A stretch of 62,879 nucleotides of DNA, filler included, from Basidiobolus ranarum (Eukaryota): the NCBI GenBank assembly GCA_040143965.1. It is 46 parts of 46 records of this genome, joined end to end, with 100 filler letters (N's around TTAATTAATTAA, not from the genome) between each part and the next. Parts side by side here need not be neighbours in the genome. Positions count along the whole stretch, not along the records: positions 21,957 to 23,226 come from JASJQH010005747.1; 45 more parts are not named here. One strand, 5' to 3'. Position numbers and translations under genes: made by a program. The notes under the pieces are model-generated. The model did no database searches. It saw nothing but the letters and a program-made list of their open reading frames with translations, and was not told the origin of the DNA. Each line of letters opens with the position of its first letter. Position 1 is the first letter of the stretch. Of the stretch, positions 1 through 62,879 are shown in pieces.

Positions 1-259
1 CCTCCTCTGCTGGTTGCTCTTGACTCTTTTGGTACACTGGCATCACCTGTGGTTGCATATAACTGTACTCAGTTGCTTGAGGTGCTGTCTGATATTGAGG
101 TTGTGTAAAGCAAGGCCCAGCCTGTTTTCCGCAGGATCTATCTTTGTAAGTAGTTTGCGCAACTGCATTTGCAAAACCTGGTAGGTTATGGAGGGGAGCT
201 GCCGATGTCCATTGGAGCAATATAAAGGAAGATATCAAGAGAGTAAAGGAGGATTGCAT
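1..259 (-). CDS. Secreted Gln/Pro-rich protein, 5' part (runs off the window edge; not in the ORF track)
   Basis: Manual translation MQSSFTLLISSFILLQWTSAAPLHNLPGFANAVAQTTYKDRSCGKQAGPCFTQPQYQTAPQATEYSYMQPQVMPVYQKSQEQPAEE; signal-peptide-like N-terminus; TATA-like TATATAAAA ~70 nt upstream. Confidence 0.75.
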   Translation of the reverse strand, partial: MQSSFTLLISSFILLQWTSAAPLHNLPGFANAVAQTTYKDRSCGKQAGPCFTQPQYQTAPQATEYSYMQPQVMPVYQKSQEQPAEE

Positions 260-815
260 GGTCGCCGAGTAGTCAATATCACTGATGCAATTGCACTATG
301 ATTAGTGTTGATTACGAGAGTCTTACTTTTATATAAATATTATAGGGAAGTGCTATTTGGAATACTTTCTCATGGTTTACTCTTGGTGTCGATTATAAAT
401 TATGACATATTTTTTTACTGTTTAGAGAAGCGAAATATAGGTGTCTTAAGTGTCATATATAACTCTTGTAAATATAACGCTTACTATTTTGAGCATAAAA
501 CTTAAATGCATCCAGCGTGAAAATCATAACGACACAAATATATTATTGTGTGAATCATAATCATTGTTGGGAATCTAACCATTATCTCATAACTCTTCAT
601 TTAAAGCCTAAACCTCTAATCGCACTAGAACTTAGTAATATTTCATATAAGTAACTAACTATAAAATCAATGATACTATAAATTTATACCATTAATACTG
701 GCAACTGGTAACTCAGTAGATATCATATTCAGGTTAACTTTTATTGATGCGGATTACCCATAGTTACTCCTACCATGACATTTAGTAAGGGAAATTCTGG
801 TGAAGTGGCAAAGAA

Positions 816-1273
816 CTAGTGTCTGTTGCCACTAAAATATCTAATCTTGAAGGAACGGTGAGCAAATTTCTTGTATTTCTTGTAAGCTCTTCTGGGTCGG
901 TGCATTGGCCACTGGGGAATGATGATCTGGGGTTGAGGTGGCTGAGCTGGTTGATACACAGTTTGGTCAACCAACTGAGCTTGATCGAATTGATTCGAAT
1001 TAGACAGAGCTTGACTACGTTGGGATGCGTGGCCTTTTACTTCGTCCAGTAGTGCTTGTTTGGGCTGGAGTTGGCTCAGGTCAACATTCCATGAAGAGGG
1101 AGTAGTGGTATAGGAAGGAGTTTCTTGAGTTTGGTCCTGAGATTGGGGCTGGTCATCCTCAGCGAGTGCACTTTTCAGTCGGCAGGTCAACATCAATTTC
1201 AGCCGGTGGAAAAAAGCTAGCGGAACGTAGGTTGGAGCAATCTAACTGTTATAGCCGCCAGCCAATACACTGG
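816..1273 (-). CDS. Gln/Pro-rich protein, 3' part, paralog of 20586-21136; possibly disrupted near 1200-1245
   Basis: Shares ALSxSNQFDQAQxxDQxxYQP with the 20711 ORF; basic C-terminal tail; in-frame stop upstream of 1196. Confidence 0.55.
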
Positions 1274-1374
1274 GNNNNNNNNNNNNNNNNNNNNNNNNNN
1301 NNNNNNNNNNNNNNNNNNTTAATTAATTAANNNNNNNNNNNNNNNNNNNNNNNNNNNNNNNNNNNNNNNNNNNN
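1274..1374. other. Artificial contig spacer (N-run, TTAATTAATTAA, N-run); first of 45 such spacers, recurring every ~1.37 kb to ~61.6 kb
   Basis: The same 12-mer, which gives stops in all six frames, is flanked by N runs each time; contig lengths fall steadily from ~1273 to ~1264 nt. Confidence 0.98.
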
Positions 1375-2648
1375 TGATACTGAAAAAATGCTATATGTGC
1401 CTGAGATAGCAAAAAATCTGTTGTCAGTGAGTGAAGCTACATCTGAGGGGTATAGCTTTAATTTTGATCAAAATGGCTCTACAATCAGGGACCAAAAGGG
1501 AGTTACATAGCTTATGGAGCTAAGCAAAATAACTTGTATAAAGTCATTATATTAGGAAAATATATGAAAAAAGTTAATACTGCCACAGCTGAAGAGATAG
1601 ACTGGATAATCTGGCATTGGAGATTGGGTCATATAGGAGCTGAAAATATGAGAAATTTGATCAAAAACAAGATGGTTTTAGGACTAAATTTGTAATTCCA
1701 CTGGATCTGGAGCTATGTGAAGGTTGCCTCTATTGTAGACAACATCAACAATCATTTGTGGGCTCTGGAATGAGCAAAATTGATCAAAAATTGGGCCTAA
1801 TACACCCAGATCTGTGTGGCCCAATGCAGACAAAGTCCTTAGGCAGAAAAAGCCATTTTATGACCTTTATTGATGATAAGACAATGTATACTTGGATTTA
1901 CATTCCGGCCAGTAAGGATGAAGCCTTTGATACCTTCAAGAAGTTCAGAGCAATGGTGGAGACTGAAACAGGTCTAAAGATTAAGATTATCCGTACCAAT
2001 AATGGAGAGGAATATACCTGAAAACTCTTCTCTAACTTCTGCTCAAAACATGAGATAAAACAGCAAACTACAGTGCTAAATTCCCCACAGAAGAATGGAA
2101 TAGCAGAATGTGCAAACAGATCAATAACGGAAAACGCAAGATCAATGCTTCATGATCAAGATTTACCCAAACAGTACTGCTTGAATTGGTTGCAACTGCA
2201 GTATATATTAGGAATAGTTGTCCTTCAAGGTCTCTATTGGCTATGACACCTTATGAAGCTTGGTTTAGAATGGAACCTCATGTGACTAATCTCATAATTC
2301 TTAGAAGTACTGCATATGCAATGATCTCAGATCAGAAGAGATCAAAATTAGATCAAAAAAGCCAGAAATGTCTTTTTTGGGGATATTGTGATGGAACAAA
2401 AGGGTACAGACCATATGATATTGAAAATAAGAGGCTAATCCAGTCAGGAGACATGGAATTTACTGAAGAAGAAAAATTTACAATGAAAACAATCCAGGAT
2501 AAGAAAAAACAACTGAAAATTGATGAAAAATCTTCTTTTTCTCATCAGATCCTGATCAGTGAGAAAAACATTGAAAATTACTCACCTCCAGTCTCCTGTA
2601 CCAAGCCTGAGGTGGTTTCATTGCCCAAATTGGTTCCAGAAGTTGTAG
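1375..2648 (+). mobile_element. Ty1/Copia family 1 pol fragment (protease end, GAG-pre-integrase, integrase), degenerate
   Basis: WHxRLGH..CEGC zinc finger; HxDLCGPM; RTxNGxEY; SKLDxKSxKCLF motifs; stops and frameshifts. Confidence 0.93.
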
Positions 2649-2748
2649 NNNNNNNNNNNNNNNNNNNNNNNNNNNNNNNNNNNNNNNNNNNNTTAATTAA
2701 TTAANNNNNNNNNNNNNNNNNNNNNNNNNNNNNNNNNNNNNNNNNNNN

Positions 2749-3218
2749 ATCCATTATTCTCATGAGGAATTTACTTAGAAGTTTGAAGATATATAGATTT
2801 TTCAAACTTGCGCTAGAAGCCCCAAAACTCTGCACACATGTCCCTGGGACCTTCCTTAACACAATCTACACGTCGGTTTGTCTACATCTTGACAAAACTA
2901 TGAATGTCAGCTGAATACTCAATTAATCAATAAATGAAAACCACCAATTCCTCTGATTCCCCAAACCACTTCTGACAGGCTCCCAAAAATACTTTAATAT
3001 AAAATGTGTTAAGGAAGGTCCCAGGGACATGTGTGCAGAGTTTTGGGGCTTCTAGCTCAAGTTTGAAAAATCTAAATATCTGAGAACTTCTAAGTTGGTA
3101 AAAATATTTTAAGTAAATTCCAATTGAGAGTAATGGATAATATCTTAGTGAATTATAAGATAACTTGGTACTCAGCTATATATGATTATATAGGTGTTTA
3201 GGCAAAGCTAATTTCAAC
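2749..3218. repeat. Two partial copies of LTR family A in opposite orientation (2749-2999 +, ~3000-3218 -)
   Basis: Both match the full LTR-A copies at 33822, 42631 and 46678. Confidence 0.85.
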
Positions 3219-3812
3219 AGCAATAAGTATCCTGTTGTAGATCTCTGGTCTTCAGTATCTTTTCCCAAATTTCCATATGAATATCCCATCAGATCAAAGT
3301 TTGATTCAAAAAATGTGTATTTTAAGCACAGATCAACAGTACCTTTCAAATATCTGAAAATCTGCTTAATTGTTATGATTTGATGAGATCCATAATTTTA
3401 AAGATATTGGTATATAAAACCCACAAAATATTCAATTTCTGGCTATGCTCCAATCCTGATATACATAAAACTACCAAACATAGTTTGATAAGCAAATTTC
3501 AGCCTTTCATTAGAATCCAAGAACATCTGATTTGAGCCATTTTTGGTCAAGTTAAGATTTGTCTCCATTGAGGTAGATAATGAATTACATTCTTCTATTT
3601 GAAGCTTCTTTAGTATATCTAAGATATACCTAGAATGATTTAAAGTTATTGTTTTGGTAGTTCTATCTATCTTATTTTGGATTCCAAGATAATATATCAG
3701 TTCACCAACATTAGTCATTTTCAATTAGGCAGAAAAGATGGACTTGATTTACTCCAAAGTCTTCAGGTCATTGGTTGCTATAATATGGTCATCTAAATAT
3801 AAGACTGATAAA
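3219..3812 (-). mobile_element. Ty1/Copia reverse transcriptase fragment, degenerate
   Basis: LYLDDHI (YVDD-like), MTNVGELIYYLGI and FGSFMY motifs. Confidence 0.85.
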
Positions 3813-4021
3813 GCTATTAAAGCATTTGGGAGCCTGTTCAAAGTGGTTTGGAGAATTAGAGGAATTGGTGGTTTTCACTTATTGATTTATTGAGTAGAAT
3901 GTTGACATTAATAACTTTGTCAAGATGTAAACAAACAAACAAGTAGAATATGTTAAGGAAGGTCCCAGGAACATGTGTTCAAAGTTTTGGGGCTTCTAGC
4001 TCAAGTTTGAAAATCTATATA
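3813..4021 (-). repeat. LTR family A, partial
   Basis: Matches the 3' half of LTR-A. Confidence 0.85.
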
Positions 4022-4175
4022 NNNNNNNNNNNNNNNNNNNNNNNNNNNNNNNNNNNNNNNNNNNNTTAATTAATTAANNNNNNNNNNNNNNNNNNNNNNN
4101 NNNNNNNNNNNNNNNNNNNNNATGTATCATAACTAAAGTTAACTATGATGTTGAATAAAGATTAATTATCCAACA

Positions 4176-5394
4176 GTGTGGGCTGTGGTGTTAGTGCTTG
4201 CTTTCACCTCTTACATGGCATCATCTTTCATCGAGCCCCCATCCAAAATTCACATTCTTTCTCTGTAGTTGGTATATAGGTTTGGCAGTTTCAGAGAAAT
4301 TGGGAATCCATACTTTAAAAAATCCACAAGCAGCCACAAAACCTGTTGCTTAGGTTAAGTAGTTAGGTGTTTGCCATATGAGTAGTTTCTCAATCTTTGA
4401 TGGCACTGGGATTCTTCCATTGATGTCACATTTCTGACCAACTGTGGATATCTCTGTCTTTCCAAAGTCACTTTCTCACCTCCAGCCCTCTCAACTTTGG
4501 TCAAAATGTTTGTCATTTTCTTGCATATGGTCATTTACAGATCTTTTTACTCCTGGGAGCACTTCAGTTGTGTCCATGCTAGAGGATCCTTTTTTGCTAA
4601 TGTCATCTGCATATATGGCTAGATTGGCTGGCTTAAACTTGTACAGGACTTTGATCATTGCAAACTGAAACTGTGCAACAGAGTTGATTCCTCTTTAGCT
4701 GAGTCTTATCAATCTGAGTAGCTCAAATGGATTTTATAGGCCAAACATGTCACTTGAGTCTTCATTAATAGTTATTTGGTCATATACTGAGTATAGATCC
4801 TAGGATGAATATATGGAAGCTCCTTCAAGTTCTCTGCAAATTCTTCCATAGAAGAAGGTACTGTAGCGTATCTGATTGTTGCTGCATGGCTGGCTGCATG
4901 TTTTGTATGAATCTTAGTTTGCCATTTGTCTTCTTTGTGACCAAACAGCAATTGGCATAAAAGTCACAGCATGGTTCTAGATTTTCAGCTTTAATCTTAC
5001 TCTATAGAAGTGCATGCACATCTGGTTGCAGGCCTCTTGTTGATGGTGAAGCTTATAGACAATGGTGTGTGTTCTATAGTATGAATTTGTATTGATTTTT
5101 CAATTGAGGGCAATAGTAGTTCCATTTCTAGGTCATTGTACTCTAAGCCTGTGTCATGTCTAACAATCATATATCTGAATAGTGGAACTTCTTGAGGGCT
5201 GAGGTTGCCATTGTCAATCTTGACATTGCCTAGTCTCTCAGGAGTTAGTCTGATGCTAGTGTTGTTGTCTAGTGGCTCTCTTTCCAGATTGGTAGGTCTG
5301 GTTCCATTGGTGAGTGACTCAAGGGAAGGTTTTACTTTAGTAGCAATTGTCTTGTACTTTGTCATACAAAGGTTTCTAGGACTTCAGCCCCGAA
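4176..5394 (-). mobile_element. Ty3/Gypsy pol fragment (region before RT and RT N-terminus), degenerate
   Basis: YKTIATKVKP and HTIEHTP, then frameshifted TKKTNGKLRFIQNMQP / ATIRYATVP / EEFAE / DLYSVYDQI, typical of fungal Gypsy RT. Confidence 0.75.
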
Positions 5395-5562
5395 NNNNNN
5401 NNNNNNNNNNNNNNNNNNNNNNNNNNNNNNNNNNNNNNTTAATTAATTAANNNNNNNNNNNNNNNNNNNNNNNNNNNNNNNNNNNNNNNNNNNNCTTTAG
5501 TACTTCTTTAACTGCTTTTCTTTCTTTTCCAAGTTGAAAATTGAGTACATTTATGAGATGTT

Positions 5563-6767
5563 TCAAGGGTACTCTGCTTCAGTTGTTGAAAGTGCTATGG
5601 TAGGTTGTTTCTTGCTATTCCAATATATGGCTGCTTCACTATAGCAAAAGGTATATCCACTTTTAGATCTTCTGTCCTCAATATCACATCCCCAATCTGC
5701 ATCACTAAACCCAATTAGATTGTTATTCTCATATGAATATATGTATCTTAATCCCCAATCAATTGTCCCCTTCTAATATCTGAAAATGCTCTTAACTGCT
5801 GCATAATGCTCAAATCCTGGGTTTTGCACATGTAGGCTACCTACTCCCACTGCAAAAGAGATATCTGGTTGGGTTCCAGTCATAGCATAGATCAAACTAC
5901 TTACTATTGATTGATAAGGTACTCAGGGCTTTCAAATGACATATTTTGAGCCATATTTGGCCAATATGCATCATTTTGGAGGGGATTTTTGACTAGTTTC
6001 ACACCTGGATCCATGGGAGTTGCTACTGGCTTGCAATTCTCCATCCTGTAACATCTGAGAATGTCTGAGATGTATTTAGATTGATTCAGAGTGATAGATT
6101 TACTCAATATATCTGTATGGATCTGCAGACCTAAAAAATATGTAAGTTCACCTAAATTGGTCATCTTGAATTGGACTGATGGATCTCTTTTGGTGTTCCT
6201 GAGAGCTTCATCATTATGGGTAGCTATAATCAGAACATCTACATATAAGGGCAATATCACCTTACTTTCCTTATCTCTCTTAGATTAGATCCCAACATCT
6301 GCTATTCTCTTTTGGAAATCAAGTAATTCCAAGTATGTATCTATCTTAGTGTACCAGGCCCTGGGTAATTGTTTAAGTCCATACAGTTATTTTTGTAGCT
6401 TACACACGTCCTCAGGGTGCTCAGGAACCACAAAATCATCTGGTTGATCCATGAAAATATCATCATCCAAGTCCCTATTCAAAAATCAGTTTTAACATCC
6501 ACTTGATAGATTTTTAAGCTGTGTTTTGCTGCTACTGCTAGTACGGTTCTGATGCAATTAAAGTTTGCTACAGGAGCAAAAGCTTCATTGTAGTCCACCC
6601 CTTCTATTTGAGAGTATCCTTTAGTCACAAGTCTGGCTCTATATCTCTCTACAGATCCACCAGCTTGCTGCGTAACTTTAAACACCCATTTGCATCCAAT
6701 TGATTTTTGGTCATCAGGTAACTTAACCAAAGTCCAAGTTTGGTTATCTATGAGTGACTGATACTCC
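5563..6767 (-). mobile_element. Ty1/Copia family 1 RT-RNaseH fragment
   Basis: CKWVFKV, YRARLVTKGYSQ, QVDVKT, LYVDVL, FSDADWG and LSTTEAEY motifs. Confidence 0.93.
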
Positions 6768-6867
6768 NNNNNNNNNNNNNNNNNNNNNNNNNNNNNNNNN
6801 NNNNNNNNNNNTTAATTAATTAANNNNNNNNNNNNNNNNNNNNNNNNNNNNNNNNNNNNNNNNNNNN

Positions 6868-8140
6868 TGTCATTATGACTCTTCTAAGTAGTCTACCAGA
6901 ACAGTATTCAAACTTGGTCACAGCTTTGGAAGCAAGATCTGACAAGTTGTCTTTGGAGTTTGTGGTAGCAAGGCTGATAGATCAACATCTCAGAAGTAAG
7001 AATTTGGAAAAAGAATCTGAGAAAGTGGCTCTTTTTGGAGCTGGAAAATGTAGCATTGGCATGTACTAAGGTTACAAAATAAGGAAACCAGGTTTATGCT
7101 ATGGTTGTAAGATCACTAAGAAAGTAGCTGTTGCTTTAAAACTTTAAACTCATCAGCATCATGTATTGTTGCAGCTCTGTGCAAAGTTTGAAGAGAATCC
7201 ATTGGCTGGGTCAACAGTTGGCACAAATTTTGTAAGCATCTTGAGATCCTGAATTCCTGTGTTCCGAATATATGCTAGTGTTGATTTTTGTGTTGGCAAT
7301 TTTGAAATAGTTGTAGCTCCACCGAAATGTGACCAAATTGTATGATTCTTGCATGGTTGCAAAGCTCTAATGCCAGGGTTTTTGATTGCAGCTTGAATTG
7401 ATGTAATAAGTTAAGTATTGATGTGACTTTGAGCAATTGAATTTTCTTGTACTTTTTCTTGATCAGTAAAACATTATGAGATAGCAATAGGTAATATTCT
7501 TCCTGCTTAATATGTGCAAGATATGATTGGAATATTTCCAACACTACAGCAGCTACTAGAAGCTCTGGGAGTGGGAGAAATTGTTGTGGATCTTGGGGAC
7601 ATCTTTGGAGACATGTGTTTGACACTGAAAAATGTGCCATATGTACCTGGGATAGAAACAAATTTGTTATCAGTGAGTAAAGCTACATCTAAAGCATATA
7701 GCTTTAATTTTGATCAAAATGGCTGTACAATCAGGGATCAAAAAGGAAATTACAGAGATTCTGGAGCTAAGCAAAATAACTTGTATAAACTTAAATTTAT
7801 TAGGCCAAAATATGAACAAGTAAATACTGGCACAGCTGAAGAGATAGACTGGAAAATCTGGCACAGGAGATTGGGTCTTCTACGAGCTGAAAATATGAGA
7901 AATTCAATCAAAAACAAGATGGTTTTGTGACTAAATTTTGTAATTCCACCGGATCTGGAGCTATGTGATGGTTGCCTATATGGTAGGCAACACAGACAGC
8001 CATTTATAGGCTCTGGAATGAGCAAAATCAATCAAAAATTGGGCCTGATACACTCAGATCTATGTGGCCCAATGCAGACAAAATTCTTAGGCAGAAAAAG
8101 GTATTTTATGACCTTTATTGATGAAAAGACAAAGTATACT
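6868..8140 (+). mobile_element. Ty1/Copia family 1 gag-pol fragment interrupted by ~440 nt of unrelated sequence (~7110-7550)
   Basis: gag LLSSLPEQY..LEAR; later LSVSKAT, WHRRLG and HSDLCGPM; collinear with 21957-23100 and 53678-54691 apart from the insert. Confidence 0.9.
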
Positions 8141-8240
8141 NNNNNNNNNNNNNNNNNNNNNNNNNNNNNNNNNNNNNNNNNNNNTTAATTAATTAANNNN
8201 NNNNNNNNNNNNNNNNNNNNNNNNNNNNNNNNNNNNNNNN

Positions 8241-9513
8241 CCAAAGATCTTCAAATGTTTTACATCAGGTTTAACTCCAAACCAAGCTTGATATGGTGTG
8301 GAGTTAGACAGACTTCTACTTAAACTCCTATTCTTCAGATATACAGCTGTATCAACATATTCTGCCCAAAAGTTATGAGATAAATTTTGTGCATTTATCA
8401 TTGATCTTGCCATTTCTATTATAGTCCTGTTAGCTCTTTCAGCAACTCCATTTTGTTAAGGTGAATAGGGGGCAGCAGTTTCTTGCTTAATTCCATGAAC
8501 TTTGCAAAAGTGCTTAAATTGTGTTGAAGTAAATTCTTCACCATTATCAGTATGTATTTTCTTGATTTTAGTTCCAGTTCCAGTCTCCACAAGTATTTTA
8601 AAGTGTCTAAATATAGATAGAGTCTCTTATTCTCCTTTTATAGTGTAGACCCAAGAGTATCTTGTGTAATCATTAATGAATGTGATCAAATATCTTTTTC
8701 CATATAATGATGAATTTTGCATAGATCAACACATATCTGAATGAATTAGATCCAACTTTTTAACAGATTTGATTAAACCAGAGCTCTTGAATGGTTGCCT
8801 TGCTTGTTTTCCATATATATAACCCTCACACATTTCCATTTTGGTTGGAGGGTTAATTTGTATTCCACAAATTAGGCAATTTGTGATCATTTTGCTCAAA
8901 TAATCAAATCCTATATGGCCAAATCTCTTATGCCATAATTGAATAGTTTCACAATTGGAATAACTTATATTTACATATAAACCTCTTGGATTATATGTAA
9001 GTTGGTATCAGTTCTGATCCTTTTCTCCCAAAGCTAAATAATTCCCATTTTGATCAGTTATGGTGCATCCTGACTTATCCAAATTGAATTTTAGCCCTTC
9101 TGAGGTGGCCTTGCATACAGATATTAAATTCTTGGCAATATCAGGAATATTTTGTACATCCTTAAAAGTATATACTTTATCTTCAGAAGCTCCAGTTAAA
9201 TTTACTTGAATTGTTCCAATTCCAACAGCATCCAATGTGTGGTAATCTCCCATGAAAACCTTTCTAATTGGGATTTCTTCATAATTCAAAAACCAATGTT
9301 TTTCATTCATGAAATGTTGGGAGGCTCCAGAATCAATATACCACGTCTGAGAATCCTTGATGGTAGTCATAGATAGTGCAGAAATGAACAAGTGATCTTC
9401 TGTTGTAACCACATTTCCAGACTCAGTATGTTTTTCTTCTTTTGCAATTCTTCTAAAGCAATCTTTGCTTAAATGGCCAGTTCTTTTAAAGTAATCACAG
9501 AATGTGTTACTTT
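8241..9513 (-). mobile_element. Ty1/Copia family 2 gag zinc knuckle-protease-integrase fragment
   Basis: WYIDSGASQH protease motif; WHKRFGH; NGVAERANRTIIEMARSM. Confidence 0.93.
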
Positions 9514-9613
9514 NNNNNNNNNNNNNNNNNNNNNNNNNNNNNNNNNNNNNNNNNNNNTTAATTAATTAANNNNNNNNNNNNNNNNNNNNNNNNNNNNNNN
9601 NNNNNNNNNNNNN

Positions 9614-10886
9614 AAAGTGGCTGCATAAAAAGAACGTTCAACTTGACATTGAGTATGGTGTTGACTGTGCAGATATCTGGGAAGAACTTAATACAGAGTG
9701 GCACAATATTGCAGGGTATTCGCCAGATAGCTGGAAGAATGTTGATTCAGCAACATTAATACAATAGTGTGCTTTGATGGAAATATTGATACAAACTCAT
9801 GTTGGGTATGAGCTAAACCTTGGGTATGAAGAACTCTATAAAAATATTCAGGAGAATATATCAAAGAGACTAGAGATTTCAAAGGTGAAAAATTAGCATT
9901 CAAGTGGTAATTGTGTAAAATTTGAGTTACCTTTTTTGCGCATGTGTTGATCCATAGTTCTCTGAGATTTTAGCCAATCATGCACAACTATTTTGCAAGA
10001 TCTTGAAATTGCACTCCTGAAACTGAAAAAATTGATTAAAATCAAATCTAACTTGAAAATTTTATGACAGTAAGTAAGCAGTTGCTCCCAAATGGATTAA
10101 ATTTGATGGTTTTCCTACAATAACAATCCTCAAATTTCTCTTATGGAGGTCCTTGTAGTGTGACACTACTAAGGGTGCTTTGCAGTGTTTGTGTGGCTTT
10201 TTGCCTGCCTTTAACTTTGGGGCTATTTTGAACACCTTGAAAAGTGCAGTTGAGGCAGGAGAGCTGTAAGTGTCATTTGCTGGTGTTTGGCTTGTTGAGA
10301 GTTGCCAGGTATTGATTAAAATTCCAAATTTAGCACTCTTCCAACTGGTGTACCTGGTTCCATGGGGAAATTAAGCTTTTTTGCCAGTATATTTTACTGA
10401 GGAAATACAGATCTAGGTAATGGCATGAAGAATTTAGTAACTGGGACAGTAGAGCCCAAACTCACTGGCTCCTTTGCTGTTCCTTTTGGTGTACTAACTT
10501 CGTGCTCCTTCAGTACTTTGTTAGCAGCTTTTCTTTCTTTTCCAAGTCAATAAATGTGTACATTTTTGAGATTTTTCATGAATAGGCCTATACTACCTAA
10601 TTGCCATTTGCTTGCAAAAATACAGGATAAGCCTCATGGAATAAGTCAAGAACCATCAGAGTAATGCCTGTTTTTGTTTTTCCACAATTGACTCAAATCC
10701 AGGTGATTTTGGGCAAGATTCCACACAGTTTCCAAAATGTTAAACCACTCATCATCAGAGCAAGTGATGGCAGCTATGACACTGAGAGTCTTTTGATTTG
10801 CCAGTTTTCCTATAAGATTTCTACTTTCCTGTGCTCAAGCAATTTTGGGTTGTTGTGTAGGCTAAATAGTCTGGCACCTATTCTGT
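9614..10886. mobile_element. CMC/CACTA element: two ORF2 fragments in opposite orientation (9614-10140 + with near-terminal sequence; ~10150-10886 -)
   Basis: Homologous to 39759-40810, 44219-44889 and 61977-62879. Confidence 0.85.
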
Positions 10887-10986
10887 NNNNNNNNNNNNNN
10901 NNNNNNNNNNNNNNNNNNNNNNNNNNNNNNTTAATTAATTAANNNNNNNNNNNNNNNNNNNNNNNNNNNNNNNNNNNNNNNNNNNN

Positions 10987-11253
10987 TAGATCATATATTG
11001 TTGCAACGAACAAAGACATTTCTACAGCAATACTCGTGCCACCACTTTTACTTGGTGTATGAGATGGGGTAGAAGCGTGACTAACATGGGAAGGAAATCC
11101 ACTAGGTGCTCCAGGAGCAATAGGAGACATCATTGACGATGGGCTTGGGCTGGCGCCAGATGTACTGCTTCTGCTGGTGGATGAACTACTGGGCACTTGC
11201 GCAGATACCAAAGACAATATACAAATAACAAATAGAGTGTTAATAACCTTCAT
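10987..11253 (-). CDS. Small secreted Ser/Pro-rich protein, probably GPI-anchored or cell-surface (3' end at contig edge)
   Basis: MKVINTLFVICILSLVSA signal peptide; Ser/Pro/Thr-rich body; SGG followed by a hydrophobic tail; TATAAAA near 11320. Confidence 0.75.
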
Positions 11254-12358
11254 GTGTGTTATTTCGTGCAAGGTGTGTCAATCAATTGAGCTGCATTACT
11301 ATCCAACTTCCTAGTACCTTTTATATCGATTGTGGATTCAACTCTTGCCCAAGATTCAAGTTCAAAACAAATTTATCAAGCATATCGATAACAAAACGTC
11401 TAACCGAAAGCATAGCAAATCGGTTCTGGTTTAAGACCTTGATTCACTCTCGACAAATGAAGTGAATGCCTACATCATCCTCCTACAGGCATGTGCGGTT
11501 CGTATGAAATTATATTAACAAATATCTTTGTATAGCATACGAGAAAGGAAATGCATAGATATCAGCAAAACATTCTATTTTTGCAGCAGGAGCCATGTAC
11601 ATACCTGTAAGTATTTACGGCAAAAGGTTGGTATAAATAGCCTGGATCATTGACCCGGGAATCCTGACGATCTTTCACTTTAACATAGTCAATTAAATTA
11701 TATTATCATATGGTTTCAGCAAGGCTCACACAGGTTTCAATCCTACTACAGCAAATTCTGGTGAATCATCCAAAACGACTGAATAATTCTTGGGTTATCA
11801 TTCACCCATGATTCACATCAACCATGATTTGGGTAGCTGTTTTAACTAGATCTACTGACAGCAGTCTCTCTGAAACAAAATTCTAATAGGATATACCACC
11901 TGGATTCCAACACTGAAGAATATAAGAAGCACATAAATTCACTAAGTAATGAGTGGAGGGTTTCCATGTACAAACCCGAAGCGATCTTTGGGATTAAGCC
12001 TAGTGTGGATATCAAATGTATTGTTTGGAATAAATCAAAGAAATGCATAGAAGCCTCTTCAGTATTCACCTGTCTTGCTGAAAAAGGATCAATGAAGAGT
12101 TGAAACAACCTGCAAACTTCAAGTTATCTCTTATGGTGGTTTTAGGCTCTGTAAAGCTTGGTGTCAAGAGTTACACCAGTATTGGCATGAAGGACTTGGT
12201 TTCATTGAGATGTTTATATGGTAATAATTACACTCGAGTTGAAGTGTTCGAGGCCACTNNNNNNNNNNNNNNNNNNNNNNNNNNNNNNNNNNNNNNNNNN
12301 NNTTAATTAATTAANNNNNNNNNNNNNNNNNNNNNNNNNNNNNNNNNNNNNNNNNNNN

Positions 12359-12605
12359 TATGTCTAATCAGTCAAATATGTGCATATGTAGAGACTAAAC
12401 ACAACAAGATTCTTGTATTTTTTGATTCTCATTATGGCTGGAATACAAAGCCTAAAATATCTAAATAAAAGCATGCATATTAAATCAAATTCCTACAGCA
12501 GTAAACCCAGTAACTCGCCATTTGAAAGTTATATTTTTGCAAAAATTGCTGGATATTGAATAACGCATGCCAAATTTGAGGATCAATAGTTTAACATGCA
12601 TGTTC
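12359..12605 (+). mobile_element. CACTA transposase 3' end / subterminal fragment
   Basis: Encodes ..FFDSHYGWNTKPKISK*; matches 43250-43490. Confidence 0.8.
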
Positions 12606-12614
12606 TGTGACTGA

Positions 12615-13027
12615 ATTTTGCTATGGAACATAAGGTACAGTAGCTTGATGCTTTATTCCATGCTTATAACAAGAACCAGCAGAGTCTTTAGCACAGTATT
12701 CCCCACCACTTTCACTCCTTGGCACCCTTATTAATAATGCTTACTCTTTCCCTACCATGCCTTTGTAGTAATTAAATGTATCAACGGCTTAAGACTTTGA
12801 TCTGAGAAAGAATACCCAAGTATTTCTTGTTTTGCCCTCAATAAAGGTCAGAAAGTACCTTTTGCCACAAAATGCAATGTTTTTCATGGGCCCACATAGG
12901 TCAGAATGAATCAGGGCAAAATTCTGATTGGATTCAATCTCTCCTGAGCTTGAAACATCTGCCTGTAAGTTTGTCCATATATGCAATCTTCACACAGATC
13001 CAACTGCATCTAGTGCATAGTCATCAA
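12615..13027 (-). mobile_element. Ty1/Copia family 3 integrase fragment
   Basis: LIHSDLCGPM..KRYFLTFI; similar to 26400-26720. Confidence 0.85.
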
Positions 13028-13630
13028 TGTTAAAGTTTATTGTCTTAATCATATTTGTTATATCTACCATTATACACCTAACTGTTTGATATATCACATA
13101 TAAGTTAGATAACATTATTTAGTCAAATATCACTCAACTGAAAATTGGAACCTATATTATATATATATGTGAATAATGTGAGAATTAGCAATTCCATATT
13201 GGAAATTTCAAACTCATCCAACTTGCCCCAAAGATAGCTCATTTTACTCCCACAGATGTTCTAAACACAAACCCAGTGTTAGTTTTCTATATTTCTGTCA
13301 AAATGTATAAATGCTTTATTTCTGGACAATAAATAATTATCTTACAAAGCTATTCACAACTCCACTTTTCTAAAGTTCCTCCAAACAGCCCATATTTTCC
13401 CAATAGGTCATGAGCCCCATGTTCTAACCTTTGCAGCATGACAGAAATCACTACTACCACTCTTATTAACTCAAGTGTTGAAAAGCTTGATGGAGAAAAT
13501 TACAATTTCTGGAAGTTCTAGATGCAAATCATGCTGGAAGACAGGGAGCTTTGGGATGTAGTCTCTGGAGATGAAAAGGAACCTTCTGACCCTTCTTTAC
13601 TGGAAGCCTACAAGAAAAGAGACAAGAAGG
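13028..13630 (+). mobile_element. Copia family 1 5' end: LTR-B (13028-13405, 378 bp), PBS (13406-13418), gag start (ATG at 13438)
   Basis: TGTT...CCCAATA followed directly by GGTCATGAGCCCC; gag MTEITTT..EKLDGENYNFWKF. Confidence 0.92.
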
Positions 13631-13730
13631 NNNNNNNNNNNNNNNNNNNNNNNNNNNNNNNNNNNNNNNNNNNNTTAATTAATTAANNNNNNNNNNNNNN
13701 NNNNNNNNNNNNNNNNNNNNNNNNNNNNNN

Positions 13731-13889
13731 TCCTTCACCACATGTAATGTGTGTCCATTCGCTATTGGAGCATTGGTCAATCTGGTTCGGACTGTCAGAA
13801 GCGCATTTTATCTCACCATTTGTACAATCAGCCAGAACCACTGAAGCGTATACAAGAGCTGATAGGGCTAGACCGCAGAAAGACTTCAT
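13731..13889 (-). CDS. Secreted Cys-rich protein with a CBM19-like (chitin-binding) module, 5' part
   Basis: Signal peptide MKSFCGLALSALVYASVVLA, then CTNGEIKC..DQCSNSEWTHITCGEG; TATAAAA near 13962-13968. Confidence 0.7.
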
Positions 13890-14890
13890 GATTTAGGTAT
13901 GTTTTCTAGAAGAGTAAGCGTGGAATTTGATTTGATTTGCAATGAGATGGAACTGCTTGGGTTTTATACTTGAGAATGACTATGTTGAGCTATTCTCATT
14001 CTTATGAGCGGTTTCTAAATGTGTCAGGGTTGGCAGCCGAAATTTTTAAATTACTCACTTAGTAAACTGATCATGACTATGGCCCCACGAATTTTACGGC
14101 TTGGAATATATCTTGAATTTTATTGGGAGTCTATAATGCAGGAATCTAATTCATGTATGGGTAGAGGCTACATGTCTGGTAACTTAAAGGTTGATTAAAA
14201 TCTAATATTGCCATTGGTGGATTCATCCGCTCATTCGCTCATTACTTCATTTTACTTAATTTGCTTGAAACATAGCATTATATAATGTATTGTTGGATTC
14301 TGTCAAATTAAGTGATGGATATCAGGAGTGCATTATGAAGCATTACTAAGCTCGATTTACTCAGTTAACTTTATTTCACAAATGGAAGATATGCTCATCT
14401 GATTCATTATTTCTGTGTGTTTATTGCTACAGCCATGCGAATTGGCGAGTGACATGTGGCTTTTTTTCCTTTCAAAAGCGGAACAACGTCATTCATTAGA
14501 TGAATTTACCTGTCAATCTGCAATCTGCTCTATTAGAAGTTTGTGGTGAATTCTCGGTGTGTCTTGGCCTATAACCTTAGACACTGAATATATCTTCGAA
14601 CATCTTACCATGCCTATTTGACTGACTTGTATTGGCTAAATTCATATGATAGATTGTATTTGTAGAATAGATAGACCAATATCCTTGTAAGACAACATCA
14701 ATATCAGAACTATTGTAATCTTCTAGTAATTGGAACCTTGCATCAAGAATCTCTGTGATGATTTTGAGCTCTCTAATGCCTATAATATAATGTATTTCTC
14801 TTGCAAAGTGTGATGGAGTTAGTTACAAAGGTAATAATAATTAAACAGGCTGAAAATTCAATTTGTTTTTTGTAAGTATTGACTTCAGAT

Positions 14891-15001
14891 TGTTGAAGTT
14901 TATTGTCTTTATCATATTTGTTATCTCTATCTTTATACACCTAACTATTTCATATATCACATATAAGTTAGTTAACATTACTTAGTCAAATATCACTTGG
15001 C
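14891..15001 (+). repeat. LTR family B, 5' part
   Basis: Starts TGTTGAAGTTTATTGTCTTTATC, as at 56959. Confidence 0.88.
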
Positions 15002-15101
15002 NNNNNNNNNNNNNNNNNNNNNNNNNNNNNNNNNNNNNNNNNNNNTTAATTAATTAANNNNNNNNNNNNNNNNNNNNNNNNNNNNNNNNNNNNNNNNNNN
15101 N

Positions 15102-16372
15102 CGTTGCCAAATAGGAGCAACTCTATAATGTAATATAGGGCTTAGAAAAGCTTCGAGATACGTACTCTGAATCTCCGGTGACCGGATTCCAGTGATAGTA
15201 CCTGTTCTTAGAGTCGATTTGGGGAATGTTATGTTGAAGATTTTGGTCAAAACTGGCATAGTGGAATAAGTACAGTGCCCGGAGTCTGTAAGCTTGACTT
15301 GAAGACGCCAAGATCTGAGGTTAAATCAAAATTCGCAACGTATTAGCCTTTAACTCCATGTACTTGTATGAAATGGAACACAAATAGCGATAATGGGAGA
15401 AGTTAGATACCGGTTCTTGACTGAAAATTCACTCTCCTAAAGGTATGTTACGCCTATGTTTAGAGGAAGGTAACGAAGTATTTGGAGATCAAAAGCCAAA
15501 TTGGAGTGAAATGAATGTTGTTAGTATTGTCTTCTTTTAGTGAGTACTTGCCAATATCTAAAACCCATCCAAGATTGTCAGATTGATTTAAATTAATGAT
15601 ATCAGCTCAGCTAACAATATTTTGGAACCAGTATGTGTCTGCCAATGTGGATATCGCTGGAGAAGAGTACTTTGTTTCAGCCTTTCTTGGATTCATTTTA
15701 GTGCCACGGTGGCTAGGAGTGTTTAATATCTGTGGTCATTTCTAAAGAGATGCTCATAACTAGGGAATGATCGCTAAACAAATAATTATGTGAGTTACAT
15801 ATATGAAATGAATCGACATATTATTTCCTGGAAGAAATACTGTGATTAATTTAGAAATTATAAAACTTAGATCAATGTTAGAGCTGAATTAAATAAGTAG
15901 CATCGCCATAAAAAAATATTGTTTTCAATGTTATATGTACATGATAATATTGGTGAGAGTAGAAATATATAGGTGTTGTTCACACCATAAACATCCCATA
16001 TATACCTAGTTCCTTCCCCTTTAACTTTCTTCATTCTGCTGTTCTCAAAAAGACCATTGTTTCTAGGATTATAATGAATTTTAGCCGCTTCCATTGCGTT
16101 TGCGTCTTCTCACATTTCAAGCTTCAGATTCATCACCACAATGATATAGTAACACTTGATTAGTTAAGCGAACCATACGGTTATATCCGAAGATGCATAA
16201 GCGTCTAATTGAGAGAGATTCATCAACATCCGACGAGAATCGGTTTGTTCAAGCTCTAATAATTGATCGAAAGCAGAAATGATTGAACTGAAGCTTCTGA
16301 AGCATGGTCGATTAATTGAATTTAGCATCTTGATCAGCAGTCAATATGCAAATACTGGCAAAGGGAGCAGTC
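15102..16372 (-). CDS. Internal part of a multi-exon host gene of unknown function
   Basis: CpG-retaining contig with open exon-like blocks (SAFDQLLELEQTDSRRMLMNLSQLDAY; MEAAKIHYNPRNNGLFENSRMKKV; ILASSSQAYRLRALYLFHY..RYYHWNPVTGDS) bounded by GT..AG-like sites; exon limits uncertain. Confidence 0.45.
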
Positions 16373-16472
16373 NNNNNNNNNNNNNNNNNNNNNNNNNNNN
16401 NNNNNNNNNNNNNNNNTTAATTAATTAANNNNNNNNNNNNNNNNNNNNNNNNNNNNNNNNNNNNNNNNNNNN

Positions 16473-17743
16473 GTCCATACAGTGATTTTTGTAGCTTACA
16501 CACATCCTCAGGGTGCTCAGGATTCACAAAGCCTTCTGGCTGATCCATTAAAATACCCTCTTCCAAGTCCCCATTCAAAAAAGCAGTTTTAACATCCATT
16601 TGATGGATTTTTAAGCTGTGTTTTGCTGCTACTGCTAGTACGGTTCTGATGGAATTAAACTTTGCTACAGGAGCAAAAGTTTCATTGTAGTCCACTCCTT
16701 CCATTTGAGAGTATCCTTTAGCCACAAGTCTGGCTTTATATCTCTCTACAGATCCATCAGCTTGCTGCTTAACTTTAAACACCCATTTGCATCCAATTGA
16801 TTTTTGGTCATTAGGTAACTTAACCAAAGTCCAAGTTTGGTTATCTATGAGTGACTGATACTCCTCTGCCATTGCAGCACTCCAAAACTTTGTGTTGGGA
16901 CTCTCCATAGCCTCCTGTACTGATTTGGGTTCATCAGAAAAGGCTAAATTAGCACTAGGCTCCTTTTGGCTAGTGTGAGAATAGTAATCAGGTGGAGATC
17001 TCATCCGATTGGATCTCCTAAGATGGGAAATTGGCACTACAACTTCTGGTACCAATTTAGGCAATGAAACCACCTCAGGCTTGGTTGAGGACACTGCTGG
17101 TGAGAGATTTTCAATGTTTTTCTCACTGATCAGGATCTGGTGAGAAAAAGAAGAATTTTCATCAATTTTTGGTTGTTTTTCTTGATCCTGGATTGTTTTG
17201 ATGAAAATTTTTCTTCTTCGGCAAATTCCGTGTCTCTTGACCTGATTAGCTTCTTATTTTCAGTGTCATACAGTCTGTACTCTTTTGTCCCATCACAATA
17301 TGCCAAAAAAAGACATTTCTGGCTTTTTCTGTCTAATTTTGATCTCTTCTGGTCTGTAATCATTGCATACGCAGTACTGCCAAAAACTCTGAGATTAGCC
17401 ACATCAGGTTTACTTCCAAACCAAGCTTGATAAGGTGTCATAGCTAGTAGAGACCTAGAAGGACATCTATTCCTAATAAACACTGCAGTTGCAACCAATT
17501 CAGCCCAGAACTGTTTTGGTAAATCTTGATCATGAAGCATTGATCTTGCCGTTTCCATTATTGATCTGTTTGGACATTCTGCTACTCCATTCTGTTGTGG
17601 AGAATATGGCACTGTAGTCTGCTGTTTTATCCCATGTGTTGAGCAGAAGTTAGAGAAGAGTTTTGAGGTATATTCCCCTCCATTATCAGTACGGATAATC
17701 TTAATCTTTAGACCTGTTTCAGTCTCCACCATTGCTTTGAACT
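16473..17743 (-). mobile_element. Ty1/Copia family 1 integrase-RT, a relatively intact copy
   Basis: [64 protein letters not shown]; integrase precedes RT (Copia order). Confidence 0.97.
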
Positions 17744-17843
17744 NNNNNNNNNNNNNNNNNNNNNNNNNNNNNNNNNNNNNNNNNNNNTTAATTAATTAAN
17801 NNNNNNNNNNNNNNNNNNNNNNNNNNNNNNNNNNNNNNNNNNN

Positions 17844-18206
17844 CTATTGTTTCAGATTTATTAGTATTAATCCACATTAGCCGTATAATTTTCTGGAAAA
17901 ATCTGCAATCTTCAGGAACATTCCACAAGATTTTTGGAATATTTGATGTCTGATTGAGTTTTGACCAACCAAAACTTGATTCTGCCATTACATCCCATGA
18001 CTTTCTGGATTATTCCATAACCCTCCAGAACATTCCATGAGTTACTAATCTTAGGATTTATGGTGATACCATAATCCCAGATCCCCATCAATAGAATTGT
18101 CTGGAATTTTCCAGAAATTCTCATTAGTAATGACTTCTACCATCAGAAAACTATGAATAGTAGCAATATCTTCTCAAATAAAAATCATCCTGGTTTTTAA
18201 CTAACA
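17844..18206 (+). repeat. Putative LTR 3' portion rich in heat-shock-element arrays
   Basis: Phased TTCnnGAA arrays; AATAAA at ~18177; ends ..CTAACA; no second copy in the window. Confidence 0.5.
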
Positions 18207-18782
18207 ATTACTACTTGTGATCACCCCTGATTTGCATCATGGCTTGAAAGACCTTTGAAGAGAAAGCTCAAGAGAGACTACTGGAGGCAGTTACAGGCTA
18301 CTGTGTGACTAGAAACAACTTGACTGGCTCAGAGGAAGTACTGATAGGTAGGTGTTATATTTCTGATACTTTATATTTTTTCCCTACCTTTGTCAGCATA
18401 CACAAGGAACTTTTCATATCATCAATAAAATACAATGGTGCATCCTCATTCAAGACCCTGCTGGCTGAGTTTACAGTTGTTTTTGATTGGATGTACCCTT
18501 TTTATCTGATCATTCTCAAAGGATGTTGAACCCAGTATATTCTTCTGTCAGATGCGAGCATATTATTCAACAGAAAGCTGGACAGCGCATTGTGGTGTAT
18601 TAGTCCTTAGATATTTCTAGAGGCTTGGTTTCCTTTCACAAAGACCCAAGAGGCAAGAGACAGACCCATATTACAGTACATCTCAGAGTTATTCAACTGT
18701 GGTTATCACACCGTTTGAACATCCCACAAAATCCTTAAGATATTGCAGTTATAGTTGCTGCTCACACCCTAAAACAACTACA

Positions 18783-19114
18783 CTATCACTTGCTCTGATG
18801 ATGAGTGATTTAGCATTTTGGAAACTGTACAGAATCTTGCCCAAAATCACCTGAATTTGAGCCAATTACAGAAAAAGCAAAAACCAGGTGTTACTCTGAA
18901 GGTTCTTGACTTATTTCATGAGACTTATCCTGGGTTTTTGCCAGCAAATAGCAATTGGGCTAGTATAGGCCTATTCATGAAACATCTTAAAAATGTACCA
19001 ATTACTGGCTTGGAAAAGAAAGAAAAGCAGCTAAAGAAGTACTCAAGGAGCAGGAAGTTAGTAAATGCAAGGCAAAAGCAATGGAGCCAGTTAGTTTAGG
19101 CTCTACTGTCCCAC
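18783..19114 (+). mobile_element. CACTA ORF2 internal fragment
   Basis: QKPGVTLKVLDLFHETYPGFLPANSNWASIGLFMKHLKNV; matches the 40200-40430 region. Confidence 0.85.
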
Positions 19115-19855
19115 NNNNNNNNNNNNNNNNNNNNNNNNNNNNNNNNNNNNNNNNNNNNTTAATTAATTAANNNNNNNNNNNNNNNNNNNNNNNNNNNNNN
19201 NNNNNNNNNNNNNNTCTAGTCATATTAGATATATTTCTGAGTGAAGATGCGATTCAATCTAATTGGTAAATCCACTTACTACGGATTTTCCACTTCTGAT
19301 AAAATTGTATTCATGTCAATATTTGTACTCACATTTATATCCATTTGCGTTTACATCTCAAACGATATAGGCACATCATCAAAAATATACCTAAGATAGA
19401 ATAATATTCGTACCTGAAAATCACTCATGTACAGCATATTAGTGTTACTCTATCGTATCTGTCTTTTTTCTTATGACATGCATCACTTGGTGTTTTTACA
19501 ACGGAGTTGTATTCCGACAAGAGAGATCGCAAGTGTATCAATATACAAGTATTTGTCTGGTATACTTCAAGTCTATCGTATACCCGGGCTGTTTATTACA
19601 TTGATTTTCTAAACAAGAATTGTGGGTTGATGTTCATATTTCAAGAGACATCATCTGGTTCTGTCATTCAAATTATTATAGATCGGAGTGACAGTAGCTG
19701 AGACGATAGCCCGATACAAAATTTATGCTATACAATGTGGGAGTTCTGATGGTATAAGATACCAAAGGAAAAACAAAGGCTAAAAATACAACTCGAAATC
19801 TAGCTGAGAATATATCACAATGGATTAACCTTACCAACCGAATTTGGATAGATTA

Positions 19856-20485
19856 CTACTCAATTATACTATCTGGAAGTTGTGATTGCTTAAACATCGA
19901 TACAAATATATTCCATATTTCGAGGTCAAAATTGGTAGAATTTTCATTACTACTTCCAAGGACTGCAGGTCCATTTGCTGCCAATTCTGAGGAGTGAAAA
20001 GTATTCGCGTCAGCAAATGCATGGTTATTGCCAGTATCTCCTCCAAAATATATCTCTGGCTCCGACATTCTATAAAGGTCAGCGTAACTTAAGGGGTAGG
20101 TGGAGGAGAATGAAACTGAGGACGGGCTAGAGTTTTTGAGATGTGGATAATTCTCTGATGTAGCTGTGGACATGTTGATATACGTCTGTTCGGATCGTAA
20201 AAGCAAGCTTTCGGAGTCATGTCGAGAGGGTAGGCTGGACAGATAATCGGCTGTAGAAAGTTGTTCGTTAGATGGGGAATAGATCACTGGCTGCTGAGAG
20301 TCAGATATCATGTCAGAAAATCCATGAGACTGGATCATATCCTTAACGAATAGTAAGTAAAAGGACATGATTACCGAGTCGATATTCAGGTTCTTAAGGA
20401 TGTTAAGGTTGACAATCAGATTAGCCTTGGAGGCATAAGCCAAATTAGAGTCTAACTTAGGTATGTTCATTGTGTGAATAGTACT
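19856..20485 (-). CDS. Ser-rich, low-complexity C-terminal part of a host protein of unknown function
   Basis: About 210 open codons up to the contig edge; CpG retained; may contain an in-frame intron. Confidence 0.55.
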   Translation of the reverse strand, partial: STIHTMNIPKLDSNLAYASKANLIVNLNILKNLNIDSVIMSFYLLFVKDMIQSHGFSDMISDSQQPVIYSPSNEQLSTADYLSSLPSRHDSESLLLRSEQTYINMSTATSENYPHLKNSSPSSVSFSSTYPLSYADLYRMSEPEIYFGGDTGNNHAFADANTFHSSELAANGPAVLGSSNENSTNFDLEIWNIFVSMFKQSQLPDSIIE

Positions 20486-20585
20486 NNNNNNNNNNNNNNN
20501 NNNNNNNNNNNNNNNNNNNNNNNNNNNNNTTAATTAATTAANNNNNNNNNNNNNNNNNNNNNNNNNNNNNNNNNNNNNNNNNNNN

Positions 20586-21136
20586 AAGGAAATTCTGATG
20601 TAAAGTTTCAGTCCGGACCTAGCTTTGAAGTTGAAGGTAGCGGTGTAAAATCTGACCAGGGAGAGGTTGTTGACTCCGGGCCATATGATGATAATAATAT
20701 TACCCCAGGAGTGTATGAAATGCCACAAGATACTGAAGGCGGGATGGAAATGGCCCCAACACCACCAGCGGATGGTTTTAGCTCTGAAGATGCTTCGCCG
20801 CCTCAAGCATTAGATTCAGGGTTCAATAATGAGAATAACGATGCACAAGGTATAACTGATACAGGCTCAGCAGATGCTGAATCCTTCGATCTCCCTTCGC
20901 ACTTAGCAAATACTCTTGGTCAATCTTTACCTCAGCAAGCGTTACCTGATCAGGTCCAAGGGAATTCAGCACAAGCAGGCCATGCCCTGTCCGATTCGAA
21001 TCAGTTTGATCAAGCACAGACAATAGATCAAATATTATATCAGCCTTCGCAGCCCATCGAACAAGAACAGCCTTCTTCGCCAGAAGAGCCGGAAGAGCCC
21101 TCATCCTCCGGCTCAAGGTGCGGCAGGTGTAACTAA
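20586..21136 (+). CDS. Acidic Gln/Pro/Ser-rich protein, 3' part (open from the contig edge); paralog of 816-1273
   Basis: Frame open from GNSDVKFQSGPSFEVEG.. to ..SRCGRCN*; contains the ALSDSNQFDQAQTIDQILYQP motif. Confidence 0.75.
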
Positions 21137-21956
21137 AGATGTGATTAGCAACACATTATGTAATTAGTAAATATTCATTAATATCACTCATTAAAAAATA
21201 AATCATGTTATGTTTAACAATAGTGTTAACTTCGTCTAAGCAATGATTAGACTGAAAAAAGCCATTGTATATTTAAAGATAAGATTCTTAAAAGATTAAT
21301 GCTAGTCATCTCCTAATCATCTTATATACGTAATAAAATGACACTAGTCTAATCCAAATGCGATAGCATAGGACACCAATCAGATAACGTAGTTGAGCAT
21401 TCAATAAATGCTTCAACGAATAACAATAATGAAATATTTCTTTTACTTTTTATCGAGATTATTTATATCTACAAAGCCTAATCTACCGTCAGACCTCTCA
21501 CATAAGCACACTTGTACAATGCAATCCCATAATCTTAAACATCAAGCAAATTCACCGTACATATATATCTATTAACGAGGGTCACATTGACAATGAAGAT
21601 AGTCTCTACGTGAAGTTGTGCCATTCCTGTGAGCACCTTTCGAGTAACATACTTGAATCAACGTAGCTCGAGTCATTTTGACAGTCGGTACTGACAATTT
21701 TGGCATTAACTTTAATTAGTCATCCGCCTTACTAATTGTATCAGTTTTACTTGATATTCGTTCTTTAATCCGAAAAAGCAGCAATATCCAGTTTTTGTTT
21801 CCGATACTAAAAACCATGAAAATTTGAATGATGCGAGTTTCAACAAGCAAGAAAGTNNNNNNNNNNNNNNNNNNNNNNNNNNNNNNNNNNNNNNNNNNNN
21901 TTAATTAATTAANNNNNNNNNNNNNNNNNNNNNNNNNNNNNNNNNNNNNNNNNNNN

Positions 21957-23132
21957 CAGCTATGTAATTCCCTTTTTGATCCCAGATTGTGCAGCCATTT
22001 TGATCAAAATTAAAGCTCTATCCCTCAGATGTAGCTTTACTCACTGATAACAAATTTTTTGCTGTCCCAGGCACATATAGCACATTTTTCAGTGTCAAAC
22101 ACATGTCCCCAGAGATGCCCCCAAGATCCACTTCAATTTCTCCTACCCCAGAGCTTCTAGTGGCCAGTCATCTCCCATATAAACCTTCTGATTTATGTCA
22201 GTTTTGACAGTCTTAAACAAGTTTTTTTGATTAGAGAAATGTTGAGAGCCTCCAGAATCAATATACCACAACCTACAGTCTTGTTCAGAGGTCACTGATA
22301 GGGCAGAAATGAATAAAACTTATTCTTTGGTTGAAACCTGATTTGCTTGTTCTGACTTCTCATTTTGTTGTAATTTCTTGATTTGCAATCTTTTATCTGG
22401 TGTCCTGGTTTGTTACAACCATTGCATAAACCTGTTTTCCTTCTTTTGTGACCTTTGTACTTGCCTAAGCTACATTTTCCAGCTCCAAAAAGAGCCACTT
22501 CCTCAGACTGCTTTTCCAAATTCTTACTTCTGAGATGTTGATCCATTAGCCTTGCTAACAAAAACTCCAAAGATAAGTAGTCAGATCTTGCTTCCAAAGC
22601 TGTCACCAAGCTTGAATATTGTTCTGGTAGACTACTTAGAAGAGTCATAATAACATCTTCTTCCTGTAAAGTTGCATCAATATTTTACAGTTGTTTTGCT
22701 GAAGATCTCACATTTGCAATATGAGTAACCATGCTTTCATACTTGTCCATCTTTATATTGAAGAATTTTTGTTTGAAAAAGAGTCTATTGGCAAGACTCT
22801 TTGCTTCATAACTCTCTTCCAATATAGTCCAAGCTTGATGGGAAGTCTTTGCATATTGAATAATCACAATTTATGAATCCTTCAAACTTTGACAAATGAC
22901 ATTAAAGGCCTTCTTGTCTCTTTTCTTGTAAGCTTCAAAAAAGAAGGGTCAGAAGGTACCTTTTCATCTCCAGAGACTACATCCCAAAGCTCCCTCTCTT
23001 CCAGCATGATTTGCATCTTGAGCTTCCAGAAATTGTGACTTTCTCCATCAAGCTTTTCAACACTTGAGTAAATAAAAGTGGTAGTAGAGGTTTCTGTCAT
23101 GATGTAAAGATCAGAACATGGGGATCATAACC
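21957..23132 (-). mobile_element. Ty1/Copia family 1 PBS (23120-23132), gag (ATG at 23100) and protease
   Basis: MTETSTTT..EKLDGE..WKLKMQ; CNGCNKPGHQIKDC zinc knuckle; WYIDSGGSQH. Confidence 0.93.
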
Positions 23133-23226
23133 TGTTGAAATTATTTAGGGCAAAATATTGGTCTGGCCAGGATTTGAACCTGGGACCGGCTTCACTCTAG
23201 CAAGGGGCTCTCACCACTGAGCTACC
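23133..23226 (-). ncRNA. LTR-like 3' end (..TTTCAACA) containing a tRNA-derived Pol III cassette (23159-23226)
   Basis: A box TAGCTCAGTGG; D stem GCTC/GAGC; T arm CCAGG-TTCAAAT-CCTGG; 3' CCAGACCA then TTTT; anticodon arm does not pair; abuts the PBS. Confidence 0.75.
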
Positions 23227-23326
23227 NNNNNNNNNNNNNNNNNNNNNNNNNNNNNNNNNNNNNNNNNNNNTTAATTAATTAANNNNNNNNNNNNNNNNNN
23301 NNNNNNNNNNNNNNNNNNNNNNNNNN

Positions 23327-24024
23327 TTCAGGTTTTTCAGATCACCGGTGAAAGCCAAACAACCATTTGGACATGAAGGCAGTTTAATTACTGAAGGATT
23401 ATAAGTCATATGATTGACAAGTGTTTTCCACTTGTACCAGGTTTGTGGCAAGCAACAGTTGCCAATCAACTGTGGTAAAAGTGTAAGAAAACCAATAAAC
23501 ACCTGGTTGCTAAGATTGGATTGAACTCTCCACTCCTCAATAATCAAAGCTGCTTCCTTTACTGTAAGTGTTATGAGTGGACTAATATTTGCCAATAACA
23601 AAGAGTCCGTAACAAAACCGTCATCTTCTTCTTCAACTTCTGATATACTACCATTGGTACTGGAATAACCAAGGTCAACATCTAGCAGCAATTCCTCAAA
23701 GTTGTCTGGACTTACTGGTTCAACCAAAGTTGCATTTTGACCTACATCATTCTGGTCATATAACTGTGGTAACTCCACAGTATCTTGACTTTTGGCAGTG
23801 TTACCAAAACTTTGAGGCAAACTACAGTCAGTGGACTCAATAGGCAAAACTAAAGTTGATTTAGTGCACTTATTACTGTTGTTATACACCAGGCTTTGTG
23901 CAGCTGGTGGCTTTGTACAGTGACCGTGCTTGTGATTATTTTTTCTATGAAGCCTCCAGCTTTCATAGCACAAGAATTTGCAACAATAATAGCAGGGCTT
24001 CTTTAAATGTTTGTGTTGCGGCAT
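23327..24024 (-). mobile_element. CMC/CACTA (EnSpm-like) transposase, N-terminal part, frame intact
   Basis: N-terminal CxxC..H..H, an acidic linker, then LSNQVF..LPQTWY..CPNGCLAFTGDLKNL, typical of the Tnp2/TnpD N-terminus. Confidence 0.85.
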
Positions 24025-24236
24025 GAGAAGGATATTGTAGAAAAAAGAACACCTCCCACATAAGGGTGGTATTTTAGGTATAGCCCATCAATATCATCAG
24101 CTGATTCTGAGATGGTGTCACAGATGAGTCATCAGGGGATTTACAAGATATTTCCAGTAATGGATGGCAATTTTGGTTTATTATAAGCTGTTTCTAAGCA
24201 ATTTCATTACACCAAGTTTACCATCTGAAAATTTCA

Positions 24237-24596
24237 ATGCCATTCAAAAAGCGTTCAAAATCTAAGTCAAAATCGGCTTCCAAGCCAAAGCCTGCTGGCC
24301 CAAAAGGAAAAAAACCAGCAAGAACAGTGGACTTAATTGATGAACAGTCTAGCAATCCACTATCCACTTTGGAAGGCATTAACATGCCGGAAACTAACTC
24401 AAGTAATGATGAAGCATTAATCAATTTACCAGATGTGTTCCTTTCCAGCGATAGTGCAAGTGAAGAGATTGTAATCCCCCAATTACGTAGTAAATCAATA
24501 GTTGAGCAAAGTTCAACCAAAACACCGTCAAGACCATCAACTTCCAAAATGGCTACTTTGCCCACAATTGAACAACCCTCCGTAGAAAATTTGGAT
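24237..24596 (+). mobile_element. CACTA element ORF2, N-terminal part, divergent from the transposase
   Basis: MPFKKRSKSKSKS basic NLS-like start; the same head-to-head layout recurs at 47962-49227 and 52060-53325. Confidence 0.8.
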
Positions 24597-25140
24597 NNNN
24601 NNNNNNNNNNNNNNNNNNNNNNNNNNNNNNNNNNNNNNNNTTAATTAATTAANNNNNNNNNNNNNNNNNNNNNNNNNNNNNNNNNNNNNNNNNNNNATTA
24701 GGAATATCTCTACATCAATGTAACAAGCATAACTTATTACCCCCACCTATCTATTATACCTTGTTACACAAGCAACTGTATGTCTCAAACAATCTACTTA
24801 CTTCCATGCTTTAAAAGTTAATTATTGTGTCAAGAATAAAGCAATTGAAATAGTATCATCAGTTGTCTCTATATTATAAAAACCTTCTTCATTATGACAT
24901 ATTTCTCCAACACTTCATTTGTTTCAAACTCCCAGCCACCTAGATAATTGTCATTGTAGAATCTGTTAGCATAATGTTAAAGGTATTCAAGTATTTTTTA
25001 GGTTGTTAGTAGTGAATTGGTTGCTGTCATCTTCTACTTGATTGGGTGCAAGTTCAAATATACTTTTATCTTGAAGTAGATAAACCAATATGTAGAGTAC
25101 CAAGTTCTGGGTCTTTTGGAAAAGCTTGAGAAAACCATAT

Positions 25141-25280
25141 GTTGTACACCAACATAAAAAGTTATTTAACTTGTGCCATCTCTATATAACTTGCATAAAT
25201 ATCTGTTTAGTTTTGTTGTGCACCAACACACAAAGTAATTTAACTTAACCATCTCTATACAACTTGCATGAATATCTGCT
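25141..25280 (+). repeat. Two-copy ~74-bp tandem repeat within a CpG-depleted unclassified repeat contig
   Basis: gttgtacaccaac..catctctatataacttgcataaatatctg vs gttgtgcaccaac..catctctatacaacttgcatgaatatctg. Confidence 0.8.
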
Positions 25281-26066
25281 GAACTCATCTTTATTACTAA
25301 CTAGTCATCTGACCTGATCCAGTGACTCTATCATGTGATTTATTAGATGAATAACTATCTACTCTCTTATCCCTTCAATCCAATCATATGACCAATCACA
25401 CAATCATCATCCAATCAGTATTAATCTCTGAGTTATCTGCCCAGACACAAGTCAATATGAGTCATAAGAATCATTACCAATGATCTTCACTGTGAAGACT
25501 TCAGCTGATGCATGACTCATATATCTATCTGTATATCCAATCATATTCTCTTTTATCAGAATTAGTCATTTATTAACTTGGCCCTGACTAATCACCATGC
25601 TATCAAAAAGTATGAATAAAGCAAACTGCCCTGTTGGCTTAATATGTGTCTCAACAAATTTAAAATTTCTCTTTCATTTCTATCAAAGTTCAGTATCTAC
25701 TAGCATCTACAGAACACCAAGCCTAATTACCTAGCAAACCTACTCTCTACCATAACATAGCAACACCCTGCTATTCCCAAGACATATCTTAGTTAGATCT
25801 GCTCTGCTAATATCTCCTGCTTAAACAGTTCTAAGATTCTGCACCTAACTATTTCTATGGTTCAGTAAAGTTCAAGACTTCTTATACACTTTTCTTTTGG
25901 ACACAGCACCATATAATCTAAGAGCTTCAAGATTTGTTAAAAAAAATTCCAAGCAAATTCCAATTGNNNNNNNNNNNNNNNNNNNNNNNNNNNNNNNNNN
26001 NNNNNNNNNNTTAATTAATTAANNNNNNNNNNNNNNNNNNNNNNNNNNNNNNNNNNNNNNNNNNNN

Positions 26067-26720
26067 CAGTAAGCCAAGTAACAACTCAAGGACTAAACTT
26101 TGTGTTTAGCAAGGCAGGATGCACTATCACAGATTGGAATAATGCCAAATTAGCTACTGCGATCAAAACTCAAAACTATACAAGCTTGATATCAACAAAT
26201 TGTATTCTGAGCATGCAAACTCGTCCAAAACCAGTGCAATAAGCTGTCAAACATGGCATAGAAGATTAGGACACATTGGGGAACAAAAACTGATCCAAAT
26301 GATCCAAAATCAGCTTGTTTCAGGTTTAGAAAATGAAATTATCACAAAATTGGATATGTGTGAAGGTTGCATATATGAAAGCATCACATACAGCTGTTTT
26401 CAAACTCTGGAGAGATCAAATCAGCTCAGAATTCTGCCCTGATTCATTCTGACCTATGTGGGCCCATGGAAAATGTCTCATTAGGGCGGAAAAGGTACTT
26501 GATGACCTTGATTGATCAAAATACAAGATGTACCTGGGTATCTGTTCTCAAATCAAAAGCTGAAGCCTTAACTGCATTCAAGCATTACAAAGCAGTGGTA
26601 GTGAAAGAATCAGCACAAATAAAAAGGGTACTCAGGAGTAATAATGGTAAACAATACTGCTCTAAAGACTTCACTAGTTTGGTTCTTAACATGGAATAAA
26701 GCAACAAACTACTGTACCTT
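26067..26720 (+). mobile_element. Ty1/Copia family 3 GAG-pre-integrase / integrase fragment
   Basis: WHRRLGH..CEGC; HSDLCGPM; RSNNGKQY. Confidence 0.9.
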
Positions 26721-27436
26721 AGACTTGTTACATTGGACCAGGTCAGATTGTGCCACGCAGTCCAACCTGCTAGTACACCATCTGCCATGATTAGTCAATT
26801 TCCTTGGCTGGGTCCTATAACACTCAATTGGATACTATAAGGAACAATATGGCACTATGCCATCACAATTGGACACTATGAATTTTTTTGGATACATTGT
26901 TCCAGCCCATATTAAGTTACCTAATTTAGTATTGCAAAATTGAAATTTTGGGTAACTGACAAAGCAAGTTCATCCCCTAGTTTGTAACCTACAAATTACT
27001 GAAAATGTAACAATAAACAACTTATACTGTAACTTACCCAATCAAATGTATAACTAAGATATTCACATGTTTTTAGGCCAGTCATTTGTCCCTCACCAAC
27101 ACAGTATCATGATTTTCAATTGGGCTCAATAGCTCCTGCAATACAAAACACCAGTAGATTTGGCACACTGGTGCCAAATCACAGCACTCAATGATGGATT
27201 GATCTGCAGTATGATAGTAGTGATCATGATCACTTGACTCATCATTTTTACATCAGCAAATTATTCCTTCATTCATTTAGGCTTCTAATTGGGTGAGAAT
27301 ATGAATGGATTGAGCTATAGCAAGCCAATACAGCTGNNNNNNNNNNNNNNNNNNNNNNNNNNNNNNNNNNNNNNNNNNNNTTAATTAATTAANNNNNNNN
27401 NNNNNNNNNNNNNNNNNNNNNNNNNNNNNNNNNNNN

Positions 27437-28388
27437 TGCCTGGCGTGTATTCCATATATATAACCATCACAAATTTCCATTTTGGCTTGGGGGTTAATTT
27501 GAATTCCAGAAAATAGGCAATTTTGATCATTTTGCTCACATAATCAAATCCAATATGGTCAAATCTCTTATGCTATAATTGAATAGTTTCTTAATTGGAA
27601 TAACTTATATTTACACATAAATCTCTTGGATTATATGTAAGTTTGTATAAGTTGTGATCTTTTTCTCCCAAAGCTAAATAATTCCCATTTCAATCAGTGA
27701 TGGTGCATCCTGACTTATCAAAATTGAATTTTAGCCCTTCTGAGGTGGCCTTGCATACAGATATTAAATTCTTGGCAATATCTGGAACATGTAGTACATC
27801 CTTAAAAGTATATACTTTCTCTTCAGAAGCTCCAGTTAAATTGACTTGAATTGTTCCTATTCCAATAGCATCCAATGTGCAGTCATCTCCCATGAAAACA
27901 TTTCTAATTAGGATTTCTTCATAATCCACAAACCAATGTTTTTCATTTGTGAAATGTTGGGAAGCTCCAGAATCAATATACCATGTCTGAGAATCCTTGT
28001 TGGTAGTCATAGATAGAGCAGATATGAACAAGTGATCTTCTGTTGTAACCACATTTCCAGATTCAGTATGTTTTTCTTCTTTTGCAATTCTTTTAAAGCA
28101 ATCTTTGCTTAAATGGCCAGTTCTTTTACAATAATCACAGAATGTGTTACTTTTCTTCTTAAAGTGCTTTTGACCTTTATAGGAAGGTTTCCCATAGCCT
28201 ATTGAAGCATTTTCTTCATTCTTTTGGCTGAGTCCTGACTTGCATAAATCTTCATCCAGAAGTCTGCCAAATACATAATTCAAGGTGAAATTTTCAGTTC
28301 TTGATTCTAGAGCAATTACTAGGGTCTGAAACTCCTCTGGCAGGCTATTTGGGACTGTAACTATGATATCATGTTCAGTGGTAGGTAC
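27437..28388 (-). mobile_element. Ty1/Copia family 2 gag-protease fragment
   Basis: NSLPEEF..LESR; CDYCKRTGHLSKDC; WYIDSGASQH; near-identical to 8800-9513. Confidence 0.93.
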
Positions 28389-28706
28389 TATCATGATTCT
28401 GATCTCGGCATACTGATCCACTACAAATAGAACTCCTCTATTATTAGATTATGACATTATATCTGCTGTGCCATCCCTTCTTGGCAATCTGGTGTCAGTT
28501 CATCCATATTACCTTATATGGAAGTCATGTTCTTTGGAACATTCCATGAAACCTAACCAATCATGTCATCCCTTGCATAGCGTATTTCCGCCAAGACCTT
28601 AGATGGAAGGTCACCTGATCATCCTTACATCATCCTTACATCATCCCTCTTTGTATTGGTCCTTGTAGTCCCCAACACCCTAACTCTTGAGCTTGCCACA
28701 GTATAT
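28389..28706 (+). repeat. LTR family D (Gypsy-like TGTCATGA start), inserted into Copia gag
   Basis: Second copy at 47622-47861 begins TGTCATGATTCTGATC; internal CATCCTTACAT tandem repeats at ~28620-28645. Confidence 0.7.
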
Positions 28707-29275
28707 NNNNNNNNNNNNNNNNNNNNNNNNNNNNNNNNNNNNNNNNNNNNTTAATTAATTAANNNNNNNNNNNNNNNNNNNNNNNNNNNNNNNNNNNNNN
28801 NNNNNNCTTTGTGACTTGATTCATTGATTAATTGTCTGATTAATTTTATTTTGATTGTGCTATTCTTTTAGGATAGATCGGGGGGAAATCAAGTGGCACT
28901 CCTGCCAGATTTGGGAGTGTGCTAATTTTGAAACATGTTTGTAACACTGATGGCCTGTTTCCAATGTCTTGTAACTTTTGTCTCTGCAGTTGGTTTGCTT
29001 TAAAATTAATATCTAAAGTAAAATAATAATCAGGAATGATCTCCCTAAAGTTTAGTAATTATTTGTCCAGTAGTTCTGGATATATTTGCATTTCTTTGCT
29101 TGTTTTGGTGATTGCAAGACATGTGGGAAAGGTGTAGATATGAAACTGGGTGAGGGTCAAGGTTTGCATATGCATTTTATGTGTACAAAATATTGTGTTG
29201 ATTGACACATTATGTTGTCTCCAAATTTGCCATTGCTTTTGTCTGATAATCCAATTTTGTAACACAACCAGAGTT

Positions 29276-29358
29276 CTGAACATAGCTCAGTTGGTAGAGC
29301 AGGAGACTCTAGTGTTATAGCAATCTCTAGGTCACTGATTCAAATCCAGTTGTTTGGA
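29276..29358 (+). tRNA. tRNA-Tyr-like pseudogene with a ~10-nt intron; anticodon reads CTA
   Basis: CTGAACA/TGTTTGG acceptor; TAGCTCAGTTGGTAGAGC; GGAGA-CT-CTA-G, intron, A-TCTCT; T arm ACTGA-TTCAAAT-CCAGT with one mismatch; T6 terminator follows. Confidence 0.8.
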
Positions 29359-29580
29359 CATTTTTTGGGAAAGTCAGTCAGTAACTAGGCTGAGAATAAA
29401 GTATATTTTCCACCTAGGCTAAGTGGTACAAACAATCAAGCCAATATAACAAAACTGTAAGGTATCATTACCTTGTTTTGTTAGAAGATGCTCATCAATT
29501 CCATGCTGGAGACTAGACAAGATGAGGCTTCAAACAAAAAGGAATTACATTAAACAATTAACAAAATAAAACAAAAGACT

Positions 29581-29654
29581 CACTCCTGGGTGGGCTTGAA
29601 CCACCAACCTCCTGATTAACAGTCAGATGCACTAGCCAATTATTCCACAAGAGC
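29581..29654 (-). tRNA. tRNA-Asn(GTT), degenerate, probable pseudogene
   Basis: TCTGA-CTGTTAA-TCAGG anticodon arm; GGTGG-TTCAAGC-CCACC T arm; damaged D stem; T-run downstream. Confidence 0.82.
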
Positions 29655-29931
29655 TACTTGTTTCTGAGTACTGATTGCACAAAACATGTTCCTTAAAATT
29701 TACCAGAGTCTCCCCCCTTGTTATAATGAGTGATTAAATCAAATCATCTGGTGCTTGCTGAGTATATGGCTAGATCTTAGAGATAAATTATCTACACAAG
29801 TCAACTCAGATACTGATATTTCCTTGTTATGCAGGATCTTCTGGATACTATTCTTTTTGTAATATGCATAACTTTGGATATGATAAGGATTAAGCCAACA
29901 ATTAAGTGAGAATAGTATCTTGCTTGTACTA

Positions 29932-30004
29932 GCCATCTTAGCTCATTTGGGAGAGCATCAGACTGAAGATCTGAAGGTCCTGCATTCAATCTGCAGCGAT
30001 GGCA
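29932..30004 (+). tRNA. tRNA-Phe(GAA), degenerate, probable pseudogene
   Basis: TCAGA-CTGAAGA-TCTGA anticodon arm; GCTC/GAGC D stem; B box mutated (CATTCAATCTG). Confidence 0.82.
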
Positions 30005-30176
30005 TCTACTTTTAGCTTTTGATCTGATATTAACTCAACAATTGCCACTATATTTGTCATGATTTTTGCACTTGGTNNNNNNNNNNNNNNNNNNNNNNNN
30101 NNNNNNNNNNNNNNNNNNNNTTAATTAATTAANNNNNNNNNNNNNNNNNNNNNNNNNNNNNNNNNNNNNNNNNNNN

Positions 30177-30269
30177 GCTTAATTTCTGGTCAATAAATAA
30201 TTATCTCACAAAGCTATTCACAACTCCACTTTTCTAAAGTTCCTCCAAACAGCCCATATTTTCCCAATA
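30177..30269 (+). repeat. LTR-B 3' end inserted into Gypsy gag
   Basis: Ends ..CATATTTTCCCAATA, followed by Gypsy sequence with no PBS. Confidence 0.88.
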
Positions 30270-31445
30270 TGGTTGACCCAGTGACCCTGACTGATGCTAT
30301 CCACCAGGCAGTTAAATGTAACAACCGGTTGTTTGAAAGACAACTACAAAGAAATATGGCTCCTTTCTTTTCTCCTTCATCACCTACTTTCAAACCTCCC
30401 TTCCTCCAAACACAAAATACAGCTCAAGCTGATGACCCAATGCAAATTGATGGAATTTGCTTCAGAAAGCTTAGCCCTGAGGAGAAATATCAACAGCAAC
30501 AAGAGAGTCTATGCCTTTATTGTGGCGCTCCTGGATATGTAGCAAGAATCTGTCCAAAGAAGAATCCTGGATTTAAGATCAATAATACACAAGTAGAAGG
30601 GAACTCTTCCCAACCTTGGGAAACCTTTGATGCCCAGCTGCAATAATGGGCATGCAGTTGGGAAAACCATCTTCAAAAATGTATCTTCACCATACATTGC
30701 AATCTTTGCAGTTGTACAAATCATGAAAGCTGCCCAGTACACTCCTGCTACCAAATTCCAAGTCAGTAAAAACAACTGCACTTCTTGATTCATGTGCTTC
30801 CTCCTGCCTTATTGACTCTGCTTTTGTAAAATCTCAGTCTATCCCAACAATCAAAAAAGATAGTCCAGTCCTTGTAGAAGTAATTGATGGAAGCCTGCTA
30901 TCATCAGGTGCTATAACACATGAGAAATCCTTTGTGAAACTCAAGTCCACTGCTCATCAAGAAGAAATAGCCTTTAACATCATTTCTTCACCTCACCACC
31001 CAGTAATCCTTGGTATCTCATGGCTCATTCAGCACAACCGAGTAATCAATTAAAAGAAGAAGATTATCATGTTCAAGCAACCTTCACCTCTTAGTCCATA
31101 TGCCAACCTGCAAAGAATCCAAAACATCATCAGCCCAACTCCTAAAAACATCTATAAAGCCAATATCTGTTGACAGTTTTGCTGAAGAGCTGAAACCAAC
31201 AAAACCTATGGTTCATAAGCTCCCACCCAAACACCAAGCCTTTGCTGATATCTTTGACAAGAAGAAATCTGATATACTCCCAGCTCACCACCCATATGAT
31301 TGCTCTATAGATCTACAAGAAGCAAAACAACCACCATTTGGGCCTATATATGAGATGACCCAGCCAGAACTCAACATTCTGAAGGAGTACATTTGAGAAA
31401 TTCTAGAGAAAGAATTCATCCAAGATTCAAAGTCCCCAGCAGGCT
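30270..31445 (+). mobile_element. Ty3/Gypsy (chromovirus-like) gag end, protease and RT start, degenerate
   Basis: DPMQID; CLYCGAPGYVARIC; LLDSCAS (DSG-like); LPAHHPYDCSIDL; PPFGPIY; SKSPAG. Confidence 0.92.
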
Positions 31446-31549
31446 NNNNNNNNNNNNNNNNNNNNNNNNNNNNNNNNNNNNNNNNNNNNTTAATTAATTA
31501 ANNNNNNNNNNNNNNNNNNNNNNNNNNNNNNNNNNNNNNNNNNNNAACA

Positions 31550-31732
31550 ATGGAATACGAAGGAAAAAACCCTGGAAATGTTGAAGGAGGTCTCAAGGCA
31601 GCAGCCCATAATCCGAATGTGTCAGCTGAAAAGCAACAGGAGTCGTTGGATAAAGCGTCGGAAATTCATGAAGAACGCACTGGAAAGCCACTCAAGGAGA
31701 CCATTGAAAAAGAATCTAAAGGACGAAAGTAA
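31550..31732 (+). CDS. Conidiation protein Con-6-like hydrophilin, copy 1
   Basis: KNPGNVxGGLKAAxHNPNVSxExK Con-6 signature; ACAATGG start context. Confidence 0.85.
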   Translation: MEYEGKNPGNVEGGLKAAAHNPNVSAEKQQESLDKASEIHEERTGKPLKETIEKESKGRK

Positions 31733-32403
31733 ACAACCTGTAGATAACTTCTCAGTTAGCTAAATAAACTGAAATGTTGTATTTCCAAATCATGATTTCT
31801 GATACAGTTTGAAGGCTTAAAGTGCTAATAGCTGCCATATCGTTCCCGTTGATACTGCTCAAGTGAAGCAGCCAACCTTTTGGCAAAACGAAATGTGAAT
31901 ACAAAAGTTGAGCAAGTAGTTGCAGTGATCTCAAATATTTAATTTTTTTATCGTATTCAATTTCTAAAGCTCGTGGTGATATTCTTTTTTGAACCGGTTA
32001 TTTCATCAATTACTGAATATTGGCTATACTTTCTTACGTATGGTCCATGAGACAAGGTCTTGTATTTCAGGGTTAACTAATTAATATGCCATGAATTTTA
32101 CTATACTTGTCTGGTAATGAGCAGGATGAAGATGCATTAATAACGTGTCGGACTACCTGTAGCATGATTCATGTTGCAATCGGCTAAAGAGGTAAAGTAC
32201 GCAAATGGATCAACGATATACTAGCAGATCAATCGGTTAGTAGTTGCTGCCATGTACACATCATTTAACTGTTACGTAATTCACTTAATTCACCAGCACT
32301 GACTCTTCGTCGAAGTCATCCCATAGTTAACTATATAAGCCCAAGGTAGGCAACATCAGATAATCATCACTCACATCTAATCGTCACCTACAGCTAACTA
32401 ACA

Positions 32404-32586
32404 ATGGAATACGAAGGAAAAAACCCTGGAAATGTTGAAGGAGGCCTCAAGGCAGCAGCCCATAATCCGAATGTGTCAGCTGAAAAGCAACAGGAGTCGT
32501 TGGATAAAGCGTCGGAAATTCATGAAGAGCGCACTGGAAAGCCACTCAAGGAGACCATCGAAAAGGAATCTAAAGGACGAAAGTAA
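32404..32586 (+). CDS. Conidiation protein Con-6-like hydrophilin, copy 2
   Basis: Protein identical to copy 1; TATATAA at ~32332. Confidence 0.87.
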   Translation: MEYEGKNPGNVEGGLKAAAHNPNVSAEKQQESLDKASEIHEERTGKPLKETIEKESKGRK

Positions 32587-33821
32587 ACAATATGTATATG
32601 ACTTCTCGGACAGCTAAATAAACAGATATGTTGTGTTTTCAATTCATGGTTTCTGGTACAGTTTGAAGGCTCAGAATTAATTCGAAGTATATGTCGAGCT
32701 ACACAGTAAATACTGTAGTAATCAACAAAAAGAGCGACTAGCTGGCATATTGTTAGACCCCCGGCTTAGTTGTTATTTTGGAAAATATCCTTCTTACATT
32801 ATACTTTCACCTTTNNNNNNNNNNNNNNNNNNNNNNNNNNNNNNNNNNNNNNNNNNNNTTAATTAATTAANNNNNNNNNNNNNNNNNNNNNNNNNNNNNN
32901 NNNNNNNNNNNNNNACTGAATAGGTTAATTTACTTGCTACATTTGACCTATAAAAAATATGTGGATAAATACTATAGTAAAACTTCAGGAAGTAAAAGCT
33001 GAGGCCTTGGAATACCAGCAGAAAACCAGAGGAAACTTGAAAATTTGGATTTACCATGAGAGGGATTAGTGAAATACCATTGGAATACCATTAAGAAATA
33101 GTAGGAAAATTGCATGATCTTCAAAATGACATTTTTTAATAGGATTACCCAGCTAATATGTAGTTTTTCTAAAGCTGCATAGAGTCACACTCTTGAGTTA
33201 TAATATATAAGCATTGTTGTGCTAGCTGCTATATGTGTTAAACTATGGACTTGTTTGGAAGTTTGGCAGCATTTTGAAGAAATAAATTAACATTCAAAGT
33301 GACTACTTCCTCAAAATACTCCAATTTTTTTCTAAAGTAAACAAGACCTTTGAATATAATGTCAGTATTTTGAAACAATTTGGACTTTTCTTATTGAGCA
33401 TATTTATTTGCACTCCATTGATACCATTATTAAATTACCACAAAATTAATTTAGAAAGTTGGCTTTTTGGAAAATTGATTCTATAAATGTTCTTCTTTGC
33501 AAAGCATTTATCATTTCTAATGTAGCTAACAAGTGTATCTATATAATTGACATTCTTGAGAATATCCATTGATATATTTTCAAATTTGTTCATGGCTAAA
33601 TGAAAAGACACTCAGAGACTTATAAATCTCATATTTTAGTAAGTATAAATCAACACCTGACAGATTTATTTACCATGTATTTAAGCATATCACTGATCTA
33701 TTGGTCCATGAACTCTCTGTATTTCACAAGTTTCTTCTTACTGTCAACTAAATGGAAGTATTTATTTGCTGTTTTCCCTGACCTCTAGTGCAGAGGAGAA
33801 TCTCTGTATATATGAGAATAC

Positions 33822-34183
33822 TGTTAAAGTATTTGAGAGCCTGCTGGAAGTGGTTTGGAGAATTAGAGGAATTGGTGGTATTCATTTATTGATTTATTGA
33901 GTAGAAGGTTGACATTTATAGTTTTGTCAAGATGTAAACAAACTAACATGTAGAATATGTTAAGGAAGGTCCCAGAAACATGTGTGCAAGGTTTGGGGCT
34001 TCTAGTACAAGCTTGAAAAATCTATATATCTGAGAACTTCTAAGTTGGTAAAAATATTCAAAGTAAATTCCAATTGAGAATAATTGATAATATCTTAGTG
34101 AGTTATAAGATAACTAAGTACTAAGCTATATATGACTATATAGGTGTTTAGGCAATGCTAATTTCAACACTCTCCCTCAACTA
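33822..34183 (-). repeat. Full LTR-A (33822-34169, 348 bp), a 3' LTR preceded by polypurine tract GAGGGAGAG
   Basis: TGTTGAAATTAGC...CTTTAACA; PPT at 34170-34178. Confidence 0.92.
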
Positions 34184-35062
34184 NNNNNNNNNNNNNNNNN
34201 NNNNNNNNNNNNNNNNNNNNNNNNNNNTTAATTAATTAANNNNNNNNNNNNNNNNNNNNNNNNNNNNNNNNNNNNNNNNNNNNTACAAAAGATTTTTCGG
34301 TTAATAAGTACATTTCTACATCCATAAATATATGGTCTTTTAGTACATATACCATTGGAAAGACCTAAAGGCAAAACCAATAAATTCATTTTTTTAAAAA
34401 GAATATGATGCATTAAGCTATATTTACACTCTAGCAAGTTACGTTGACAATAGCTACTAGTGTTAATGCATCTTTCTATAGCTATGCACTCATTTATCAG
34501 GATACATTTTTTGACACGCTTTCTTAGAGAATACCAATCATATAAAGCAACAGTGAGAACTGCTTTAAGGAGGCTAAAATCCAAGAGCTACATTTGAAGA
34601 TACTTCATAGTGAATGACCTGGATAAGTTGAACAACCAAGTAATAATAACCTGTATCAACGTGGGAAATGTAACTGAAGTATATTGCTGTAAAGGCTAGA
34701 AAACAGTGTGATACAACCCAATTTTGATCGATTCTGATATTTACTGGTTGATTTTGACATAAGGCTATCATATTACCAATACTATTTACTGATCCTTTTT
34801 ACTGATACTTTCGAAACGGGTATTTTAATTGATTGCAAAAACTTCATATTGACTGATTTAACCCTATTTCTCTCAATATCTGGTATTTTGCCACTTTTTG
34901 CTGAACATTTATAAAACCATATCAATGCTTCATTCAGTACATGCAGTTTTGTTTATGATAAGAGAGATGCTATGCATAAACCAAATCACAATTATTGCCA
35001 TTCAGTGATATGCTATTTGCTTTGAGAACAAAATCAGGCTTAAGGTGGCAATTGTGTATGAT

Positions 35063-35552
35063 CCCTAACAGAAATTTGAGGATTTTTATCATAGGAAAAC
35101 CATCACAATTTTAACCCATTTGGGATTGACTGTTTACTTACTGTCATAAAACTGTCAAATTAGATTTGATTTTAATCAATTTTTTCAGTTTCAGGAGTGA
35201 AATTTCAAGATCTTGCAAAATAGTTGCACATGATTGGCTACAATATCAGAGAACTATGGATCAATGCATATGCAAAAAATGTAACTCAAATTTTACACAT
35301 TTACCACTTGAACACTAATTTGTCACCTTTGAAATTCCTAGTTTCTTTGATATATTCTCCTGAATATTTTTATAGAGTTCTTCATACCTAAGGTTTAGCT
35401 CATATCCAACACAAGTTTGTATCAATATCTCCATCAAAGCTCACCATTGTATTAACATTGCTGAATCAACATTCTTCCAGCTATCTGGTGGATACCCTGC
35501 AATATTGTGCCACTCTGTATTAAGTTCTTCCCAGATATCTGCATGGTCAACA
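35063..35552 (-). mobile_element. CACTA ORF2-side terminus and ORF2 C-terminus
   Basis: Terminus CCCTAACAGAAATTTGAGG at 35063. Confidence 0.9.
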
Positions 35553-35652
35553 NNNNNNNNNNNNNNNNNNNNNNNNNNNNNNNNNNNNNNNNNNNNTTAA
35601 TTAATTAANNNNNNNNNNNNNNNNNNNNNNNNNNNNNNNNNNNNNNNNNNNN

Positions 35653-35719
35653 CGTTAACCAAGGCAAAAGGTAAAATAGTAGCGGCAGTTGCGAATAGAG
35701 CGAAAGAGAAATGAACCAT
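35653..35719 (-). CDS. 5' end of a secreted protein (signal peptide only; not in the ORF track)
   Basis: MVHFSFALFATAATILPFALVN; TATATAAA ~55-60 nt upstream. Confidence 0.6.
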
Positions 35720-36680
35720 TGTTTACTTAAGATTTACTATCTGAATATAGAGATATGACGGAAAAGTCCATGTTTATATAGCTTTGTAACTAGTACGGTA
35801 CCGTTGAGTGTTTTGTATGTATATGGTAATATCTTCATTTCAACTAACAAATGAAATTAATATTTTCGTTCGTTGACCAGGTGATTTAGGTGAGGTCAAT
35901 CGGATAATATTTCCTACTTGAGGTTTGCAATATAGGTCGATGGATTCATTGCACTTAGTAATCAACCCTCAGATCGAATACTTCTCTATTTGTGCACCTA
36001 AATACGAATGCAGTACCATGAAGTAACATCAGAGTTCAATCCTAAAAGGAAACCTTTCAAATATACCTAACGTATGTCATGGGTTTACTGAGCACCCTGA
36101 AGGAGGCGACCTAAACGAATCACGTTAGGATATGCCAGTCGCTGGAGGGATTAGAGCGGCTTGTAAATATTTTGGCTACATAACACCTCGTTTTCAGTGT
36201 AAGCACAGTTACCATATTCGACGATAGATTAAAAATTTAATAGAGTTACTGTTAGATACTGTCACTTATCAGATAAGACGTGATCGAATGTTTCATATCA
36301 ATTTATTTACCTTGGAAAGCACTGACCATTTAATTGCTTTGAGCAGGCTAGGTATATCCTAAGTGAAGATTGTGTTGCTAATTCTAAATTCAAAATGTAA
36401 AATTATATTGAGGTCTATTTTGGATGTATAGGACATGGGAAAATGAATTTACAATATATATAATTATTCGTTTGTATAGCATAGTTAATAACTTTGTTAA
36501 TATCTCTTTGTTTAATGACATCCGGTAAAGTTAAAACTAATTTTGGTATATTTCGTATGATAGGAACCTGGATAAATGGGTTGGTGTTTATTGGTATCCA
36601 ATAGATTTAAGATCAATTGGTAACAACAAGTTTCGTGTTCATGCTACAGTGCGCACCGGAATGAACATTCGTTTTGATGA

Positions 36681-36921
36681 TTAACTATATTCCAAGTCAA
36701 GTGGAGAAGCTCCTACAACTGGGCCAATAAGCTTCTCCATAAACGCCTTGTCTTCCTCCACCTTAGTGCGATTCATCATGTAGTCACGGAAACCGAGAGG
36801 ATCCGTATTCTTGATCTTCCAAATAGGCTTCAACCCAGCTGGTGGACGAATATCAGTTCTTGGGGACCATGTATCAGACATGAGATTTTTTTGGACATCA
36901 TACGATGTCAACCAGCTCACA
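36681..36921 (-). CDS. 3' end of a host gene of unknown function
   Basis: 80 open codons from the contig edge to TAA; CpG retained. Confidence 0.65.
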
Positions 36922-37021
36922 NNNNNNNNNNNNNNNNNNNNNNNNNNNNNNNNNNNNNNNNNNNNTTAATTAATTAANNNNNNNNNNNNNNNNNNNNNNN
37001 NNNNNNNNNNNNNNNNNNNNN

Positions 37022-37529
37022 GGCAGAGGAGTATCAGTCACTCATAGATAACCAAACTTGGACTTTGGTTAAGTTAGCTGATGACCAAAAATCATTTGGA
37101 TGCAAATGAGTGTTTAATGTTCAACAGCAAGCTGATGGGTCTGTAGAGAGATATAAAGCCCGACTTGTGGCTAAAGGATACTCTCAAATGGAAGGAGTGG
37201 ACTACAATGAAACTTTTGCCCCTGTAGCTTATATATATAGATTGGTCTCCATTGGCATAGATACTGGATTACATTCTTACATTTTGAACTTCTTTAGTAT
37301 ATCCAGGATATCCTTATGCTGGTTTAAAGTTATTGTTTTGGAAGTTCTATCTATCATAATTTGGATTCAAGAATGTACATCAGTGCACCAAGATCACTCA
37401 TTTTGAATTCTGAAGATAAGCTGGAATTAGTTTTCTCCAAAGTCTTCAAGTCATTGGTTGCTATAATAAGTTCATCTACATATAAGGCTAATAAAACTGG
37501 GTTTGTCTTATCTGGCCTAAAGTATATAC
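37022..37529. mobile_element. Two Copia RT fragments joined in opposite orientation (+ 37022-37230; - 37230-37525)
   Basis: [12 protein letters not shown] on +; LALYVDELIIA and FKMSDLG on -. Confidence 0.85.
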
Positions 37530-38289
37530 TGTTGTAGTTTATTATCTTTATCATGTTTGTTATCTTGATCTATACACATGTAACTATTTCATTTATCACC
37601 TATAAGTTAGTTAAGATTACTTAGTCAAATATCAGTTAACTGCAAATCAGAACATACATTATAAATATATGTAAATAATGGGAGAATTAGCAATTCCATA
37701 TTGAAAATTTCAAACTTGTCCAAATTGCCTCAAAGATAGCTCATTTCTCTCTCACAGATGTTCTGAACACAATACCAATGTTAGTTTTCTGTATTTCCAC
37801 CAAAATGTATAAATGATTCCTTTCTGGACAATAAACATTTATCTTGCAAAAGCTATCACAATTCCTCTTTTTTAAAGTTCCTCTAAACAGCCCACATGTT
37901 CCTAATAGATTATGAGCCCCTTGTTCTAACTTTTACAGCATGACAGAAACCACTACTACCACTTTTATTAACTCAAGTGTTGAAAAGCTTGATGGAGAAA
38001 ATTACAATTTCTGGAAGTTCAAGATGCAGATCATGCTGGAAGACAGGTAGCTTTGGGATGTAGTCTCTGGAGATGAAATGGAACCTTCTGACCCTTCTTT
38101 ATTGGAAGCTTACATGAAAATATTGGTGCAACTGTACCAGAAGAAGATGTCATTATGACTTTTCTAAGGAATCCATCAGAACGGTATTCAAACTTGGTCA
38201 CAACTTTGGAAGCAAGATCTGATAAGGTATCTTTGGAGTTTGTGGTGGCAAGGCTAATGGATCAACACCTTAGAAGTAAAAATTTGGAA
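37530..38289 (+). mobile_element. Copia family 1 5' end: LTR-B (37530-37907), PBS, gag with an internal deletion at ~38120
   Basis: LTR ends CCTAATA, followed by GATTATGAGCCCC; gag jumps from LEAY to IGATVPEEDV. Confidence 0.9.
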
Positions 38290-39085
38290 NNNNNNNNNNN
38301 NNNNNNNNNNNNNNNNNNNNNNNNNNNNNNNNNTTAATTAATTAANNNNNNNNNNNNNNNNNNNNNNNNNNNNNNNNNNNNNNNNNNNNTGCTATGGAAT
38401 AAATATAGTAAAGCTACAATTCTTCTCGACTTACATCTCAAATGATATTATGGTTATCCTAAACCCTTTGATCGGAGGGCAGAGAGGTATACAATAAAAT
38501 TGTAGTAAATAAAAATAACGTCTGACCTAATACTAGCTCTATTAGTGTTTTGTAGTTCATAATAGCAAACCATTGTAATATACTGAATGTACTAGAAAAC
38601 AATCCAAACTAACGTATAAGACAAGGCTTAAAGATGTGAACTCAGCCAAGGCAATAGTTCTATTATTACCTCTAGATTTAACTTCTGATGCACACTCACG
38701 ATAAAGGAGAATTCAACGAATAGCCGAAAAGTATTGAGCAAATCATTCAAAAAAGAAAGGCGCTAAAAAGATAGAAGCCGACCTTCGATACGGAAATCGC
38801 TTTGGTTTAGTTCTTGTAGCGCATCTTAGATCTATCTTCAAATGATATGTTCGTGAAAGAAAGCTTTGGCATGTTACTAGAAGTCCTGCAGTAAGTTTTA
38901 TGGTTTCAAGCAATAGTTTTATGTGTTCACTACATAGATTAATACCGTATTGATACAAAGTAAGAACTGCTACTTACACGATGGAACAGACGCCACAAAG
39001 GAAGAAGTCCAAAAAGTTCCCATCATCTCTCATTCATTTCTATCAGAGTGTTAGTGTATATGATGGATCAATAACTGATCAGGTA

Positions 39086-39113
39086 AACATTGCTTATTAA
39101 ACATTGCTTATTA
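39086..39113 (+). repeat. 14-bp tandem duplication AAACATTGCTTATT x2
   Basis: Read directly from the sequence. Confidence 0.85.
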
Positions 39114-39347
39114 ATCCGTCTAATATATGTGGTAGTTGTTATTGATAGGTGTGAGAATTAGTGATAGTCGAGTGAATACTTGAAGTATATAAAGATCCAT
39201 TTAGGGTTAGTTTTGTCTCTTATCAACCACGAACACCTTAGTAACTGATCGAGGTGTGATAGTCACCCAATAAAACTGTAGCAAACAATGATAAGGTTTG
39301 ACCTAAGACTAAGTAGTCCTATCAGTGTTATGCATCCCATTGCTGAA

Positions 39348-39391
39348 TGCATGAGTATATATGTTGCATGAGTATATATGTTGCATGAATA
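39348..39391 (+). repeat. 17-bp tandem repeat TGCATGAGTATATATGT x~2.6
   Basis: Read directly from the sequence. Confidence 0.85.
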
Positions 39392-39758
39392 TTGACTTTC
39401 CTCTAAAATTACGCTTACTACGAAGCCTCAGTTGGAAGTGTTGTTGTCGTATACGAATGAAAATGTCAATGCTGAGACCTAATGGTACAAATATACGAGA
39501 TATTGTAGTAAATGAAAGGCTAAATCTAACGCTGTAAGTACAATTTATATACATGCTCAGGTAGCTGTCCTCAAGTAGCTACCAGAATAGATCATTTTTA
39601 CCATTATTTGCCACACAAAGAGAAAGGCTTCTATGTTTCAATCAATCATATCCGCCANNNNNNNNNNNNNNNNNNNNNNNNNNNNNNNNNNNNNNNNNNN
39701 NTTAATTAATTAANNNNNNNNNNNNNNNNNNNNNNNNNNNNNNNNNNNNNNNNNNNNC

Positions 39759-40810
39759 ATACTTTTGAAAATACTCCTCAAGCACTTTGACTATTTTTGT
39801 ACATCCTTGTAGTGTGACACTACTGAGGGTGCTTTGCAGTGTTTGTGCAGCTTTTTGCTTGCCTTTACTTTTGGGGCTAATTCCAACACTTTGAAAAGTA
39901 CCAGTTGAGGTTGGAAAGCCATGAGTTTTATTTGCTAATGTTTTGGCTTGTTGAGAGGTGCCAGGTGTTGGATAAACTCCTAAAGTTAGCGCTCTTCTGA
40001 CTGGAGTAGCTGGTTTCATGGTGAAATTAATCTTTGTTGCGAGTATATCTGACTCTGGAAATGCAGATAATTATAATGTTGTGAAGAATTTGGTAAGTGG
40101 AACAGTAGAGCCTAAACTCACTGGCTCCTTTGCTTTTCTCTTGAGTTTACTAACTTCCTGCTCCTTCAGTACTTCTTTAGCTGCTTTTCTTTCTTTTCCA
40201 AGTTGAGAATTGTGTACATTTTTGATATATTTCATGAATAGGCCTATACTAACCCATTTGCCATTTCAACAAGAAACCCAGGTTAAGCCATATGAAATAA
40301 GTCCAGAACTTTCAGAGTAACACCAGTTTTTTGGTTTTTCCACAATTGGCTCAAATCCAGGTGATTCCAGGCAAGATTCCACACAGTTTCTAAAATGTTA
40401 AACCACTCATAATCTGAGCAAGTGATAGCAGCTCTGCCATTCAGAGTCTTTTGGCTTGCTGGTTCTCCTATCAGATTTCTACCTTCATGTACCCGAGCAA
40501 TTTGGGGTCATTGTGTAGGCTTAACGGTCCAACACATATTCTACTCTGCTAGATTGTCATTGTGATGTTCATATGTATGGTGTGGGATTGATTGAAATCC
40601 CATATGAGAATGGACAGAGGGAGCAGCATGTTGCTGTAGCTCAAGTATGGCATTCTGAAGATCTTGTATCATTTTTGAGTCACTTGGTAACTGTTGACTA
40701 GTTCCTTCCAAATGCTGCATTAATTGCAATATTGCGGTGTTATTGCTTGTCATGGCTTGGATAGCAACTACATAGTTTTTACTTATGATTGCATACAAAA
40801 GACTTGTTCC
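39759..40810 (-). mobile_element. CACTA ORF2 central region, degenerate
   Basis: Coiled-coil-like YAIISKNY..LQNAILELQQ; the WNHLDLSQLW domain; TPGTSQQ..KIVKVLEEYFQKY. Confidence 0.85.
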
Positions 40811-41125
40811 ATTTTATTGAGCCAGATCAGGCTAGCTAAAAAGTGTGCCAGCACAAATTGGCATGATTGGGCACTATCCGGCACAATGTTATTTACCATT
40901 TTGGAAACAGTTTGTTTTACTTATGTAGTATGTTTAAGAAAAGTACTTTTAGACATTATTGCACATTCAAAAGATAATGAAAGCTTTATTCATAGTGTCT
41001 TAAGTCTAGAGCTCTCAATGGATATNNNNNNNNNNNNNNNNNNNNNNNNNNNNNNNNNNNNNNNNNNNNTTAATTAATTAANNNNNNNNNNNNNNNNNNN
41101 NNNNNNNNNNNNNNNNNNNNNNNNN

Positions 41126-42393
41126 CTATGAAATAGGACTATTGGACATGCTTAGATCATAACAAACATGCCTGTTAAGCATGGGTGAAAATTTGAGGTG
41201 ATTTGGAGAAGTTTTGAGAAAATAGTGAAAATTGGTTAAAGTGATCTAATGATATTTCTATCAATTAGAGTAATAAACACATGTTTTTGAATGACAGAAT
41301 TGAGTGCTAAATAATCAGAATATGAACAAACTAACTACTAAATAATGAGTTGCTATTTACCTACTTTCAACAATTTTAGCTTTTTGGCAAAAATCCTTTT
41401 TCTGCAAGCTTTGATCAAATGGCCTGGTGTCTTGCAATACTTGCACATGATTAATTTCCTAATAGGGGCACCATTATTGAAGCCTGTTGCATGTTTTGTA
41501 GCCCCAAAAAATTCCTGTTCTGCCTTATTTTGCTTGGAATTAGATCTCCATAATTCTTCATTCAAAGGCTTAGCACCAACATATTCCATTGTTAATGGCT
41601 CTGATTTTGCTTCCAGGGCAATCATGAGGTTCCCAAACTTGTCTGACATGCTCCCATGTAGTGTCATGACTTAGTCATCTTCATTTAGAGGTGCTCTAAT
41701 GGATGAGAGCTGATCTACCATAGTTTTTATTCAATTTCTATGACTAAGCATAGAAGCATGAGCATTCATCTGAATTGAGAATAATTTTCACCTAACATAT
41801 AGTCTATTAGCCAGACTTTTATTCTCATATAATTCCTCAAGTGTTTCCCAAGCATTTTGAATGTTTTTGGCTGATTGCATGTGCCTCAATTGAGAATCTC
41901 TGAGATGTAGACAAAGTGTAGAGAGTGCTTTTCTCTGCTTCTTGTGAGAGGCAAGGATAGCTTCTGGTGGTACCTTTGGCTCTATTTCTTCTGCTGTAAC
42001 AAATCCCCAAAGGTCCTTGTCTTCTAGCACCATCTGCATCTTGAACTTTCAAAGGAGAGAGTTTTCACCATCAATCTTTTCTGTGGATGCAAAAACGTTG
42101 GTAATAGTACTGGTAGACATTTCTTTAGCAGCTAGCTTGGGGCTCATAACCTGATAAAAGTGTTTAGGGAATTTGAAAGTGATTTGGAAAAGATTTGGAT
42201 ATTTGAATTAGACACTTAAGTTTTATTAAATTGAATATGTCCTATTTATAGTTTACTATGAAATAGGACTATTGGGCATGCATAGATCATAACAAACATG
42301 CCTGCTAAGCATGGGTGAAAATTTGAGGTGATTTGGAGAAGTTTTGAGAAAATAGTGAAAATTGGTAAAAGTGATCTAATTGCTATTTCTATC
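41126..42393 (-). mobile_element. Copia family 4: LTR-C (42152-42393), PBS (42139-42151), gag (42120-41373), second LTR-C (41372-41126)
   Basis: Direct repeat 41126-41263 ~ 42256-42393; LTR ends ..TTTTATCA then GGTTATGAGCCCC; gag with CKYCKTPGHLIKAC; second LTR starts TGTTGAAAG. Confidence 0.88.
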
Positions 42394-42493
42394 NNNNNNN
42401 NNNNNNNNNNNNNNNNNNNNNNNNNNNNNNNNNNNNNTTAATTAATTAANNNNNNNNNNNNNNNNNNNNNNNNNNNNNNNNNNNNNNNNNNNN

Positions 42494-42978
42494 AAGTTTA
42501 TTGACTTAACTTATTGTTCTACAGAAGACATGATTGCTGATATATTAACCAAACCATTAGCTAGACAGAAATTTGAGAAATTTAGACCTTTATTAGGATT
42601 AGTTAATATGACTATTTAGTTGAGGGAGAGTGTTAAGATTAGCATTGCCTAAACACCTATATAGTCATATATAGCTCAGTACTTAGTTATCTTATCATTC
42701 CCTAAGCTATTATCAATTATTCTCAACTGGAATTTACTTAGAATATTTTTACCAACTTAGAAGTTCTCAGATATATGGATTTTTCAAACTTGTGCTAGAA
42801 GCCCCAAACTTTGCACATATATTCCTGGGACCTTCCATTATATATTCTACACATTAGTTTGCTTACATCTTGACAAAACTACAAATGTCAGCTTTCTACT
42901 CAATAAGTCAATAAGTGAAAACCACCAATTCCTCTAATTCTCCAAACCACTTCCCAAAGGCTCCCAAATACTTTAGCA
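42494..42978 (+). mobile_element. Copia 3' end: RNaseH C-terminus, PPT, full LTR-A (42631-42978)
   Basis: YCSTEDMIADILTKPL..LLGL; GAGGGAGAG immediately before TGTTAAG. Confidence 0.93.
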
Positions 42979-43645
42979 AGATCAAGATACACAGTATTAT
43001 TGTTTTAGCCATGTGGTAATCTATTCCATCAATGACTCATCAACTTGCAGCGGGACATTTGTTGACTGCAAGTTGGGGATATATTAGCTGAATTCTTTAC
43101 ATAAATTTGCCAACATCCAAGAGCTTACTCTCATTGTTAATGGTAACAAGAGTCAACTATTTGCCGAGTGTCAGTGCTATTCAAAATTTCAGATGTTTAG
43201 CATTTTTTCCGCTGTTAGTTTGCTGGTAAAGCATATTGATTTTGTTAAGTTATGTCTCATCAGTCAAGTATGTGCATGTGTAGAGACTATACACAAAGAG
43301 ATTCTGATATTTTTTGATTCTCATTATGGCTGGAATACAAAGCCTAAAATATCTAAGTAAAGGCATGCATATTAAATCAAATTCCTACAGCAGTAAACCC
43401 AGTAATTTGCCATTTGAAAATGATATTTTTGCAAAAATTGCCAGATATTGAATAACGCATGGCAGTTTAAGGATCAATATCTTAACATGTATGAATACTG
43501 ACAAAATATCATCAAGAAACCACCATCACACTATCAAAATCCCTGGCAGAATGCAAGCTATCAATATCTTGATGGTTCTCTGATGGTTTTGCTCTTTTGG
43601 AGGGTGGATCCAATCCGGATCAAATTGATTTTATTTTTGTTAGGG
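42979..43645 (+). mobile_element. CACTA transposase C-terminus and transposase-side terminus
   Basis: ..GNKSQLFAECQCY..GWNTKPKISK*; ends ATTTTTGTTAGGG (reverse complement CCCTAACAAAAAT). Confidence 0.85.
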
Positions 43646-43860
43646 TAAGGAACTGGACAAGGACTGGAAACAACAACAAGAGGCTAGAAGGCAGTAGAGT
43701 ACTTGGGTGCAGACCACAAGCCAAGACTGGACAAAGAAGATACTTTGGCAAGAATCTTTANNNNNNNNNNNNNNNNNNNNNNNNNNNNNNNNNNNNNNNN
43801 NNNNTTAATTAATTAANNNNNNNNNNNNNNNNNNNNNNNNNNNNNNNNNNNNNNNNNNNN

Positions 43861-44108
43861 GGGGATAATGGCAAAAGCACGACGCTTATGATGCTGAAAA
43901 GGATGGAAATGGTGCTGGCAATGGAGGAGACAATGGCAATGGCTACGGTGGTCATGGAGCTGGCACTTATGATGCTGAAAAGAGTGGTACTGGAAATGGT
44001 ACTGGCGGCAATGGAGCTGGTGCCTACAATACTGGGAAGGGTGAAAGTGCTAATGGTGGTTCTGGTATTGGAGGGGACAATGGTAATAGCGCTTGGTTAG
44101 GGGGATGA
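43861..44108 (+). pseudogene. Gly/Asn-rich repetitive protein fragment with an apparent frameshift near 43878
   Basis: DAYDAEKDGNGAGNGGDNGNGYGGHGAGTYDAEKSGTGNG..; the upstream GDNGK is in another frame; the listed 43888 ORF is a shadow frame. Confidence 0.6.
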
Positions 44109-44218
44109 AAAGCACCAGGTGGCGTGGACTTTATTTAGCTTATATACTAATCTAAACAAAGTGACAATCAAGACATCATTCTTTTAAGATATTGTGACAA
44201 TTCTGGATCATATCCATA

Positions 44219-44889
44219 CCCTAACAGAAATTTGAGAATTGTTATTGTAGAAAAACTGTCACAATTTTAATCCATTTGGGATTGACCATTTACTTATCAT
44301 TATAAAATTGTCAAGTTGGATTTGATTTTAATCAATTTTTTTGGTTTCAAGAGTGAAGTTTCAAGATCTTGCAAAATAGTTGCACATGATTGGCTACTAT
44401 CTCAGAGAACTATGGATCAACACATGTGCAAGAAACATAACTCAAATTTTATATATTTACCACTTGAAAGCTAATTTGTCAACTTTGAAATTCCAAGTTT
44501 CTTTGATATATTCTCCTGAATATTTTTACAGAGTTCTTCATACCCAAGGTTTAGCTCATATCCTACATGAATTTGTATCAATATCTCCATCAAAGGCCAC
44601 CATTGTATTAATGTTGCTGAATCAACATTCTTCCAGCTATCTGGTGGATATCCTGCAATATTATGCCACTCTGTATTAAGTTTTTCCCAGATATCTGCAT
44701 GGTCAACACCACACTGAACATCAAGTTGAATGTTCTTCTTCTGAAGCCACTTTCTGCATACTTGCACTATGTTTTTCCCTTCATACTTTTGAAAATACTC
44801 CTCAAGCACTTTGACTATTTTTATATATCCTTGTAGTATGACACTACTGAGGGTGCTTTGTGGTGTTTGTGTGGCTTTTTGCTTGCCTT
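44219..44889 (-). mobile_element. CACTA ORF2-side terminus and ORF2 C-terminus
   Basis: CCCTAACAGAAAT at 44219; EEYFQKYEGKN..WKNVDSATLIQWW..LGISKLTN*. Confidence 0.9.
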
Positions 44890-45127
44890 TATTGAAATTA
44901 GCATTGCCTAAACACCTATATAGTCATATATAGCTTAGTACTTAGTTATCTTATAATTCACTAGGATAGTATCAATTATTCTCAATCAGAATTTACTTAC
45001 AATATTTTTATCAACTTAGAAGTTCTCAGATATATAGATTGCTTGAACTTGTGCTAGAAGCCCCAAACTTTGAACACATGTTCCTGGGACCTTCCTTAAC
45101 ATATTCTATATGTTAGTTTGTTTACAT
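44890..45127 (+). repeat. LTR-A 5' part, inserted into CACTA ORF2
   Basis: TATTGAAATTAGCATTGCC start. Confidence 0.88.
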
Positions 45128-46594
45128 NNNNNNNNNNNNNNNNNNNNNNNNNNNNNNNNNNNNNNNNNNNNTTAATTAATTAANNNNNNNNNNNNNNNNN
45201 NNNNNNNNNNNNNNNNNNNNNNNNNNNGCTCTTAAACATGAAGTAGTAACTTCGAGCAAGACAATTGAGTACTACAAGTCTTTGATAGAGGATTCAGTAA
45301 ATTATATTGGTATTCTCACAAATAACCAAAACTTGTACCATCGATATTGTGAAGAGCACTTACCACTCTTTCGCACCAATTCAATATAAATTAGACGATT
45401 TACTGTTGAAGCAGCTCTACTTGAAAATAGCTTTATCGTGTTTATTAGTAGATCATCGTCTATTATTGTCAATAAATCAACCACGTAGCGCACGGATATA
45501 GATGTTATTAGTTGAGAGGTGGAATAAGTTGCTGTGAATTATGTACATATCTATATAGAGAGATTGGTTTATAATCAATTTCAACGCTATATAAAATGTG
45601 CGAATTTGTGACTTCTATAACCGCACTATGATCCTTTAGTCTTGGAAATGATAGGTGGCTATATAATACCATGCAATTTAGATTGTGTTTATACTTATTT
45701 AACTTCAACTGTCATTGCATATAGTGTTGAAGATTGAAATGTCAAGTGGCACAATGACACAACACAACTTGACCAAAATCTGACTTGTAGTGAATTGAAG
45801 ATGATTAGATTTATGATATATACATTGTGTAAGTAGGATATACAGTAGCTTATTCATTGTAAATATTCATAGTGCTATGAAAGACAAGTATGGATATTTC
45901 CATATAAATAGTAAAGATGAAAGTATTAAATAGCATCAAGTCAAAAAGATGTAATAAAAAAGTACAGTATTAGTGATATTCCAATCATATGTATGTTACA
46001 ATCAATCCATCTATTCAGGATAAAAGTGGTACTGGGTGAAACTAGTGGAGAAAATACATAATATCAAACTGACTCAACATCAGATAAGTGTTTCAAATGT
46101 AGCAATCAGATTTGAAACCTACTTTCTAAGACACTGACCAAGCATATATATATGAGGAGCTCATTTTACTGGATAAGTTTCAAAATAATGTATCAAATGA
46201 TGACTGTTGTTACAGCTACAATCAATGAACAGATCATGGCTTAAGTCAATGGCAAAATAAGCAATGGATGTGCTGCGCAAAGTGGTTGTGGATAACTCTC
46301 ATTGATAGCCCTTACCACTAGAGTTGAATAGATATGAAACATACACCTCTTGAGTGAATTGCTGACTGAGCAGTTAAATCTAAAAGTAGCAATTCTAGCA
46401 CTAAAGGTTCCTCAGTACTCTTCTTCCCAGATCTCATATTTCTCTGACAACCAGTTGAACAAGAATTTGAATTTTCATGCTGCCAATTCATTATNNNNNN
46501 NNNNNNNNNNNNNNNNNNNNNNNNNNNNNNNNNNNNNNTTAATTAATTAANNNNNNNNNNNNNNNNNNNNNNNNNNNNNNNNNNNNNNNNNNNN

Positions 46595-47025
46595 CATCCA
46601 ATTTTTCAGAAGAAGGAAAAGTTCCATTTATTTGAGAGGTAGACATTACAGAGAGTGCAAGCTCAGGGCTCATAACCTGTTAAAGTATTTGGGAGCCTGT
46701 TGGAAGTGGTTTGGAGACTTAGAGGAATTGGTGGTTTTCACTTATTGATTTATGGATTAGAAAGTTGACATTTATAGTTTTGTCAAGATGTAAACAGGCT
46801 GACATGTAGAATATGTTAAGGAAGGTCCCAGGAAGATGTGTGCAAAGTTTGGGGCTTCTAGCACAAGTTTGAAAAATCTATATATCTGAGAACATCTAAG
46901 TTGGTAAAAATATTTTAAGTAAATTCCAATTGAGAATAATTGATAATATCTTAGTGAGTTATAAGATAACTAAGTAGTAAGCTATATATGACTATATAGG
47001 CATTTAGGCAATGCTAATTTCAACA
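46595..47025 (-). mobile_element. Copia 5' end: full LTR-A (46678-47025), PBS (46664-46677), gag start
   Basis: ..TTTAACA followed by GGTTATGAGCCCTG; gag MSTS..SEKLD. Confidence 0.92.
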
Positions 47026-47861
47026 GAACTCTATAAAAATATTCAGGAGAATATGTCAAAGAAACTAGGAATTTCAAAGGTGACAAATCAGTGTTCAAGT
47101 AGTAAATGTGTAAAATTTGAGTTATGTTTTTTGCACATGCCTTGATCCATAGTTCTCTGAGATTGTAGCCAATCATGTGCAACTATTTTACAAGATCTTG
47201 GAATTTCACTCCTGAAACTGAAAAAATTGATTAAAATCAAATCTAACTTGACAAGTTTATGATGGTAAGTAAACAGTCAATCCCAAATGGATTAAAATTG
47301 TGATGGTTTTCCTACCATAACAATACTCAAATTTATGTCAGGGGTATGGAAAACCTTGGAGAACACCTACTAAATATGCTCTGGTGCCAACAAGATGTTT
47401 GTAAGAAGTTAATCCTCTAACCTCAAGAACAAGCTATGAGAAGTCATTAAATCATTAACTAATAGAGTCATAATAACAGTAAATGGGCTTGAATGCATTG
47501 GAGTACCCACTACTGATCAAGAATTCATTGTTACAGTCCTGAATAGCCTGCCACACAAGTTTCAGAGCCTAGTGAAGGCTCTAGTGTGAAGAGCAGATAA
47601 TTTAACCTTAAGTTAGTTATTTGTCATGATTCTGATCTTGGCATACTGATTCACTGCTAATAGAACTCTTCTATTATTAGATTAGGACATCTTATCTGCT
47701 GTGCCATCCCTTCTTGGCTATCTGTTGTTAGTTCCTCCAGATTACCTTACATGGAAGTCATGTTCTTTGGAACATTCCATGAAACCTAACCAATCATGTC
47801 ATCCCACACATAGTGTATTTCTGCCAAGACCTTCCATGGAAGGTCACCTGATCATCCTTAC
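47026..47861 (+). mobile_element. Nested fragments: CACTA terminus (47026-47343), Copia gag fragment (~47344-47621), LTR-D (47622-47861)
   Basis: ..AAATTTATGTCAGGG end; VLNSLPHKFQSLV; TGTCATGA start. Confidence 0.8.
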
Positions 47862-47961
47862 NNNNNNNNNNNNNNNNNNNNNNNNNNNNNNNNNNNNNNN
47901 NNNNNTTAATTAATTAANNNNNNNNNNNNNNNNNNNNNNNNNNNNNNNNNNNNNNNNNNNN

Positions 47962-49227
47962 GACTTACTGGTTCGACCAAAGTTGCATTTTGACCTACAT
48001 CATTCTGGTCATATAACTGTGGTAACTCCACGGTATCTTGACTTTTGGCAGTGTTACCAAAACTTTGAGGCAAACTACAGTCAGTGGACTCAATAGGCAA
48101 AACTAAAGTCAATTTAGTGCACTTATTACTGTTGTTATACACCAGGCTTTGTGCAGCTGGTGGCTTTGTACAGTGACCATGCTTGTGATTATTTTTTCTA
48201 TGAAGCCTCTGGCTTTCATAGCTCAACAATTTGTGACAATAATAGCAGGGCTTCTTTAAATGTTTGTGTTGTGGTATGAGAAGGATATTGTAGAAAACAG
48301 AACACCTCCCATGTAAGGGTGGTATTGCAGTTATAGCCCATCAATGTCATCAGCTGATTCTGAGATGGTGTCACAGATGAGGCATCAAGAGATTTACAAG
48401 ATGTTTCCGGTTATGGATGGCAATTTTGGTTTGTTATAAGGTGTTTCTAAGCAATTTCTTAACACCACGTTTACCATCTGAAAATTTCAATGCCATTAAA
48501 AGAGCATTCAAAATCTAAGTCACAATTGGCTTCCAAGCAAAAGCCTGCTGACACAAAAGGAAAAAAAACAACAAGAACAGAGGACTTAATTGATAAGCAG
48601 TCTAGCAATCAACTATCCACTTTGGACGGTATTAACATGCTGGAAACTAACTCAAGTAAGGATTAAGCAATAGTAAACTTACCAGATTCATTCCTTTCTG
48701 GCCATAATGCAAGTGAAGAGATTGTAATCTCCCAATTATATAGTAAATCAATAGTTGAGCAAAGTTCAACAAAAACACCGTTAAGACCATCAACTTCCTA
48801 AATGGTTACTCTGCCCACTATTGAACAGCCCTCCATCAAAAATTATATGGTTTCATTACAACAAGGGAATTACAGGCAGAACACCATAATGATTTGTATG
48901 CAATCATAAGTAAAAACTATGAAGTTGCTATACTGGCCATGACAAGCAATAATGCTTCAATTTTGCAAATAATGCAGCATTTGGAAGCAGCTAGTCAACA
49001 GTTAGAGAGTTACTCAACAATAATAGAAGACCTTCCAAATGCTGAACTTGAGCTACTGCAAAATGCTGCCCCTCCATCTATTCACCTATGGGATATCAAT
49101 CAATCCCACACCATATATATGAATGTCACCATGACAATCTAGCAGAGCAGAATATGTGTTGGACCATTAAGCCTACACAACAACCCAAAATTGCTTGGGC
49201 ACATGAAAGTAGAAATCTCATAGGAAA
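47962..49227. mobile_element. CACTA central region: transposase 5' end (-), intergenic spacer, ORF2 5' half (+), degenerate
   Basis: Collinear with 23710-24596 and continues into sequence homologous to 40480-40810. Confidence 0.88.
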
Positions 49228-49327
49228 NNNNNNNNNNNNNNNNNNNNNNNNNNNNNNNNNNNNNNNNNNNNTTAATTAATTAANNNNNNNNNNNNNNNNN
49301 NNNNNNNNNNNNNNNNNNNNNNNNNNN

Positions 49328-50593
49328 TGTGTGCAAAGTTTGGGGCTTCTAGCACAAGTTTGAAAAATCTATATATCTGAGAACTTCTAAGTTGGTAAAA
49401 ATATTCCAAGTAAATTCCAATTGAGAATAATTGATAATCTCTTAGTGAGTTATAAGATAACTAATTACTAAGTTATATATGACTATATAGGTGTTTAGGC
49501 AATGCTAATTTCAACACTAATCAATTATATCTTTTTACATTGAGTCCTAAATATCTCAAACAGTTGACTTACATCTCTGCTTTATAAGTCACCATATTCT
49601 GTTAAGAATAAACCAATTAAAGCAGTAGTACAAGTTGTCTTTAAATAACAAAGTCAATACTCATTGTGACTAGTTCCTCCAGCAAAAACTATCTCATACT
49701 TTGTAGATGTTGAAATAAGCATAGCCAAAACACCTATATAGTCATATATAGCTTAGTAATTAGATGTCCCATATTGAACTAATAAGTTACACACAATTCT
49801 TAATGGAGTTTACATAAAATATTTTTACCAACTAAGAAGGTCTCAGATATACAGATTTTTTAAAGAAGTCCCAGATTTTGCACACATGCTCCTGGGACCT
49901 TCCTTTATATATTCTACATTCTTATTTATTTACACCTTGATAAAACTATAAATGTCAACTTTTAACTCAACAAATCAATAAGTGAAAACCACCAATTCTT
50001 CTAGTTTGTCCAACCACCTCCAACAAACTCCCAAAATACTAACAATAGATAACAAGAATTTTAAGGCTATTAGCTAATCTTACATGAAAGACAGCCTCTG
50101 AAGTAGCCTCTTCAACTCAAACCCTTATCCTCTATAAGATGTCAACAAGAAATATTAAGATTAAACAATATCAAGAGACTTGCATAGAGAAGTCACTTGG
50201 AACAAAATGAAAATCAGAATCAATAAGATACAAAACCAACTCCAAGTCCAAGTTAATTTCTCCCAAAATCAAGTAGAAGATATAAAGTATATATGAAATA
50301 ATTTTTGAGGTATTTTGGGAGCCTATTGGAAGTGGTTGGCAGAATTAGAGAAATTGTTCGTTTTCACTTATTGATTTATTGAATATTCAGTTGACTTTTA
50401 CAGTTTTGTAAAGATGTAAACAAACTAACATGTAGAATATGTTAAGGAAGGTCTCAAGAGCATTTTTTCAGAGTTTGTAGCTTCTAGCACAAGTTATCTA
50501 ATTCTATTTATCTGAGCACTTCTAAGTTGGTAGTAGTTATTCCATCTAAATTCCTTTTATGAATAATGGGTTATATCTTAGTGAAATCTAAAA
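49328..50593. repeat. Three LTR-A-related copies: 49328-49516 (-), solo LTR 49708-50044 (+), ~50301-50593 (-)
   Basis: The solo copy runs TGTTGAAA..CTAACA and is flanked by GTAGA/ATAGA (5-bp TSD with one mismatch). Confidence 0.82.
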
Positions 50594-50693
50594 NNNNNNN
50601 NNNNNNNNNNNNNNNNNNNNNNNNNNNNNNNNNNNNNTTAATTAATTAANNNNNNNNNNNNNNNNNNNNNNNNNNNNNNNNNNNNNNNNNNNN

Positions 50694-51959
50694 TGAATAG
50701 ATTTTCCCCATGGCTAAAACAATAATACTGAATATCTCAATATATCTCACCAAGAAGTCTTTCTTGCAGCATTCCTAGAAATAATGTCAGAAATTGATGC
50801 AAACAAATTAGTCCAAATACAGAGGTACTTATTCTGTGTCCATGGATTAAGCTTTGTAGCTGTGATTGTTCTCAAACAATGCAAAAACCCATGAGCACCT
50901 CAAAAAGAGCCCTTTGTTGGAAAGTTAATAAACTTTGGAGTCTCCAGAGCCCATTGCATTACATCCATCACCAATTTTGCTGATACATATTAATCAGATT
51001 TGCATATGTTAATACTGACAATCTCACATGGGGCATCATTTCACCATAGGTGCACTACATCAGGAACTCCCAGAATGTATAGCAATGTCCTTTCATCTCT
51101 ACTCATTGAGAAAGATGCAGAAGGGAATTTATTGAATACTGGCATAGATTCAGTCTATCTTCTTTAAACTTGTAATAAAGCTTTTCATATCCAATTAAAA
51201 AATCTTTGCATGGTTGCTGTATCTGCCTGAGATCTGCCATTGTGAGTTAATGCCGTAAGAATATATTAACAATATTGACAAACAACTCCCAATGCTGCCA
51301 ATACTCATTGAGCAGAAATCCTTTCAAGATTCCACTTGAATATATACAAATCAAATACTTCTAGTCTTTCCATTTGAATAAATGCCAAGATGAGTGGATA
51401 TTGCCTTAACAAAAATAAAACCAATTTGATCCGGATCAGATCCACCCTCCAAAATAGCAAAACTTTCAGAACACCATCACAATATTGGTGGCTTGAATTC
51501 TGCCAGGGATTTTGATGGTGTGAAAACAGTTTCTTGATAGTATTTTGATGGTATTCATACATGTTCAAATATTGATCCTCAAATTTGGCATGAGTTATTC
51601 AATATCCAGCAATTTTTGCAAAAATCTAGTTTTTGAATGGCAAATTACCAGGTTTACTGCTCTAGGAATTTGAATTAATATTGTAGGTGAATTAATGTGC
51701 ATGCCTTTATTTAGATATTCAGGCTTTGTATTCCAGCCATAATGAGAATCAAAAAATACAAGAATCTTGTTGTGTTTAGTCTCTACATATGCACATACTC
51801 GACTGATTATACATAACTTAACAACATCAATAAGCTTTACCAGCAAACTGATGATGGAAACATTGCTAAACATCTGAAATTTTGAATAGCACTGACACTT
51901 TGCAAATAGCTGACTCTTGTTACCATTCACAATAGGAATAAGCTCCTTGATTTTGGCAA
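50694..51959 (-). mobile_element. CACTA transposase late-core fragment (50694-~51400), plus a second copy's transposase-side end (51404-51959)
   Basis: WQHWELFV..FLIGYEKLYYKFKEDRLNLCQYSINSLLHL..GHCYTFWEFLM (CACTA H.LLHL..GP...W.F.MER motif); CCTTAACAAAAAT at 51404. Confidence 0.87.
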
Positions 51960-52059
51960 NNNNNNNNNNNNNNNNNNNNNNNNNNNNNNNNNNNNNNNNN
52001 NNNTTAATTAATTAANNNNNNNNNNNNNNNNNNNNNNNNNNNNNNNNNNNNNNNNNNNN

Positions 52060-53325
52060 AATATGAACAAATTTTTCCTGATTCAGTGATTGCCAATTGT
52101 GTGCAAAGAGTATATGACTTCAGGTTTTTCAGATCACCGGTGAAAGCCAAACAACTATTTGGACATAAAGGTAGTTTAATTACTGAAGGTTTATAAATCA
52201 TAAAATAAACAAGTGTTTTCCACTTGTGCCATTTCTGTGGCCAGCAACAGTTGCCAATCAACTATGGTAATGGTGTAAGAAAACCAATAAGCATCTAGTT
52301 GCTAAGAATAAATTGAACTCTCCACTCCTCAACAATCAAAACTGCTTCCTTTACTGTAAGTGTTATGAGTGGACTAATGCTTCCCAATAAAAGAGAGTCC
52401 ATAACAACACCATTGTGTTCTTCTTCAACTTCTGATATACTACAATCAGTACTGGAATAACCAAGGTCAACATCTAGCAGTATGTCCTTGAAGTTGTCTG
52501 GACCTACTGGTTCAAGCAAAGTTGCATTTCTATCTACATCATTCTGGTCATATAACTATTGTAACTCCATGGTTTCTTGACATTTGGCGGTGTTACCAAA
52601 ACTTTGAGGCAAATTTTAGTGAGTGGACTCAGGGGGCAAAACTGAAGTTGAATTTGTGCACATATAACTGCTGATACTTACCAGGCTTTGTGCTGCTGGT
52701 GGCTTTGTACAGTGACCATGCTTGTGAATAATTTTCTATGAAGCCTCTGGCTTGAATAGCACAAGAATATGTGACAACAATAGCAGAGCTTCTTCAAATG
52801 TTTTTGTTGCAGCATAAGAAGGATATTGTGGAAAAAGAACTTCTCCTATGTAAGAGTGGTATTTTGGGGATAGCCCATCAGTATCATAAGCTGAATCTGA
52901 GACCATGTCATAGATGTGTCATCAAGGGATTCAAATGCTGAGAAGGTATCACCAATGAGTCATCAGGGGATTTACAAGATATTTCTGGTAATGGATGGCA
53001 ATTTTGGCTTATTATAAGCTGTTTCTAAGCAATTTCTTTACACTAAGTTTACCATCCAAAAGTTTCAATGCCATTCAATAAGTGTTTAAAATCTAAGTCA
53101 AAATCAACTTCTAAGCCAAAGCCTGCTGGCACAAGAAAAAAAAAAGCTGAAGAACAGAGGACTTAATTGATGACCCATCTTGTGATCCAATATCCACTTT
53201 GAAATGTATGAACATGCCAGAAACTAACTCAAGTAATGATGAAGCATTAATCAATTTACCAGATGTGTTCCTTTCCAGTTATAGTGCAAGTGAAGAAATT
53301 TTAATCCCCCAATTACATAGTAAAA
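52060..53325. mobile_element. CACTA transposase 5' part (-), spacer and ORF2 start (+), degenerate
   Basis: CPNSCLAFTGDLKNLKSYTLC; collinear with 23327-24490. Confidence 0.88.
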
Positions 53326-53425
53326 NNNNNNNNNNNNNNNNNNNNNNNNNNNNNNNNNNNNNNNNNNNNTTAATTAATTAANNNNNNNNNNNNNNNNNNN
53401 NNNNNNNNNNNNNNNNNNNNNNNNN

Positions 53426-53677
53426 AGTGTTCAAGTGGTAAATATGTAATATTTGAGTTATATTTTTTGCACATGTGTTGTTCCATAGTTCTCTGAGATT
53501 TTAGCCAATCATGTGCAACTATTTTGCAAGATCTTCGAATTTCACTCCTGAAACTGAAAAATTGATTAAAATCAAATCTAACTTGACATTTTATGATGGT
53601 AAGTAAATGGTTAATCCCAAATGGATTAAAATTGTGATGGTTTTCCTACAATAACAATCCTCAAATTTCTGTTAGGG
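53426..53677 (+). mobile_element. CACTA ORF2-side terminus, inserted into Copia integrase
   Basis: Ends AAATTTCTGTTAGGG. Confidence 0.9.
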
Positions 53678-54691
53678 ATCAGTCCAGATAATCTCAATCT
53701 TTAGACCTGTTTCAGTCTCCACCATTGCTTTGAACTTTGTGAATATATCAAAGGCTTCATCCTTACTGGACCAAAAGTACACCCAAGTATACTTTGTCTT
53801 ATGATCAATAATAGTCATAAAATAACTTTTTCCGCCTAAGGATTTTGTCTGCATTGGGCCACACAGATCTGAGTGTTCCAGGCACAATTTTCGATCAAAT
53901 TTGCTCATTCCAAAGCTCACAAATGGCTATCTGTCTTGCCTACCATATAGACAACCTTCACATAGCCCCAGATCCCGTGGAATTACAAAATTTAGTCCAA
54001 ACCCATCTTGATTTTGATTAAATATCTCATATTTTCAGCTCCTAGGTGACCCAATCTCCTATGCCAGATTTTCCAGTCTATCTCTTCATCTGTGGCAGTA
54101 TTAACTTGCTCATATATTGGCGTAATATAATGAGGTTTATACAAGTTATATTGCTTAGCTCCAGAAGCTACGTAATTCCCTTTTTGATCCCGGATTGTAC
54201 AGCCATATGGATCAATATTAAAGCTATATTCCTCAGATGTAGCTTTACTCACTGATAACAATTTTTTTTTGCTATCCCAGGCACATATAGCACATTTTTC
54301 AGTGTCAAATACATGTCTGCAGATATGCCCCCAAGATCCACTTCAATATCTCCCACTCCCAGTGCTTCCAGTGGCTGGTCATCTCCCATATAAACCTTCT
54401 TGTTTACATCAGTTTGGAGTGTCTTACACCAGTCTTTTTGATTAGAGAATTGTTGAGAGGCTCCAGAATCAGTATGCCACAACCTACAGTCTTGTTCAGA
54501 GGTCACTGATAGGGCAGAAATAAATAAAACTTCCTCTTTGGTAAAAACCTGATTTGCTTGTTGTGACTTCTCATTTTTGTTGTAATTTCTTGATTTGCAA
54601 TCTTTTATCTGGTGTCCTGGTTTGTTACAACCATAGCATAAACCTGCTTTGCTTTTTCTGTAACCTTTGTACTTGCCAAAGCTATATTTTC
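53678..54691 (-). mobile_element. Ty1/Copia family 1 gag knuckle-protease-integrase fragment
   Basis: WHTDSGASQ; WHRRLGH; HSDLCGPM. Confidence 0.92.
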
Positions 54692-54791
54692 NNNNNNNNN
54701 NNNNNNNNNNNNNNNNNNNNNNNNNNNNNNNNNNNTTAATTAATTAANNNNNNNNNNNNNNNNNNNNNNNNNNNNNNNNNNNNNNNNNNNN

Positions 54792-55171
54792 GGGCTTTGA
54801 TGGAGATATTGATACAAACCCGTGTTGGGTATGAGCTAAACCTTGGGTATGAAGAACTCTATAAAAATATTCAGGAGAATATATCAAAGAGACTAGGGAT
54901 TTTGAAGGTGACAAATTAGCGTTCAAGTGATAAATGTGTAAAATTTGAGTTACGTTTTTTGCACATGTGTTGATCCATAGTTCTCTGAGATTTTAGCCAA
55001 TCATTTGCAACTATTTTGCGAGATCTTGAAATTTCACTCCTGAAACTGAAAAAATTGATTAAAATCAAATCTAACTTGACAATTTTATGACAGTAAGTAA
55101 ACAGTCAACCCCAAATGGATTAAAATTGTGACGGTTTTCCTACAATAACAATCCTCAAATTTCTGTTAGGG
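54792..55171 (+). mobile_element. CACTA ORF2 end and terminus
   Basis: Ends TTCTGTTAGGG; retains more CpGs than sister copies. Confidence 0.9.
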
Positions 55172-56156
55172 TTAATATCAAGAGCATCACTTGAGTTTTG
55201 TATTCATTCTCTTCCTAAACCACAATTTTTGCAAATATTTTAGCCCTATTGTAGGATATACAATATACCATGTTAAGGCTTCCATCTCATATCAACTATT
55301 TATGCAGTAGTTACTTTGATATCACAGTCATAATACTCACCTCATCTTACAAAACTATTTGCTTCTAAATGCATTCAAGTAGTGTAGCACATCTTGTTTG
55401 AGTTTATTACAATAGAAGCCTAGTCATTCAACAAACTAAAGAACAACTAGCTCTATGGACAAGTTAGAATATACTAGAGTGTAAATTGTGCACATGAAAA
55501 ACTAAATAAGAAGTGATGTTTGTTGTTTATTAGTGTAAATATGATTAAGACCATTGAAATATTTACAGCAATATTACAAGATTAAATATATTGCATATAA
55601 TTAAGATCAGTCTTATTTCATCAAGTTGGGGATTATGGCAGCTTAGCTCAATATAAGGAATTGCATGCTTATAATATCAGTGTAATGGACATGCAATACA
55701 AATAATGGTGATACAGATAACTCTCTAGCTAGATACATTCACAATTAACCTTATCATTCTATTTAGCCCATGTGTGATATGCTCTGGCTTGCTATACCAA
55801 GCCAAATCTGGAAAACAATAGCTAGTCATTCTTCTTTCTCTATCAAAATAATATTGCTATCAATGATCTCCACTTCAATTTCCAACAATTTTTGCGACAA
55901 ACTAATTTTCAAATGGCAAATTACTGCATTTACTGCTATAGGCATTTGAATTAATATGCATGCCTTTATTGAAATACTTTAGGCTTTGTATTCCAGCCAT
56001 AATGAGAATCAAAAAATACAAGAATCTTGTCATGTTTAGTCTCTACATATGCACATNNNNNNNNNNNNNNNNNNNNNNNNNNNNNNNNNNNNNNNNNNNN
56101 TTAATTAATTAANNNNNNNNNNNNNNNNNNNNNNNNNNNNNNNNNNNNNNNNNNNN

Positions 56157-56958
56157 TGGGAAGAACTTGATACAGAGTGGCACAATATTGCAGGGTATCC
56201 CCCAGATAGCAGGAAGCAGGTTAATTCCGTAAGGCTAAGACATAGTGGATTTTTGATGGAGATATTGATAGAAACTTGAGTTGGGTATGAGGAAGACCTG
56301 AGGTATGAAGAACTCTATAAAAATATTTAGGAGAATATATCAAAGAGACTAGGGATTTTGAAGGCAACAAATTAGCATTCCAGTGGTAATTGTGTAAAAT
56401 TTGAGTTCTGTTTTTTGCACATGTGTTGATCCATAGTTTTCTGAGATTGTAGCCAATCATGCCCAACTATTTTGCAAGATCTTGAAATTTCACTCCTGAA
56501 ACTGAAAAAATTGCTTAAAATCAAATCTAACTTGAGAATTTTATGACAGTAAATAAACAGTCAGTCCCAAATGGATTAAAATTGTGATGGCTTTCCTACA
56601 ATATCAATCCTCAAATTTCTGTTGGGGTATAGAGAAAAGTATATCTAGTGATAGATCTTCTGTCCTTAGTATCATGTCCTCAATCTGCATCACTAAACCT
56701 GATTAGATCCTTATTCTCTTAGCCACAAGTCTGGCTTTATATCTTTCTACAGATCTATCAGCTTGCTGTTTAATTTTAACCACCCATTTGCATCCAATTG
56801 ACTTTTAGTCATCACCCTAACAGAAATTTGAGGATTATTATTGTAGGAAAACCATCACAATTTTAATCCATATGGGATTGACTGTTTACTTACCGTCATA
56901 AAATTCTCAAGTTAGATTTGATTTTAATCAATTTTTTCAGTTTCAGGAGTGAAATTTC
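56157..56958. mobile_element. Two CACTA ORF2-side ends in inverted orientation (56157-~56627; 56815-56958) flanking Copia RT/RNaseH remnants
   Basis: ..TTCTGTTGGGG and CCCTAACAGAAAT.. separated by ~190 nt. Confidence 0.87.
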
Positions 56959-57421
56959 TGTTGAAGTTTATTGTCTTTATCATATTTATTATCTCTATCT
57001 TTATACACCTAACTGTTTCATATATCACATATAAGTTAGTTAGCATTACTTAGTCAAATATTGCTTAGCTGAAAATCGGAACATACATTATATATATATG
57101 TGCATAATGTGAGAATTAGCAATTCCATAATGGAAATTTTAAACTTGTCCCAATTTCCCCAAAGATAGCTAATTTTACTCCCACAGATGTTCTGAACACA
57201 ACCCCAGTGTTAGTTTTCTGTATTTCCACCAAAAAGTATAAATGCTTTATTTTTGGACAATAAATAATTATATCACAAAGCTATTTACAACTCCACTTTT
57301 CTAAAGTTCTTCCAAACAGCCCATATTTTCCCAATAGGTTATGAGCCCCATGTTCTAACCTTTACAGCATGACAGAAACCACTACTACCACTTTTATTAA
57401 CTCAAGTGTTGAAAAGCTTGA
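56959..57421 (+). mobile_element. Copia family 1 5' end: LTR-B (56959-57336), PBS (57337-57349), gag start
   Basis: TGTTGAAG..CCCAATA followed by GGTTATGAGCCCC; MTETTTTTFINSSVEKL. Confidence 0.93.
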
Positions 57422-57521
57422 NNNNNNNNNNNNNNNNNNNNNNNNNNNNNNNNNNNNNNNNNNNNTTAATTAATTAANNNNNNNNNNNNNNNNNNNNNNN
57501 NNNNNNNNNNNNNNNNNNNNN

Positions 57522-58452
57522 ACTGATAACTATGCCAACTGGCGAGCGAATTGTTGTGGGAAATGATGACTCGCAACCTCCTAGAACTCTGGCACACGGC
57601 TTATCTCGTGCTGCTGCTGATGGTGCCGAGGAAATTGGTATTGAGGAGCCACTTGGTAAGTGAAAATGCTTAGAATCTTTCAAATTTTTGCCTCATTATC
57701 GTCGTATTGAAATTGAATATCCAGGCTCTGCTTTGTTCAAGTATGCAACAATTCAAGAAAAGATTGGGGATGCTAGGAAAACAATGGTATTTTATCTTAT
57801 TTTAGATGGACTCTTTAATTTACGGAATAGCTCATTCAAGTTTTCATGTTATAGGATTCTCAAATCATCCGTAAATTCTATGAGCCTTTTAATACCACTC
57901 TTAATTCCACCATCCAATTTGCCCTGGTTTGTTGTATTCATTCCAGATTGAAGTGCCTGTCAAAGTATTAAATTTTGTGTCCTCTCTGACGATAGAACGC
58001 TCGCCGACAGGTACAAACTGCCAGAATAAATCTAGACGCCTGCAAGAATTCCCTCAAAACCGCGAAACCGGAAAGAATCAACCAGGTAATAGTCCATTCA
58101 CCGTTCCTTTCGAAGCATTTAGTAATCCCTTTGGATTCTGGAATAGATCAAAAAAGAAGTTGAGGAAGTTGAAGATATATTTGTTGCTTCTGTCGAAGAA
58201 GCCATAGAACTCATGAAAGCAGTGGTAGAGAGTGTGAGTGTTTTCTATCTAAATTATCTACTCATGATATAACCATTTACGAACTTTTGATTTTATCAAT
58301 AGCCCGAACCACTTCGTAACCTTGCTGATTTCGTAGCTTCTCAATTAACCTTTTACAAAGAAGCTTCAGAACTATTGTCAGACGTTGCACCTGATATAAA
58401 TGAGATTCAGATGACTCAAGAGGCAATCTTCAGAAATAGTAGAGATGAATAA
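57522..58452 (+). CDS. Gvp36-like BAR-domain protein, 3' part; exons 57522-57655, 57725-57786, 57855-57926, 57996-58085, 58147-58233, 58303-58452
   Basis: Five GT-AG introns (69, 68, 69, 61, 69 nt) splice to one frame: PRTLAHGLSRAA..SALFKYATIQEKIGDAR..NARRQVQTARINLDACK..EDIFVASVEEAIELMKAVVESPEPLRNLADFVASQLTFYKEASELL..*. Confidence 0.85.
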
Positions 58453-58886
58453 GTTGATGGGAATTTCCTCAACCTCCCATCCCATCTGCCTTTATCAAAA
58501 AACAAAGAACATCCCATAGGAAAAGACGTAAACTTAACCTTTTTGAACAAGGGGGTTTCTTGTGTTATAATGATCTATCGGTGACCAAAATCGATGATTT
58601 TATTTCGTAATATGTGCTCCTTAATAAATATCCTTTTTTTCTACAATATAACAACAATAGATGATTTTGACATTCACAAGATTGGGGTAACGTTCAGTGG
58701 TAGTTGGCTGCTAGGTAGGGATGATGTAATGTCAGAGGCTGGAGGCCATGATATTGCCTTTAAACTCAAATTCCTCGGAGCATCAANNNNNNNNNNNNNN
58801 NNNNNNNNNNNNNNNNNNNNNNNNNNNNNNTTAATTAATTAANNNNNNNNNNNNNNNNNNNNNNNNNNNNNNNNNNNNNNNNNNNN

Positions 58887-60151
58887 TCAGGTGCGGCTTG
58901 TCTGAATGCAAACTCAAGTCCAGTAACCGAAGCGAAAATCTCCGAAATGGAGATGCCAACGAATGGAATGATTTGCCACCAGATGGAAATGTCATTGACG
59001 GGATCTTGTCCTGCTGGCAAGTTACTCAAATCCGTGAAATTGTAGTAAGGTCCAGTTTTGTACACTTGTGACTGGAGAACAGTGACGTAGACAAAAGCTA
59101 GAGTGGCAATGGTGAAGCCGATGGTAATGCGTGTGATAGGACCAAGACGACATCCCATTCTTCTCAAGATTGGGAAGACGACTGTGTCAAAGATAGGAAT
59201 AGCAATCACTAACACGAGACTGTTGACGAGATTAAGCTGCTCAGGTCCACTGATGAAGGAAGGACGTTGCATAGTGAGACCCATGTTGATGAAGTTATCC
59301 GACATATTGTAATACAAGGCCCAGTAAAAGGGATAGAACAGGAATACTAGGGAAGCGCGTAGAGTCTTCTTTAGATCCTCCACAAAGGCATCATTCCACT
59401 CAAAGCCATCCACTTTCGCATAGTCCAACCAATGTTCAATTGGGCCATTGGTTTTGGCATTATCCAAGGGTGCCTTGCGATGGGAAAGAGCATATCTGAT
59501 ACATGTGTAGGTCTTGGAGAGTACAGTACCAGATGGAGGTTTAACATAGTAGAATCTCTTGGCTGAAATAAAGATACCCAAACCCAACACAAACATGATA
59601 GCAGGGAGGGAGAAAGCCAGAGGGTAAGAACCATAGTTGTTGGCCACAATTGGGCAGATGAACTGTCCCAGCAAGGCGCCAAGGTTGATGGCCCAGTAGA
59701 AGAATCGAAAGATTCGCTCAACTGTTAGTTGAGAGTCAACGTATACCCCTGGGGTTTTGGTGGCAAAGAGTCCTTCTTTGATTTGTTCAGCAGCAAAAGA
59801 CGAGACATTGGATTTGATACCACCGGTACCAAAGGAAATGAATACATATAGAGCAAGAATGTAACCGATCACTCCAAAGTTTCCGTCAAGGGAAGTGGGA
59901 AGGGCGCTGAGAGCCAAGATGATCAAACCAATCATGTAAAGGATCGAGAATATGACGATGGTTTTGAATTTTCCTAGGTATCTATCAGCAATGATAGCAC
60001 CGAGAATGGTAGTAAAGTATGCCATGAACTGAAAGCCTCGGTTCACAGCGGTAGCGGTACCTTTGCTAAATCCTAGCATCTTGAGCATATAAGGTTGGAA
60101 TAGGAGAGACGCTCCGTAAAAAGCAAAGCGTTCACATAGTTCAGTGATGAT
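58887..60151 (-). CDS. PTR2: POT/PTR family proton-dependent oligopeptide transporter (internal part, open at both contig edges, no intron here)
   Basis: ELCERFAFYG (ExxERF motif), GAIIADRYLGKFKTI, GTGGIKSNV, FYWAINLGA, SEIFASVTGLEFAFRQAAP. Confidence 0.95.
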
Positions 60152-60251
60152 NNNNNNNNNNNNNNNNNNNNNNNNNNNNNNNNNNNNNNNNNNNNTTAAT
60201 TAATTAANNNNNNNNNNNNNNNNNNNNNNNNNNNNNNNNNNNNNNNNNNNN

Positions 60252-60419
60252 TCCTGTTATTGTGCTCAAACAATGCTAAAACCTGTGAGCACATTGAAAA
60301 CAGCCCTTTGTTGGCAGGTTAACATACTCTAGAGTCTTCTCAACCCATTACATTACATCCATCACTGATTTTGCTGATACATTGTTACTCAGATTAGCAT
60401 ATGGTAATACTGACAATTT
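60252..60419 (-). mobile_element. CACTA transposase fragment (target of an LTR-B element)
   Basis: Matches 50860-51022. Confidence 0.8.
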
Positions 60420-61168
60420 TATTGGGAGAATATGGGCTGTTTGGAGGAACTTTAGAAAGGTGGAGTTGTGAATAGCTTTGTGAGATAATTGTTAAGTGTC
60501 CAGAAATAAAGCATTTACGCTTTTTGGTGGAAATACAGAAAACTAACACTGGGGTTGTGTTCAGAACATCTATGGGAGTAAAATGAGCTATGTTTGGGGC
60601 AATTTGGATGAGTTTGAAATTTCCAATAAGGAAGTGCTAATTCTCACCTTATTCACATATATATATAATATATATTCCAATTTTCAGCCAAGTAATATTT
60701 GACTAAGTAAGGTTAGCTAACTTATATGTGTTATATGAAATAGTTAGGTATATAAAGATAGAGATTATAAATATGATAAAGACAATAAACTTCAACACTT
60801 GCACTCTACTAAATATTCATATATCTTAATCCTAACTTAAATCTTGATTCTTCAAATTTAGGCTTGGGTAATGGTTTGGTAAGGATGTCACCAATCATGT
60901 CCTCAGTTGGACAGTACTCCAGTTCGATGTGCTTATTCTGAATAGCTTCCCTAATAAAGTGATGTTGAATATCAATGTGCTTACTTCAAGCATGAAATTT
61001 GGGATTTTTAGCTAAAGAAATGTAACTTTGATTATCCTTGAAAATTATGATTGGTGAACTTTGAATAATGCCCAAGTCTTTGATTAGCTTCCTTAATCAC
61101 ATAGCTTTCTTTGTTGTATGTGATTCTGCCATGTATTCTGCTTCAGTTGTTGAAAGTGCTAAGGTAGG
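60420..61168 (-). mobile_element. Copia family 1 3' end: RNaseH and 3' LTR-B (60420-60797)
   Basis: LSTTEAEYMA; DNQS..NPKFHA.SKHIDIQHHFIRE..MIGDILTKPL; LTR TGTTGAAG..CCCAATA. Confidence 0.92.
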
Positions 61169-61515
61169 CCTTAACAAAAATAAAATTGATTTGATCTGGA
61201 TTGGATCCACCCTCCAAAATAGCAAAACCATCAGAGAACCGTCACAATATTGTTGGCTTGCATTCCGCCAGGGATTTTGATGATGTGATGGTGGTTTCTT
61301 GATGTTATCTTAATGGTATTCATACATGTTAAAATATTAATTGTCAAATTTGGCCTGCATTATTCAATATCAAGCAATTTTAGCAAAAATATAATTTTCA
61401 AATGGCAAATTACTGGGTTTACTGCTGTAGGACTTCAAATTAATATGCATGCCTTTATTTAGATATTTTTGGCTTTGTATTCCAGCCATGATGAGAATCA
61501 AAAGATACAAGAATC
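61169..61515 (-). mobile_element. CACTA transposase-side terminus
   Basis: CCTTAACAAAAATAAAA..GGATCCACCCTCC, as at 43645 and 51404. Confidence 0.85.
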
Positions 61516-61615
61516 NNNNNNNNNNNNNNNNNNNNNNNNNNNNNNNNNNNNNNNNNNNNTTAATTAATTAANNNNNNNNNNNNNNNNNNNNNNNNNNNNN
61601 NNNNNNNNNNNNNNN

Positions 61616-61723
61616 AAGTGATATTTGACTAAATAATGTTGACTAACTAATATGTGATATATGAAATAGTTAGGTGTATAAAGATAGGGATAACATATAT
61701 GATAAAGACAATAAACTTCAACA
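61616..61723 (-). repeat. LTR-B 5' part
   Basis: Reverse complement starts TGTTGAAGTTTATTGTC. Confidence 0.85.
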
Positions 61724-61976
61724 GGAAGTATTTTGTTAGCCAAAGGCCTCATCCCCTTCTTTAGGCTGAAATTCTGCTCTATGTGATATGGCATCAGGCT
61801 TTCCTTGCTGGCTACCTGGTCAATATGTAATCACAAAATCAAAACTGGCAAGAAATGATGACAATCTTACTTGAAGATGGTTGAGAACTTTGGTTGTACT
61901 AAAATATTGAAGATTCTTGTGATCACAATAAACTGTGATTTTATAATTTGCTCCATCCAAGTATTGTTGCCATTGT

Positions 61977-62879
61977 CCCTAACAGAAATTTGAGGATTGT
62001 TATCATAAGAAAACTGTCACAATTTTAATCCATTTGGGATTGACCATTTACTTACCATCACAAAATTGTCAAGTTAGATTTGATTTGAATCAATTTTTTC
62101 AGTTTCAAGAGCAAAATTTCAAGATCTTGCAAGATAGTTGCGCATGATTAGCTACAATCTCAGTGAACTATAGATGAACACATGTGCAAAAAACGTAACC
62201 CAAATTTTACACAATTATCACTTGAATGCTAATTTGTCACCATTGAAATCCTTAGTCTCTTTGATATATTCTCCTGAATATTTTTATAGAGTTCTTCATA
62301 CCCAGGTTTAGCTCATACCCAACACAAGATTGTATCAATATCTCCATCAAAGCCCACCATTGTATTAGTGTTGCTGAATCAACATTCTTCCAGCTATCTG
62401 GTGGATACCCAGCAATATTGTGCCACTCGGTATTAAGTTCATGCCAGATATCAGCATGATCAACACCAGACTGAATGTCAAGTTGAATGTTCTTCTTCTG
62501 AAGCCACTTTCCGCAAGCTTGCACTGCATTTTTTCCTTCATACTTTTGAAAATACTCCTCAAACACTTTGACTATTTTTGTATGTCCTTGTAGTGTGACA
62601 CTACTGAGGGTTGCTTTGCAGTGCTTGTGTGGCTTTTTGCTTGCCTTTACCTTTGGGGCTAATTTCAACAATTTGAAAAGTACCAGTTGAGGTTGGAGAG
62701 CCATGAGTTTCATTTGCTGGTGTTTTGGCTGGTTGCGAGGTGCCAGGTGTTGGATAAGCTTCCAAATTTAGCACTCTTCCAACTGGTGTCCCTGGTTCCA
62801 TGGTGAAATTAAGCTTTTTTGCCAGTATCTCTGACTCTGTAAATGCAGATCTTTGTAATGGTTGCAAGAATTTGGTAAG
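61977..62879 (-). mobile_element. CACTA ORF2-side terminus and ORF2 C-terminal third
   Basis: CCCTAACAGAAAT at 61977; ORF2 motifs with a frameshift. Confidence 0.9.

What the first reader, a model, noticed from the sequence alone, without database searches (positions are those of the whole stretch)
23100..23226. Coding Copia element whose 5' LTR carries a tRNA-derived Pol III cassette (possible LTR swap or Helenus-like partner)
Seen: on the minus strand the sequence reads GGTAGCTCAGTGGTGAGAGC-CCCTTGCTAGAGTGAAGCCGGTC-CCAGGTTCAAATCCTGG-CCAGACCA-ATATTTT-GCCCTAAATAATTTCAACA|GGTTATGATCCCC..ATG(gag). It has an A box, paired D stem, perfect T arm/B box, acceptor-like 3' end and T4 terminator, but an unpaired anticodon arm. 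This lies ~26 nt before a canonical CAACA LTR end that sits exactly on the PBS. Three other copies of the same leader and gag (13028, 37530, 56959) have the unrelated LTR-B in this position. Known: Cassandra TRIMs carry 5S rRNA sequence in their LTRs, and as I recall non-autonomous Helenus TRIMs carry tRNA-like LTRs, but these lack coding regions. Inference: a gag-pol-coding Copia that has acquired a Pol III-promoter LTR by template switching, or the autonomous relative of such TRIMs.
Basis: partly seen in the sequence, partly recalled or inferred. Interest (0 to 1): 0.8.

Follow-up and report, generated by a model that had tools for sequence, protein, structure and literature searches.

The report
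tRNA-like LTR end on dead Copia
A decayed Copia retrotransposon fragment from a Basidiobolus-like fungus has a tRNA-like sequence where its usual long terminal repeat should be, resembling the recently described Helenus elements, but only one copy is visible and it is cut off by the end of a 1.27-kb contig.

Summary
The window is 46 unplaced contigs of about 1.27 kb, joined by 100-nt N/TTAATTAATTAA linkers. The tRNA-like piece starts at the last base of contig c17 (21957-23226), so no complete LTR can be seen.

**Confirmed**
- Rfam scores it as tRNA at 36.9 bits, cut at the 5' end. It has boxes A and B and a T4 run, but a broken anticodon stem.
- The 19 nt between it and the PBS are a genuine Copia LTR end. 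They match the LTR ends of two other Copia families in the window (3 of 20000 random 19-mers each). They do not match LTR-B.
- The PBS is the Ty5 type, complementary to a CAT-anticodon stem-loop.
- The leader and gag belong to the LTR-B family (private changes 12, 7 and 8 in 214 columns). Similarity therefore breaks sharply at the LTR/PBS border.

**Not confirmed**
- The copy is not "coding": at least 3 frameshifts and 3 stops.
- Repetition, a second LTR, the TSD and the PPT cannot be tested.

**Best reading (0.42)**
A Helenus-like tRNA-bearing LTR recombined onto a Copia interior. The host is a Basidiobolus relative, a group absent from the published Helenus host list. Interest is moderate.

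The parts
21957..23226 (-). Contig c17 (1270 bp): decayed 5' end of a Ty1/copia element. It is one of 46 contigs joined by linkers.
23227..23326 (.). Linker N44-TTAATTAATTAA-N44. This is a contig boundary, not genomic sequence.
23159..23226 (-). tRNA-derived module, cut at the 5' end by the contig end (Rfam tRNA model positions 6-71). Box A is TAGCTCAGTGG at 23224-23214. Box B is GGTTCAAATCC at 23180-23170. The anticodon stem is broken.
   Evidence: ARAGORN gives no call
23152..23158 (-). ATATTTT: a 3-nt trailer plus a T4 run, a possible weak Pol III stop.
23133..23151 (-). 19-nt LTR terminus GCCCTAAATAATTTCAACA. It resembles the LTR ends of the c31 and c35 Copia families, not LTR-B.
23120..23132 (-). 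PBS GGTTATGATCCCC. It is complementary to a CAT-anticodon stem-loop (Ty5 type) and differs at 1 base from the form in the other copies.
   Evidence: CAT anticodon loops seen in L001 and L002; Kojima 2024
21957..23100 (-). Broken gag and start of protease: DUF4219, Retrotran_gag_2, a CCHC knuckle seen in the translation (no Pfam call), and Pol_BBD. At least 3 frameshifts and at least 3 stops.
13028..13405 (+). LTR-B (378 bp, TGTTG...CCCAATA), 5' LTR of the same family in contig c10, followed by the PBS at 13406.
37530..37907 (+). LTR-B, 5' LTR of the same family in contig c28, followed by the PBS at 37908.
56959..57336 (+). LTR-B, 5' LTR of the same family in contig c42, followed by the PBS at 57337.
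42140..42170 (-). Another Copia family (contig c31): LTR terminus TCCCTAAACACTTTTATCA plus the same PBS.
46666..46696 (-). Another Copia family (contig c35): LTR terminus GCTCCCAAATACTTTAACA plus the same PBS.

Best explanation
Contig c17 is the dead 5' end of a Ty1/copia element of a Basidiobolus-like fungus.

**Anatomy**
The visible 94 nt of its LTR are not the family's usual LTR-B. They consist of:
- a tRNA-derived module with boxes A and B;
- a 3-nt trailer and a T4 run;
- a 19-nt LTR terminus of the kind used by other Copia families in this genome.

This LTR end abuts a Ty5-type PBS, complementary to the anticodon stem-loop of initiator tRNA-Met.

**Reading**
I read c17 as a mosaic. A Helenus-like (TRIMp3-like) tRNA-bearing LTR is joined at the PBS to the interior of the LTR-B Copia family.

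**Inferred origin**
- Most likely, recombination during reverse transcription between co-packaged RNAs that share the PBS. An example is a plus-strand strong-stop DNA made on one template landing on the other.
- Alternatively, later recombination between elements.

**Inferred workings in the short source element**
- Pol III starts at the tRNA-like module, which would be R.
- It sometimes reads through the weak T4 in the 5' LTR and stops at the T4 in the 3' LTR.
- The 19 nt after the T4 are U5.

In c17 this promoter cannot make a full-length RNA, and the copy has decayed.

**Shown:** the anatomy and the break in similarity. **Inferred:** the existence of the source element, the recombination route and Pol III use.
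For: **The tRNA-like module is real**
- RF00005 at 36.9 bits, E 7.8e-07, with D and T stems free of mismatch marks.

**The 19 nt before the PBS are an LTR end**
- Alignment scores are 9 to the c31 LTR end and 10 to the c35 LTR end. Each is reached by 3 of 20000 random 19-mers from the window.

**It is not LTR-B**
- The score to LTR-B is 3, whereas five LTR-B copies share 15-19 of 19 positions with each other.

**The interior belongs to the LTR-B family**
- About 90% identity to c10, c28 and c42.
- Private substitutions are 12, 7 and 8 in 214 ungapped columns for c17, c10 and c28.
- Similarity therefore changes abruptly within a few nt of the LTR/PBS border.

**The family is a true Copia**
- c2 overlaps the end of c17 at 88.6%, and c13 at 88.4%.
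- c13 carries rve and SH3_retrovirus upstream of RVT_2.

**Precedent (Kojima 2024; sections 3, 4, methods and legends read)**
- Fungal Helenus mostly use the iMet anticodon-loop PBS.
- They share the PBS region with Copia. One family shares 198 bp of Copia interior while its LTRs are unrelated.

**Position within the LTR**
- TATAAAT lies 99-100 nt before the LTR end in LTR-B, c31 and c35.
- The tRNA module plus T run fills -94 to -20 in c17.
Against: - There is one copy among 46 contigs, and it is cut by the contig end. No LTR start, no second LTR, no TSD and no PPT is visible.
- No Helenus-like short element, and no other tRNA-like LTR, is seen in the window. The whole-window Rfam scan at E up to 10 finds only this piece and three tRNAs in c22.
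- External scans found no relative. The metagenome scan gave only 2 bacterial tRNA-Met genes. Viral contigs and prokaryote genome contigs gave 0. None of these collections is expected to hold this fungus.
- The minimum-energy fold is not a cloverleaf.
- The T4 lies 3 nt after the tRNA-like end, and 7 further T runs of 4 or more lie downstream. These argue against any Pol III transcript reaching the interior.
- Short contigs from a repeat-rich assembly can be chimeric.
Confidence: 0.42

Rival explanations
1. A private event in one LTR copy. A tRNA gene segment, or a reverse-transcribed Pol III primary transcript (tRNA plus trailer plus U run), was captured into the U5 part of a single c31/c35-type LTR. 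It was never propagated and has no promoter role.
For: - Single copy in the window.
- The module ends with a trailer and a T4 run, exactly like a Pol III primary transcript or gene.
- The LTR terminus resumes immediately after it.
- Kojima proposes that such insertions are how tRNA-bearing LTRs arise.
Against: - It does not explain why an interior of the LTR-B family carries a non-LTR-B terminus, so a second event is still needed.
- There is no SINE body or A-rich tail: only 7 nt lie between the tRNA end and the LTR terminus.
Confidence: 0.25
2. A true subfamily. Full-length Copia elements carry this tRNA-bearing LTR at both ends, driven by an upstream Pol II promoter. The tRNA-like part then serves as R/U5 structure or as a TFIIIC-binding site. 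c17 is one decayed member.
For: - The terminus is of the type shared by other Copia families, so it could be the ancestral state, with LTR-B the derived one.
- The module occupies the TATA-to-U5 stretch of ordinary LTRs.
- Kojima's screen kept only elements shorter than 1000 bp, so long elements would have been missed.
Against: - The c17 interior is no more than slightly more diverged than LTR-B-bearing copies (12 against 7-8 private changes). That argues against an old separate lineage.
- No second member is present in the window.
Confidence: 0.13
3. Assembly artefact. The contig joins reads from a tRNA-bearing locus or short element to reads from a Copia copy, through shared sequence.
For: - Contigs are about 1.27 kb, unplaced and made of repeats.
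- The contig ends inside the tRNA-like piece.
Against: - Exact sequence shared with other families at the junction is short: the PBS, about 12-14 nt.
- The tRNA-like end and the family-specific leader are only about 40 nt apart. A single ordinary read would span both (inference).
Confidence: 0.12
4. A cellular tRNA (pseudo)gene that merely flanks a Copia copy lacking its 5' LTR. An example is an LTR-less cDNA captured at a break. The CAACA and the 19 nt would be chance.
For: - The similarity break lies at the PBS, where full-length minus-strand cDNA ends before the second transfer (established retroelement replication).
- tRNA genes cluster in this genome (c22).
Against: - The 19 nt match two independent LTR ends, each match reached by 3 of 20000 random 19-mers.
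- The anticodon stem is broken, so this is not a working tRNA gene.
Confidence: 0.05

Closest known systems
Helenus (TRIMp3), fungal families such as LTR-1_PTrit (Kojima 2024, PMC10886601)
   Same: - A tRNA-like sequence with conserved boxes A and B inside an LTR.
- The tRNA-like part is not a credible working tRNA.
[quoted passage not shown]
- It shares the PBS, and here the whole leader, with a Copia family.
   Different: - The interior is at least 1176 bp of gag/protease homology, not a short non-coding stretch. Helenus are 311-1263 bp in total.
- Only one LTR end is visible, in one copy.
- The host is a Basidiobolus relative. The paper's host table lists only Pucciniales and two Agaricomycetes among fungi.
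- I could not compare sequences with the Helenus consensus set, because the supplements and Repbase are closed.
Cassandra TRIMs of plants
   Same: A Pol III-type small-RNA gene module carried in an LTR.
   Different: - Cassandra carries 5S rRNA, not tRNA.
- It is found in plants and is non-coding.
- Known to me here only through Kojima's account.
Ty5 of Saccharomyces and copia of Drosophila (Ty1/copia superfamily)
   Same: - The PBS pairs with the anticodon stem-loop region of initiator tRNA-Met rather than with its 3' end (Kojima 2024).
- gag, protease, integrase and RT lie in Copia order.
   Different: Their LTRs carry no tRNA-like module (recalled, not tested).
tRNA-derived SINEs (SINE2)
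   Same: A tRNA-derived head with Pol III boxes.
   Different: - No body and no LINE-type tail: the LTR terminus follows 7 nt after the tRNA end.
- It lies within an LTR/PBS frame.

Membership tests
Helenus / TRIMp3 | tRNA-derived sequence inside the LTR, with box A (TRGCY...YGG) and box B (GGTTC) | tested here: met
   Rfam tRNA 36.9 bits. TAGCT...TGG and GGTTC are present. An LTR terminus follows it.
Helenus / TRIMp3 | Two LTRs as direct repeats, both carrying the module | not testable with these tools
   The contig ends inside the module. No genome is held.
Helenus / TRIMp3 | Short non-coding element (TRIM; under 1000 bp in the screen, 311-1263 bp reported) | tested here: not met
   At least 1176 bp of interior with gag and Pol_BBD homology.
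Helenus / TRIMp3 | PBS directly after the 5' LTR (in fungi, mostly the iMet anticodon loop) | tested here: met
   GGTTATGATCCC at 23121-23132, directly after ...CAACA.
Helenus / TRIMp3 | PPT before the 3' LTR and a 5-bp TSD | not testable with these tools
   Neither the 3' end nor the outer flank lies on the contig.
Helenus / TRIMp3 | Interspersed repeat family (many copies) | tested here: inconclusive
   1 of 46 contigs in the window carries it. The rest of the genome is unseen.
Ty1/copia LTR retrotransposon | Copia-type gag and the domain order protease, integrase, RT | tested here: met
   c17 has DUF4219, Retrotran_gag_2 and Pol_BBD. Sister contigs c2 and c13 link to it at 88-89%. c13 has rve and SH3_retrovirus upstream of RVT_2.
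Ty1/copia LTR retrotransposon | Intact, autonomous coding capacity | tested here: not met
   At least 3 frameshifts and at least 3 in-frame stops in c17. One frameshift is a private 1-nt deletion relative to c10 and c28.
Functional tRNA gene | Complete cloverleaf with a paired anticodon stem and a consistent isotype | tested here: not met
   2 of 5 anticodon-stem pairs are non-standard. ARAGORN gives no call. The minimum-energy fold is not a cloverleaf. The 5' acceptor strand is missing.
tRNA-derived SINE | tRNA head, then a body and a LINE-like or A-rich tail | tested here: not met
   Only ATATTTT lies between the tRNA end and the LTR terminus.

The most novel reading that the evidence does not exclude
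This Basidiobolus-like fungus harbours Helenus-type LTRs that carry a tRNA-derived Pol III cassette. c17 is a natural hybrid in which such an LTR was transferred onto the gag-pol interior of its Copia helper, through the shared iMet-anticodon PBS. This would be the first tRNA-bearing LTR on a coding-length Copia. It would also be the first Helenus-like element outside the listed fungal hosts, and direct sequence evidence that a TRIMp3 and its helper are co-packaged and recombine.
Probability: 0.3. Interest if true: 0.65.

Novelty: new variant of a known kind. Interest (0 to 1): 0.42.

Why it matters
Kojima (2024) states that it is not known how a tRNA-bearing miniature LTR element stays tied to its autonomous helper. 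He also expects helpers not to share LTR sequence with such elements.

A real hybrid, with a tRNA-type LTR on a Copia interior and the join at the shared PBS, would do three things:
- It would identify the helper family.
- It would show recombination between the two during replication.
- It would extend such elements to an early-diverging fungal lineage.

It also matters for tRNA gene prediction in such genomes, because these modules pass the Rfam threshold.

If the copy is a one-off insertion or a mis-assembly, it is ordinary transposon debris.

Tried and rejected
**Dead ends**
- Whole-genome search: no genome is held.
- Earlier findings of this scan, by genome, words, sequence and relatives: nothing relevant.
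- Metagenome scan with a box A to box B pattern: 2 loci, both ordinary bacterial tRNA-Met(CAT) genes. They share the D- and T-arm strings because the pattern demanded them.
- Viral contigs and prokaryote genome contigs, scanned with the 22-nt T-arm plus acceptor string: 0 matches each.
- Protein search with a c17 gag piece against longer proteins: no hit.
- Protein search with the family's RT: generic Copia hits at 68% identity or less. The named hits are mostly plants and none is labelled Basidiobolus, so there is no taxon signal. The Atlas look-up gave the same generic result.
- Direct and inverted repeats in the tRNA contig c22: none.

**Rejected readings**
- Insertion into LTR-B 19 nt from its end. 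The 19 nt do not resemble LTR-B.
- A canonical SINE. There is no body or tail.
- A read-through copy of the primer tRNA. The module is in sense orientation and lies upstream of the LTR end.
- A rust-fungus origin, my first guess after reading about Helenus. The PTR2 transporter in c44 is 89% identical to a Basidiobolus meristosporus protein, and the next group of hits is at 62% or below.

Full report
**What the window is**

The 62,879 bases are not one stretch of genome. They are 46 contigs of 1264-1274 bp, sorted by length. The contigs are joined by 45 identical 100-nt linkers (N44, TTAATTAATTAA, N44).

The finding lies in contig c17 (21957-23226), with the element on the minus strand. The tRNA-like piece starts at base 23226, the last base of the contig, and a linker follows. 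Whatever lies upstream is therefore unknown.

**Host**

Contig c44 encodes 421 residues of a PTR2 peptide transporter. It is 89%, 83% and 82% identical to three proteins of Basidiobolus meristosporus CBS 931.73. The next hits are at 62% or less. I take the assembly to be a Basidiobolus relative. This rests on one gene in another contig of the same window.

**The observation**

On the minus strand, one search shows these features in order:
- a tRNA-like string (23226-23159);
- ATATTTT (23158-23152);
- GCCCTAAATAATTTCAACA (23151-23133);
- GGTTATGATCCCC (23132-23120);
- a leader, and the gag ATG at 23100.

Evidence on the tRNA-like string:
- Rfam's tRNA model scores it at 31 bits (E 0.016) in the whole window.
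- Scanned alone with truncation allowed, it scores 36.9 bits (E 7.8e-07). It covers model positions 6-71 and is flagged as cut at the 5' end.
- The D and T stems carry no mismatch mark. Two of the five anticodon-stem pairs are non-standard. Only two acceptor pairs are visible.
- ARAGORN does not call it.
- The minimum-energy fold keeps only the T hairpin, not a cloverleaf (z = -1.72; 13 of 200 shuffles fold at least as well).

It is a tRNA-derived sequence with consensus-like boxes A and B. It is not a credible working tRNA gene. It occurs once among the 46 contigs. A permissive Rfam scan of the whole window adds no further tRNA-like hits beyond three tRNAs in contig c22.

**The element**

The c17 translation carries DUF4219, Retrotran_gag_2 and the Pol beta-barrel domain.

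The reading frame moves 1 to 3 to 2 to 1, with at least three in-frame stops. The first frameshift is a 1-nt deletion that c10 and c28 lack. This is a dead copy, not a "coding" one.

The family itself is a true Ty1/copia:
- Contig c2 overlaps the end of c17 at 88.6% and runs into integrase.
- c2 overlaps c13 at 88.4%.
- c13 has rve and SH3_retrovirus upstream of RVT_2.

**LTR-B**

Each is followed by the same PBS and leader. Further copies or pieces are in c45, c23, c11 and c46.

**Where similarity breaks**

Downstream of the PBS, c17 is about 90% identical to c10, c28 and c42. In 214 ungapped columns the private substitutions are 12 (c17), 7 (c10) and 8 (c28). The c17 interior therefore belongs to the same family and is at most slightly more diverged.

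Upstream of the PBS this ends at once. Five LTR-B copies share 15-19 of their last 19 nt with each other. c17 aligns to them only with gaps, at score 3, a score reached by 176-192 of 20000 random 19-mers. The c17 LTR is not LTR-B.

**The 19 nt are a real LTR end**

Two other Copia families in the window have the same PBS: c31 (PBS 42140-42151) and c35 (PBS 46666-46677). Their LTRs end TCCCTAAACACTTTTATCA and GCTCCCAAATACTTTAACA.

The c17 19-mer aligns to these with scores 9 and 10. Each score is reached by 3 of 20000 random 19-mers from the window. I chose the 19-nt frame after seeing the first alignment, so the figures are somewhat optimistic.

This result removes two readings:
- that the tRNA-like piece is an unrelated flank;
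- that it is an insertion exactly at the LTR/PBS junction.

In LTR-B, c31 and c35 a TATAAAT lies 99-100 nt before the LTR end. In c17 the tRNA module plus T run fills -94 to -20. The missing five tRNA bases would reach about -99.

**The PBS**

GGTTATGAGCCC, with one mismatch in c17, is the reverse complement of a CAT-anticodon stem-loop. The same GGCTCATAACC string is seen in the tRNA-Met genes of L001 and L002. Kojima reports this anticodon-loop priming by tRNA-iMet for Ty5, for copia, and as the dominant type in fungal Helenus.

**Comparison with Helenus**

I read sections 2, 3 and 4 and the legends and tables of Kojima 2024 (PMC10886601). Helenus are miniature LTR elements (311-1263 bp) whose LTRs hold a tRNA-like sequence with conserved boxes.

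For the fungal families:
- They make 5-bp TSDs.
- They mostly use the iMet anticodon-loop PBS.
- They resemble Copia at the PBS.
- In one case they share 198 bp of Copia interior while the LTRs are unrelated.

The screen kept only elements under 1000 bp. The fungal hosts listed are Pucciniales plus Agaricus and Coprinopsis.

c17 matches on the tRNA-like LTR content, the box pattern, the PBS type and the Copia link. It fails on being short and non-coding. It cannot be tested for paired LTRs, PPT, TSD or copy number. I therefore do not file it as a Helenus. It works like one at the LTR end.

In the held library, only this paper describes such elements. One 2026 sugar beet paper merely cites it (passages).

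**Mechanism**

Shown: a mosaic, in which a tRNA-bearing non-LTR-B LTR end is joined to an LTR-B-family interior, with the seam at the PBS.

Inferred: the seam arose by recombination through the shared PBS during reverse transcription of co-packaged RNAs, or by later recombination between elements.

Inferred for the source LTR:
- Pol III starts at the tRNA module, which is R.
- The T4 acts as a leaky stop.
- The last 19 nt are U5.

That T4 is a weak stop in fungi is recalled, not tested. In c17 Pol III could not make a genomic RNA, because the sense strand has 8 runs of T4 or longer, four of them T5-T6.

**Rivals**

- One-off capture of a tRNA gene or Pol III transcript into one LTR: 0.25.
- A true subfamily with the module in both LTRs: 0.13.
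- A chimeric contig: 0.12.
- A flanking tRNA pseudogene: 0.05.

The chimera reading is weakened because the tRNA-like end and the family-specific leader lie only about 40 nt apart, with at most a 12-14-nt string shared with other families. Without reads it stands.

**Verdict**

- The case rests on 94 nt at a contig end.
- If it holds, it is a new variant of a known kind. Interest is moderate.

Noticed in passing
window 1-62879: The window is 46 contigs of 1264-1274 bp in descending length, joined by N44-TTAATTAATTAA-N44 linkers. Any feature that crosses a linker is an artefact.
   Followed up: yes
window 29276-30004 (contig c22): Three tRNA genes lie within 730 bp. One is an 83-nt Rfam hit on the plus strand, with an extended anticodon region holding CTA, that ARAGORN misses. 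The others are tRNA-Asn(GTT) on the minus strand and tRNA-Phe(GAA) on the plus strand. No repeats surround them.
   Followed up: partly
window 58889-60151 (-), contig c44: An intact 421-residue fragment of a PTR2/POT peptide transporter, 89% identical to a Basidiobolus meristosporus protein. It is the only clear host gene I examined.
   Followed up: yes
window 42140-42170 (-), 46666-46696 (-), 13387-13417 (+): At least three Copia families in this assembly share the iMet-anticodon PBS and a TATAAAT 99-100 nt before the LTR end. c31, c35 and c17 also share a terminus of the form CCCnAAA..TTT..A.CA. LTR-B is the odd one out.
   Followed up: partly
window 23327-24087 (-), contig c18: A 253-codon open frame, rich in Cys and acidic residues. 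The 124 residues I scanned (23327-23700) gave no Pfam match. It may be part of a DNA transposon protein. It is unrelated to c17, since a linker lies between them.
   Followed up: partly
L001 1431-1506, L002 63-137: Bacterial tRNA-Met(CAT) genes from metagenome contigs share the D-arm and T-arm strings of the c17 module, but not the acceptor or anticodon arms. The search pattern required those strings, so this is no sign of kinship.
   Followed up: yes
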